Shown here: positions 1-64,000 of the stretch, in pieces
Numbering within the stretch: the first letter of the stretch is position 1
How the letters are laid out: the number at the start of each line of letters is the position of its first letter
Assembly: GCA_001599295.1 (NCBI GenBank)
Contig: BCGN01000001.1
Span: 1,488,001 to 1,552,000 of the forward strand
Direction: 5' to 3'
DNA: 64,000 bases
Source: Sporopachydermia quercuum
Taxonomy: Eukaryota
Program-made: the position numbers and the translations under genes
Notes under the pieces: generated by a model
The model's input: the letters and a program-made list of their open reading frames with translations, nothing else
Database searches by the model: none
What the model was told of the DNA's origin: nothing

Positions 1-226
1 CCTTTATACCACTGTGACTATCGTTGACTTTTCTTCGATAACTCTCATTTTCGTTTTCGTTTTCGTTGTTGTTACCGCTGCTATTACTTATATTGCCATT
101 GTTACTCCCGCTGCTCCCATTACTACCCCTATTATCATTACTGTTATTACCGTTGTTATTAGTGTTATTATTATTCTTGTTGAAAGCACCAAAGCCTCCA
201 AAAAAATTCCTAGCAAACTCAGCCAT
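1..226 (-). CDS. 5' end of an unidentified gene (partial; runs off the window start); Asn/Ser/Gly-rich N-terminus
   Basis: The minus strand reads ATG(226) MAEFARNFFGGFGAFNKNNNNTNNNGNNSNDNRGSNGSSGSNNGNISNSSGNNNENENENESYRRKVNDSHSGIK with no stop before position 1. The + strand hydrophobic ORFs (14..286, 66..260) are its antisense shadows. Confidence 0.65.
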   Translation of the reverse strand, partial: MAEFARNFFGGFGAFNKNNNNTNNNGNNSNDNRGSNGSSGSNNGNISNSSGNNNENENENESYRRKVNDSHSGIK

Positions 227-2198
227 AATGTTAATACGCCAATATTCTCCCTTCACCTAAATGCACTATTAGGAGCGAGTACTTAAAAAAATTGCGTATA
301 ACAATTTAATATTTCGTAATCTATCAATTCTCAATAAACCTGATCCCCCAGCTACTAGTTTGATTACCACTTATTGATTTCTGATACAGTTCAAACGTCT
401 AAATCGTCAGATTACCAATTGTTCTTCAAAAAGAGAAAAAAATCTTGCAGCCTTGGTTATCTTACTACTTGTAACGCTGCTTTTTTCTTACTTCTTGACA
501 GTAAAGACTCAATCCGATATTTCCTATCTTAATGTATTTCAGTTTTTTCTCTCTGAATTCTTCTTGTCAGTCTTCTCTATTTCCTGCTTTCCTGCTTTCC
601 TAATTGCTCCTTTATTACCTAATTTTATTCCTGTTCACCTCACTTATCAATACCAAACAGATTGACTCTGACACCTGCAATCAAAACGGTCAATCTACTA
701 TTTACCTAACAGAAATTTTAACTATTACTGAAAACGTCCTAGTTTCTAGTTACAGTTTTATTCTCTACCCATGATCTTATTCAATCACTATTGCTCTTTG
801 CTTAGTAACACATTTCCTGCAAGTTGTTTATACAAATAGCTTCTTCTCTAATCAACTACTAAATTTTCTTCTTTTGTTATCGCTGCAAATATGTTTGGGC
901 GTTTCTTCTGTACAAATAGGAAATAAGAAAATAGAGTCAAACGTTAAATGTACTTAAGCGTTGCTTGTGAGAGTTTGCAAAAGGAACAATCAGTATTGAG
1001 AAACGAGGAGACAATTTAGGGGCCATTCTTTGAGAGGTTGGAAACATCTGGTCATAGTAACAAATAAATAATTGGTTGAAATAACTGTTGTACGAGAGGG
1101 AAAACATAGTCATAACGTACGAACTAAGTAGTACACTCGTATGCATAGGAAGCAAATTTTTTATATGGAAAGGAGAATGCGTAGGCATTTCTATGTATAC
1201 CGATAAAGTTCTACATATTAATACATGACAATGCATATTAGGAATTGGAGGGGAGTTCTGGAGAATAGGATGGAGTGAAAGGATAACTTTGAAATATGAT
1301 AAAGGAACCAATAACAGGATACTGCAAGAATTCAACAACGCTAAATTATATATAATGCAAGTTAGTATACTGGTACGAATTTTCAATTTCAGAATATTAT
1401 GAATTGTTGAAGGTGTCATCCTAGGTAATAATTCCCCACTCTGACAATAGGATGCAGTCAGTAGTCAACGAGTGTACTTAATATTCTGCATCTATATGCA
1501 TTGATATGCACAAATACTAACAAAGTTCTTGCAATTTCATTTAAACGCATCATATTCGGTTAATAGAAACTATTCACATGAACCTTTAGGGCATTAGGAA
1601 GCTTTATATACTTGATTCTCCACCAGGTTCCAGCTTCATTTGGAAAATATGATTAAATAGAATCAAGTTGAGTTTCAAAAAAAAAAAAAAGTTCAGAGCT
1701 AAGCTTATCACAATCTTATGTCGATAACTTCGTTATAATATAANCAGGGGTAACTGCCATCACATTGGCTAATGTTGATAATCATTGTCATGTATTCCTA
1801 ACAAAGAAGCTCATTTTTTTTACAAATTAAAGTGCCTTCAGTTGAAAGTTAATCCATGTTTACAAATCTGTTAATACCTTTTCCGTTTGTTGAAAAGTGT
1901 ATCAACTATTTGTAAATTGCTTTTTAAAAGTAAGTAGACATGTAGATCTAAGTTGTATAATGATTATCTCCGAAAAGAAATTATATCTTCCGATTCAATT
2001 CCTTAATAATATCCGATATTTCTCACAGCCAATATCAAGCAAACAGAAACCTTTTATATGAATCAAGTCCTTTTGTATATGTTGATCTGTCATTGGTAAG
2101 GCTCAATCAATACATTAGAAAAGCATGCTCACCTGCGGAAAAGCATTTGGGGACGAAGAGATTTCTGGCGTAAAATTGCCGTAGGACAATATGTTAAT

Positions 2199-3245
2199 AT
2201 GATCAATTTGTTTGCCTTTGCTTGGGTGATCTGCGATGTAAGTAACTATGCAATTACCAGGGTACTATCTAATAGTTGTAGATGATAAATTCTATTTGTT
2301 TTGAAGTTAAACGACGAAATAAATCAATTGAAAATTACTAATAACATATATGCAGACATTTTCTAGTATTGTTCAATGGAAAATATTTCAAGTTAGAAAC
2401 TCCGTTGTAGGATTATCAACGGATCGCGTTACTCTGTCAGTAAGTGAAAATCAAAGATAACAAACTCTGGTATATTAATTCAATAAATCTAGTCATGCAA
2501 TCAAGGATAGCAATTGCTGATGATCGAATGTATTATAACTCAACTAACATGCTAGATATGTGGACCATTGTTTTGTCTTATAGCAGAAGCAATGCTTACA
2601 CGTTCACACACCGTGAAGAAACTATACAATGAAAGGTATCCATTACGATTAAGTTATCAATCAGATATTGCAATTCTAGCGTTTTACATATCCAGTTTGG
2701 TAACAGCACTTGCATTTTTATATTGCTACTTATCTTTGATTCATACTACCAATATATTCCAAGGATCATCAGGGCTTGTAATCGTAGTTCTCACTGTGTG
2801 CTTATTGCCTACTGTCTTCTCATGGTTACATATCTATGAAACGTCAGTCTTAGACGTAGCAGAATGTCTTCAGGCGGCAGGACAATTCTGTTACACTGTG
2901 AGAATGGTTCCTCAGGCTTTAATAACTTGGGGATCTCAATCATATGGTGTACTGTCTAGAAAATCTCTAACTTGGCAGTTAATAGGATTGGGGATGCTTA
3001 TAATATCTCAGTTTACTGAAAAATATGCAGTAATATCCAATGAAAAAGACCCGGAGTTAGCTGCTCTTATTGCGAGGAGATGTCTCCCGCCGTTGTTTTT
3101 TTCTGCATATACTTTTATTAATGGTATCTCTATTATATACATTTTGATACTTTCGTGGCAGCCACGGAAGCCAAATCATACAAATGATATTGAATTTCAA
3201 GAAGTTGTTCCTTTGATTGGACAGGAGAATGAGACCGGATTATAG
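2199..3245 (+). CDS. PQ-loop/cystinosin-like membrane transporter, 3 exons (2199-2237, 2356-2439, 2556-3245; ~270 aa)
   Basis: Introns GTAAGT(2238)..TACTAAT..CAG(2355) and GTAAGT(2440)..AACTAAC..TAG(2555) join in frame to ORF 2568..3245. The product has FSSIVQW..RNSVVGLSTD (cystinosin-like first repeat), MVPQ (second PQ motif), several hydrophobic segments and a C-terminal EVVPLI dileucine motif. The start is uncertain because the frame is open back to 2100. Confidence 0.7.
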
Positions 3246-3516
3246 GTCTAAAATGAATTTGGGTTCTATATAGTGAATTATATCTTTAGTAAACGATCAA
3301 TTTAGTAGTAGGAAATCGTGTTTCGGAATTAACGAATCAATAATCTTCATGGTCAGATTATCAGAATATCAAACTCGTAAAAGATTTGATTAGTGGTATC
3401 AGTGACAAATTTGAAGTCTACAGGACTAAACATGTGGAAAGCGCATTGCTTTCCATGCTTATACTTCTTTATACCATTCAACATCTTTCTGTTTTATTAT
3501 CATATGAACTGGGCCT

Positions 3517-6500
3517 CTAGTCATTTTGCTCACTCTCATTGAACACAGCTGCCGCATACACGACACTATCTTTTTGGGCCTGTGCAAGATACTGGGCCAT
3601 TATCATTGATCCTGATGAAGCTTGAACAGATGATAAGCTATTGGAACCTCCACTGAGAGAACTCCATTTTCTATTTCGTTGGTGTTGACTGTTTTGATTA
3701 TTATGATGGTTCGGATTCGGATAGTTGTGATGATGATTATGAGACTGAAGATCATATGAACCATTCCTGCTGTGCTTCTTTGGACTCCACGAATGATTCT
3801 GTTTGCTTAAGCTGAAATCTTTCATTGCAGTTCCCGAACTAGATTTACCACTACTTGATTCTTTACTGTAGTTATTATGCATATTCTCGACTGCTTCCAT
3901 ACCAAATACCGAGGCAAGATCCTTTTGAAGAGTATGCTTTTCGCTAGAAGTACTAGTCTCATTATCTCCAAAAGGTTCATTCTTCCGATGTGAGTCGATT
4001 TCTTCTGCCTTCTTGCTTTGTTGCTTCTTCTTTTTCTTTTTACTAGACTTCTTCGATACAATATCAGATCTTGGTTGATTCCCGCATCTATCTTTACCGA
4101 ATTTAATAGTAAATCCGCGATATTTCACCAACGGTGTTACATCAACAACTGTTTCGTTACTTTCTAGTTTGGGAGGATCTCCTCTACCATCCCATTTCGC
4201 CAAAGTGCCAAAATATTCCACACATTTGATAGAATTTGTTATATTTAAGAAGTTCATGAATGCTACTTTACCATCACTAATGAAATTGATTTGTTCCATT
4301 TCCCCAAATATAGAAAAGTCTGCCCTTAAAGTATTCTCATTTGGCACTGCTTTATCAGACGCCAGATAAACATTTCTACTTGCACCTGCTGTTACTGCTA
4401 AAGCGATGGGATTCGGCAATGGACCTGAATGCATACCCCAACCAACTTTCAATTTTCTATTTCTAACATAAATTCCACGTAAAGTACATAGAATGAAAAA
4501 TTGAACTGCAGCTGAAAAGTCTAAAAAGGTTGCAAAACAGCAACACGAAATGTTTTCGTAGTTATTCAATTTAGCCTCCTCTTCATCAAAAACATGAGTG
4601 TGCATTCCCTTTATATTCAGCGTTTTAACTAGTTTGATTTTCTGTAATTTACCACCTTTAATCACATTACAGATCTCTTCTATCGTCACTCCTGGATAAA
4701 GATTACCTAGATAAATGGTTCTATTACCAAAATTAGAAGATCCTTCTATAGAGGTCATAGCTGATATTGATGCCAGAGCAGATTCTTGAAGTTGTAAAGT
4801 ATTATTCATAAGTTCTGTTGCCATTTTATTTTGATTTAGGAAAGCCTCATGAGAATAATCTAAGCCAGGAGTTAAAGTCATTAGTTGCGATTCATTTTGT
4901 TGTCCTGATGATGTCGGACCTATAATACCTGACACATCTGAGTAAACTTGGGGAACACCATTCAGATCATAAAAAGAATTCTGATCAGGAATTATCAAAC
5001 CTGGTGTCATTGTGGTCATTGCTTGGGTTGGTATAGAGTGTTCGGGAGCTGGCGACAGAGAAATATGTTGAAACTGTTGATACATATCTTCAAACACTCC
5101 ACCGGAAGCAGATTTTCGATGCGCTTGTTCACTTTCATAAAGTAGCTCAGCATCAGTTTGAAATTCTAGTCCTTTTATCTCCATTATATTATTATCAGCT
5201 GGGAAATCATGCNTTCCAAATATTGCACCTCCATTCAATGAACTACCCTCTCGTTCGAAGCATACAGTGACATTTTTCCACGTTTGTTTCGCAGTTGAGC
5301 TGAGATTCATTTGCATAAGATTAGAGCACATGATAGCAGAACCCATGTCCCAAAATGTTATAGTAGCCTCTTTGGGCATTTTCTCTTTGTCAAGAGACTC
5401 AAAATCAACGTCAGGGTCTATGTAATCACGTAAAACAATAGACTCAATAGCACCGAATTTTATTACCTCGTCCTTAACTTGTTCCTCGTTCGTGACATAA
5501 GGTAAATTCTTCAGCGATATTTTTCTGGATAGGTTTTCGTATTGTCTATTACCAGCGAGTTGTTCATTTATGGCAGAGGAAACGACGTCAGATAAAGGTC
5601 TATCTCTACCAAATCCAACTTTGAAACTAATAGCAAAATCTTTGAAGTTTTGATCTAGAACCCCTAACAGTTCACTTAATTTTTTGGTAACCTCATCTCT
5701 ATTTTGGGAAATGTATTTTGTGAAATCTAATGCAGTAGAGGCATCAAGAAAAGAGATAAAAATACAGCTCTTTTTCGAAACGAACTGCACATTTTCTATT
5801 GGACCAAAAGTGTCTAACAGCTCTGAAAATCTAGTATAGATTTGCGCATATATGTCTTTCAATGGTATGTTACCAAGATAAACCGATCTTGAATGTGTTG
5901 ATCTCAATGGAATAAGAGAGTCCATAGAGTGCGTAGTTGAGAATGAATGATTACCTGGTGTTTCCGGATACTCCGATCCTTTATAATCACCGATAATTTC
6001 AATTTCTAGTTCATCTTCATCATTTTCAGATCGATTATCATTTTTTCCTTCTTCGTCTTCTTCTGACACCTGAGAAAGGTTGATTTTCGTGCTCGAAGGA
6101 TTATCATCTCTATTTGAATCCATAGAAGAAGCAGTTGTAGATCTACTCAATGAAGATCCTTTTTTAAACCTATTATACTTTGAATTAGGCGTCTTTGCGG
6201 CAGGGGAATAAGAACCTGGATCACGTTGATCTTCTCTAGCATGACTTCTGGGGCTTGAAAATCCTGAGCTTATTGCGGGAGGTCCACCAGAAAACCGTCC
6301 ATTGTGCCGATATCTTGGAGTTGGTGATTGCGGTATAGATGGTGAAAGTATGAACGAGGGTGAATTAGGAACAAAAGGTGAGCCACCTGGAGTTTGATAC
6401 ACCACTATGGGTGAAGGAGGGCCAATTATCCTTGATGAAAAATAAGAAAACTGCGGTGACATTTGATATGGCTCATATGGTGATCCTGGCACCATTGGAG

Positions 6501-6594
6501 AAAAATGAATTCCCCCATGAGGAACATTAGCCCCTGGCTTGTTCCCATAATAAGGTCCATTTGACCTATTTGAGTCAGAATTTTTTCGTGACAT
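3517..6594 (-). CDS. NAB6: Multi-RRM RNA-binding protein, Nab6/Mrn1 family (1025 aa)
   Basis: RRM-like segments SRSVYLGNI, NRTIYLGNL and SRNVYL..DFSIFGEMEQINF..FGKDRCGN. The C-terminal MAQYLAQAQ..VYAAAV resembles the S. cerevisiae Nab6 tail. Confidence 0.8.
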   Translation of the reverse strand: MSRKNSDSNRSNGPYYGNKPGANVPHGGIHFSPMVPGSPYEPYQMSPQFSYFSSRIIGPPSPIVVYQTPGGSPFVPNSPSFILSPSIPQSPTPRYRHNGRFSGGPPAISSGFSSPRSHAREDQRDPGSYSPAAKTPNSKYNRFKKGSSLSRSTTASSMDSNRDDNPSSTKINLSQVSEEDEEGKNDNRSENDEDELEIEIIGDYKGSEYPETPGNHSFSTTHSMDSLIPLRSTHSRSVYLGNIPLKDIYAQIYTRFSELLDTFGPIENVQFVSKKSCIFISFLDASTALDFTKYISQNRDEVTKKLSELLGVLDQNFKDFAISFKVGFGRDRPLSDVVSSAINEQLAGNRQYENLSRKISLKNLPYVTNEEQVKDEVIKFGAIESIVLRDYIDPDVDFESLDKEKMPKEATITFWDMGSAIMCSNLMQMNLSSTAKQTWKNVTVCFEREGSSLNGGAIFGXHDFPADNNIMEIKGLEFQTDAELLYESEQAHRKSASGGVFEDMYQQFQHISLSPAPEHSIPTQAMTTMTPGLIIPDQNSFYDLNGVPQVYSDVSGIIGPTSSGQQNESQLMTLTPGLDYSHEAFLNQNKMATELMNNTLQLQESALASISAMTSIEGSSNFGNRTIYLGNLYPGVTIEEICNVIKGGKLQKIKLVKTLNIKGMHTHVFDEEEAKLNNYENISCCCFATFLDFSAAVQFFILCTLRGIYVRNRKLKVGWGMHSGPLPNPIALAVTAGASRNVYLASDKAVPNENTLRADFSIFGEMEQINFISDGKVAFMNFLNITNSIKCVEYFGTLAKWDGRGDPPKLESNETVVDVTPLVKYRGFTIKFGKDRCGNQPRSDIVSKKSSKKKKKKQQSKKAEEIDSHRKNEPFGDNETSTSSEKHTLQKDLASVFGMEAVENMHNNYSKESSSGKSSSGTAMKDFSLSKQNHSWSPKKHSRNGSYDLQSHNHHHNYPNPNHHNNQNSQHQRNRKWSSLSGGSNSLSSVQASSGSMIMAQYLAQAQKDSVVYAAAVFNESEQND

Positions 6595-9517
6595 GAATTA
6601 ATACTAATGTTGTGTGTTAAATGACAAACTCGAGAATGACAGTTGTTATTGTCGTCATAGAAAAAATTTTCAACGATCACTTGTAGATATCTCTGCTAAC
6701 AGCAAATAATCGTTCGAAACTAAAAGAATAAGTAGCAAGAATGAGTCGTGTGATGATCAATTATTTATGGAAGCAATTGTTCCATCAATGCTTGTTCACT
6801 CAAGTTTTTCTAATAATACTCGGAAACCAATGGTCACACGTCGTTGCACGAAACAAAATTGAATACCAGTAGAACCAATTCTAAAAAAAAAAGAAATCTT
6901 ACGAGCTCAAGTTCAAACACGCTCTATCATTGACTTGATTCATGTAATGGTATTATTAATGTTTGATATTCGTAATATTTCAATTTCTCTTTATTATCAA
7001 GCGCATTAAATTTGCTTTTCTATCTCGATGAACAAAGCGCGATAAGCAGCAATCAATTCAACTAAACTCAGATCGTCAACGTAGAGTCAATTATTATCAA
7101 CCCCCAGTATTAATAGAGCAAGGACAANTCAGATTTTCCGTTATCCAAAATTTTTTCTATGATATTCTATTACTCTTGCAAAGTCTAACAACTATTTTCA
7201 ATCTTTTCCTAGGTCAAGCTCAATCGTGTCATAGATCAAGGAAAGTGTTTCTTTATCTCAAATAACCTCAACTGGTTACCACCTGTAGTTTCCCTTAGTA
7301 ATGATCTAAACAAAAGAAATCAAAGAAGAAAAAAATTAATAAAAAGAAAAAGAAAATAATGTTTTCAAAAAGAACGCCGATAAAAACACTACTTCCTCCA
7401 ATCTTCTTCCTAGAGATAGTAGTTCTACCTCCCTCTTACTTCTACTTTATATCTTCACCTTTTCTCCTATTATTTCTTATGTTTTTTTCACCTTTTCTCT
7501 ACTCGTAATTGTACTCGGTGATCGACAGGAAACAAGAAATCACCTGTGAAATTAACATACAAAGTGGGAAGAAATGGGTGTCTTTTCTCTTCTGGGTACA
7601 AACTTTAAGATTTTGAGTTTGTAATCCCAAAGGCTTTGTATTATTTCAGTGGAGGAAACTCGTGGTGACAAGAGTAGAAAGATGATGAAGATGAAGGTGA
7701 TAAATGCAATAAATGTAAAGGAGGTCTGCGAGTATATAGATAGTTTTCAATAATTATGTACAAGATCGTTTGCCTAATGAGAATTGTTGATTTATTGAAT
7801 TGCAATGGAGATGTATTGGAGATTGTCAATGGTAGGTAGCGTGTACAGACGAAAGAGCGCTGATGCCTTATATATAAGTACGAGGGTTTTGAACTGGAGT
7901 TTGAAGCTTGAATAAGATTGATTGGCGGATGAAGGTNGAGGACGATGAAGAAGATCTATTTTACTAATATAATATAATAATAATAACATTATTAAATATA
8001 AGATGAACACCGCAGAACATGATTTGGATCTATTGATGTAAATAAGATTTCGTACCTTGTCTCGTTCCTACTTCGAACCAGGAACAGTTTTAGCAGCAAT
8101 GGGTATGAATTATACGGATACTAAAGACAGAATATTTAACTGTATTTCTAACAATCAGCTAAAAAATACTGATTTGAATCATAGCAACTCATCATTTTAT
8201 GGTGACAATGGAGATGATTTATATTGATCTTTATCTAATAGGCATCTATTGGAATATCCAGTTGTTCATTAATTACGTTTTGACCAACAACAGACTTGTT
8301 GTTACAATTTGCGAAGATGCATGAAGATACAGAAGAGTGCATAACGATATGTTTTATGAGTAGTGAGTCATTTAATTAGCAGCATCATTAATTTGCTTCT
8401 CATCAGACGGACCTTTCAAAGACCTTTCAAAATCACTGTTATCCGGTAAATATCAGGGAAATGAAAAACAAGAAGAGAAAAAGCTGAACTTTGTGGAAAT
8501 CGGTAACTCTCAACTCTGAAGCTAATTATTGTTCTCTTGTTCTCTCGCCAGCTGAATTCTCATCAAAATTTAGTTTCACTGCAATGCGTGCAAAACAGAG
8601 TTTGATAATTGGGGGGTCTTCGAAAGATAGATTGTCAGATTTTCAATTATGATACCTTCTTTTTACTATTCAAACCATAATCTATTTATTTCTTTCTTTA
8701 AAGTTATCTATAAATAAGCTATATCCTATCGGATCAAACTTTTCTTTATGCATACTCTCTTAATTGCTCAAAGATCACACAAATTTGACTGAGAATACTT
8801 CACTTATTCTGCTGGTAATCAGTCTTTGATTAGCTCATTATGCATGGCATATTATTAAACCTTATCAATTCAATCATTAATCACTCTCGCTCTTTAAGAT
8901 GAAGGTGATTTGTTCAGATGCTGCAAGAGGGTGTAATCCAATTTAAGCTTAACGGTTCAGTTCCAAATAGAGTAATTCTGAGTTTTAGTACAAAGCTTAA
9001 CTTTAAAATATTCAACTGGTACTTCAGGATTTGACTACCTAATACATCAATGAGGAGGATAATCAAGTAGCAGCAAACCCAAGCAATTAATAAAAGCTCA
9101 TTTACCAGAAAACTCTTTTATTTTTATCCACATTAGTAGTTTCGGTTGGCGGATACGTCGTAGACTAGATTGTAGATACAAGGTTTAACATATGCAGGAT
9201 TAATGCAAGAATATGCATACTCCAGGAACAAGATTTGCAAGTTATATATAGGGATTGTCCATTTGATTTAAGAAAGAAAGAGAGAAGTAATAGTCACAGG
9301 GTATAACTAGTAACACATGAAGACAATAAAAAGAGGAAACAATACAACGAAAACAAGTAACAAGGAGATATAAACTGATATTTGGTAACTGGCAGTTTGT
9401 AATTCATAACTCAAGATTTTTACCAATACAAGTGTGAATGATCTCTACAGTAAAATTGCTCCTAATATGTATTAAGCCCCTAAAGATATGCTACCAAAAC
9501 CAAAAACATTGTACTAT

Positions 9518-12304
9518 TTACCCCAAATCATACCTTAACATCCCACTCACGCATTGCTTATCTTTCTCTGTAGTTGAAACAGGAATATATATTGACGAAA
9601 ACGATTCCTCCTTTTCATTATAGTCAGATTCTTGAGATACGTCCCCAATCGATTCTCTCAAACTATTAAGGAACAGCAGATTCTCAATAGCATCATGCTC
9701 AATGCCTATGGTTTCAAGAACAGGTTGATTGGTATTAAAACTTGACAAGCTAGTTCTAGATCCAAGTGTTGACTCAGGTATCTGAGAAGTATGCTCTTGA
9801 GCAGATGGACCCCTTGTATCAGAAATGGACACATGATCCAGTAATTCATTATTTCGATTTTCTGTTTCCTGAGTAGATAAATCAGAAAAGTCAATCAATT
9901 GTTCATAAGAACCTGCAACTTGACGCATCTGACTACTAGTTCTAGCTGCCAATCGTTCCAATTCTTCGCCGTTACCTTTCCTTTTCTTACTGTCTTCTTT
10001 CCGACAGGTTTCAACATCATTAGCATTGCTATTATTACTACTACAGCCATAGCTTAGTAGTTCACAATTGATTTCATTCAGGTATTCTAACGCTTCGTTG
10101 CTTATTCTTCCTGGCCAACCAGCCCTAACATCCCTAGCCAATCCTATAATTGTCGTATTGATCACACCTTTCATTTCTTGAAACAGTGCCCCACCACGAC
10201 TATAATCAACAGCTCCAAACATAACCACTAACATCATAATACCACGAGCTCGTGATGGACTAACACAGACAGTTGCAAATCCATGAGAATCAATCCAGTT
10301 CATCATCTGCAAGAACATCTTAGCACTACTCATAACACTGATGTAGCTTGCACTCCCACGTCCTTTCTCTTCTACATCTTTACCATGAGAAATACCAGGT
10401 AAATGAATAAGAACTTTGGAGTAATAATAAAGCAACGTCAGCAAAGGAGCCTTTTCGTGAATATGAGCACTATTATATGTCTGATCATGGCCATTTCCAG
10501 CATCAGTTGCTGTTCCTGTCCCTGGTGGTAGTTCAAATGTCCACTCAGCAGGCAAATCTCTTCTCCAACATTCTAAACGATCTTCTAGTTTGATGATAGT
10601 TTTATATGAATGGTTTTTCCTACTTCGACATGAATATAATGTGTCTATAATACAGCCAAGAATACAAGCCAAACGCATGAAGCAAAGCTCAAATCCATTT
10701 GGCGATGAAAATGCCACTGTTGGTTGGGGATTTGAGNTTTTCGGAATTTCTCTTGGTAACGCGCATTCAATGTCTTGTTCATGAATCAGTCTAGGAGCTC
10801 CAATAGCTACACTAGCAAAACAGTCAAGCGTATATACAGTCCAGAAAAGACGTCTTCTCAAAGCCATTTCATATCTCTTCAAAGATTTACCTGTAGAGTC
10901 AACTAATGCTTTAGGACATCTGTTTAAACCCAACATCTGTTGCATAGTAATAGCATGCATTCTGTATTTCCACATATCTTCAAAAGAACCAGCTTGAAGA
11001 GAGTAAAGCAAAGCTAAACATAAAATTTGCATGTTCTTCAAACTCGGTTGAGACATGAATTCAGAGTTTTCTGTTAACAGTCTTTTCCATTCATCGTGAT
11101 ATTGTTCGGCAGCTTGAGCAGCATTTAATGAGTTTCTGCAGGTTAGAGATGCCAGGGATATAACAAGCATTACTTGAACAGCAAATGATTCATGACCAAG
11201 CATAATATCATCAGCGAAGTTTTTTTCCATGCTTCTGGTGAAATTCACGTATTTCTGCAAAAACACGTACTGGTCAAAGATAGGATAGATACAATTCCAT
11301 TCAGTGAAATATCTAGCTATAAGCTGATCCAATTCAACTCTTGAAGGGAAATTAATGCTCCTTAGAAATGCAGCAGTTGTTGATAAAGAACATGAATCTG
11401 ATGAAAGAGGACCATCAAATAGATGGCCATCATTAACATTGAAGGAGGACGAAGGGATAGAAGAGAATCTATCAGTCAATGACATACTTTCGCTAGAAGG
11501 TCGTTCATGTAAAGCAGTGAATGCATTGGGTATTATAGCTGCAATAGAAGGATTTATGGTGGTAATCTTCTCAACCAGCAAAGGCATAAAAGGTCCACCT
11601 AAAGCGGCACTTCTGTAGGTGCCCTCACATTCAACATCTTTCAACTCTTCTTTATTATCCAAACCTGGCTCGTCACCATCAGAGCAAGTTTCAAACTCAT
11701 CATCTTCATTACTGGTTTGGTGNCCACCAACAGGTTTCGTCTTATATTTGTGAGGATAATTTGAGCAGCAAGTATGTGCTTTACCATCCTGATGAACATG
11801 CGGTCCTCCCTTGGCTGTTTCTCCATCAGAAACAGATGTCGCCCTTGAGGTTCCCGAAGAGACTGCTGATGCCATCGATAATTTGCTGGTGGTAGAAGAA
11901 GGTGCTGAAGCAGGAGTTACCTCTGACGAATTAGCAAGAGGTACGGCTTCTTTGTTTTTTATTTGCTGGTTATTCAATGATTTTGGTGTCAATGATTCCA
12001 TCTTTGACATTATTTCCATCTGTTCATCTCGTATATCTAGTAAACCTAACAAACGATTATTCTCTGACTCCAACTGGCGAATTCGATCTTCTAGAGATTC
12101 TGTATAACCTCTTGGAAATGCCCGACGTGATAATCTATCTGAGATTTTGCATTCGAATCCCACTGATTCACATTGGGAACAGTTTGGTCTTTTCCCATCA
12201 CACCGAACTTTCTTACTTCGACAACGATCGCAAGCTTGTGCTATACGATTAGTATGACTTCCCGGGTCTTTGATGACTTTCCAAGCTTGAGCTCCGTCCG
12301 GCAT
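9518..12304 (-). CDS. CAT8: Zn2Cys6 transcription factor Cat8/FacB (gluconeogenic/acetate regulator; 928 aa)
   Basis: RIAQACDRCRSKKVRCDGKRPNCSQC..VGFECKISD..FPRGYTESLEDRIRQLE is the Cat8-type zinc cluster. It also has a fungal TF middle-homology region (RRRLFWTVYTLD) and sits next to GPI12-AEP2 as in S. cerevisiae. Confidence 0.9.
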   Translation of the reverse strand: MPDGAQAWKVIKDPGSHTNRIAQACDRCRSKKVRCDGKRPNCSQCESVGFECKISDRLSRRAFPRGYTESLEDRIRQLESENNRLLGLLDIRDEQMEIMSKMESLTPKSLNNQQIKNKEAVPLANSSEVTPASAPSSTTSKLSMASAVSSGTSRATSVSDGETAKGGPHVHQDGKAHTCCSNYPHKYKTKPVGXHQTSNEDDEFETCSDGDEPGLDNKEELKDVECEGTYRSAALGGPFMPLLVEKITTINPSIAAIIPNAFTALHERPSSESMSLTDRFSSIPSSSFNVNDGHLFDGPLSSDSCSLSTTAAFLRSINFPSRVELDQLIARYFTEWNCIYPIFDQYVFLQKYVNFTRSMEKNFADDIMLGHESFAVQVMLVISLASLTCRNSLNAAQAAEQYHDEWKRLLTENSEFMSQPSLKNMQILCLALLYSLQAGSFEDMWKYRMHAITMQQMLGLNRCPKALVDSTGKSLKRYEMALRRRLFWTVYTLDCFASVAIGAPRLIHEQDIECALPREIPKXSNPQPTVAFSSPNGFELCFMRLACILGCIIDTLYSCRSRKNHSYKTIIKLEDRLECWRRDLPAEWTFELPPGTGTATDAGNGHDQTYNSAHIHEKAPLLTLLYYYSKVLIHLPGISHGKDVEEKGRGSASYISVMSSAKMFLQMMNWIDSHGFATVCVSPSRARGIMMLVVMFGAVDYSRGGALFQEMKGVINTTIIGLARDVRAGWPGRISNEALEYLNEINCELLSYGCSSNNSNANDVETCRKEDSKKRKGNGEELERLAARTSSQMRQVAGSYEQLIDFSDLSTQETENRNNELLDHVSISDTRGPSAQEHTSQIPESTLGSRTSLSSFNTNQPVLETIGIEHDAIENLLFLNSLRESIGDVSQESDYNEKEESFSSIYIPVSTTEKDKQCVSGMLRYDLG

Positions 12305-12331
12305 TTTGCAGGTACTTATGTATGTATGTTG

Positions 12332-12439
12332 CTGTTGGTGTTAGCTATGCTATTTTGTGGACAGATGAAAAGTCCAAAATCAAAACCCAAATCAAGCCGC
12401 TGCAATAGACGTTGTTATGCTGCGAAAAGGGTAATTTAC
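12332..12439 (-). other. Candidate 5'-UTR intron of CAT8 (108 nt)
   Basis: Minus strand AAG|GTAAAT(12439)..GCTAAC..CAG(12332), ending 27 nt before the ATG. There is an in-frame TAA just upstream of the donor. The donor is weak. Confidence 0.4.
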
Positions 12440-14950
12440 CTTTTAAATTATGAAGAACAGACGTTAAGAATATAAGTGCAGTAAATCTCCAAAACTTGTT
12501 GAACAAACGACTTTCTTGAAAGGTTCACTTGGAGAGTAATCTCTGAACTGGTATCTCAAACTAACTAATAATAATACCACTGATGATCTGTAAGAGCGGG
12601 AAATTGGGTTGTTGGAAAAATCTTTTGATACAATAANTTGCTAATATCAACTCTTCTACTCATTGAAAGCGATCAGACCATTATCAAGTCAGCATTGGCT
12701 TCTCCTGTTTAACTTCAGAAGTAACTAAAAGAAAGAAAAAAAGGAACTCAACTTCTCTCTAGCAAGTCACTGGGGTAAAAACAAGTAAAAGTAGATGGGC
12801 ACATATAACTACTTTTAAATTAACTTCCACTCCCAAAATAATTAGATTTGAATCTCAAAGATAAATTTAACTTTTGGGTAGCTTAGTTTTATGATAAAGT
12901 GATTATTATTTCATTGTAAATATATAGTAAATGAAGGAGAAACGAGCGAACTGCCCCTTCATTCTCGGTAACAAGTATTGAATATATGTTGAAAACTTTG
13001 ATTGAAGGGGAAGAAATCAAATTTGGCTCTGAAACTAGGTTTTGAAGTGTAGGTTGGTAATAAATAAGGTTGTGAACTTAATTCTCAATTGAGGGTAGGA
13101 TTTAAAGTTTGGGTAATGAGGAATGAACTTAGTGGGCACTAAACTTAAGTTTAGCTTAAAGTGCAGAGAACCTTGCATTGAATGCTTCCGATTTATTTCA
13201 TGAATCGGGTGAAATAGGTAAAACTTTGAGAGAATTTCTATGATGGAAATGAGTAGGAAGAGTTCAGTTTTCACTATGTAAAAGAATGAAAACATAGTGT
13301 TCCAGATTGGGTCATTTGACAAGTAAAATATGGGGTTAGACTAGGGGAACATGTGAATAGTAGAAATCCGACCGTAGTATGAAAGATATCTTGTCAATTT
13401 CTGAAAAGAGACATCCCAGTGTGCCGAACGTAAAAAAACAGTAGGAGATGAGATCAGTACTGATTGTTTGGAAGAGAAAACCGTTGTTCGAGACATGAAA
13501 TTGGATAGAGGGCTTGTATTGACAATGATAATGGTTTTATAGTCCACGTTTGGCCACTTTCATGCAATTAAGGGAAAAAGAAGAATAATCAAAGATACTT
13601 CAAGACTTTGGAGAGGTTCTTGCACATTCCATGGATGAATAATACAATCCTTTATCAGCCTGAAAAGAATGATAAGGTTAAGATTGTGTAATTCTTTTTC
13701 AAATTGGGGAACAAGATAAAGGCTTCAACAATTGTAGATTTTTGGTTTGTATACACTTTTGTTGATCATATTTCATGGTCATAGCCTTATCAACGGTTTA
13801 TTTCGCTTCTCTCGCGTTTTCTGTCTACCTTTGAAGCCTTGCTTGAATTATTCTTCGTCAGTCGACTATGTTGCCTGATTTGCTTGAAATAGGAATAAAG
13901 TTTNTACTGTTTCCCAGATGGGGTAGTATTTTTCTCCAAATGGTTGCATGACATTACATATTATTGCATATAAGTGATGAACTATATTCTTGATCTCCTC
14001 GGTGCGATGAGAAGCGAAAAGCTACCTATTGCTAGAATTTGAATGAATCCTATAAAGATAGATATACATCAAAGAGAATTGCCTTACGCATTAAATTTGA
14101 ACGTTGAGAAAGAAAAAAAAGTGNTGTTCAGAAGTTAGATCGATGTAACAAGTTATTGGAGAGCTATGTAGAATACACCATTTTACTCTAATAATGTATG
14201 TTCCTGTAGTCTTTCTAATGATGATGGCATCACTAATCATCATTTGATATGCTAAACAAGTCTTGTTGAAGTAAGACAAACTCAATTGTGTTTATTTCTC
14301 TACAGCTGATTCGATCAATATATCCTAATTGGATCACATCTCATTCAAGAATATTAGTAAAATGCATTGAAATGGCTTCAGCAACCCTTTTACTTTGTGG
14401 GAAGCATTCAGTTGAATATCCCTAGGAAACTATTTGAACTAATTCGATGTTAGTGCTGGAACCACCAAATAGGGTTATCCTTCGATTCAATGCTAACGAA
14501 AGACNTTAACCAACTGCTTTATTGGATGGACTATTACTCAATGACTTGTGGAAACTACAATACTAATGTTTATATTAGTATTTCTGACTAATTATCCTTG
14601 GTCCGTGCTCTCAGAGGCTTATCACTTGGCGAACAATCTTTAATACATTTTCATTGTAAATACTCTCAATATTAATTGATTTTATTGATCTCAATTAAAT
14701 GAGTTTATTCATCTCATCTCATAAGGATGTTCTATATTTATTCATAGAACAGAAATTCAGCATACGAAACTTTTCAAATTTCACATTCTCAATAAAGTTG
14801 TATTGAAATATAAGCTTGAAAACATAAAGTTTAGCTGAAGTTATTTATAATCATCAACAAAAGATAACTTTCTTGAAACATCTTCCCCTCCAGAAAGTTA
14901 CTACATTGAGAAGATATTCTAATGCATTTCATTAACTAATAGGCAAACGT

Positions 14951-14992
14951 TAGTTGTGCCCCACTAGTTGTGCCCCACTAGTTGTGCCCCAC
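14951..14992. repeat. Perfect tandem repeat, 3 x 14 bp (TAGTTGTGCCCCAC)
   Basis: Read directly: copies at 14951-14964, 14965-14978 and 14979-14992. Confidence 0.95.
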
Positions 14993-15766
14993 TACTAACA
15001 AATATTCTATTTTGCGCTTGAATGGAGAAATTGAAAGTCAATTACCAACTGAGAGTACCACAGCGGAAGGAGTACAGCAAATTAAAGTCTCTGCCAAATG
15101 ATGAAATCGGACACGGGAAATGTTATGAGAATGTTAGACTAAATGAAATTGAATTATAGAGCTTGATANGATGGTCAATACGCGGCTTATCAAAAAGTAA
15201 TTTGAATATGGGGTAACTAGTAAATTAAGTAGTTTCAATTGTGACTGAAGAGAGTCAGCTAGGACAATAAAAGGTGAACCCTGAGGGATAAAGAGTGCTT
15301 TGATCCAATTGGTAAACAAATTGGATATCATAATAGTTCTAGTTAGCTGGTAATGAGGTTAAGGCTGGCATTTCTTATTTGTTTTACTATATGTGATTTC
15401 CTTTTATAAATTACCAAAGAGTCCGGAAATGAGAACAAAACTCAAGATAGTTTAAGATAAATAGATGCATCCTTTCCAATCAAAACTACAAGCTTTTGTT
15501 ATCACAACATAGCTTCATAATATCTTAACAATCTGATTTAAATTCATTTGAATTTGGTCAATTTTATTCAGGCTCCGTTAATTTCAAAATAGAATAGATT
15601 CTTAGACAAATCTTAGGTCATAGAAACCTTCTGACATGTCCATTTGCGAGGGCATTCCAATTGAGAAGCAGACGGGAAACCTAGTTTGTGTAAGTAGTTG
15701 ATAACAGAACGGAGTGTGAAATTCGTCGGATAAGAGCCAACCATGACAGCAACAAAACAAAACAGC

Positions 15767-15779
15767 CCCCGCAATCAAT
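15767..15779 (-). promoter_or_regulatory. Putative Mig1/CreA site in the CAT8-GPI12 divergent region
   Basis: Minus strand ATTGATT-GCGGGG matches the AT-rich flank plus SYGGRG consensus. Confidence 0.35.
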
Positions 15780-16540
15780 CCAGTTAGTCCGGTATATATT
15801 TTAACCGGTTTAGTTATAGAACGATTCAATACTATTTAATACCAGTTGAGTTGGATTGATTTTTCGATCACCTCTTTCTTGATCTTTCGCCTATAGAAAA
15901 ATTACAAGAAAGACAATTCAATCTTTGGTTATCTGGTATCAAAATATACCTCCAACACCAAAATTCCGCAATATTCATACAGTTTTAGGAACAACAGGTA
16001 TGATACAATATATTCTTCTGCTTCTTCTTCAATCCCTCAATATTCTTTATGTAATCTAATACCCCATATTTCGTATTTTTAACTTTAAGTTTATCACCGC
16101 ATCCAGATGCATTCCTATACATATCAGGGCGAACTCAAAGAATTGCAGTGGGGGTTATCAGCAAGACATTGATATATTTTCGCCTACACTTTGCATCTCA
16201 TCGTAGAATGTTCTGATTTACGTGTCTCCAAACCTCCATCCAGGAAGACAACTAAACAAAGCATCGAAATTGTTCATAAGAGGCCAATTGACATGTTTAT
16301 AGTATTATTTGGATAAGGTAAACTTTTCGTAAAGCAAATTAGCAGACTCTTGATTGAATCATCAAAATTGTGCGTTTGTTTCAGTCAATCTTTTTTGGTA
16401 ATTCGGCAACCACAAGTAAGGTCAATTTTATCCTTTTGTCTGGTCANAAGTCAAAAGAATTATAGATTGAAGCTAAGAAACCAGCATCAATATACCTATA
16501 TCAAATCGATTGTTTATCAGTTGACAGAATCTTTTATAAA

Positions 16541-17533
16541 ATGCTCTTCTCTTTGGTTTTCCTTACTCCAGTTGCTGCCGTTCTCACATGGATCTTGGGA
16601 TACAATTATTTCAAAGTTGGTGAACAACCATGGCAGACTACAGAGAGATTAGTTAACAACACTAATCTTTTATTACTAATTTCGCATCCTGATGATGAAG
16701 TGATGTTCTTTGCACCAACTATTACCAAATTGTTGAACCCTGAGTTAAACAACACATTGAACGTGTTGTGTCTATCATCTGGAAATTTTGATGGAAAAGG
16801 AGAAGTGAGGCAACAGGAATTGATCAAATCAGTCACTGATTTGGGTATTGAGAATGCTGAGGAACAAACTATTATTGTTGATTTACCAGAGCTTGCTGAC
16901 TCCCCAATAGTTGAATGGAACTCAAGTTTTATTGCTGATTTGATTGAAGAAAAAGTTCCTAATATTACAACTATTATCACATTTGATCAACAAGGAATCT
17001 CTAATCATATTAATCATATTTCTGCCTACTCTGGTGCCATTGAATGGAACTCTAGAAAGAATTATGTAAATGAAACTCAATTTGATTTAGACTGGGAAAT
17101 CGAATTAGAATCGTTGAAAAAGAAGCATGAGGAAGAAAAAGCTGAAAAGATTGCTAAAGGAGAAGAAGTGTCCGAAGAAGAACCTGTTTTTGAAAAGCCA
17201 AATCCTTTTGATATCCCCGAAATCTATACTGTTTGGACTTTGAAATCTGTTCCAGTTTGGAGAAAGTATTTAGGATGTTTTGACGCTGGATATGTTGTTG
17301 TCAAAAAATTGTTTTTGAAAATATGGGAACTATTTATCTTTGATAGACCAACAGACCTTACTAAGTCAAGCAGCAAGAAAGTTCTATTTGTTTCTTCATC
17401 GCAAGAGTATTTGAAATCAGTAAAGGTTATGTTAGAGGACCATGAATCACAAGTTGTATGGTTCAGATATTTGTGGTTGGCATTTTCACGTTATCTAATT
17501 GTGAATGATTTGGAGAAAGTTGCTAGATGGTGA
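16541..17533 (+). CDS. GPI12: GlcNAc-PI de-N-acetylase (PIG-L family; 330 aa)
   Basis: HPDDEVMFFAPTI motif, TFD.QGISNH.NH, C-terminal H.SQ.VWFRYL...FSRY, and an N-terminal membrane anchor. Confidence 0.95.
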   Translation: MLFSLVFLTPVAAVLTWILGYNYFKVGEQPWQTTERLVNNTNLLLLISHPDDEVMFFAPTITKLLNPELNNTLNVLCLSSGNFDGKGEVRQQELIKSVTDLGIENAEEQTIIVDLPELADSPIVEWNSSFIADLIEEKVPNITTIITFDQQGISNHINHISAYSGAIEWNSRKNYVNETQFDLDWEIELESLKKKHEEEKAEKIAKGEEVSEEEPVFEKPNPFDIPEIYTVWTLKSVPVWRKYLGCFDAGYVVVKKLFLKIWELFIFDRPTDLTKSSSKKVLFVSSSQEYLKSVKVMLEDHESQVVWFRYLWLAFSRYLIVNDLEKVARW

Positions 17534-17792
17534 GTAATGATACAGAAAATAGGTTATGTAGACCGCTTAGAAAGAGAATAAATAATGGAGAAATGAACAA
17601 AAAAATCTTCGATATAATTGCGAATGGAATTGAGTAAACTATAGCATCAGCCAAAGAAAGCTTGATATTTATGCAAAACCTATTTGCCTACGTTCTCTAC
17701 AACTACTGTAAGTACTAAAATACATTAACCAGATCCAGGCTACTCTAGAAGAGTGGATTATTTGTTAAATGAGACATCATATATGTTTTTTA

Positions 17793-19478
17793 TTACACAT
17801 TTTCTTCCTCTTCTTTGCCCTTCTCTTCCTTTATATTTCTGAAGTCTATTCTTCTTTTCTGTAGATTCTTCAAAATCTCCTTGTTAATATCGTCAACCAA
17901 ACTTCTTCCACGAGGTAAATAATTAAGCTCGTTGTCCATAGAAACAAAAGCTTCGGCAATTGCCATTGCTTCTTCAGCTCGGTTGTATCTAACTAATTGT
18001 TGGCATCCTAATGTTAGAAACATTGAAGTGAAGTATTTGCCTAGCTTGATTGTTTTATCTGGTTCTGTTTCAGGGTTACATAATTGTTCATAAACTGTCA
18101 TAGCCGTTTTCAACATTTCAGATGAAGCTCGGTATTTGTTTAGTATAAATAAACGAGTTCTCAATGATCTCTCGGTNAAAATATTCTTACCAGCTTTCCT
18201 GTTACTTTGAATCATTTCTTCCCATATACTACCACTGATTCTGGCTTTTGATTTGTTATCAAATTCCAATCTTCTTTCTTTGAAATAATNCGACTCAACT
18301 TTCACCGTGAGATAGTACAAGTTTACCCAAAACTCATCAGATTCTTTCACAGTTGGGTGTTCTGTAGTGATATCCAACCATCGGAATNTAGTCATGAACT
18401 GATCCAAATAGTACATTAATTTGTCCAATTGATCGTTTATACAGAAAACATTGGTAAGTGAGATTAACGTAGACATTTTTGGCATTAGGAAATAATCAGA
18501 GCGAGCTCTCAGTAGACTTTTGATTTCTCTGTCATTAACTCCTTCAATGCTATCGATACCCCAGAGTAATTTGATTAGTCCTTCAACCATAAAAATATCT
18601 CTCTGATAGCCCAAACTGTTAATCGCTAATTCGTATGTTCTCAGATTGGGAGATATACCGTGATTTTTCATCTCTTGAATAACATCTATAGGATCAACTA
18701 TACCTAGTTGTTTGGGACGTTTATGAACTAAAGGAAATATCCATTTTCCATGATACTTCCATTGACCGGGATTAGTATGACACATTAGTTCCAAAAAATG
18801 GTTCCAAATTTGGCGTGAAACGTGTGTAAATGTGTATGGTGTTGTAGGTTGATTTCTTAATAAAAGTGCGTGATCCACAAGTTGAGGGAACAAATCTCTT
18901 ATCTGAAGATGCCTTCCCGATACCATGTAAATCTCAAAAATACGTTCGCAATCATACATTGATAAACCGTTATATCCATCAAAAGGTGAACGCACTGCTG
19001 GGAAGGATTTTATGGCGTCAACTACCCTGTCAAACCATTGAAGAAAAATACGATGGGTTATATCCTTGGATTGATAGTTGGAAGTGGTAAATCGTTTAAG
19101 GAGAACTGAGAGCTCCCGTCGTGAGAGCTCTAGGTTCAGAGGGACTCCGGATTTCTCCAATTTACTCAAAATACTTATGACTTCTGGCAATGATGACTTT
19201 TCAATCATTTCAAAAGTAGAGGAATCTTTTTCATAGGATATCCTGCTCTGCCGCAACTCTGTTGAAGTCCCGGATGCATATGATAACATAGTCTTCCGTT
19301 GAAGTGGTAGTAACCCTAGTTCATATATAGCATTGTCAGTAGCTAATGTAATATCCGACTGGGGAGAGGGTGCTTGAAAATATTGTTGGAAATCAGTTGC
19401 TGATCCATGATTCTTTGTAGGAATCGTTGACAGGGATCGTCGGAATGAGTTCCCACGGTGGATACTTCGAGGTATCAT
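17793..19478 (-). CDS. AEP2: Mitochondrial ATPase expression protein Aep2/Atp13 (PPR-like; 561 aa)
   Basis: Arg/Ser-rich presequence, PPR-like GISPNLRTYELAINSLG, and the ATP13-type LWGID...LMP..STLISL.NVFC.N segment. Convergent with GPI12 as in S. cerevisiae. Confidence 0.75.
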   Translation of the reverse strand: MIPRSIHRGNSFRRSLSTIPTKNHGSATDFQQYFQAPSPQSDITLATDNAIYELGLLPLQRKTMLSYASGTSTELRQSRISYEKDSSTFEMIEKSSLPEVISILSKLEKSGVPLNLELSRRELSVLLKRFTTSNYQSKDITHRIFLQWFDRVVDAIKSFPAVRSPFDGYNGLSMYDCERIFEIYMVSGRHLQIRDLFPQLVDHALLLRNQPTTPYTFTHVSRQIWNHFLELMCHTNPGQWKYHGKWIFPLVHKRPKQLGIVDPIDVIQEMKNHGISPNLRTYELAINSLGYQRDIFMVEGLIKLLWGIDSIEGVNDREIKSLLRARSDYFLMPKMSTLISLTNVFCINDQLDKLMYYLDQFMTXFRWLDITTEHPTVKESDEFWVNLYYLTVKVESXYFKERRLEFDNKSKARISGSIWEEMIQSNRKAGKNIXTERSLRTRLFILNKYRASSEMLKTAMTVYEQLCNPETEPDKTIKLGKYFTSMFLTLGCQQLVRYNRAEEAMAIAEAFVSMDNELNYLPRGRSLVDDINKEILKNLQKRRIDFRNIKEEKGKEEEENV

Positions 19479-20445
19479 TTTGTCATCTGTGATTTATGAT
19501 GACAAATGTTAAATACACCGTAGAAAAGCAAAACAATTTTTTTTATTCATACGGGTTTTCTATGTTTAGAAAGGTGTTTTGATCATATTTTCAATGTTGA
19601 TTTGTTCAGTCATTTTGTTGATTATGGTGGAGGATTATGATTATAAAGTGGTTGGTGAAATACCCGGGGAATTTTTCACTTCTGTCCTAGTAGATTAAGG
19701 NGAGATGTGAAATTCGGACATTCTGGACTGCTTGTTTGAGATATTGGCGAATCACGTGAATTATTGCCTTGAAACCATCAATTTATTTAAGCATATCTAT
19801 TATAGGACAAACAAGATTAAAGTTCTTAATAAACTTAGGATCTCTCAGTTTGGGAGGTAAATTATGTATAAACAACATACCAAGTAAGATCTACACATTT
19901 TACCAATTCCAAAAACAAAGACAGGAAAGTAGAAAAACCAAAGTTATACTTACCTTTTGCTAAAGAAATTTTGTATCTTCAACAAAACAGTCTTAGCTAT
20001 ATTATCTCGTTCATCTCATCCCCTAGTAATATCGTCTTTCTGCTGATAACAACTTTTTTCCATTTCAAGGATTCATATACCCTTTCCAGAAACAAGATTG
20101 TTCCATATCTTCAAACGTTAACTCTATTTATATGACTCTTGACGCGCCTTGCTGCACAATTGCTTCTATCTACTATTACATCTTTGCTGCTGCCTCTTTC
20201 TAATCAGATTAAAAACTAGGATCTTGATCGATCTGATTGTGAAACTACGGTTTATTAACAGAATATTGACGTGAATGAAAGAAAAACTGTATTTGAACTG
20301 GCAAAAAATGCTTAGCTTATTGTTGTTCTCTTCATCCTTTGAAAGATTATAACTACACTGTTTGCAGTAGTCATTTGGTGCTGAGTTGTCTTTCCCAAGT
20401 AAACTTTTTAGAGTAACTAGATAACAGTCGCGTGAGTGGTACGAG

Positions 20446-20555
20446 GTATGTGATCTGCTTAAAATAAACCATCAATATTATCACAGCTTGTTTGCCATAC
20501 CTTTCATAATAGATAAAGAACCCATGGAGTTTGTACTTATACTAACGATCTCTAG
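20446..20555 (+). other. 5'-UTR intron of VHC1 (110 nt)
   Basis: GAG|GTATGT(20446)..TACTAAC(20540-20546)..TAG(20555), 6 nt before ATG 20562. An in-frame stop lies upstream of the donor. Confidence 0.75.
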
Positions 20556-20561
20556 GTAAAA

Positions 20562-23500
20562 ATGGCGACAGAAACTGGTGATGGTTCACCAGTGGAACCA
20601 CTGATAGGCCCTAATGAACTGAAAGCTGATATTGATATCTATGAGATTAAGAGTGAAAGTGATGGAAAAATGGGGACATTTTCAGGAGTTTTTGTTCCAA
20701 CAACGTTGAATGTGTTGTCTATTCTTATGTTCTTACGGTTTGGGTTTATCCTTGGTCAAATGGGGATATTAGGGATGTTTGCTTTGCTATTCATGAGTTA
20801 TTCAATTGATCTATTCACTGTACTATCCATTTCAGCCATATCGACTAATGGTACAGTTAAAGGTGGTGGCGCTTATTATATGATCTCCAGATCTTTGGGA
20901 CCGGAATTTGGTGGTAGCATTGGGATTGTTTTCTATTTAGGTCAAATTCTCAATTCCGGTATGAACGTTATTGGTTTCATTGAACCTTTACTTTACAACT
21001 TTGCTATAAATGATGGTGCATTAGGTCACTTTCTACCACAAGACTCTAATTCGGTATTTATATACTCTACGATATTACTAGTATTATGTACTGGAGTTTG
21101 TATGGTTGGTTCTGGAATGGTTTCAAAAGCTGGAATGTTATTATTCGTTATCCTCCTGCTAGCAACTATATCAGTACCTATATCAGTATTCTTCGTTGAG
21201 CCTTTCCATTCATTAACATATGATACTATGTATACAGGGCCCTCATGGAAAACTGCTCATGAAAATCTTTGGCCTCAGTTTACTTCTGGTGCTGCTGGAT
21301 CTCTTTTACCAGGCAAAGAAACATTTCAAGATTTGTTTGGTATTTTCTTTCCCGCTACCGCAGGAATTTTCGCCGGAGCTTCAATGTCTGGTGATCTGAA
21401 AACTCCTTCTATTTCAATTCCTAGTGGTACGTTAAAAGGTCTAGTTTTGACATTTATTTGCTATTCGTTAGTTATCATTGCCATGGGTTGTTCCATCCCA
21501 AGAGACTTTCTTCATAAAGACGTTCAAATCATTCAAACTGTGTCAATGGCTCAATTTGTTGTTCTTCTCGGTGAATTCTCTACAAGTTTGTTTTCCGCTA
21601 TTGTTGGCATCGTTGGTGCGGCTGCTCTACTACAAGCAATTGCAAAAGATCAACTACTACCAGGATTGAAAATATTTGAGAAACCTCTACCTGCAACTTT
21701 GGCTACTTACGCATTATGTCAGTTAACGCTATTAGGAGACGTTAACACTATTGCTACAATGATTACTATGACCTTTCTGGTTACATTCATTGTCACTAAT
21801 TTAGCATGTTTCTTACTGAAAATTGGTGGGGCACCTAATTTTAGACCTTCGTTCAAGTATTTCAATTGGCCAACAGCTTTCACTGGTTTACTAGGAAGCT
21901 TAGCTGCCATGTTTGTTGTAGATGGNAGCTCAGCAGCAATAACACTACTAGTAATCTCTGGTTTATTCCTTTTAATCCATTATATGGCCCCGCCTAAGCA
22001 ATGGGGCGATGTTTCTCAGTCTTTAATCTATCATCAAGTCAGAAAGTACTTGTTTAAATTAAGGCAGGATAATCCTAAATTCTGGCGGCCTCAGATCCTT
22101 CTGTTAGTTGATAATCCACGATCAGCTTGGAAACTAATCCATTTCTGCAATAACCTGAAAAAGGGTGGATTGTACATTCTAGGGCATGTTGTTCTAACCA
22201 AAGATTTTGAAACAGATTATAGACTTATCAGCAGAATAGGGGCAGCATGGGTAAGACTGAGAGATTTAGGAAGAGTCAAAGCTTTTGTTCAGATAGGTGC
22301 AGGTTCCGATCTTGTTTGGGGAGTACGGAACGTTTTCATGGGTTCGGGCCTCGGAGGTATGAAGCCAAATATTACAGTACTAGGATTCTACGATGGGTCG
22401 CAAGCTGGCTTTAAAGAGAGAAAGAATTCGGCGTATAACAAACAGGCAGCTGAAGTAAANGTGTTTTCTGGTAGTAAACTTGCTGCTGATGAGTTTTATG
22501 TTCCCGAGTCGGAATTCCCTGAAGTTGATTATAATATCAATCCTAATAGTAGTGATAATTCTACTGCAACAGATTTGCCATCATCAAACAAATTTCCTAC
22601 CGAAAGCAATAGTATTACACCTTCTGATTGGGTACGCACAATCGAAGATTTGATACTCATGGGATCAAATATTGCTTTAGCTAAAGGTTTCCCCAGGTTG
22701 AAATTTCCCGATTCAAAAGATATTCATCATAGTAAGAAGAAATACATTGATTTATATCCTATTCAAATGTCAGCTCAGATTGTCGATGAAACTTCTGGTA
22801 TCTCTGCCTTAACTACCAACTTTGACACGTATACATTGATTCTTCAATTGGGAACATTGCTTCATACAGTTCCGAAATGGAAAAGAACTCACAAACTAAG
22901 AGTTGTCGTATTTGTTGAGTTTTCCGAAGACGTTGAAGAAGAAAGATCAAGAGTTGAATCCTTATTACATAGTTTAAGAATTCAAGCAGAAGTTCTAGTT
23001 CTATGGCTTTCATGTGGAAGATTTCAAGCTTATGAAACATTGATTCATGGTAAAGATGATCCAAGTGGCCATATTGATGCAATACTTCAGGATGAAGATT
23101 GGTGGAGTGATTTAAAGACATTTAGAGAGAAGAATAGCTTCAAGTCTGGCCCTTTACCTGTGTCAATATTGCAATCAATATTTCCGTCAGAAATTGGTCA
23201 ACTGAATAACGATTTAATCAATAAAGTCTTGCCTCAGGTTATAGGAGCTCAAAGGAGGGTATCTACTACGAATATTCAGCAGCTGGGACTTGCTTTTTCA
23301 ATTCAGACAAATAGACTGAATCCATTATTCACTGATTCAAAGAATCAGGAGTCGGTTTTAATTGATGATTCTGAGACAAGTTCAATCAATAGTTCTACTG
23401 TTGATGAGAGTACCATAACGGAAGGCACTAATGCTAATAATAACGATAATTGTATCGAAAATAGCGCACCTAATTTCTTCAAGTTCCCGGGAACAAGAAA

Positions 23501-24389
23501 ATCATTTTCGATCCAGAAAGTGAGGAATCCTCGTAATGATGTTGAAATCACAGTTCCTGCAAGATACGAAGGCTCCAATAATTATGGTGATGGTAGTTTA
23601 AGTGGATCATCACCTGAGAATTCTACTGCTAGTAGGAATAGCCGTAATTCCAATAGCAATAGCAGTAGCACTTCTACAGTTATGGATAATGCGAGTACTT
23701 CTACTAGTACTTCCGGTAAAATCAAACGGTCAAAAAGAAGGCCAGTATTTTCATCAGAAGCTATTCCACATCCTCATGTTGATGTTGATGCAGAAGAAGG
23801 AAGACAATCTATTATGTTTCAAAACAAACCTAATAGTAAAGATAAGAATAAAAGGACTTCGAATAGAAGTAGTCAAAAGGCTTTACAAACGTTGAATACC
23901 CTTAGAAATAATGAGCATGCACCTTTGCTGAGCCATAATGAAGAAGGATATAAATCGCTTGAAGGTTCTGAAGCGTCGTCTATTCATAGTAATGATACTA
24001 GTGGTAATAGTAATAGTGCGCATTCAAATCCTAGTGAACAACAAAGCATTGTGCATCCACATAATCATAATCATAGCCGTAGCCATAACCATAATCATGC
24101 TGAAAATGAAAATGGGATTGAAGGTAATACTACAAAATATGATTATATTACATTCAATGATTTACCAGATATTGGCCAGCATCTCATTCTTAATGATATA
24201 ATGAAAACGACATCGAAGCAAGGAGAAACATCATTTATATTCTCAACATTGCCGGCACCCCAAGCAGGAACATATAAAAGTGATGAGGATTCAATTGCTT
24301 ATATTGATAGTTTATCTGTTTGGTGTGATGAACTACCGCCTATTATGTTGATAAACTCCCAAGCTGTTACTGTTACTACTTCTTTATAG
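20562..24389 (+). CDS. VHC1: Vacuolar cation-chloride cotransporter, SLC12 family (1275 aa)
   Basis: [63 protein letters not shown] and WRPQILLLV are SLC12 signatures. Confidence 0.95.
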
Positions 24390-24557
24390 TGAGTGAAAGA
24401 AAGTTTGGAGATTGGTAAGAAGGTGTTATATGTAAATAATGTATGTATATAAAGTAAATAGAAATATTGGTAATACTATTACTAATACTACCAATAGCAC
24501 TTTCCATCATCATCTACGCTTATATTCCTGTGACACCTATCATGTATTAAATCTCTA

Positions 24558-26138
24558 TTACATTCCAACTTTCTGAAAGGCAAACGCCTTATAGAACTTA
24601 CTCGCTTCTGCTTCATCTCCTTGTAATCCATATGACCCATCATCTCTCTTCATACCTTCAACAAGACTGTGAGGCAGCTTATGATACCAATCTCCAATTT
24701 CCTCTTGAAACAGTTCAACAAATCCTGATTCATATTTCAGTTCCAATTCATATTCTAATGCTAATTCTCTCAATACTTCAAATGGAACCAAATATTCAGG
24801 TACATTATCAACAGCATCTGTCAAATAAAACGTATACATATTACCAAAAGGGCTTTCAAATTCACCATTTGGTGGTAATTCCTTGTCAAATTTGACTGAA
24901 TAAACTGAATTTCCCCAGCCTAATTCGCCAGGTTGCAATTTTCTTATTTGTGATTGGATAAATTCACTACTTGGAATAGTGCCAATGAAATATCCTCCCT
25001 TTCGTAAAGACGTTGAAACATTTTCTAACAACTGTCTGATTTTCTTCTCTGATTCAAATGCATAATGTAAACAAAACTGCATAGAAACCAGATCAAAAGG
25101 CACTGGATAATTCAGTCCTTCTAATACTTTCTGAATAGGTTCACCAAAAGCGTCACCAACAACGAAAAGGCTTTCGAATTTTTGCCGACGAATAGATCTA
25201 TATCTTCTAATAGCTTCAGAGATACTGTTATCCGAAATATCAATACCCACGTAAAATCCAATCTGTGCCATCAGCCACTTGAACAAATCACCACCTTTCC
25301 CACAGCCAAGGTCTAGAGCTACTTGATCGGGTTTAGCAAAGTTACCGATTAACATATACTTGATAGCATTATTGAAATTTCTCATTCTAATAATGGGAGA
25401 GCTTTTTCTTTGCTCTTTCTTTGAAATGGAGGTTCTTGCGTTGTAAAACTCTCTAACAATGTTGTTGATACCAATCTCGTTAACATGCTCCCTCTTACGG
25501 AATTCTAATGCAGTTCTGTTGATTTTCTGTTGATATTCTTCATCTTTACGACGCATTTCTTCAGCTTTCTTTAATTGTTCTTGCACATTGCCTCTTCTTT
25601 TTGGTTTCTTCAATGGTCTACTGCTTCGTTCACTGGAGCCAATGATTCTTGTTTGAATCAGTGGGGGATTTGAACGAGGTTCTGCCGGAACATCACGGAC
25701 TCTTCTTTTCTCCTGAAGAGATTTTGGTCCTGTTGGGATTGATGCTGCTATCTGATTGCCTCTGCTGCTATTGCTATTATCAGTATCACTATCATCACCT
25801 CTTAAAGATCCTGTGCTTCTTTTGATAGTTGGTGGGTCATTCGATACTCTTTTATGGAACTTTTTCTTTCTTCTTACTATATCTTCATCACTATCATTGT
25901 CTCTAGAAGAGTCTTTAGAATGATTCTCCATAGAAATCTCTGTTTCTTGCGGCTTTTTATCTGGCGATGAATTACTGCTAACGCTTGTTGGTTCACCCTC
26001 TTTCTCAGCTGTGTTCTTTTTTTCGTTTCCTGGTATTACTTTCTTGTTTTTTACGTCCAACGAATTAGCAGGTAGAGCTGGTACTGCTTCCGAAGGTGGA
26101 GAAGGTGATGGCTTTGTAGCCCATGGAACACTGCTCAT
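24558..26138 (-). CDS. ABD1: mRNA cap guanine-N7 methyltransferase (~526 aa)
   Basis: RNFNNAIKYMLI, LDLGCGKGGDL.KW, SMQFCLHYAFESE and VPEYLVPF. The first ATG is at 26138 (the ORF track starts at an upstream TTG). Confidence 0.95.
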   Translation of the reverse strand: MSSVPWATKPSPSPPSEAVPALPANSLDVKNKKVIPGNEKKNTAEKEGEPTSVSSNSSPDKKPQETEISMENHSKDSSRDNDSDEDIVRRKKKFHKRVSNDPPTIKRSTGSLRGDDSDTDNSNSSRGNQIAASIPTGPKSLQEKRRVRDVPAEPRSNPPLIQTRIIGSSERSSRPLKKPKRRGNVQEQLKKAEEMRRKDEEYQQKINRTALEFRKREHVNEIGINNIVREFYNARTSISKKEQRKSSPIIRMRNFNNAIKYMLIGNFAKPDQVALDLGCGKGGDLFKWLMAQIGFYVGIDISDNSISEAIRRYRSIRRQKFESLFVVGDAFGEPIQKVLEGLNYPVPFDLVSMQFCLHYAFESEKKIRQLLENVSTSLRKGGYFIGTIPSSEFIQSQIRKLQPGELGWGNSVYSVKFDKELPPNGEFESPFGNMYTFYLTDAVDNVPEYLVPFEVLRELALEYELELKYESGFVELFQEEIGDWYHKLPHSLVEGMKRDDGSYGLQGDEAEASKFYKAFAFQKVGM

Positions 26139-26804
26139 GATGCGTACGGTCAAAATGGGTCAAAAAAACTCGCTGAGCCTGGGACCCCTGTATATGATTC
26201 CACTAGGCAGTCAAGGTGTAAGAAAAGCAAAATTTAAGTAGTATTAATCGAAGGATTAAAGTGCCATATCGCAGGAAGAGTTTTTTGCAGAGTGAAGAGT
26301 AAGCGAAATGATAATAATAATTATGTGAGAAGACGTTATGTTAGGGTATTTGGGTTGTGTCTCATTTAAGGGTATCAGTATGTTTATTGGGGTACCTTGA
26401 ATATCAATCAGATTACATAATTATTAATCAAATTTAAATAGACAGATTATCAGAATAATTCCTACCTAATTTTAGATTACGTAATAAACAATGGTCACGT
26501 CGGCACATCTTAAATCTGGGGTTTGTGGAAATCTCAGAACATGGGGGATGGGACATTCGAACCATCTCTCTTTTTCTCTCTTCACGATTGATTAACAATT
26601 GGTAGTAGAAATAATGCCTACAGACACCCCAACTTCTTAGTGTTGTAATAAATATAAATAATAAATAATTCATTTGATGACAAACCGTCATTTGGTTAGC
26701 ATTATGTCGAATAATCCTAACTCAAAGTAATCGATAAGCTATCTATCAACATACTCCACTATGACATAACATAACATATACAGCTGGGATCAAAACCTTC
26801 AAAT

Positions 26805-28301
26805 TTAATCAGAAGGACCAATCATCTTTTCAGGTCTAACCCATTCATTGAATTCTTCTTCATTGAGAACACCTAATTCAAGAGCGGAAGCCTTCAAAGT
26901 AATACCCTTCTTGTGAGCGTTCTTAGCAACCTTGGAAGCGGCATCGTAACCGATCTTGGGGTTAAGAGCAGTAACAAGCATAAGAGATTCATGCAATAAT
27001 TGAGAGATTCTCTTTTCGTTAGCCTTAATACCGTCAACGCAATGTACTCTGAAAGAATCACAACCATCAGCAATAAGTCTGATAGATGAAAGAACGTTAG
27101 AAGCAATAACTGGCTTGAACACGTTTAATTCAAATTGACCAGAAGCACCAGCGAAAGTGACAGCAGCGTGGTTACCAAAGACTTGAGTGCATAACATAGT
27201 GACAGCTTCGTTTTGAGTAGGATTGACCTTACCGGGCATAATGGAAGAACCAGGTTCGTTTTCGGGTAATGCAAGTTCACCGTAACCACATCTAGGGCCG
27301 GAACCAAGATATCTGATATCATTGGCGATCTTGTATAAAGAAACCGCAATAGTGTTTAAAGCACCAGAGGCTTCAACCATAGCATCGTGAGCAGCCAATG
27401 CTTCAAATTTGTTAGGAGCAGTATAAAATTGTTCACCAGTAAGTTCAGTTACGGTATCAGCAATCTTCTTGTCGAAACCCTTCTTGGTATTCAAACCAGT
27501 ACCGACAGCAGTACCACCTTGAGCAAGATTTCTCAAATGAGGTAAAGTNTTTTCGATTCTTTCAATTCCAAACTTCAATTGTTGGACATAGCCTGAGAAT
27601 TCTTGTCCTAAAGTCAAAGGAGTAGCATCTTGAAGATGGGTTCTACCAATCTTAATGATGTGTTCAAATTCCTTTGACTTAGCTTCCAAAGAGTCCTTGA
27701 GAGCAGTCAAAGAAGGAATCAATTTTTCAGTGATTTCTAAAACAGTAGCAATGTGCATAACAGTTGGGAAAGTATCATTGGAGGATTGAGACATGTTAAC
27801 GTGATCATTAGGATGAACAGGAGTCTTGGAACCTCTTTCACCACCTAAGATTTCAATTGCTCTATTCGAAATGACTTCATTGGCATTCATGTTAGATTGA
27901 GTTCCAGAACCAGTTTGGAAAACGACCAAAGGGAAATTTCCTTCTAATTTACCGTCAATGACTTCTTGAGCGGCTTGTTGAATTGCCTCACCAATCTTAG
28001 GATCTAATGAGTAAGTCATATTGACAGTTGCAGCAGCCTTCTTGAGAATACCGAAAGCTTTGATAATTGGTTCAGGCATTCTTTCTCTTGCACCACCAAT
28101 CTTGAAATTTTGGTATGATCTTTGAGTTTGAGCACCCCAGTACTTATCAGATGGGACCTCAATTGGTCCGAAAGCATCGGTTTCAGTTCGATGGCCTTCC
28201 ATATTGACAGCTGACAAAGTGAATGATCTAACAACTGTAGATGATAATCTGGTAGATGTACCAGCAACTCTGGAAACGGCTCTTAATCTGGCAGCTAACA
28301 T
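26805..28301 (-). CDS. FUM1: Class II fumarate hydratase with mitochondrial presequence (498 aa; second in-frame ATG at 28202)
   Basis: [13 protein letters not shown] signature, [10 protein letters not shown] and [11 protein letters not shown]. The Arg-rich, acid-free N-terminus runs from ATG 28301. Confidence 0.97.
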
Positions 28302-30764
28302 TTTGATCAAAATTAATTGTAGTTAGTATCTATATCTATGTGTATAGTAAATCTATGACGAAGATCTGGTCAATCTTTATCCGAATGATCCGATAATTCA
28401 GTTGAAAGCTTTCAAAAATGATGATAGGATAGCAATTGAAATATCTAATGATGTTTCAAAAAACTAATCATGAACAATAACAATTGTATCTCAGTTTAAC
28501 AATTGACCTTGCACAAGGGAGAAAAAATGAGTGACTGAGTAAGAGTTAAGAACATCTGGAAAAAAAAGGGGAATCAATACTGGATGGAAGGAGCTGATCT
28601 AATAGTAATTTGTAAGTTATTCGTCGGAACGCTAATGTTCCAAAATTTCATATCCCGACATACATAAGTCATGACATTGTCCAGAACTGAGAGTGATTTT
28701 ATCTTACTTGATTTTGNGTCCAGGTANTGANAAGTACCTAGAGATTCTCAACAAAGCGGTCTAGAGTACATGGTGGATTGTGAGAATTTTCTGCGATGTG
28801 ATGAGCANATATGTGATAGAGCGTTTAACATATTGGCATTCAACCGAACAGATAAGTGAAATCAGTCAAATCAAATCATCCACTTAATACTAGAATATCG
28901 CGTAGATTAAACATACCTATGAATAAAGCTGATTGGAAACAAATGTGTTTATTTGATGTTTTAGATTTGGATTATTCAAAATATTGTTATTTTTATTCAT
29001 ATTATTGAGTAGCGAATTAATGAATGAAAACAAACAATGGTTTATTGGTTGGTTGGTTTATAATAAATAGTTTTGAGATATCCATTTCAGTTACCAGCAA
29101 CAGGTGAGGGTTAATGATGACCCAAGCAGNTACTGAAGAAACTGAATTTAAGGTTAGTATGTAAAAAAAAAAATGGGAAACGCATACCTAAGTTACTTCC
29201 AGTATAATAATCACAGTATAAACATCTTGCTAAAATGTAACCTTATGCAGGTTTATGTATGTTGGGTGAGTTGTCTGAAGTATTCACTGTACCATTCATC
29301 TATTTATTATATAATGAATAGATGAATGAAGTAAATGGATGACTTATTATTATTAGTTCAAATGATTGATCGCAACAATTACTGCGACTGATTTATGGTG
29401 TCGCTGTAAATGAATCAATATAGAGTTTGGTAGTTAGTACACAATACAACGTCTCCTATTAATTTGGGTTGGTGCTTGATGATCATCATCATACTAGAAT
29501 AAAAAACAGATTACCGGTGAAGAAGTAAAATAGGTCTTAAATATGTTAGCACTAATATTGTCTAAGGATAGATGAGTTATAAGTCTTANTANATGATTCG
29601 AATTTTTGCAAATATGCATGGCTGGACAAGGAAGAGCTTGTCTAACAAAATCCTATGAGTTTGATAACCGATCATAGAAGGTTAATGAGTGTTTGGTTTA
29701 CTTAGAAGAAACATTGATTTCTCCATAGGATGGCCATTGCAGAAACAATAATATAATCCATGGTAGATACCAACTACCTTGTTAGTAACAATGAATAATC
29801 ATCAGCTTCTCTCGAAGTNCTCTTTCCCATTAAGGCTGGTGCCCGATGGTACTTTTAATAGGTAAGCATGGAGACAATGAGAACAGACAATGGAGTTGTT
29901 TTACAAATATCTGTTTCCCAATGATGAATGGGAAGCTTGTACAGATAAAACTGTTTATTAGCAGGTAACAATGTTTATTGACAGATACTTTCTCCTATTC
30001 ACTGATGANTTTAGTTGTTCCACCGAGACATATGAACCTTTCTTAGAAGACTCCACTTTATTCGGGAAATGAGTTCCCAGGGTGGTTCTAGAAGTATGTT
30101 CTTTGCTTTGAGGGTTTTTTAGAGTCAGACAATGTAGGGACGCTCTTTTTGCCTACTCCCGGACAAAATGTGGGACCTCAAGACATGTATGATACTGTCC
30201 CAGTGTTCAGTGCTGTGTTCTATCAGGTTCTGTGTTGCACCACAGCAATAATTAATAACCACCAACTGTCAAATGATCCATTCTCAAACTCACTTATTTC
30301 ATCTTTTCTTNGCTATTTCTATTTAGTACCTTACTAAGTTTTAGCTATAGTTGTTTGATTCATAACATAAATAAATCAGGTACGTATCTTTCATTATTCA
30401 GTCTGACAAATATTCAATACCCCACAGAGAACGCTCCAGGATCTTAACGACCATGACATGGAATTTTTCGGATTAGAATACCTTAAATTATCTGCTTGTC
30501 ATCCCAATTTTCCCCGTACAGTTAGGAGAATTAAAGCATGTGACCAAAGAATCTTCAGAACCATCCTCAGCGTTTCCTCTTTTTTACTATTTAACATCAA
30601 GTCTCGTCCCATTCTTCTGATATGTGAAACATTTTCAAAAGTTCTCTGTTTCGAGGATAACATTGTGTTTATTACATTATATCTAAATTTATATTTACTG
30701 TTANCAAATTATCTATACTCAGCTGTAATACTCCCACTTTGTGGAACATTTATACTATTCAAGA

Positions 30765-33700
30765 ATGCGCAACTCCTATCGGGGCAGACAAAAAAGCAGT
30801 GAAAGATCCTCTGATCTTGAACAAGATCGAAGGCGGTATTATGGGAAGGATAACTATAGAGACAGAGACAGAGATCGAGATCGAAATGATAAATGGAGAA
30901 GAGATAACCATGATGATAAATATATAAGCTTTCACCGAAGTCATGAGCCTGATTCAAAGTATGATCGTGCTCGTAAAACCAGAGATGATCAACCGAAAAG
31001 GTATGACAATTATAATGATTATGATGACCATTATTCTGAAAACAGATTAACTCCAATACCTCCTCCTGCTAAAAGAATCAAATCTGACATTAATTCTCCA
31101 AATCATCTAAATGATTCATCTAGCAACATCGATTCGATAGGTATCAATAACTTAAATCCTGCTATAGATTCTACTATCACTAGTATATCAACTGATAACA
31201 ACACAGCCGGTAGTGTATATGACAGTGCCAGGAAGCCGAATGAAAAGCAAGAAACAGTAGCAGAAAGTGAAAAAAAAAGGCTGCGGAGACTTAAACTCGA
31301 GCAGTGGAAAAAGAAGAAAGCTGAAGAGAAAAGTCGCAGCAGTGAAGTGAGTGGAACTCCATCGCCAACATCACTGCCACCCCCACCGTTAAACAAAGCA
31401 CATCAACAGTCACTTAGCCNGAAAGAAAATGTTATCACTAGTAAGAATAGCATTGATAACATCATCGACAATAGCATCAATAGCAAGGACACTTCAAATT
31501 CACGGAAAAAGAAGTCAGGTTTTGGTTTTTCTTTGAGNAAAGCAAATATTGACAAAAGCTCAAAAACATCGTTGAATGGCTCATCAAATATCAAACTTAA
31601 AAAATCATCGGTGTTTGATATACCAGCGCATAATAATGAGAATCAAACTACCAATAACAGCATATCAGAACTTTCAAATCGCTCAAAACCCTTAGAAAGA
31701 GATGCAAAAAATAATGGGAATGTTTTCAATCATGATCGTAACAAACCATCTAGTGATAATCCNGTCGACATTTCAACTGTTGATGCCACGGAAGACCCTG
31801 ATATTGATCCTTTAGATGCATTCATGTCGACAATAAAAAGCAGTATCGCCAGCAATAACTTTAAAGGAACGGAGGATCTATTAGAAGAAGAAGACGGCTC
31901 GGCCGAATATGAAGCCAAACCCGAGTATAACGAGAAGGATGATCCAGCAGCAATTCTTGCTCGGTTGGAACAGAAGAAAAGGAAGGACATACCAGTTGTT
32001 GATCATAGTAAAATACCTTATGAACCTTTCAGAAAAGACTTCTACGTTGAACCTGACGACCTGTTCTCTCTAACAGAGAAGGAAGTAGATATGCTAAGAT
32101 TACAACTGGATGGTATAAAGATTCGTGGTGTCAATTGTCCAAAACCTCTTCTCAAATGGTCTCAGCTGGGTTTGCCTGGTCAAACAATGTCTGTTTTGAG
32201 CAATACTTTACAATTCGACATTCCATCACCTATTCAAGCTCAAGCTATCCCAGCTATTATGTCGGGTAGGGATTTGATTGGTGTTGCTAAAACTGGTAGC
32301 GGTAAAACATTAGCTTTTCTTTTACCAATGTTCAGACAAATCAAGGACCAACGAGAATTAGCAAAACATGAGGGACCTATTGCTTTGATTCTTACGCCAA
32401 CAAGAGAACTAGCATCTCAAATTCATAGAGACTGTAAACCGTTTCTAAAAGCATTGAATTTAAGAGCAGTCTGTGCTTATGGAGGAGCCCCAATCAAAGA
32501 TCAAATTGCTGATTTGAAAAGAGGAGCTGAAATAGTTGTCTGCACTCCCGGTAGAATGATTGATTTACTTGCCGCTAACTCTGGAAGAGTAACGAATCTT
32601 ACTAGGGTTACTTACTTAGTACTAGATGAAGCAGACAGATTATTTGATATGGGATTTGAGCCTCAAGTGATGAAGATCATAAGAAATATTAGACCCGATA
32701 GACAAACTGTGCTTTTCTCTGCTACCTTCCCTGGTAAAATGGAAACGTTAGCAAAGAGAATTCTCACCAAACCAGTTGAAGTGATTGTGGGTGCTCGTGG
32801 TGTTGTAGCCAAAGAAATCAATCAGATAGTAGAAATAGTAGAAGAGAAGGACAAATTCAGAAAACTGCTAGAACTGCTTGGCAGAATTTATAACGAAAAT
32901 AGAAATGCCCGCGTTCTAATTTTTGTTGACCGTCAACAAGGAGCTGACAACCTGTTAAAAGAACTGATGGTCAATGGTTATATATGTTTATCCATTCATG
33001 GTGCGAAAGATCAGATGGATAGAGATGCAGCTATTGCTGATTTCAAGAGAGGCGACGTACCTATTCTAGTAGCTACCTCTGTTGCTGCTAGAGGTTTAGA
33101 TGTTAAACAGCTTACTTGGGTTATTAATTATGATGCTCCAAGCCATTTGGAAGATTATGTTCATAGAGCTGGTCGCACAGGTAGAGCAGGTAATTCAGGA
33201 ACTGCTGTAACATATATTAAGCCTGATCAAGAGAGAAGTGCGTTTGATATAGCAAAAGCTATGAGACTCAGTGGAGTTGAGATTCCTGAGCCTTTAAAGA
33301 GAATCGCTGATGAATTCCAGCAGAAAATCAAAGCTGGAAAGGAAAAGCTACACTCCGGTTTTGGTGGTAAAGGCCTTGATAAGTTGGATGAAGACAGGAA
33401 GCGGTCGCAACAGGAAGAACGATCTAAATACTCCGAAGATGGGTCTAAAGTTCAAACACAGAGCTTGGAGAAATCTAATGATGGCTCGAAATCTGATCCC
33501 CAAAACGTCGATTCAAGTAGTTCCAATGGCTCAGCTTCAAACTATGAAACTGTCCTAGAACTGGTTAGAAGTAAGATCAAAATGAGTTCAGATATCGTTG
33601 AAGGAGCTGCACCGGAAAACAGAGGACCTGATCAGAGCTATTACCACGCCAATTTTGAAATCAATGATCTACCCCAGAAAGCAAGATGGAGTGCTACAAG

Positions 33701-33953
33701 TAATGCTACTCATAAGAAGCTTGTGGAGGAAAGTGGTTCATCTATTACTATCAAAGGACANTATGTTCCCCCAGATAAGAAGAGTAGTCAATTGCCAGTA
33801 GATGAGAAAGAAAAACTGCATTTGCTTATTGAAGGGCCTACTAAATTGGCTGTTTCAATGGCTGTTAATCAATTACGTGATATTGTTGTCGAAAGTCTTA
33901 TTCAAAGTGCTGTTAGTGAAGCAAGAGCTCCTCAAGGTAGATATACCATTTAA
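30765..33953 (+). CDS. PRP5: DEAD-box splicing helicase Prp5/DDX46 (~1062 aa)
   Basis: RD/RS-rich N-terminus, DPLDAFM motif, [25 protein letters not shown] and a C-terminal KH-like [11 protein letters not shown]. The first ATG is at 30765. Confidence 0.95.
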
Positions 33954-34236
33954 GAAGTTCATCTATTCCTTTCATCACAAGCAAGAAAATACCTGTTTGC
34001 TACAAGATGGCTTCCCATAGTTATTATGTATTTATACTTAATATATCGTCTACGAAATGAACTCCACGCATCATAAAGCATTCTTATCTTTTACNTCTTC
34101 TCTTTTTTCGCTGCACAATCTAATCAATTAACCCTTATCGTTATCATATTTCCTTCAATTGCTTTTCATAAGCTGTATTTTACATCACTTCCCAAATATT
34201 CATCTATCTGCTTCAAATCATCAAGATTTTGTAAGT

Positions 34237-34720
34237 CTAATCGAAGACTAATTGATCATTCTTTGATGACAGATTGTTCTGGGCTGCTTCTGCCAAGTGC
34301 TTCTGGGTACTTTTCTTTCGTTCCTGTTCTAGCTGAGCTCCTAATTTCCCTGTAGGTTTTTTACCTTCCAGTCTTTTCTACATTTATTTGTTAGTTTTCT
34401 CTCTTTCAGCTCCCAGAATAAAAGAACCAAGTATAATTCGTTTCTGTGTGAATGGTTTTATGTTCTATGTGCATCAAATCACTTAAAGCACTTACCTCTG
34501 CTGCTAATGCTGCTGCTGTTTTCGCATCAGCTTGTGTCTCCTCGGTACCTAGTTGACGGCCTGGGTCATTCACTTTCGCTTTCTTGTCTATCACTATTGG
34601 TCTAGTTGCATCTGTAATTGTTTTACTGGAAGTCTTCGCCTGACTGTTTGTTGCCCCACTTGTTCTAGTACCAACAGGTTTACCTGTTGATTGAGTTGGT
34701 TTAGCAAAACAATTACCCAT
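34237..34720 (-). CDS. Small N-terminally acylated protein, YGL108C-like, 2 exons (34720-34496, 34377-34237; 121 aa)
   Basis: Intron GTAAGT(34495)..AACTAAC..TAG(34378) gives MGNCFAK...AALAAE|KRLEGKKPTGKLGAQLEQERKKSTQKHLAEAAQNNLSSKNDQLVFD*. This matches the AAxLAAEKR..GxLG..L..LxYD pattern recalled for S. cerevisiae YGL108C. Confidence 0.8.
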
Positions 34721-35150
34721 ATTTCTTGAACATTATTTTCTTTCTCCTTGTCGAATTCATCAGCAAGGTAATTTGATAGTATGATTATTACTCAGGAAGA
34801 CCTTTATTTACATTGTTTCTGTAGCTGTTGGTTGATTGATTGATTGATCGATTGATATAATGAAATCTGGGTGTTCATTAGNTTGATAACAGTGGAGATT
34901 AGGATTGGGGNTACATGCATAGAGATGCATAATGGCCGTAAACCTTACCCAGGTCATTTGGCAATACAAGTGATATAAAGGAAAGATAAGATGATTATTT
35001 CTTTTTATTTATATAGTCAAAAATAGTTGGGATACTATTAAGAGAGTTAGATTTCGTTTCTACTATTTATTTTTTCTAATATCCTAATCAACAAATATTT
35101 ACATTTCCTGTGTTGAATTCATTCATCCGTGATTACATTGTTAATATGGT

Positions 35151-35169
35151 CATGTGATTTACACGTGAC
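35151..35169 (-). promoter_or_regulatory. Two adjacent Cbf1-type sites (RTCACRTG)
   Basis: Minus strand GTCACGTG (35169-35162) and ATCACATG (35158-35151), about 430 bp upstream of the YGL108C-like ATG. Single ATCACGTG sites also occur at 19751 and 39782. Confidence 0.4.
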
Positions 35170-35346
35170 TTTATGGCCGGTTCGCATGTAACACATATAT
35201 ATGCAGCTAGCTGCATATATGTTTAAACTCTAAATGGAACAACTACAGCACAGCTATAACTACTCAATACTCATAGATACTCACTATAAATAACTCATAG
35301 GTTTAATTAAACTATGTATTCATGGATGAACAGGATATCACGCTTT

Positions 35347-38300
35347 TTAATTGACAGCTCTCAAAGAAGTGGTATTTGACTCATTATGGTGACAGACACC
35401 AAATTCAAGATCACAGTCATATTTCTTATGAATCTTATCATCATCATCATCATCATCATCATCATCTCTGGGGTCAATGTATGCGACTTTAGAAACACTT
35501 ACTTCATGATAATCAGAGCCAAATGGTAGTTTATACTTTAAAATTCCTCTTACTACTAAATCAAATGGATGTAATTGGATTGTATTCCAGTCAGCTGTTT
35601 GATCCCAATTATTGTTTGCAAGGGTGATCGCACTATCATGTTGACTGCGAATAATCGGTGACAGTATTCTGCTCAGCAAAGTTTGTCCTTGAGAGCTTGT
35701 TTCATCGTTCTCCGTAGTGTTTGAGCAAGGATGCATCAGGTGCACTTCTCCTACTGACTTTAACAATCTTCTGTTGAATAAGCCTCCATCAAATTGCAAA
35801 GGAAGTTCAAGATGGAATATAGTTCCTAATTTGACTAAAGCCGTCTCATTTCCTCCAAATCCTCCTCTGTCATCTCCTCCACTTTCTTTACTCGACACTC
35901 TCAAGCTACTGCTATCATCTCCCTTATTATCATGAGTATCATTATTATTATTATTATTGTTATTATCATCTCCATTCTTATCATCATCATCTCCATCATT
36001 TCCACTACCATCAGGCGCCTGATAGTATGCAGTACGAGCAAATATATCTAATTCAACTTCTTCAATTGCAATCCCTACAATTCCAGGATTAAATCCCTCA
36101 GTAACTAAATCAAATATAAGTTCATCCTCTGAAACTAATACCCCTGTTAAACTAACTATTCGTACACTTTGTAGCTCTTTCCTTGTAGCTAGAAAGCATC
36201 CCATGAAGAAACCAAGTATGAGAACTGATATCGTCATTATAAACAACCAAATAGAAAACTTCAGGTAAGCATTGGCTTCCCGACGCTTTCTAGGCATTGC
36301 GAATCTCTCAAATGTTCCCTGAGGATCCATTCCAAACATATATCTAGCATCACCTGTTGATCCGTAAGTTTGAGAAAAATTATGTGGTGAATATACTATA
36401 GGATATTGTATATTTGATCCAGTGCTGCCATGAGATGAATGTCGAGCGAAGCCAAATCCTGGCATAGCTGAGGAATCCACTCTAAATCTACCACCAGAGC
36501 GTATTCCTCTTCTTAATGGTGTATATTCGTTATAATACTCTTGAACATCAATTCCTTCATCGTCATCACCTCCTGAAATGAATCTCCTCGGCAATCTGGC
36601 TCCGCTTGGATCAAATAGCCTTGAAGCTGTTGTTCTAAGGTCTCTTCTACTAGTATTATCATCAGTTACTGTTCCATTTGCTTGATCTGTGGGATTTTCA
36701 ACTAATCCTTGATTAGAAACACTTCCTATGGTACTGGTTCTGCTCATATTCTGNGCTGCATTACCTTGTATTCTTGGCCATTTCTTTAACGAACCTCCAG
36801 CTGATATTGCAGGATGATTTGATTTTGTTGATGAGTTATTCCCTTTATACTTTTGATTATGCCTATGATTCTGATGGAGCTGTGGATTATTACGTGAATG
36901 ATTATATGACTGGGTATGTTGAGATCTGTAGCCTTCTGAATCGTATGCTGTGTTCTCATATTCATCATATCGTTTGCTCAGTAAAGCTGATCTTATGAAA
37001 TCTCTTTGATCTCCATTCTGTATTATTGTGTCATCCTCATCGTTGTATTTATCCGCCTCTGTTTCCGCTTGCTTGAGAAGTTGTCTGGTCTTCCTTTTAC
37101 TCTTAGATGATGATGATCCTGAAGAATTTGACGGTTGATCGCCCATTGGCTTCGTTATCGTACGGTCTTCATAATCAGTAGGATTCTCATTAACTGCTGT
37201 CGATCCTGTGCTTATAATACTAGAAGCTCTATGATATTTCTTTAACTGAGGTCTTCTATTNGTTTCTGAATCATAGCCATCTTCTTTGCAATAATTGCTG
37301 GTACCAAAAGTGCTTGGCTTCCTGACTGACCCTGGTGGCCCTGTATTATTATTGATTTCTGTTTCAGACTGTGAGTAGTAAGCTTCATTAGTTGAAAACA
37401 CTCGTGATCCACTTTCTGGTACTATAGAGGGATAGTTTTGTCTGGGAGGTCTGCTTNTGGTGTTAGCTGTGGAATAATTCATGTGAGAATTGGCGTCTGG
37501 GATGCCAGAATTTACAAGGCCGTCAAGTCGCAATTGAGAGCCTGTACCTGAGGATTTATACATCAAACGACCAGCAGAAGGAAGAACATCAGGTATACCA
37601 TTCGTAGACGCTGCTGCGTTCACAGGTAAGCCCGTAGTTGTAGTTGCTGTTGTACCTCCCGATGAACCTGTTCCTGCTCCTGCTCCTGAAGCTGATACTG
37701 CTCCCGATACTGCTACTGCTGTTCCAGCTCCGGTAGTTGAACTTCCCGCCACTGCAGCTGGTTCCTGTCTCTTGGACTCATAAACAAATGTCTCGTCTGA
37801 ATCTTCGGATTCCGCCTCACCAACAGCAGAAGCTACCTTAGCAGCAAAATATTCAACTTTGGTTGATGCAGTACCCAAGTTGAGACTGGAGCCATTCATT
37901 TTCTTCTTGTAGGATTTCTTATTCTTATTTTTGTTCTTCCGGGAGTTACCATTGTTGGGTGGGCCATCAGCTAAAGAATTACCACCTGTAGCAGATTTAG
38001 ATGCAGCCGTAGATGTTTTTTGTTCGGGTGCCACACCAATAGATTTATGATGTACAGATTCCTCTTCGAAATGATCATTCAATTCATCAGGGTGCTCTAA
38101 TCCATTTTCACTTAAAACCCCTGGACCGCCCTGCCCTCCGGAAAGTGTTTCAACATCCATACCATTGATCGTAGAGTCTATTTGATGGTGATCTTCGGGA
38201 TCTACTATGCTACCGGCAGCACTCATGGTTGCCCCAATAAATGTACCTTCTTCATTCGTATGCGTTGCTCCGCCAGTACCAATAGCCGAGGTTTGATAGT

Positions 38301-38886
38301 CACTTGATGTATTATCAGTAGCAAATGTACTTGAAGCTGGTGTAGGAGGTACAGAGGCTCTGTTAATAGGCACTAATATAGCTGAATCACTCATTATAGC
38401 TTTCTTAGTCGAATAGCCTGCAGTCATATTGGAATTCATAGGGTTTTCGTTGTTTATTAGTTCTCCTGTAATATTATGTTCATCATTATTAATAGATTGG
38501 GTTCCTGATGGTATTTCATCAATAGTTCTAGTAGCAACATTGATTGTTGGCACAGCAGCGACAGTTTCTGTTTCCACAGTCATATTAACTGCCTTTTTCC
38601 CTCCTTTCAATTTAGACATGCTTGTTATTTTACCAAAATCCGGCGATGACGCCACAGATGTTTTCCTTAAAATAGGTGCTTCTATCGTTGTCCCGGAACT
38701 TTGTATAGTATGATTTGAGGATACAGATTTCTTCTTTGTATGCTGATGAACGGTAGTTTGATCTGTCGGTGAGTTTTCAACNGATACTTTATTATTGGTA
38801 ACATTGTTATTTATACCGTTTAACGAATTGGGGTTCCAACTTGTTGGCCCTTTATTCTGGCTACCATCGGTATTAGTTACGACCAT
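35347..38886 (-). CDS. VAC7: Vacuolar segregation protein Vac7 (Fab1 regulator; 1179 aa)
   Basis: MTVETETV, FAAKVASAV.EAESEDSDETFVYES, YSPHNF, a single TM segment, then VLVSEDELIFDL..GFNP and F.LVVRGILKY.LP luminal domain. Confidence 0.9.
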   Translation of the reverse strand: MVVTNTDGSQNKGPTSWNPNSLNGINNNVTNNKVXVENSPTDQTTVHQHTKKKSVSSNHTIQSSGTTIEAPILRKTSVASSPDFGKITSMSKLKGGKKAVNMTVETETVAAVPTINVATRTIDEIPSGTQSINNDEHNITGELINNENPMNSNMTAGYSTKKAIMSDSAILVPINRASVPPTPASSTFATDNTSSDYQTSAIGTGGATHTNEEGTFIGATMSAAGSIVDPEDHHQIDSTINGMDVETLSGGQGGPGVLSENGLEHPDELNDHFEEESVHHKSIGVAPEQKTSTAASKSATGGNSLADGPPNNGNSRKNKNKNKKSYKKKMNGSSLNLGTASTKVEYFAAKVASAVGEAESEDSDETFVYESKRQEPAAVAGSSTTGAGTAVAVSGAVSASGAGAGTGSSGGTTATTTTGLPVNAAASTNGIPDVLPSAGRLMYKSSGTGSQLRLDGLVNSGIPDANSHMNYSTANTXSRPPRQNYPSIVPESGSRVFSTNEAYYSQSETEINNNTGPPGSVRKPSTFGTSNYCKEDGYDSEXNRRPQLKKYHRASSIISTGSTAVNENPTDYEDRTITKPMGDQPSNSSGSSSSKSKRKTRQLLKQAETEADKYNDEDDTIIQNGDQRDFIRSALLSKRYDEYENTAYDSEGYRSQHTQSYNHSRNNPQLHQNHRHNQKYKGNNSSTKSNHPAISAGGSLKKWPRIQGNAXQNMSRTSTIGSVSNQGLVENPTDQANGTVTDDNTSRRDLRTTASRLFDPSGARLPRRFISGGDDDEGIDVQEYYNEYTPLRRGIRSGGRFRVDSSAMPGFGFARHSSHGSTGSNIQYPIVYSPHNFSQTYGSTGDARYMFGMDPQGTFERFAMPRKRREANAYLKFSIWLFIMTISVLILGFFMGCFLATRKELQSVRIVSLTGVLVSEDELIFDLVTEGFNPGIVGIAIEEVELDIFARTAYYQAPDGSGNDGDDDDKNGDDNNNNNNNNDTHDNKGDDSSSLRVSSKESGGDDRGGFGGNETALVKLGTIFHLELPLQFDGGLFNRRLLKSVGEVHLMHPCSNTTENDETSSQGQTLLSRILSPIIRSQHDSAITLANNNWDQTADWNTIQLHPFDLVVRGILKYKLPFGSDYHEVSVSKVAYIDPRDDDDDDDDDDKIHKKYDCDLEFGVCHHNESNTTSLRAVN
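35437..35466. repeat. (ATC)10 microsatellite encoding poly-Asp in the Vac7 C-terminus
   Basis: Read directly; it matches the D10 run in the translation. Confidence 0.9.
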
Positions 38887-39022
38887 TTTCTATAAAGTGT
38901 ATATTTTGTGACGATAGTTGTGATGATAATGACAAAGAAAGCACCAGCACCTAATTTGTTGGTACTGTAACCATCTACTGCTTATCTTAACACTAAAACT
39001 AGCTTAATAACTGGTCGCTGCT

Positions 39023-39078
39023 TTTCTATTGCTGTTTCTATTGCTGTTTCTATTGCTGTTTCTATTGCTGTTTCTATT
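39023..39078. repeat. Tandem repeat, ~4.7 x 12 bp (TTTCTATTGCTG) upstream of VAC7
   Basis: Four perfect copies plus an 8-nt partial copy, about 140 nt before the VAC7 ATG. Confidence 0.95.
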
Positions 39079-40192
39079 CAATTTATACCAGTTTGGTAGT
39101 AGTATGCCCGGGTTCAAAAAACCCTGAAATTCAGTCTTATCTTCGATGATCCATGCAACCAGTGTTCTTACTATTGTTGTTTNGACCTCGCAAGTATGTA
39201 GGTAGAACGTGATTTCAATAACAGGCGAGTAATTAACAATACGCTACTAATTAAATGGTACAGTACTGGGCTTCAAATTAGGACATTAATCAAAGTGAAT
39301 AGGAATAAATAAGAAAGTAAATAAAATCCATTACCGAGAGGAGAGGCCAACGAAGTGAATGAGCCATCGCCATCATCATTCACAGTTGTCAACAGGATTA
39401 AGNAGTAAGTTTATTTGTATTGTTATGTATATCTGATAGTGGCTACTNTAATGATTTGTGAAATCTTGCGTATTGTGCGGATAATTTCGGAAAACGAAAC
39501 TNCGGNGAAGATAACAGAAAGCGGAAATTATGACTGTTCTTCTTTAAGAGGGAAAATAGGGTTAGGGTTTAGTATACATTGATATGCATAATCATGCAAA
39601 GTTTTGATTGCTTTGGTGATAAATGAGTTAATGATTTGCTTATTAGATAGCATAATAAGTTGAGCTAGAATGAAATAAATACATAGTATCAGTTAGTAGG
39701 CAAAATATTTGGGAGTGTTCTTAATATTCAGCTTAAAAAGTACATAATTTCTTACTCCTTGACGGCATACCTAGAACTATCATCACGTGAGTATGTATGT
39801 AGATGCCTTTGGTTATTTATGTATGATCGTGCATGGAACACTAAGGCGGTTATTTTTGTTTCTATCAAACTATCGCATCACAAAACTGTGTTCATAATTA
39901 TTTGTCTTTCTCTTCTTTCTCTTTTTGATGTATTCACTCATCGCTAGCTTTCAGTTTTAATATTATTATCATTGATGCTTCGTTATTATTACTGCGGAAG
40001 TTATATTCTGTTGGTTAGAATCAGTTTCAATATCTACATCACTAGTAAGTGAAACTAGTTTCTTATCTGAAACGCAATAAGGTATTGTAAGGCTAGTACT
40101 ATATTGTCACAAGACTTGTGTTATTCTGTTACTGGGTGACGTCTAGTGAACTTATTACCACTTTCCTATTATCCACTCTGGTGAGCTTCACA

Positions 40193-41742
40193 ATGGAAGT
40201 ATCAACTCGAAGTAAAACTGACTTACCCCAGGAATCAGTATCAGAAAGTATGTCTTGCTTACAAGGACTAGAAGAGTCCACTAGTGCTAGGTACCTTTTA
40301 GGAGAATCAGCTTGCGATTCCTCGAATTTGTTCTTCCCAGAAGAATTGTTTGAAGAGTTATTTTATTCCGCAATGTCATCGGGGAAAGGCCACAACTCGA
40401 TCAATGGCTCCAAACAAAGCTCTGTTAATACATGGTCGTTAAGTAAATTCCATCCACTCTCAGAGTGTCACTCGGTTTCTTATTCAAATAACTGTTCGAA
40501 TGATAAACAGAAAGGGTCAGAACAGGAACCGGGTTTGGGAATGGAAATGAAAGTTAATTATCCTGGTCTACAAAAGAGTATCAATGGCAGTAGAATNGGA
40601 TTGCCGTACTATCAATTCAACAAAGATTCGTTTGATTCAAGAAACTTTTCCTATGGTTCAAGAGTGAATTCTCGGCTCAACTGTGATGGATCAATTATTA
40701 GTCAAGACTTTGGGCCTTGTATGGTTTAACCTTGATAATTGCATCTACATTGATAGAAGAAATCATTCGCAAGAATACTAACACCCATATTTGTTCTTCC
40801 TATTTAGTTATTAATCCATTCATACTAGCAGCCACTAATTTTGGGAGAGAGAAAGAGAGAAACACCACTTCAAATTCAATAGCTTTATCAGAATTGGAGA
40901 AACAACAAATTGAAAAACTAGATAGTCCTCGTGATTGGGATTCGTTCATGGATTCCAAATTTCAGATTGATGATGATTTGGAATTATCGGTTTATCTGCC
41001 TGATTTTCCATCGGCATCGACTACAATCGACAATAGATTCTCATCAAAAACTCTACCTATATCTTCAGGNTCTGTCCCTACAGCATCTGCTGGGTTGTCA
41101 ACAAGTACTCCTAACATTGATAGCTGTCCATCCACTTCAATTTCAAAACTGAATTTGTTATCATTTCGTGATACAGTGTCGGCAAACACTAACAGCAGTA
41201 ATCCGATGAGCGTATTATCCTCAGATGGCATCTCTAAAACTGAGCAAAAATACTCAATCGGCTGTTCATATCCTCGATATGAGAACAATTTGAGCTTTAC
41301 CGATGGTGATACATCACAGCCATTTGATAATACCAATAACTCTGAAGAGGGAAATATACGAACAAAGGAGAATGAGACAAACTTTAGATCTCTAGTTCAA
41401 GAAGCTAAGAGTATGCTCAAACGTTTTACNTCAATGCGGAAACAACCGAAGGTTCAATACCAGCTTGATAAAAATAACTCATTCGCTGAAACATACCCAA
41501 GTTCTGAGAATACTTATACACCACCTGTTCCACATAATAAGAGAAGTGATCTTTTTGAACTGTGTGTCGTAAATTTACCGTCATCTAATGGACAGTCATC
41601 GAAGAGTGGGAGTTTTGCTATTCAATCTACAAAATCAAGTGAAAAGCAAAGCTCAGTTAGAAGAAGCCTTTATCAAAAAGGTATCAAAGCAACAGAGGAG
41701 CTCAAAAGAACAAAATCAAGACTTTTTTCTCCTCAAAAATAA
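40193..41742 (+). CDS. Ser-rich hypothetical protein, 2 exons (40193-40718, 40808-41742; ~486 aa)
   Basis: ORFs 40118..40729 and 40717..41742 are joined in phase by intron GTATGG(40719)..TACTAAC(~40776)..TAG(40807). No family was recognised. Confidence 0.65.
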
Positions 41743-42042
41743 GCTATAACATTTCAGTGGCATAGAGTATTTTATTTGCTTTTAGTCTTCAAGATGTCAC
41801 TACGGCGTGATTATCTAACTGGTTACTATAAATCCTTTGGAGGTGAATAACGATTGATATTTATTGTATTCAATGACTGTTATTTTCTTTATGAGCTCAT
41901 CTCAAAANTCATCAAATTTGCTGATATTCATTATATCCAATATTATATCTTATGGTTCATATTATGTTCTATGTTATACACTACTACTATTTAATCTATG
42001 TCTTGTATCAAATAAAATAAAATCAATACCCCTAGATCATAA

Positions 42043-43251
42043 TCATAAGCTATTCCTTTTCATTAGTAATACCCTTATCCATTCATGACAATGATGAATC
42101 CACTCATCATGACAAATAATAAATTTCCCTGTTCTTTTCTTTTCGTCCACTGATTCAGACTCTAACGATGTCGCATCCATTGCTAACAACATTCGAAAGA
42201 TCTCCAATTCATCAGCTGGGCATCTGAACTTATGTGCCAACAATACAACCGTCTCAGGAGAATTATCCGTGCATATTTCGAGTGTTTTAACCAATGATTC
42301 GTAGCTACTAGAGTTATATGTACAGTCTGAAATCAGAATCAAATCCCATGTTTTATTGTGACTCTTTGATCCTGGTACATTTTCATTATNCCAATCAAAC
42401 TCTTCAAATANTATTTCTCCAAGTTGTCGTCCTCGGTAGTGATTAATCTCATTTATATTCTTCTGACATAATTCTTCACCTTCGATCAAATCAGTAAGTC
42501 TTACTCCTTGAGAAGTAGTATTCATATCCCACNTATTAACCAATGACAATCCAAGNAATCCACATCCTGTGCCTAATTCAAGTACTTGAATACCTTTCTT
42601 TTCTACTAGTTGTTTCAATTCTTCTCCAAATTCCATACTTAGTAATCTTCTGGTCGCCAACCCAGCATCCCAAAGATGCCTGGCTATGTNTTCACCGTTC
42701 TCTTCCCAAAGTATCATATCCCCTAATTGTCTCCATACATATCTATCAGCTTTTCCTACTTTAACTTTACCATCGGAGCCATTTATAAGCAGATGGGCGC
42801 TACAAACGGGTAGAAACGTATTTTCTTTCCAAGTCTGGACTCGATCGCTTTTTGCAACATCAACGGTATCACGAAAACTGGCTTCCCACCAATGACGGTC
42901 ATCATCGGCAGCATCTTTACCTTGAATAAAATCAACAACAGCAACAGATACTGTTAAATATGTTTTCTTTTTATATGTCTGTATATTCAATTCTTTCGAA
43001 TAAATTGTATGACGCTTACTAGGATTCCAAATAGTTTTTTCACTTGATATCAGTGTGCTTCTTGAGTGACAGCGCACGTTTGATGAACTATGAAGGTGAA
43101 CTTCTGTTAGAATTGTTAGCTCTCTAGGGTATGTGAAGTCACCTAAGTCATTAGTTATTGATATTAAATGTGAAAGAGTGCAAGATGCTTTACTTGAGAC
43201 TTGATTGATGTTTGTAATCGTTGGCGGCTTAACGAATCGTATATGATACAT
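42043..43251 (-). CDS. Putative protein-lysine methyltransferase, METTL21/Methyltransf_16 family (402 aa)
   Basis: EENGExIARHLWDAG, VLELGTGCG, LTDL, DLILISDCTYN and LAHK.R motifs, plus the fungal M(Y)xIRF.K.P N-terminus. Confidence 0.85.
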   Translation of the reverse strand: MYHIRFVKPPTITNINQVSSKASCTLSHLISITNDLGDFTYPRELTILTEVHLHSSSNVRCHSRSTLISSEKTIWNPSKRHTIYSKELNIQTYKKKTYLTVSVAVVDFIQGKDAADDDRHWWEASFRDTVDVAKSDRVQTWKENTFLPVCSAHLLINGSDGKVKVGKADRYVWRQLGDMILWEENGEXIARHLWDAGLATRRLLSMEFGEELKQLVEKKGIQVLELGTGCGXLGLSLVNXWDMNTTSQGVRLTDLIEGEELCQKNINEINHYRGRQLGEIXFEEFDWXNENVPGSKSHNKTWDLILISDCTYNSSSYESLVKTLEICTDNSPETVVLLAHKFRCPADELEIFRMLLAMDATSLESESVDEKKRTGKFIICHDEWIHHCHEWIRVLLMKRNSL

Positions 43252-44117
43252 GATGGATTTGAGTATGTTAGTATGAGTGCGGCTTTAGTCTCTAATCAAA
43301 ATATTACACTAATTCGAGATATATATGTTTATGTGAGAANAGCGAGTGCATATAATAAACCTTTTTTTCTATACTAAATGGGCTTCTGGTTTTATTGATT
43401 ATAGGAATAGCGAAAGAATGTATGAAGAATGGAAGCTGTGCTATGCTTTCAGTTCCAGAAGATAAGAAGCCTTTTGCACACTACAAAAATTCGAGACCCT
43501 GTAATATTCAGAAATACTGATGTTTTCCAAATGGAAGAGATTCTAGTTTTGTAAATATTGATACAGTTTGGTTGCAACTGGCAGTCGAAATAATCGTAAA
43601 TCATGAATGTATGGATATTATGGATATTATAGCGCACATCTCGCTACTGTCTACTAGTTATACTGGTTACTGACATCAGATCAATAAATCTCTCCAAGAA
43701 CAAAAGTAGGACTAGATGTCCTACATTTAATTTATTTATANGTCAAAAAAATATCATTTGCTATATACAAAGTACCCAGAAACTTGCATCTGGGTATGCT
43801 AGAAGGTATGACTCATATTAAGTACTCACATGATGAGACACATTTGGAAAGAAAGAAGAAGAATGCAATCATCTTAGTCGGAAGATCCAAAATATTGTTA
43901 ACAAAAATACTTCGATGGCCTTTCTAACACNCAATTCTTACATAGAAATTATTTTCACTTCTTTATCACATTCATTCTGTCTGAATAAATTCAGAAAATT
44001 CCCTCTCCAATTCATGTCCAACTTTCAAAGTGCAATCTTCATATTCTCATCTCTTCTAAGACACTCTCCAAATATTCTTTTTTCATAATAGACTTACAAT
44101 CCATCTACAAAACTGCT

Positions 44118-44961
44118 TTAATTTTCCTTCAACAGACCCTCAACCCCATTTGTCTTCAAAACATATTTCCTTATCAGATTCTTCTTGATGTTGTTCTTGA
44201 TATCAGCGGGATCTTTCTTTGCCCATTCCTTTATAATATCATTAGTTCTATTTTCATCCTTTAAGATCTGTTCAACTATGTCATCGGTCCTATTGATTCT
44301 CAATTTAAGTGAACCAAGAGAATCTCGNAGCTCAGCAATTTCCGTTTCAAATAAAGCAGTTTTTTGTCCTTTGTTGACGTTCAACAGTATCTTTAGTTCT
44401 TCCAACCTTTCACTGTCTTCCTTTGTGAAGTTTTCTCCCGATGTATCATCTTTGTATACAAGTTGTTTATGCAGTAATTGGTCTAATTCTGTTAAATTTT
44501 CAATGACGGATGGACCACTAGCATCTCGTGAAGCACGGGCTTGCATAAACTCAGAACGTAATTCAGCTTCTCTAGCTTTCGCAGTTTTCTTGGCCAACGA
44601 TTCATACTCAATGAACTTTTGACCTTTCGCTGATTTGATTTGAGTTACTGCAAAGAATTTTTTAGCTGATAGTGGTCTTGTGGCCTCAATGGAGATAATA
44701 TCACCAGTTCTGCAAAGATTACCTTCGTCATGAACTAACATATCTTTACGTTTGAAAACAAACTGGAAAGAAATTCGATAGTTAGCAACTGAACTCCTAC
44801 TTGATAGCTCAAAACAAATTACTCTGCTGAATCCAAAATTTTCAAATTTATCATACCTTTTGAGCATAGTTATCAAACAGCTGTCTTTGAATTCTGACTT
44901 TGATAGTCTTATCCATCTTCCCGTGTGAGACCACGAGACCAACAAAACTCTGTCTAGGCAT
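44118..44961 (-). CDS. MRPS17: Mitochondrial ribosomal protein uS17m, 2 exons (44961-44857, 44762-44118; 249 aa)
   Basis: Exon 1 reads MPRQSFVGLVVSHGKMDKTIKVRIQRQLFDNYAQK. Intron GTATGA(44856)..TGCTAAC..CAG(44763). Exon 2 reads FVFKRKDMLVHDEGNLCRTGDIISIEATRPLSAKKFF (S17 motif). Confidence 0.92.
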
Positions 44962-44993
44962 AGTTGATGCAATCCTATAATACAAGCAATTTA

Positions 44994-45059
44994 CTAGGGG
45001 GTAGATATTCTGTTAGTATGCTTGTAATTATGTGTCTTCTCTCATTCAATCAGAATTAC
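44994..45059 (-). other. Candidate 5'-UTR intron of MRPS17
   Basis: Minus strand TACTAAC(45018-45012)..TAG(44994), 32 nt before the ATG. The nearest donor is TAG|GTAATT(45059); its position is uncertain. Confidence 0.55.
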
Positions 45060-45631
45060 CTAAGTTATTGGTCCATCGACTTTGCGTCGACCAGGCAAAT
45101 ACATAAATCGAAACTCTTCATTCCAGTATAATTTTCATGTTACTCAAGTGGAACAAAACGCTGGTGAAGGATTACCCGGAGGTCTAATAAATTACAGTAA
45201 AAATAGATTATGTGATCGTATTTTGAAGGTTACCGTTAAATGCCAGTATGCAAGTTAATGTATATNTCATGCGGTATNAAAAGTTTATTTATATNGGGAG
45301 TTGGCTGGTCTGTTGATGAGATCTTTCGATAGTAGGCGTTAATAGACTGTGTTGATAGCTTGGTAGAGAATAGTACGTAAACAGTGTTTATTTAATGAGG
45401 TAATATTGTCTAGTTATAGTGACCGGTTCAATTGTTATTTGCTTTGTTTCTTTTTTATGTTTTCTTTTGGTATCTCTAATACCATAGAATGCCATAGCCC
45501 ATGGTGCTCAATTGAAAAAACTGTAAGAAGCAGAGAGCGGCTTCTGTAACTTTATAGCATCAGAATAAAAGACCTGTCGTCATAACAATAAGTTGTATCA
45601 GAAACCATTTCACAAACAAATGTGATGTAAA

Positions 45632-46876
45632 CTAAGAAGAACCAAGAACATGGCCTTGGCCTGAAAAGCTGGTACTTGGTTCAACAGTTGGAAGTATTGA
45701 ACCTGTTGAGGCGCCCACAACAGGTCTTCCAGGCAACTCAAGTCTTCTAAAGTTCACAGGTCTGGTGTCTTTTACTTCTAACTCTCGATAAAAGTGAAAT
45801 ACAGGTGGAATTAAAGAGATCACTCTGTCAATCTTTGATTCAATCTTTTCAACAACAGGTCCCGTTGGTTCAACCATAAAATTTATGAATCCAAAACTCA
45901 CTACCAACACTTTTTGTTAGCATCTAGACGTATTCAAAATTTGCTCTTCAAATGTAGAATCATTATAGTAAATAAAGATTGCAACTTACAAGCATAACCT
46001 GCCACAGCACCAAAAAGATGTCCCATAAAACTTGAACCAGGAATCAAAATCCAAACAATTACTAAACCAATTAAAGGTGTGTAAACCGTAGGAATTGTTC
46101 CCACAGTACCACTGAAATTAAGAAGACCGCATTAGAATACATTTTTCCTTACAGAATTAACATAGCTTTTGAAAATAAAAAAAAAAATAAGTAGAAAGAA
46201 AAAACATACACCTGTATACCAGGTCGTTGTAGACTCTCCTTATGAGCAAAATAAGCTGCAAATGAAAAGACCCAACCACTTGCTCCAAGTACTGAAGTGT
46301 TTGGATAAAAAGCCAGACCCAAAATGCAGTAAGGTAGTGCTGTTACAACAGCCAATACTGCTCAAACAAAGTGACATTCGTTAGTGATGATAATTTCAAT
46401 GATACATCTCTAGTCATATACATATTTAAAACATAAAAACTCACTAACCGTTTAAAACAACGCCAGTTCTCACTGTTCCGTTCAACTTTTCAAATCTGCT
46501 AATTAATGGAATTAATGCAAAGAGATTGAATATAAGATGTAAAATTGAAAGATGACCTAAAGGGTATAACGATATTTGGTTGACTATAAATGATATGTTG
46601 GTTAGAAAGCTGTAGCTGAACGATAATCGTACCAACGAACAAACGACAAAACAATTGCACGGTTCTTATCAATTTGATAGGTTTCAACATACAATTCAAG
46701 GAGGTCAACGATCTAGGACTTAATTTAATAAAATCATTAACAGGAATGAAATAATTCAGTATGTATAGTATAGTCAAAAATACTGTCAAACCCGATGAAA
46801 TGGCTGGAGGAATAGTTTGAGATTCTGCCCAATTCCTGGCGGTTAGGGGGAAAGAAGACACCCCAGCTGGAATCAT
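45632..46876 (-). CDS. RBD2: Rhomboid protease Rbd2, 5 exons (46876-46693, 46583-46449, 46357-46210, 46111-45990, 45900-45632; 285 aa)
   Basis: Four introns (GTATGT, GTTAGT, GTATGT, GTAAGT) with CTAAC/CTAAT branch points all keep the frame. The product has YPLGHLSILHLIFN, FE..NGT, catalytic GASG Ser and PGSSFMGH His. Confidence 0.9.
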
Positions 46877-47933
46877 TTTGCAAGATTTGTTTCTTTGTTG
46901 TTGTTTTGTTTCAATGAGAAAAGTTCCGTTGATAGCCAATTTACAGGTCTAACATTGAGCGTGTTCGTTTCTTATAAGGACGAGAATGCTTTCCTATCTT
47001 GATCGGCATATAAGTAGTGATAACTCAAAGTACTATAGCTTTCAACCACTTCAATTCTTTAAACAATACACACGATTAATTTGAGCAAATTGAATCTATT
47101 TTATTAACTTTTGTAGTTTTTCTGAACGCGATTTTAGATAATCTTTTTATTAGGATGGACGATTCTTTATGAGAAGAAAAGGATTGTTGGAACAATTACA
47201 TTTACACCTATTTGAGAATAAGATTTGGTTTTATTGGTGAGGTGCATGCATGTTTCGTGTTGAGGCCCCACAGAATGATTATGGGTCACTCACCGTATTA
47301 TGATGCTTGAAGCTGCATGTTACCAGTTTATTATACTGAAAGTATGCCAAATTATTATTGAAAACAAAAAGCTAGAAAGTAATGAACTGGATAAATAAAT
47401 AATTACATAATTACATAGTAGGCTTGTATTTAAGGTCTATGCATCAGTTAGTTTGTGCATAATCATGCATAAGAGTAAAAAGAATCTCCATATTGAACAT
47501 TCTGAACATATTTAACAAAACAGGAAACAAAAAGTAATAATCACTTTACAAATAGTATTTTTGTCCTGTTTTTGTTGTGTTATGATCTAATAAATTTTGT
47601 CTTATTATAATTTCAAAATATAATTGATCTGTGTAGCTATGAATATTCAATTTAGAATCATTACTCACATAAATCTGCTGCTTGTTAACAAGATTCATAT
47701 GTCAATAAGCTTATTGACATATGGGGAAAGAGAAAATGAACTATATTCCAAGAGTCTTGATAGAAAAGAAACGTCAACATTAAGTCATTATTACAAGAGT
47801 ACAATTATAAAATTAATAGTAGACGACTAATAATTCATCAATAATATAACGATATAAAATAATACATACTATAATACACATTCACATCCCCGGAGAAAAT
47901 ACAAACTACACATGTAAACAATTCACTTCCTTG

Positions 47934-48816
47934 CTATGGTTTGTGCTGCTGGTCATATACCTCTCGTAAATAATTTAGATGATCTTTCAATTTGACAAGT
48001 TCAGCGTTATGTTCCGGTAGTATAGATTGCATTGAGGATAGGGTCAAAATACTTTCTTCATAATCTGAAATAATTTGATCAAGGCCCGGTATCACATCTG
48101 CTTCCTTACCACCCAAAAATATCTCCAGCGTTTTCTCCAGTTTCTCGCCTTGCAGACTTTTTATCAGTTCACTGTCTTCCGTTATATTATTTAGTTCCGA
48201 TTCAATTTCTTGTTTACTCTTATTCACTAATTCTTCATATTTTGTTTCTACGAGATCTGGCATTGTTTTTCGCAGTTTCGTCACCTCAATTGTCATCAGT
48301 TCATATTCACCATAAAGTTGTCTCAAGAGATCATTCAAAGCTAAATCAAAGGGTTCCATTTCTATGAATGTATAGTTAGTANCTTTTTGTTTTATTATTC
48401 ACGTTTATAATTGTCAATTTGAAAATATATCAACTTCAACTCACCTTCTTTCACCATTGAGATCTCTTGTCTTAGTGAAGCAACTTTACTCATATCTTTG
48501 CTATCTACTACTAAAGAGTACCTCATCTGCTCATAAGCGTCATACACAAACTATTAATCATTTTAAGCGTTAATAACCTTGGTCATACAATTTCCTACCA
48601 ATTCCCAATGTACCTCTTTTCACATACCTCTTCGAGTAGATTTACCACTTTTTCTCTCAAAGGGTCAGGCTTCCCATTATCTTCAGTTTGGGTTTCTGGT
48701 AGATTAACGTCCAATTTAGCTGTCGCTGAATTCATCACTTGAGACTCCAAATATTGAAGGTCTTTAACTGAAAGGTGAATCTTTCCCTCCGTATCTTCAG
48801 GGACTGAGCCATTCAT
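47934..48816 (-). CDS. NSL1: Kinetochore MIND-complex subunit Nsl1/Mis14, 3 exons (48816-48628, 48550-48445, 48361-47934; 240 aa)
   Basis: Introns GTATGT..TATTAAC..TAG and GTGAGT..TACTAAC..TAG keep the frame. The KI.L...DL.YL....AKLD..LP..DPLR.KV..L and EPFD..LN..L..LY...E......V.KLR..P patterns fit Nsl1, and the gene neighbours VMA11 as in S. cerevisiae. Confidence 0.8.
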
Positions 48817-49399
48817 TATATCTTTGATAGTGAAAATAAGTGCCTACTGCCAAATTCTCTTCGTTGACTCATTAAACCTTTCCTTAGGATAACCTTCAAT
48901 CGTACTCTTACTCAATTATATCATCTAGAAAGCCCAGCAATCCCATCTCTATGATCTACACCAAACAATCAACAATAAACGATCGACAATAAATTTTCTA
49001 TTTTTTGTACTTTCTAGATCATCTATAGCCATAAATGTTTTGTTTACATAATNAATAGCGATCAAAAGAGTTGATACTTATTTAATGGTACTTGGTACAG
49101 AATGAGATGCGATCTGACATATGCAACTTCNAATAGCANAATACTTACCCCCTGAAATAAGACATTGCATTTTGATATCTCCAGAAACCCCATGTAAGCT
49201 TTTGCAACCGTCACAATCCCTTGGCTGCAATATGTGTGAGAGCCTTCTATGAATGGGGTGAATGATAAACTACGATATACAGTAAATAACAATATAGAAA
49301 GAAAAAAATTATTCATTTATTTATTTGATGAAAGATCTATATTTCATATTCACTATTGACTGAAAGGCAACTGATGAATGATACAATTGAGTTGTCGTA

Positions 49400-50422
49400 A
49401 TGTAAGTTTGATATAATACGATGGATGTGGATGCGATGATCGGTTGATGAACAATTGATACACAATACAATGAAGATTGACTAGGCTGAGCAATGAGATG
49501 CTGTTTATATCTGAAGATGTGATCAGAAGATTTACCAACGACTATTAGCTAAGTAGAGTAAATATATGATTAATGGTTTAAAGTGAAAGCAATGCTGGAT
49601 CCTTGTCAAGGAATGAAGAGAACAGCGAGGATGATGACAATTACTAAACGATAAAAATTCAACTGGTAGTCAGTAGTATTGAAAATATTGTAGCATTGAG
49701 ATGAGAATAGCTCATTATTTACTATATATTATGATATTTATATTCTAACAAAACGCGACTACAGGTCTTCTGTGTCTAATGAATATGCACCTGCTTTCGC
49801 ACCCTTCTTTGGGTTTGCTGGGTAAGTAATTTAGAAATTTTGCAATACTNTTTGAGATTGATGTTCTTTTTTTCATTCATTTACTACAATCTGTACTAAC
49901 ATTAAAACCAGCTGTGCTGCAGCAATGGTTTTGAGTTGCGCTGGAGCAGCCATTGGAACTGCTAAATCTGGCATAGGTATTGCAGGTATTGGCACATTCA
50001 AACCTGAACTGATTATGAAAGTATGTAATGATAATTAGAGGTGTTTTGTCATGATCTCTTTTCTGGAAAAGAAAAGCAGACTCTAACGTGCTTGCTTTTA
50101 GTCGTTGATTCCAGTGATTATGTCTGGTATTTTGTCGGTTTATGGATTAGTAGTTGCTGTACTCATAGCAGGGGGATTAAGCCCAACTGAAACATATTCC
50201 ATATTCAATGGATTTATGCATTTAGCATGCGGTTTAGCAGTTGGATTTGCTTGTCTCGCTTCTGGATATGCCATTGGAGTTGTTGGTGATGAAGGTGTTC
50301 GACAGTATATGTTGCAACCAAGATTATTTGTAGGAATTGTCTTGATTCTAATTTTTGCTGAAGTTTTGGGATTATATGGGATGATCATTGCTTTGATTTT
50401 GAACACTAAGGGAAGTGGCTGA
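49400..50422 (+). CDS. VMA11: V-ATPase V0 subunit c' , 4 exons (49400-49401, 49765-49821, 49912-50020, 50102-50422; 162 aa)
   Basis: The spliced product is [74 protein letters not shown]...[20 protein letters not shown]. The position of the first exon (AT|G) is inferred. Confidence 0.93.
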
Positions 50423-50636
50423 TCCCCAACATTTAGTTGATAAATAAATACATGTCAAGGACGAATAGTCAAAATACTGTTATAAATGTATGAGTTTTTT
50501 GTAGAATGAAGTAAAGAAATGGAGCCTAAAGTACGAATGAAATTTACGAGCCGGAAGTAAAAAAAAAAAGATATAATTAAGCATCATTTATTGAATTATT
50601 CACAATGAGTGATGATGTAAAATTACAACAAGTCTT

Positions 50637-52088
<1,452 letters not shown>

Positions 52089-53000
52089 TTATCAAAACCT
52101 GAACAACGCCAAAATTAAATTCCAATTAGCTATGAATTCTACACTTAAAAATCAACGGTTAATATCACAGACTGTGGTCACCTTTGACTGAAAAATACAA
52201 GCAAATTGAATCTAGTTTTCTCTATTTCTTTGGGTTCAACAGTTTTTTCAACAGTTTTTTCGAGCTTCCTATCTTCACAATAAGCTATCAATTTCACAGC
52301 AAAACAATCCTGTTTATTGGTAGAATTCCAGAAGTATAGTCTAGTATAAAAAACCAATATTCAAACGAATTGTTCAATTGAACTCCACGNAATCAGTCTT
52401 TGTCAACATACCTATCTGGTTGATGATAGATATTTCACAATATAAAAATTATGATGACTACGCAAAAGGTAGAGANAGGGCGGTATACAGGCGATAAATA
52501 GAAATAAAACAAGAAGAGACTTGATGTCTGGGTGTATGTTCTCTGGAGCTTTAAATGCAAAAATAGTGTCACATGACATATAGGAAAACGTGACAATCAT
52601 AAGAGCTTGAAAGGTGTGACATCTCCAGCCTTGTAAATAAATGATGAAGGAATTGAACCGAAGTTAATTGAGCTGATGAACAGATGACATAAGGAAATTG
52701 AAGATTAGGAAGAAGGCTGTTTGCGAAGAACTAATTAAAAAGCATTACTTACAACTGGAGTATTAACAGGAGAGAACAATACTTGTGTTATTCATAGATG
52801 AGAGNTATAAAAAAATCAGAACATTCATATTAGATGCGATATCTATCGTTGACAGCGAGTCTAGGTGTTAGTGAAAGTAAGGAATACCGTCGCGAATTAC
52901 AACATCTATTCGTGATTAAAGCATAGACTATCAAGAAAAGAGGTCAAGCAAGCGAATCAATAGGGAAACGAAATAACAACAGGCAACAATCGGAAAGTGA

Positions 53001-54243
53001 ATGATGATATTGACTCAATATTTCTCAGATATCGTATACTCGATAGCGTCATGTTTATCCTGTAACAGATCACCAGTGTTGAAGATAAATCGAGGAACAT
53101 TCAAGATTGTCAAGCTTTTAGGAGAGGTATGAATAGATAAATTCAAAATTATGAGAAAACAAGTAGTGAAAATCTACTGAACACTATTTTTCTCTATGGA
53201 TATAAGCTGCTGACTTTACTTTACTAACGTCTCTTATGCAGGGAGGTTTCTCTTATGTTTACATGGTTGAATCTCAAAATGGCCATATGTATGCATTGAA
53301 AAAGATTCGATGTTCGTTCGGACAAGAAAGTGTGCGGTCAGCTATGCAAGAAATTGAATGCTATAAACTATTCAATTCTCCTTATATTATCAGAGCAATC
53401 GACTCAAGTATAGTGCAAGAAGCAGATGGAACTAAGACGGTTTATATTGTTCTACCTTATTATGAAAGAGGGAATCTTCAAGATTTAATCAATGCTAATA
53501 TTATGAACAATTCAAACTTTGATGAAGACTTGATACTGCATTATTTCATTGGAATATGTAAAGGTCTCCAAGCGATGCATAACTACCATATGGAACCTAG
53601 TGTGCGTTTAAACAGACTTTCATCTAATTTTGATGGAGCCAACAGNAGAGGTAATGAAGAACATGATGTTTTGTTGAATGATGGAGATAGTGCTGCAGGT
53701 AGTACAGAAGGCGATGATTTTGTAATAAATATTGATTCAGAAGAAGGTACAGAAATGGGAGAAAATATAGCTTATGCGCATAGAGATATTAAACCCGCTA
53801 ATATAATGATATCTGGTGATGATACACCAATCTTGATGGACCTAGGATCCTGTAATAGAGCCAGAAAAAGGATCAAAACTAGACAACAAGCCCTTGAACT
53901 ACAAGATTTAGCAGCAGAACACTGTACACTACCTTATAGAGCTCCAGAGTTATTTGATGTGAAAACAGGAATGGCGGTTGATGAAAGAGTTGATATTTGG
54001 AGTTTAGGTTGCACACTGTTTACATTAATGTATAATTCATCTCCTTTTGAACTAATGGCTGCAGAAAGTGGAGCTAGTCTTAGTCTAGCAATTGTGGGTG
54101 GTCAGTATAAATTTCCTAATGCTCCACATTATTCGGATGAGCTGAAAGACTTGGTACGATTTTGTCTTGTCGTTGATCCTTCGGAAAGACCTTTCATTAC
54201 TCAAGTAATGTCAAAAGCATTAGATCTTCAAGATAATCTATAG
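53001..54243 (+). CDS. ENV7: NAK-family Ser/Thr kinase Env7/STK16, 2 exons (53001-53126, 53242-54243; 375 aa)
   Basis: Exon 1 reads MMILTQYFSDIVYSIASCLSCNRSPVLKINRGTFKIVKLLGE. Intron GTATGA(53127)..TACTAAC..CAG(53241). Exon 2 has GGFSYVY, ALKKIRC, HRDIKPAN, DLGS and CTLPYRAPELF. Confidence 0.92.
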
Positions 54244-54402
54244 CAGTATCTAATTCTTCTAATAGTAATGGTCGTCAGGCAAAAAAAATTTAACAAGAAG
54301 CCCAAACTTTTGATATAAAGTAAAATACTAGCAACATTTATTATACAGAACACACTACCAACCCATTAAACTGCCTAAACATAACATAGCGTATCCACTC
54401 AT

Positions 54403-54963
54403 TCAAAGAACAATTTTCTCTATCACCTTCCTTAATGGTAATCCCCAAGCAGAAACACCAGTCTGTAATAACGTGTATTTTACTACCATGTTTTTACCAT
54501 TTTGAAGGTCACTCTGACTCTTCTTTTCAAATCCACCAATAGCCAAATCAAGCACAGAATCTACTACTTGTAAATCTGCCAATGTCAGTTCTGGCAATAT
54601 GTTATTCAACTTTCTTTTATAATAGGCAAATTCTTTCGCTCCAATACCAGTTGGAAATTCTAGCACCTGGCTGAGTTTCTTTTGAACAGTATTTCTTAAT
54701 GCAGTCTGTTCTTCTTCTAAATCATCTAAGTCATTTGATACTTCTAAACTAGATGAAATGATACTTATCGTACTTGATGTTCGCTGCATAGGAGGAGGAG
54801 GTCTACCAATATTGACAGCAGGATTTGTACATGGTTGTTTTCCACTCGGTGGCACCGAGCTACTAACAGATTTCAAGGATAATAACGATTCATGAGAGCT
54901 CATGAATTTCTTTGAAGCAAAGAATTCTGCCGGTGAGCAATCGTTCCAGCCTGCTTGAGCCAT
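54403..54963 (-). CDS. Small SRA1/Sec31-C-terminal-like protein (186 aa)
   Basis: Clean ATG-stop ORF with N-terminal GWND, a PPPP run and a helical C-terminus (KRKL..IL ... W..PLRKVI). The family assignment is by eye. Confidence 0.65.
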   Translation of the reverse strand: MAQAGWNDCSPAEFFASKKFMSSHESLLSLKSVSSSVPPSGKQPCTNPAVNIGRPPPPMQRTSSTISIISSSLEVSNDLDDLEEEQTALRNTVQKKLSQVLEFPTGIGAKEFAYYKRKLNNILPELTLADLQVVDSVLDLAIGGFEKKSQSDLQNGKNMVVKYTLLQTGVSAWGLPLRKVIEKIVL

Positions 54964-57755
54964 TGTTCTAGTTCTACACTTGTCTCTTTCAATATAATGT
55001 ACTCAGATGTTGACTCAAGATTAATTTAACATCTAGTCTTCTCTATCTCTCTTTTAACTTAACAAAAGTTGAGTATAAAATCATCATAATTGTTTTGTAT
55101 CTAAATATCGCTAACAATAATCTGTAAATACTGACAAAAGAGCATCTCAGGACTGGCAAGTGGTTTTATTTTTATATAGCACTTAGTTGCTTTAGCTATG
55201 ATCGGAAAATTCCCTAAACGGCATTTTTAGTATGAGCAACCGTGACAGAAGAAGCAATATCATGACATATTTAGATGGTTTATTCAAGGGCAATATATAC
55301 ACAGGAGGTAAGTGACGACACAAGCAAGCTGGGTTGCATGAAGTGAACTCCTAGTTGTCATCACCATTATAGTGAGTTATATATCTCAGTTTGCAGGACG
55401 GGAAATCAAAAATAAGAAACAGCTGTCAAATACTTGCTTACATCATTGAGTGTAACAATTTTTCAAGCTTAAGAATGTTGATTTTGCAGGAACTTTTCTA
55501 CTGCATTACATTAGGACATTATCATGTCACGATAAATCAAAGTGGCTCTGCTCTACGGGAAACAGCTGGCAGGAAGCAATAAGTTGTATTACCATGGGTG
55601 TTTACTGCAGATTCTTGTTCGAGGTTTCGTAATATTATAATTCGGCTAGCTAACGGAATCCAAATCAAAGTGTGTAAATAGAAGGACTGAACAGGGGTTA
55701 AGAAGAAAACCCTTGAACCTTCATTGCATAGTAGTAGGACGCAATGCATTATAAAGAAACGAAAGATATGAACGCTTCATTGCGTTAGTAAGGATAAACA
55801 GATATATAGAGCCATCAAGGTAGGACTTATGAGCAACCATTAAATACTTAATCTCAATTCAGATTTGGTGGAAACTAGACATCAATCTGGGCCAGTACTT
55901 TTCACGATCACTCTGCATAATCTGAACCAGGTCAATGGATCTTATTCAACAATTCCTTTCTTCACCACCTCTTCTTCCACGAAACACTAGATCGTTACCT
56001 CAAATGAACAATCAAACTAATCGCGTAAGTCTTTACATGAATATTAACGACACTTTAAACTTTTCGATAGAATATCAAACAGATTTCAGTACCCAAATTG
56101 CTTCTCTACACATTTTAGCTCAACCTTCTTCAGTCGTCATCACATTATATTCAATAAAGCCCCTACTAAATGTCACAGTTTAGGGATTGATCTTGTCAGG
56201 CACATCTCATCTATTTTGTAGAGTTGTAGGATTATCGACTTCATATGATCCTGCCAAAGGAATTATTAATCGTGATAGAACAAAATGAGCTATTTCAAGA
56301 GAAGTCAAACTGTTACCTGATTATATTTTTTTTTGTTTCCCTCAATTGTATTGTTTTCAAAGAGAATACTTGAATCTTTACAGGCAATGAAGGCTCTTGT
56401 TTTAAACAAATGGATGAGCACTTATTCGATGTGGATACTTTCAAGGTTGCTTATGAAGGACAGTTTTACAAGAGTTTTATATTGTTCATATCTATTTACA
56501 TTCCATGGGTACTATCTCATGAGCTCATGTCATGTACCATGCATCAACAAACAAGTTCAATTACACGGAAAACTCATCTTTAAGAATATACAGGTTGGAT
56601 AAATCGTAAATTCACTCATGTTGGTAAATCTCAGAGCATAATGGAACGTGTTTTTCTTTATTACTTGATGATTCAACATCTCAACGTGTCCCATCAATCT
56701 AGATGACTGCCCGAGAATATCAGTAGTTTCAGACTTATCTCAAACAATTCAGCTTTGAAAAAGCAATTGGTACTATCGTTCAGTCAACATGATAAAAATA
56801 CATTATTTCATCCTTTTCAAGCGTTTCTGATATGTTAAAGCCATAGCCACAGTAATCACTATATAACGACAGTGACGATAACGAGAAATCATTTTGAATT
56901 TGAGTTGCTGGAGCTGATTTGAGATTTCCATTTGCCGACATCCGAGATAATCCGTAAAACACTAAAATCATTAAACACGATTAATATCAAGCAACCAAAC
57001 AAGTAGACATATAGATAATAATTATCAACACATGTAATAATACTATATGACTATGCTAAAAACCATCCTTGTTATGTTTTATATTTCAGACTCTTTAATC
57101 CTTACTTATTCTGATACCTTTCTGTAACTCATTGTTTTATCATTTCCATCAATAATATGCATGCAAACATATGCAAGGATACCCAATGAGCTACATAGAT
57201 AACATGTATATAATATATTTCCATCGCTTTCATGTATGTTTAGTGAATAACGGACAATGAGTACATTTGAAGGTTGATGATTGTGATTACAACAAGCATT
57301 ACAGGTGACTGCTATCCATTGGCTGTTATAATACGTATCAATGCTGACAAATAAAGGCAATTCTAAAAGACTTACAATATTAAGCTGATGTATATAAAGT
57401 GATGCTGATCCTTGAATTGCTAGGAATACCANATTTATGAGGTAAAAGTTGAATAGTAACCAACGGAAGTTATCGGCATATTCGGTTATCTGTGATCACA
57501 TACGTTAATTCATCTATTGGAAGAACAGTATATTGTGTTGAAGAGAAGATAGCAATTACTTTATTTAGCTATTTATTGAGATTTTTGTTGCTTCCTTATA
57601 TATCAAACAATTTAGGTACAAGAAAACGAGGGCATCTATCTTGTTGTTTTCACTTTGGTCAATAGGCGATTGATTTGAAGAGACTAAAGTCTATTGAGAC
57701 TTGAACGTTCAGCGGAATTATACCTACTGCTATTTGGGAGACGTTTTTAGGAAAA

Positions 57756-58794
57756 ATGTCTATATTCAAGCATATATTTGCAGAATATCCAGAGCCTCCT
57801 GAGGTGGGCTACTGGGGTGTTGGGTAAGCTATTCGGATACAGAAATCTAAAAACTCAGATCTTACCTGAAGAAATAATATACAGTTTTACTTACAAGACT
57901 AAATAGGGATGCTACCATTGATTGGTGTGAAGAAAACTATGTTGTGAGCCATTATATGGCGGAAGCACTAAACACAGTGACAAATTTTCTATTTGGTAGG
58001 TTGCCATGTGATTGATGATGATTGAAATACATATATGACATTCAAATCGTGCTTTAAATCAATCCCAACACTCAATACTAACCAATTTAGTTGTGATGGG
58101 AATTCATTCTATATATATATGCTGGAGGAACAAATTTGAAATTCGATTTTTTTTAATTGCTTTTGGATTCGCATTGGTTGGTGTAGGCAGTTGGATGTTT
58201 CATATGACCCTGTGGTATAAGTACCAACTATTAGATGAACTGCCAATGATTTATGCAACATGCGTTCCATTTTGGACAGTATTTTCCTACAAGAAGACCA
58301 AGTCTGAATCGATTTTGATTGGTATTTTAGTTGCAATCGGAGCAGGGTTGCTGACCGCTATCTATCTGTACTTGAAGGATCCAACTATTCACCAAGTAGC
58401 TTATGCGTTATTGAATGTTGGAATCATATTCAAATCATATTTATTAACGGAGAAATATGTTCACGATTCTAAGGCCAAATCAAACTTATATCGTGCCATG
58501 ATTATGGGTATTAGCACTTTCTTGTTTGGATACTTCCTATGGAACTTAGATATCCATCTCTGCCAACTCCTGCGTAGAACCAGAAGATCGGTTGGAATGC
58601 CTTGGGGATTTTTCCTTGAAGGCCATGCTTGGTGGCATATTTTCACTGGTGCAGGCGTCTACTTTTATCTGATCTATCTACAATATCTCAGGTGTTTCTT
58701 GATTAATACGCAAGATGACTATGAGTTCTCTTGGGTGTTGAATACCATTCCACGTATTACGATGAAGGAAAAGAGTTCAAAGAAAACNCAGTAA
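57756..58794 (+). CDS. YPC1: Alkaline ceramidase (Ypc1/Ydc1 family), 3 exons (57756-57823, 57907-57995, 58091-58794; 286 aa)
   Basis: The spliced product has [49 protein letters not shown] and [11 protein letters not shown]. Introns are GTAAGC..TAG(57906) and GTAGGT..TACTAAC..TAG(58090). Confidence 0.92.
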
Positions 58795-61700
58795 GTATAT
58801 AGAATATCAAAATTGTATCAATTTAATTTATTCATTCACTTTTCAATAACTCATTCGCATTTCAAATTCTGAAAAACCTGTCAGATCTGCTTGGCTACTT
58901 ATGAAAAACTCGTAAATTTACGTATCAGAAAAGATGATTCATGCAAGAAGCAAGCAAACTCAACTTTATTAGAACCTTAATTTTCTTTATCATAAGATAC
59001 TTTATTTTTCAAGTTTAGAAGTGAAACGCGTGCTTAGAGCATACAAGATTTGGGCATGCTGAGACAACAGATTATGATAAGAAATACCAAGGTTAAGGCC
59101 AAGAACAGGAAAATTTGCCTTGAAAATAGGAAGGGTGTTGATTGGCTTTTCCGATTCAGTTGAAATTTGCTTGAAAACATCAACACTTAGTTAGCACGTG
59201 AAAAAAAGAACAAGAACAAAGAAAACCTATGTATGGCTTATTGGTGGTGTTCAACTGATGGCAAAGGCTGACTGACGACTAATCGATTTCTCCTTTCCTA
59301 CGTACTTCAATTGAAAACCTTGCATTAGTAAAATTGAATAAGAGAGATCATTTCTATCAAAATCTACATAATTCAACAAAAGCTGATTTGTTTAAGAGAT
59401 GAACATGAGAGAGCGATTAGATTATAGATGTTGTTCAGGTAATGGGCCAAGTAAAATTCATTTCAATTCCCAATAACTGCAGCAGCTTCAAGCACTCTAT
59501 AATACCATCCTTCTTCAAACAGGAACTAGTAGTATATCACCACATTAATTATTAATATATTCTAACTGTAATTATCATCAAAGTCGAAAACTGTATTTCT
59601 ACATACTTTGTGTCTCTAAGTAAGCTGCACTAACTTAGCGGTCCACTTCCTCAGTAATCACTATTAAACAAATACCAAGAAGTGACAATAACATTCGCGT
59701 TCATAGTTACGTAATTAAACCACAATAAAACAATGCACTAGAATGTTTCTTCAACACCTAAATACTAAGTAACGATTAGGAACGTTCTTAATGAACACCA
59801 GTTTGTTTATAAAANTGAACCGATACCAGCAACACAAAAAAACAGCATACTTCATGACACCCATTTCATCGTTTTGCTAAATCAGAGGAACACCATATTC
59901 TCTTCATCATCAATATATATCTCTTGGCCTGACTTCCTAGTATTAACAACTCAATTACAAAAATATAATAGCGTTTAAGTTCTGAGTTTCTGTGACAAAA
60001 AAAGATAGGGTCTATTAAATAAACTCCAGGTGATGCTTCATCACATAAAGCTGACCAATAGGATTTTATTTATTTGTAAGCATCTGAATGAGCTACGATG
60101 AGATTTCTCTTTCAGACTTGTCGGTTAGAAACAAAGTTAAAAGCTAAAAAATAAATGCTTAAAGTTCAGTTGGCCTTTACAATTAGGGCTAAGTAAGGTT
60201 TTTAACGTTAAAACGTTATTCATTATGTTAAAACCGAGACCCTCATAAGGTAAGGTGGTGATGGAAATATAGAAATGGNGAAGAGTATGAAAGGATTGAG
60301 AAAGAGAAAGATTATTGAAAACCTGATAAAAAAATCAACTGCAAATAATGAGACACTGAAAGTAACATTCAAAGAAGAGACTCAATCACTCGGTAGTATC
60401 TAATTAGGGTTTAAAAAAGATCCTCGTGTGAAATCTTTCTTTATATATACATTACTAAGAGTTTATATATTATTTCTTTCACTCCAGTTATATGCTTTTC
60501 TTTTATTCACTCCCTCGGGTTATTAAGTATCCCGTTATAAAACTATAATTCCTATTACATATTATCCTATACACTAATTACCAATTGAACTGGGTAAGAG
60601 TGTCATTCAGTTATCTAGATATAAATATATGACCTTTTATAATCGATCTTCGCTGGTAAGTAATTACAAGATTTTGATAGAAAGTGCCGTGGCAAAAAAG
60701 TAGAATTGAAAATTGTAGTTAATGTAATTATTTATTGTATCTTAATTTTTAATTCCACAGACTGGAGTTGAAATGAAGTGTAGCTTATCTCAAGTTTCCA
60801 TGTGTTGGAGCTATTTCATGTCCCACCTGCTATTCGTTGAAAACGGGCTTAGAGACAATAGATTTGATTTGATATATTTTCAACAAAATCAAAATTCAGT
60901 CTGAATTTCTTACCTACAACAATTGGTAGTTTACCGTTTTCATTATACTCACTATTATGTAATGAATCAGTTCTTGAAGGAGTATATGAAAGGATTAGAC
61001 TTTCAAAGGGAATCTAAAATCTAAGTGAAGTTATAAGTATAGTCGGAAGAGTCTGAGAATACTTTTCTTCTTACAAAAGAGAATTGAATGACAGGAAGCA
61101 AAAAACAACAAGAGTGGCATACTATTTGAAACTTTTTGAACAAGTAACTTACAAAAGTGCACCTTTGATACGTAGTTAACCTCTTTTTATCTTCAAGTTG
61201 CTCGATTCTTATTCATCATCCATTTTTTCCGCGGTGATGATAAGTTGATCTCATCGGTCATATCTCTATTTCGATAATTCAAGAGGATCTGGTAGAGACC
61301 CTTATTGATTTTTATCAAAATAGATTAAACTCAAACTCAAACTCAAATAAATTTAGCTTTTGCCTGTGGAAGTTTAAATCTCTTACCAAATAATATGATA
61401 CATGAAAAATATTACTGCGTTCCTGTCTTCTCTTAAGTAACTGTTTGATTCTTCTTTTTCTCTGTTAGTTTGATACAATACAACAGGAAGAACTAACAAA
61501 ATATTGAACTAACATATAAAATTGTCAAACCAACTTATTACTACTTTGATTCTTTCAAATATTCCTAGGGTGTAGTAGGAAATACTAGAAGTTGGCTCTG
61601 TTAAGCGGTTAGTGACCTCATTTCGAACAAACAAACGGACACCAATTGTACAGCCATCAAACTCCAAATCCCAAGAATCAAATATCAAGAACTAAATTTA

Positions 61701-61928
61701 TCGCGAATCTATACAAGTTGACCGACAGTTGTTAAACATTGACGGCTTAGTTGTTATCGTTATTGTCCTTAACAACGAAGAAACTTCCATGAATAACTGA
61801 TTGGCTGAGTTGCAGCAGTACTATCCACTAGTAAACATTTACACAACAGTTCTCCGAACTTTCACATTCTCAATCAATAATCAAGGTAAGAGACTTTCAG
61901 CTCAGCTACAATATATATTCACAGCAAA

Positions 61929-62855
61929 ATGTCTATTGTAGCTTTGAAAAACTCTTTAGTGAGTTTGTATCAAGGGAAGAGCGCCTCAGAGTCACCGCTT
62001 TTGCCTACAAACTCAAAAACAAAATCTTATGGAGTTCGAGAATCTACTGATAGTTCACCTTCTGCTCCAACAGCCCAAACACAAACAATATCGTCTGAAT
62101 CCAGTAGTATGATGAATGACGAGGGAAGCAATTCCAACGCCAGCAATGATTCTGATGCTTTGCCATTCATAGGATCAGTAGATCCAAGAGTTATGTCTGA
62201 TATAATTATTGGTCTGTCCGATGGATTGACTGTGCCTTTTGCTTTAACAGCCGGATTGAGTAGCTTAGGTAATACAAAAATGGTTATTACTGGTGGAATG
62301 GCTGAACTAGTATCTGGTGCCATTAGTATGGGCTTAGGTGGTTTTCTAGCTGCTAAATCAGAGAATGAGTATTACTATGCTCAAGTGAATAAAGAGAAGA
62401 ACAACTTTCAACAATACCCTGAACTTCTAGCAGGTGAGGTGGAAGATATTTTATACAACTACAATTTATCTGAGAATACGATCAAGAGTTTTATTGAGGA
62501 CCTGCAAGCTTCTCCTGTTGACATGATTGATTTTATAATTCGTTTCGGTAAAGGATTGGAAGAACCACCAGAAGGTAGACAATTTTCATCTGCTGCTACT
62601 ATTGGATTATCATATTTTTTTGGAGGGTTTGTTCCTTTGCTTCCTTATTTTTTCACCTCTTCTGCTTATGAAGGACTTTATGTATCTGTGGCGGTGATGT
62701 TTATCACGCTGTTTATATTTGGGTACGTGAAGTCTGTTATCTCTATGGGCTCTGATTGCTCTCTATTAGAAAGATTCTATTCTGGATTGGTAATGGTGCT
62801 TACTGGGGGGGTTGCTGCTGGTGCTGCTTGGGGTTTGGTGAGAGCCATAGAATAA
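61929..62855 (+). CDS. CCC1: Vacuolar Fe2+/Mn2+ transporter Ccc1 (VIT1 family; 308 aa)
   Basis: DIIIGLSDGLTVPFALTAGLSSLG, GG.AEL.SGAISMGLGG and GGFVPLLPYFF. Confidence 0.96.
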   Translation: MSIVALKNSLVSLYQGKSASESPLLPTNSKTKSYGVRESTDSSPSAPTAQTQTISSESSSMMNDEGSNSNASNDSDALPFIGSVDPRVMSDIIIGLSDGLTVPFALTAGLSSLGNTKMVITGGMAELVSGAISMGLGGFLAAKSENEYYYAQVNKEKNNFQQYPELLAGEVEDILYNYNLSENTIKSFIEDLQASPVDMIDFIIRFGKGLEEPPEGRQFSSAATIGLSYFFGGFVPLLPYFFTSSAYEGLYVSVAVMFITLFIFGYVKSVISMGSDCSLLERFYSGLVMVLTGGVAAGAAWGLVRAIE

Positions 62856-63462
62856 AGATAAGTCATCCCTTTCAAACTACGACCCTCAACCATTAATGGC
62901 ACTAATATTTTCTTCAAATACACCACATATTGGCGTCATATCCATCTTTAACTGCATATACATAAAGACCCAACTGTCACTTTTAGATATCTGGCTTGAC
63001 ACACCTCTCATTTCCCCTCATCTTCCTAATGGCTTTTTATCATTCTGTACGATATTTAATGTTTCATATACTTTGTTTACTCCAGTCTAAACTACTATTC
63101 TCTTCACACAGCTAAATAAATCATGTTTAATAATTGTTGTCATGTATTAGCCGTATTGTACATCAATTATCGTTATAACATTAAGGAATATCACTATCTG
63201 GGATATTTAGATTACATAATCATTAAGTATTTCATAGGACATCTAATGTATCTACGAGATGAGATCCGAAGATATTTTGGGCTTAAAAAATATTTACAAT
63301 TAGGAACAAAAAATAATACAGAACTGAAAGAATTTTGAATTGATTGCAAGCAAGATCTCTTTCATAATACGATGTTAGAAACCTACTTGTTACGGTCTAA
63401 GATACACTATTATACTTTCTAGTTGTAAAAGATTCTATTCTAAGTGTATTGTATGTGTGAAT

Positions 63463-64000
63463 ATGAGTATTGCCATCCCAAATAAATCTATAAGAGACAG
63501 CGGTAAGAAGTCAAAGCGAAGAAGGAAGAAGAGAAGAACAGAAGGTATGTTGAGTTGAATATATTTTTATAAGCCAGCCATTCACAATTTTTTTTTTGAG
63601 AACGGCACTTGTTTTGAGTCGACATAAAGGTCTCTAACATAATGATTCAGATTTCTCGTCTGATTCATCTTCAAGTTCAGAAAGCGAGCAGGAGACTACA
63701 GAACGTTTACCCCATAAGCGAAATGTATTAGATGATAATAACGTTGAGGTGAGACCAATAGAAGATGACGTCGAAATGAGAATGGATTTCTCTGAGCATT
63801 TCAGTGAAGAAAAAGAAGATAGGTATCTACGATTACAGTCTGAGCTTTCAGCATTGCAAGCGCCCACCAAACCTTTAAAATCAGCGTCTTATTTATCTTA
63901 CAATCACATAAGACCTTTACGTTTTAACGATTATGAAAATGAACAACATTATGAGACGGGCCGAAACAAATACTTGGAGTTGATAACGTTGGAACTATCC
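63463..64000 (+). CDS. RSA3: Ribosome assembly protein Rsa3, partial (exons 63463-63544, 63651->64000)
   Basis: MSIAIPNKSIRDSGKKSKRRRKKRRTE|DFSSDSSSSSESEQE... via intron GTATGT(63545)..CTCTAAC..CAG(63650). The frame stays open to the window end (..NKYLELITLELS). RRRKKRRT.D.SS is the Rsa3 N-terminal motif, and the gene neighbours CCC1 as in S. cerevisiae. Confidence 0.8.

What the first reader, a model, noticed from the sequence alone, without database searches (positions are those of the whole stretch)
28202..28916. FUM1: a branch point and 3' splice site straddle the mitochondrial ATG, suggesting a splicing switch between mitochondrial and cytosolic fumarase
Seen: on the minus strand a perfect TACTAAC (28328-28322) lies about 20 nt upstream of the FUM1 ATG (28301). 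The first AG after it is the TAG at 28297-28295, inside codons 2-3 (ATG TTA G|CT). Perfect GTATGT donors lie upstream at 28663 and 28916 (AG|GTATGT), with GTAAGA at 28707. Splicing would delete the first ATG. The next ATG on the mRNA in any frame is Met34 (28202, context AATATGG), right after the Arg-rich presequence and just before the conserved RTETDAFG core. Established: fumarase is both mitochondrial and cytosolic in many eukaryotes, and S. cerevisiae achieves this from one translation product, not by splicing. Inference: this yeast may use an upstream promoter plus an ATG-removing intron to make a ~465-aa cytosolic form. Caveat: the 28-nt branch-to-AG spacing is at the long end of the introns in this window.
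Basis: partly seen in the sequence, partly recalled or inferred. Interest (0 to 1): 0.72.

Follow-up and report, generated by a model that had tools for sequence, protein, structure and literature searches.

The report
Possible start-removing intron at yeast fumarase
A budding yeast's only fumarase gene has intron-like signals on both sides of its first start codon, so splicing could in principle turn the mitochondrial enzyme into a cytosolic one, but the signals are atypical for this genome and an ordinary second start codon explains the gene at least as well.

Summary
All motifs are at the stated coordinates. FUM1 is the only fumarase found in the genome and has a presequence plus an in-frame Met34 in good context. 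For splicing: a branch point straddling a start ATG arises by chance in about 0.14% of genes, FUM1 has four sense-strand TACTAAC in 1.5 kb upstream (0 of 840 background tiles do), and a perfect AG|GTATGT donor lies 588 nt up. Against: the 27-nt branch-to-AG tail lies outside the 5-23 nt seen in 25 of 27 coding-confirmed introns. Straddling patterns are not enriched genome-wide. No RNA or sister-species DNA could be examined. Most likely (0.45): two start codons used through alternative transcription starts or leaky scanning. Functional splice switch 0.22; spliced but non-productive upstream RNA 0.18. I found no fumarase splicing switch in print or in earlier scan notes. Closest precedents are the PRP5 start-removing intron and APE2.

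The parts
26805..28301 (-). FUM1, class II fumarase ORF, 498 aa; only fumarase found in the genome
   Evidence: best hits 79-84% identical, Pfam PF00206 + PF10415
28203..28301 (-). 33-codon presequence-like leader (5 Arg, 0 Asp/Glu, 10 Ser/Thr); R25-S26-F27...M34 fits the R-10 MPP/Oct1 motif (motif recalled)
28299..28301 (-). ATG1 (mitochondrial start); context at the 49th percentile of 105 gene starts
28200..28202 (-). Met34, in-frame second ATG; context at the 55th percentile; no other ATG between ATG1 and it
28322..28328 (-). TACTAAC, candidate branch point, 20 nt before ATG1
28295..28297 (-). TAG, first AG after the branch point (27 nt after the heptamer), inside codons 2-3
   Evidence: atypically far
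28911..28916 (-). AG|GTATGT, best candidate donor; would give a 622-nt intron 28916-28295
28658..28663 (-). AT|GTATGT donor; only 8 ATG-free nt upstream, would create a 6-codon out-of-frame uORF across the junction
28702..28707 (-). GTAAGA, weak donor; 63 ATG-free nt upstream
28917..29000 (-). 27-codon uORF whose TAG stop forms the last three bases before donor 28916; weak start context (16th percentile)
29057..29062 (-). TATAAA, possible TATA element of an upstream promoter (not a strict TATAWAW)
   Evidence: function inferred
29142..29187 (-). AG|GTATGC...TACTAAC(29159)...CAG, 46-nt intron-like unit; donor-branch distance of 28 nt is at chance level for this genome
29404..29494 (-). TA|GTATGA...TACTAAC(29439)...CAG, 91-nt intron-like unit with a 29-nt tail
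29781..29787 (-). fourth TACTAAC, no canonical donor within 110 nt (nearest AA|GTGAGT 506 nt up)
29293..29328 (.). 36-nt near-perfect palindrome/hairpin holding TATATAA
   Evidence: (z -4.75)
30765..33953 (+). divergent neighbour, DEAD-box helicase that I read as PRP5 (name from my reading of the translation, not from a search)

Best explanation
FUM1 is an ordinary single-copy, two-start fumarase gene. A proximal promoter gives mRNA starting in the 169-nt ATG-free stretch before ATG1, making the mitochondrial precursor. The cytosolic form is made from Met34, either from transcripts that start at or after ATG1 or by leaky scanning, as in human and rat fumarase. The TACTAAC before ATG1 is a chance A/C-rich leader word or is used too rarely to matter. 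Shown: two in-frame ATGs in good context, no ATG between them, a presequence, one gene copy. Inferred: transcription starts, use of Met34, and the absence of productive splicing.
For: Single fumarase gene. ATG1 and Met34 contexts at the 49th and 55th percentile; no ATG between them. A Met within 6 aa of the core in 45 of 101 presequence-bearing homologues, so the second start long predates any intron here. Human fumarase uses alternative transcription initiation and rat alternative translation initiation (PMC6068284 passages); Cryptococcus MAE102 and IDP1 use alternative starts (bioRxiv 10.1101/2023.07.18.549460 passages). The 27-nt tail lies outside 4-18 nt (22 of 22 introns) and outside 5-23 nt (25 of 27 coding-confirmed introns; the other two are 36 and 38). 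No genome-wide excess of straddling patterns (72 vs 71; 92 vs 107). No second gene with straddle plus presequence among 39 of 72 hits examined or 15 tRNA-synthetase genes.
Against: TACTAAC within 40 nt of a start ATG is usually a real branch point here (7 in 158 genes vs 0.64 per control heptamer). A perfect AG|GTATGT within 111-700 nt occurs at only 1.9% of control sites with a 22-40 nt tail. Four sense-strand TACTAAC in 1.5 kb is the most of 178 genes and is seen in 0 of 840 tiles. ATG1 is not in a weak context, which argues against leaky scanning in particular. No strict TATAWAW lies near ATG1.
Confidence: 0.45

Rival explanations
1. Functional splice switch (first reader, narrowed). An upstream promoter (TATAAA 29062) starts transcripts within 28999-28917. 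The 622-nt intron 28916-28295 is removed with ATG1 inside it, and ribosomes start at Met34 92 nt after the junction, making a 465-aa cytosolic fumarase. A second promoter inside the intron makes the mitochondrial form. The switch is then promoter choice, with splicing as the obligatory clean-up of 12 intronic ATGs.
For: Complete signal set in the right order. Straddle chance 0.14% per gene. AG|GTATGT 200-700 nt before TACTAAC is in excess in a 764-kb sample: 8 including FUM1 vs 3.0 expected; 7 vs 3.0 gives P=0.034. A-rich stretch at 29000-28950. Yarrowia leader introns are long, median 325 nt, and some run into the ORF (PMC13309789 passages). APE2 and GCR1 use starts inside an intron (PMC7491326 section 14). 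Another intron-like unit in this window (AG|GTATGC 39770, branch 39698) has the same 27-nt tail, though it is not confirmed by a reading frame.
Against: Outlier tail length. Narrow ATG-free start window; if starts lie ~30 nt after the TATA, as in Yarrowia (PMC7849388 passages), the 27-codon uORF at 29000 is included. No other gene with this layout found. Picked after the fact from many windows.
Confidence: 0.22
2. A long upstream minus-strand RNA (LUTI-like, or divergent from the PRP5 promoter) is spliced at one or more of the intron-like units, sometimes to 28295. It carries several uORFs and makes little or no fumarase; it is regulatory (promoter interference, NMD substrate) or protointron noise.
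For: Alternating donor-branch-AG chain at 29494/29439/29404, 29187/29159/29142 and 28916/28328/28295. Motif density in 0 of 840 tiles. No convincing spliced ORF. uATGs at 29299, 29295, 29225, 29085 and 29000. In S. cerevisiae 16% of protointrons remove the AUG of 27 genes (PMC6726248 passages).
Against: Each upstream unit has an atypical feature: no near donor; a 29-nt tail; a 28-nt donor-branch distance seen at only 2 sites genome-wide against 5 control matches. No Rfam family at E below 1, so no sign of a snoRNA host.
Confidence: 0.18
3. As in S. cerevisiae, one precursor is made from ATG1, processed in mitochondria and partly returns to the cytosol. Met34 is not used as a start and the splice-like words are coincidental.
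For: Established for S. cerevisiae (PMC11653698 and PMC6068284 passages). 56 of 101 presequence-bearing homologues, including Yarrowia, Geotrichum and Komagataella, lack a Met near the core. ATG1 context is not leaky.
Against: Met34 has kept a good start context. It leaves the upstream motif cluster unexplained.
Confidence: 0.15

Closest known systems
PRP5 start-codon-removing intron (S. cerevisiae, other Saccharomycotina, A. fumigatus; PMC7491326 passages, PMC6726248 passages)
   Same: An inefficient intron spans the AUG, so splicing deletes the normal start.
   Different: In PRP5 the spliced RNA is non-productive and lowers expression; here a downstream in-frame Met would give a shorter active isoform.
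APE2 and GCR1 of Saccharomycetaceae (PMC7491326 section 14)
   Same: Two starts, one inside an intron, probably tied to a transcription start within the intron; APE2 gives predicted mitochondrial and cytoplasmic forms.
   Different: Polarity is reversed: in APE2 the spliced form from exon 1 is mitochondrial and the intronic AUG gives the cytoplasmic form. Here the intronic ATG would be mitochondrial and exon 1 non-coding.
Human and rat fumarase dual targeting (PMC6068284 passages)
   Same: One gene, presequence followed by a second in-frame start giving the cytosolic form.
   Different: Done by alternative transcription initiation (human) or translation initiation (rat), with no splicing. This is the default explanation here.
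S. cerevisiae Fum1 reverse translocation (PMC11653698, PMC6068284 passages)
   Same: Same enzyme, single gene, both compartments.
   Different: One translation product; needs neither a second start nor an intron.
Human cMECR (PMC9815647 passages)
   Same: Splicing yields a transcript that does not translate the targeting sequence and starts at a downstream Met, giving a cytosolic form despite uORFs.
   Different: Uses an alternative 3' splice site that adds stop-containing leader; the first AUG is kept, not excised.
Yeast splicing-controlled localisation: PTC7 (PMC11653698 passage), Y. lipolytica MDH (PMC7491326 passage; PMC3372373 seen as search listing only)
   Same: Splice choice sets the compartment.
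   Different: Intron retention or alternative 3' sites within coding sequence, not removal of the start codon.

Membership tests
Class II fumarase (FUM1) | Lyase_1 + FumaraseC_C domains, high identity to named fumarases | tested here: met
   best hits 79-84% identical, PF00206 and PF10415 on the hits
Spliceosomal intron of this genome | Consensus donor, TACTAAC branch point, YAG acceptor in order | tested here: met
   consensus supported (130 vs 24 control)
Spliceosomal intron of this genome | Branch-to-AG tail within the usual range | tested here: not met
   27 nt vs 4-18 (22 of 22) and 5-23 (25 of 27)
Spliceosomal intron of this genome | Donor-to-branch distance within the used range | tested here: inconclusive
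   588 nt; the clear excess is at 40-150 nt, with a modest excess of AG|GTATGT at 200-700 nt (8 vs 3.0)
Spliceosomal intron of this genome | Junction seen in RNA | not testable with these tools
   no reads could be laid on the locus
Start-removing intron (PRP5 type) | Intron spans the annotated AUG | tested here: met
   ATG1 28301-28299 lies between branch point 28322 and AG 28295, if spliced
Start-removing intron (PRP5 type) | Conserved in related species | not testable with these tools
   no close relative among 51 tree rows; the metagenome scan gave no close yeast among the 7 of 80 loci read
Two-start dual-targeted protein | Presequence between two in-frame AUGs, none out of frame between them | tested here: met
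Two-start dual-targeted protein (leaky-scanning type, PMC7049704) | First AUG weak, second strong | tested here: not met
   49th vs 55th percentile; rough matrix from 105 predicted starts
Two-start dual-targeted protein | Initiation at the second AUG shown | not testable with these tools
   needs ribosome profiling or N-terminal proteomics
snoRNA host transcript | Intron holds a C/D or H/ACA RNA | tested here: not met
   no Rfam match at E below 1 in 28200-30900; 3' part of the intron folds no better than shuffles (z 0.47)

The most novel reading that the evidence does not exclude
This yeast lineage has evolved a further way to put fumarase in two compartments: an upstream promoter whose transcript splices out a 622-nt intron containing the mitochondrial start codon and its promoter, leaving Met34 as first ATG. 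It may be the last step of a multi-intron non-coding leader, i.e. a PRP5-type start-removing intron turned to productive use.
Probability: 0.22. Interest if true: 0.65.

Novelty: new variant of a known kind. Interest (0 to 1): 0.4.

Why it matters
Fumarase is the textbook case of one enzyme reaching two compartments by different routes in different organisms: two genes, two transcription starts, two translation starts, or reverse translocation (PMC11653698, PMC6068284). A splice-based route would add a fifth, and would show that start-removing introns, so far described in the papers I read as ways to lower expression, can make a useful isoform. If false, the gene is an ordinary two-start fumarase. 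One RT-PCR decides it.

Tried and rejected
Sequencing runs: no RNA holder listed; this is no evidence either way, and no reads could be laid. Sister-species DNA: the one metagenome scan kept 80 loci at 56-76% identity. I read 7: four looked like non-yeast fungi, two bacterial, and one (L009) a distant yeast with no Met near the core and no TACTAAC in the 400 nt shown; too distant to test conservation. My first label 'Dipodascomycetes' from BLAST rank was dropped: the tree leaves the window on its own 0.23 branch with weak placement. Hidden small protein gene between FUM1 and its neighbour: no convincing spliced ORF on either strand. Repeat or mobile element: no second copy found in the genome. 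Known RNA family: none at E below 1. Old tandem duplication as the source of repeated splice words: score 102 vs 90 +/- 11, 29 of 200 shuffles as high. Long-range pairing in the 3' 411 nt of the intron: z 0.47; no inverted repeat joins donor and branch regions. General mechanism in other dual-targeted genes: none among 15 tRNA-synthetase genes (16 of 18 loci read), among 39 of 72 pattern hits, or by eye among 92 rows. That pattern's last letter excluded FUM1 itself, and eight borderline rows could not be checked in their genomic context. A genome-wide count of long donor-branch pairs could not be run, so the long-intron estimate rests on the 764-kb sample. Yarrowia intron supplement: no hit for fumarate, fumarase, FUM1 or a recalled gene id, which is uninformative if the tables use other ids. 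Literature searches found no fumarase splicing switch (listings only, except the papers cited).

Full report
Observation. The ORF is a 498-aa class II fumarase and the only one found in the 16.4-Mb genome; the second hit is 25% identical. The first 33 residues look like a presequence (5 Arg, no acidic residue). After the proposed junction the first ATG in any frame is Met34, 92 nt on. The organism is a budding yeast with no close relative among the database hits (best 84%; isolated 0.23 branch, weak placement).

How this genome's introns look. GTATGT-N30-60-TACTAAC-YAG occurs 130 times against 24 for the reversed control, so the consensus is right. The branch-to-AG tail was 4-18 nt in 22 of 22 distinct introns from the 30 loci returned. 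In a 764-kb sample (70 stretches of 10 kb plus the window), 48 sites had a donor 25-110 nt upstream. Of these, 27 were followed by at least 300 nt of open frame; their tails were 5-23 nt in 25 cases and 36 and 38 in the other two. About a tenth of control sites have such a donor by chance, so the long-tailed cases may be chance or distant-branch introns. FUM1's 27 nt is therefore an outlier, more so than 'the long end'. Long introns probably exist: AG|GTATGT lies 200-700 nt before TACTAAC 8 times (FUM1 included) against 3.0 expected; without FUM1, P=0.034.

Is the straddle more than chance? Among 158 predicted gene starts, 14 control heptamers gave the same geometry 3 times (0.14% per gene), and TACTAAC gave it 3 times: FUM1, one gene where an AAG precedes the ATG, and one that reads as an ordinary coding intron. 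TACTAAC near a start is usually real (7 vs 0.64 per control). Genome-wide the straddling patterns are not enriched (72 vs 71; 92 vs 107). I found no second gene with a straddled ATG plus presequence among 39 of the 72 hits, among 15 tRNA-synthetase genes, or by eye in the rows. So this is not a general device of the genome; if real it is specific to FUM1. Multiplying the control rates (0.14% straddle, 1.9% perfect donor, or 14% any GTATGT) over a guessed 100-200 two-start genes gives roughly 0.3-4% per genome by chance. That is small, but the case was picked after the fact from a scan of many genomes. This estimate is my inference.

First, the upstream exon is not free of ATGs. The ATG-free window above each donor is 83 nt (28916), 63 nt (28707) and 8 nt (28663), and donor 28663 would create a 6-codon out-of-frame uORF across the junction. 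Only 28916 is a workable donor, and a 27-codon uORF from 29000 ends on the TAG just before it. A TATAAA lies at 29062. With starts ~30 nt downstream, as in Yarrowia, the uORF is included; with scanning (50-120 nt) most starts would miss it (PMC7849388 passages). Which mode this lineage uses is unknown. The unspliced long RNA holds 12 ATGs before ATG1, so the mitochondrial form needs its own promoter inside the intron: the switch would be promoter choice rather than retention versus splicing. Second, FUM1 has four sense-strand TACTAAC within 1.5 kb, the most of 178 genes and seen in 0 of 840 background tiles, arranged as donor-branch-AG units at 29494-29404, 29187-29142 and 28916-28295. This hints at a spliced upstream RNA, which the hypothesis needs. 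But every unit is atypical: the 46-nt one has a donor-branch distance found at only 2 sites genome-wide against 5 control matches. The exons are non-coding, carry five uATGs and match no Rfam family.

Met34. A Met within 6 residues of the core is present in 45 of 101 presequence-bearing homologues (119 of 120 proteins had the anchor motif; 18 had no presequence). It is present in Trichomonascus, Sugiyamaella, Blastobotrys and Nadsonia, and absent in Yarrowia, Geotrichum and Komagataella. These are not independent counts. It is an old, often lost second start and cannot tell splicing from other mechanisms. Both ATGs have middling-good context (49th and 55th percentile), which speaks against simple leaky scanning and for alternative transcription starts if Met34 is used.

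Mechanisms weighed. (A) Two starts without splicing, 0.45. (B) Productive start-removing intron, 0.22. (C) Spliced but non-productive upstream RNA, 0.18. (D) Single product with reverse translocation, 0.15. Shown: sequence anatomy and genome statistics. Inferred: all transcription starts, splicing and localisation. The odds are my judgement.

Comparison with what is known. Fumarase reaches two compartments through two genes (Arabidopsis), two translation starts (rat), several mRNAs (human) or one product (S. cerevisiae) (PMC11653698 passages; PMC6068284 passages). Start-removing introns are known: PRP5, conserved to A. fumigatus and read as negative feedback (PMC7491326 passages), and 16% of S. 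cerevisiae protointrons (PMC6726248 passages). APE2 and GCR1 use AUGs inside introns, APE2 for mitochondrial versus cytoplasmic forms with the reverse polarity (PMC7491326 section 14). Human cMECR is a splice-made cytosolic form (PMC9815647 passages). Cryptococcus uses leaky AUGs and alternative starts (PMC7049704 passages; bioRxiv 10.1101/2023.07.18.549460 passages). Yarrowia leader introns are long and some extend into the ORF (PMC13309789 passages; PMC2911113 passages). Seven searches listed no report of fumarase localisation by splicing; the library lacks most subscription papers. Earlier scan notes hold no such case either.

Verdict. It would be a new variant of known start-removing and intron-internal-start arrangements. 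Interest 0.4; cheap to test.

Noticed in passing
window 29787-29142 (-): Three further TACTAAC with partial donor and acceptor sets upstream of FUM1; possible spliced non-coding RNA in the FUM1-PRP5 divergent interval.
   Followed up: partly
window 29293-29328: 36-nt near-perfect palindrome folding far better than shuffles (z -4.75) and holding TATATAA; single copy in the genome search.
   Followed up: partly
window 30380-30830 (+): The PRP5-like neighbour has a good AG|GTACGT donor 385 nt before its ATG but no canonical branch point; PRP5 orthologues often carry a start-removing intron.
   Followed up: partly
window 39770-39665 (-): AG|GTATGC...TACTAAC...TAG unit with a 27-nt tail in non-coding DNA about 800 nt before the 1179-aa ORF at 38886; possible long-leader intron.
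   Followed up: partly
window 53222-53241 (+): An ordinary-looking coding intron whose last bases read ATG CAG in frame with the downstream kinase-like exon, a possible intron-internal start.
   Followed up: no
L222 / L233 (G000:C9, near 232500-235500, -): A tRNA-synthetase gene that I read as CysRS has a 26-codon open, presequence-like extension without ATG before its Met, and a TACTAAC followed by AAG inside that extension; nearest donor CA|GTAAGT 681 nt upstream.
   Followed up: partly
L211, L212 (G000:C8, C4): Genes that I read as GlyRS and ValRS have open Arg/Ser-rich extensions without ATG upstream of the first Met, as expected for near-cognate mitochondrial starts.
   Followed up: no
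window 28936-28930, 28836, 29048 (-): Three CCAAT words, one CCAATCA 20 nt above donor 28916; could be HAP-complex sites (consensus recalled); count not tested against chance.
   Followed up: no
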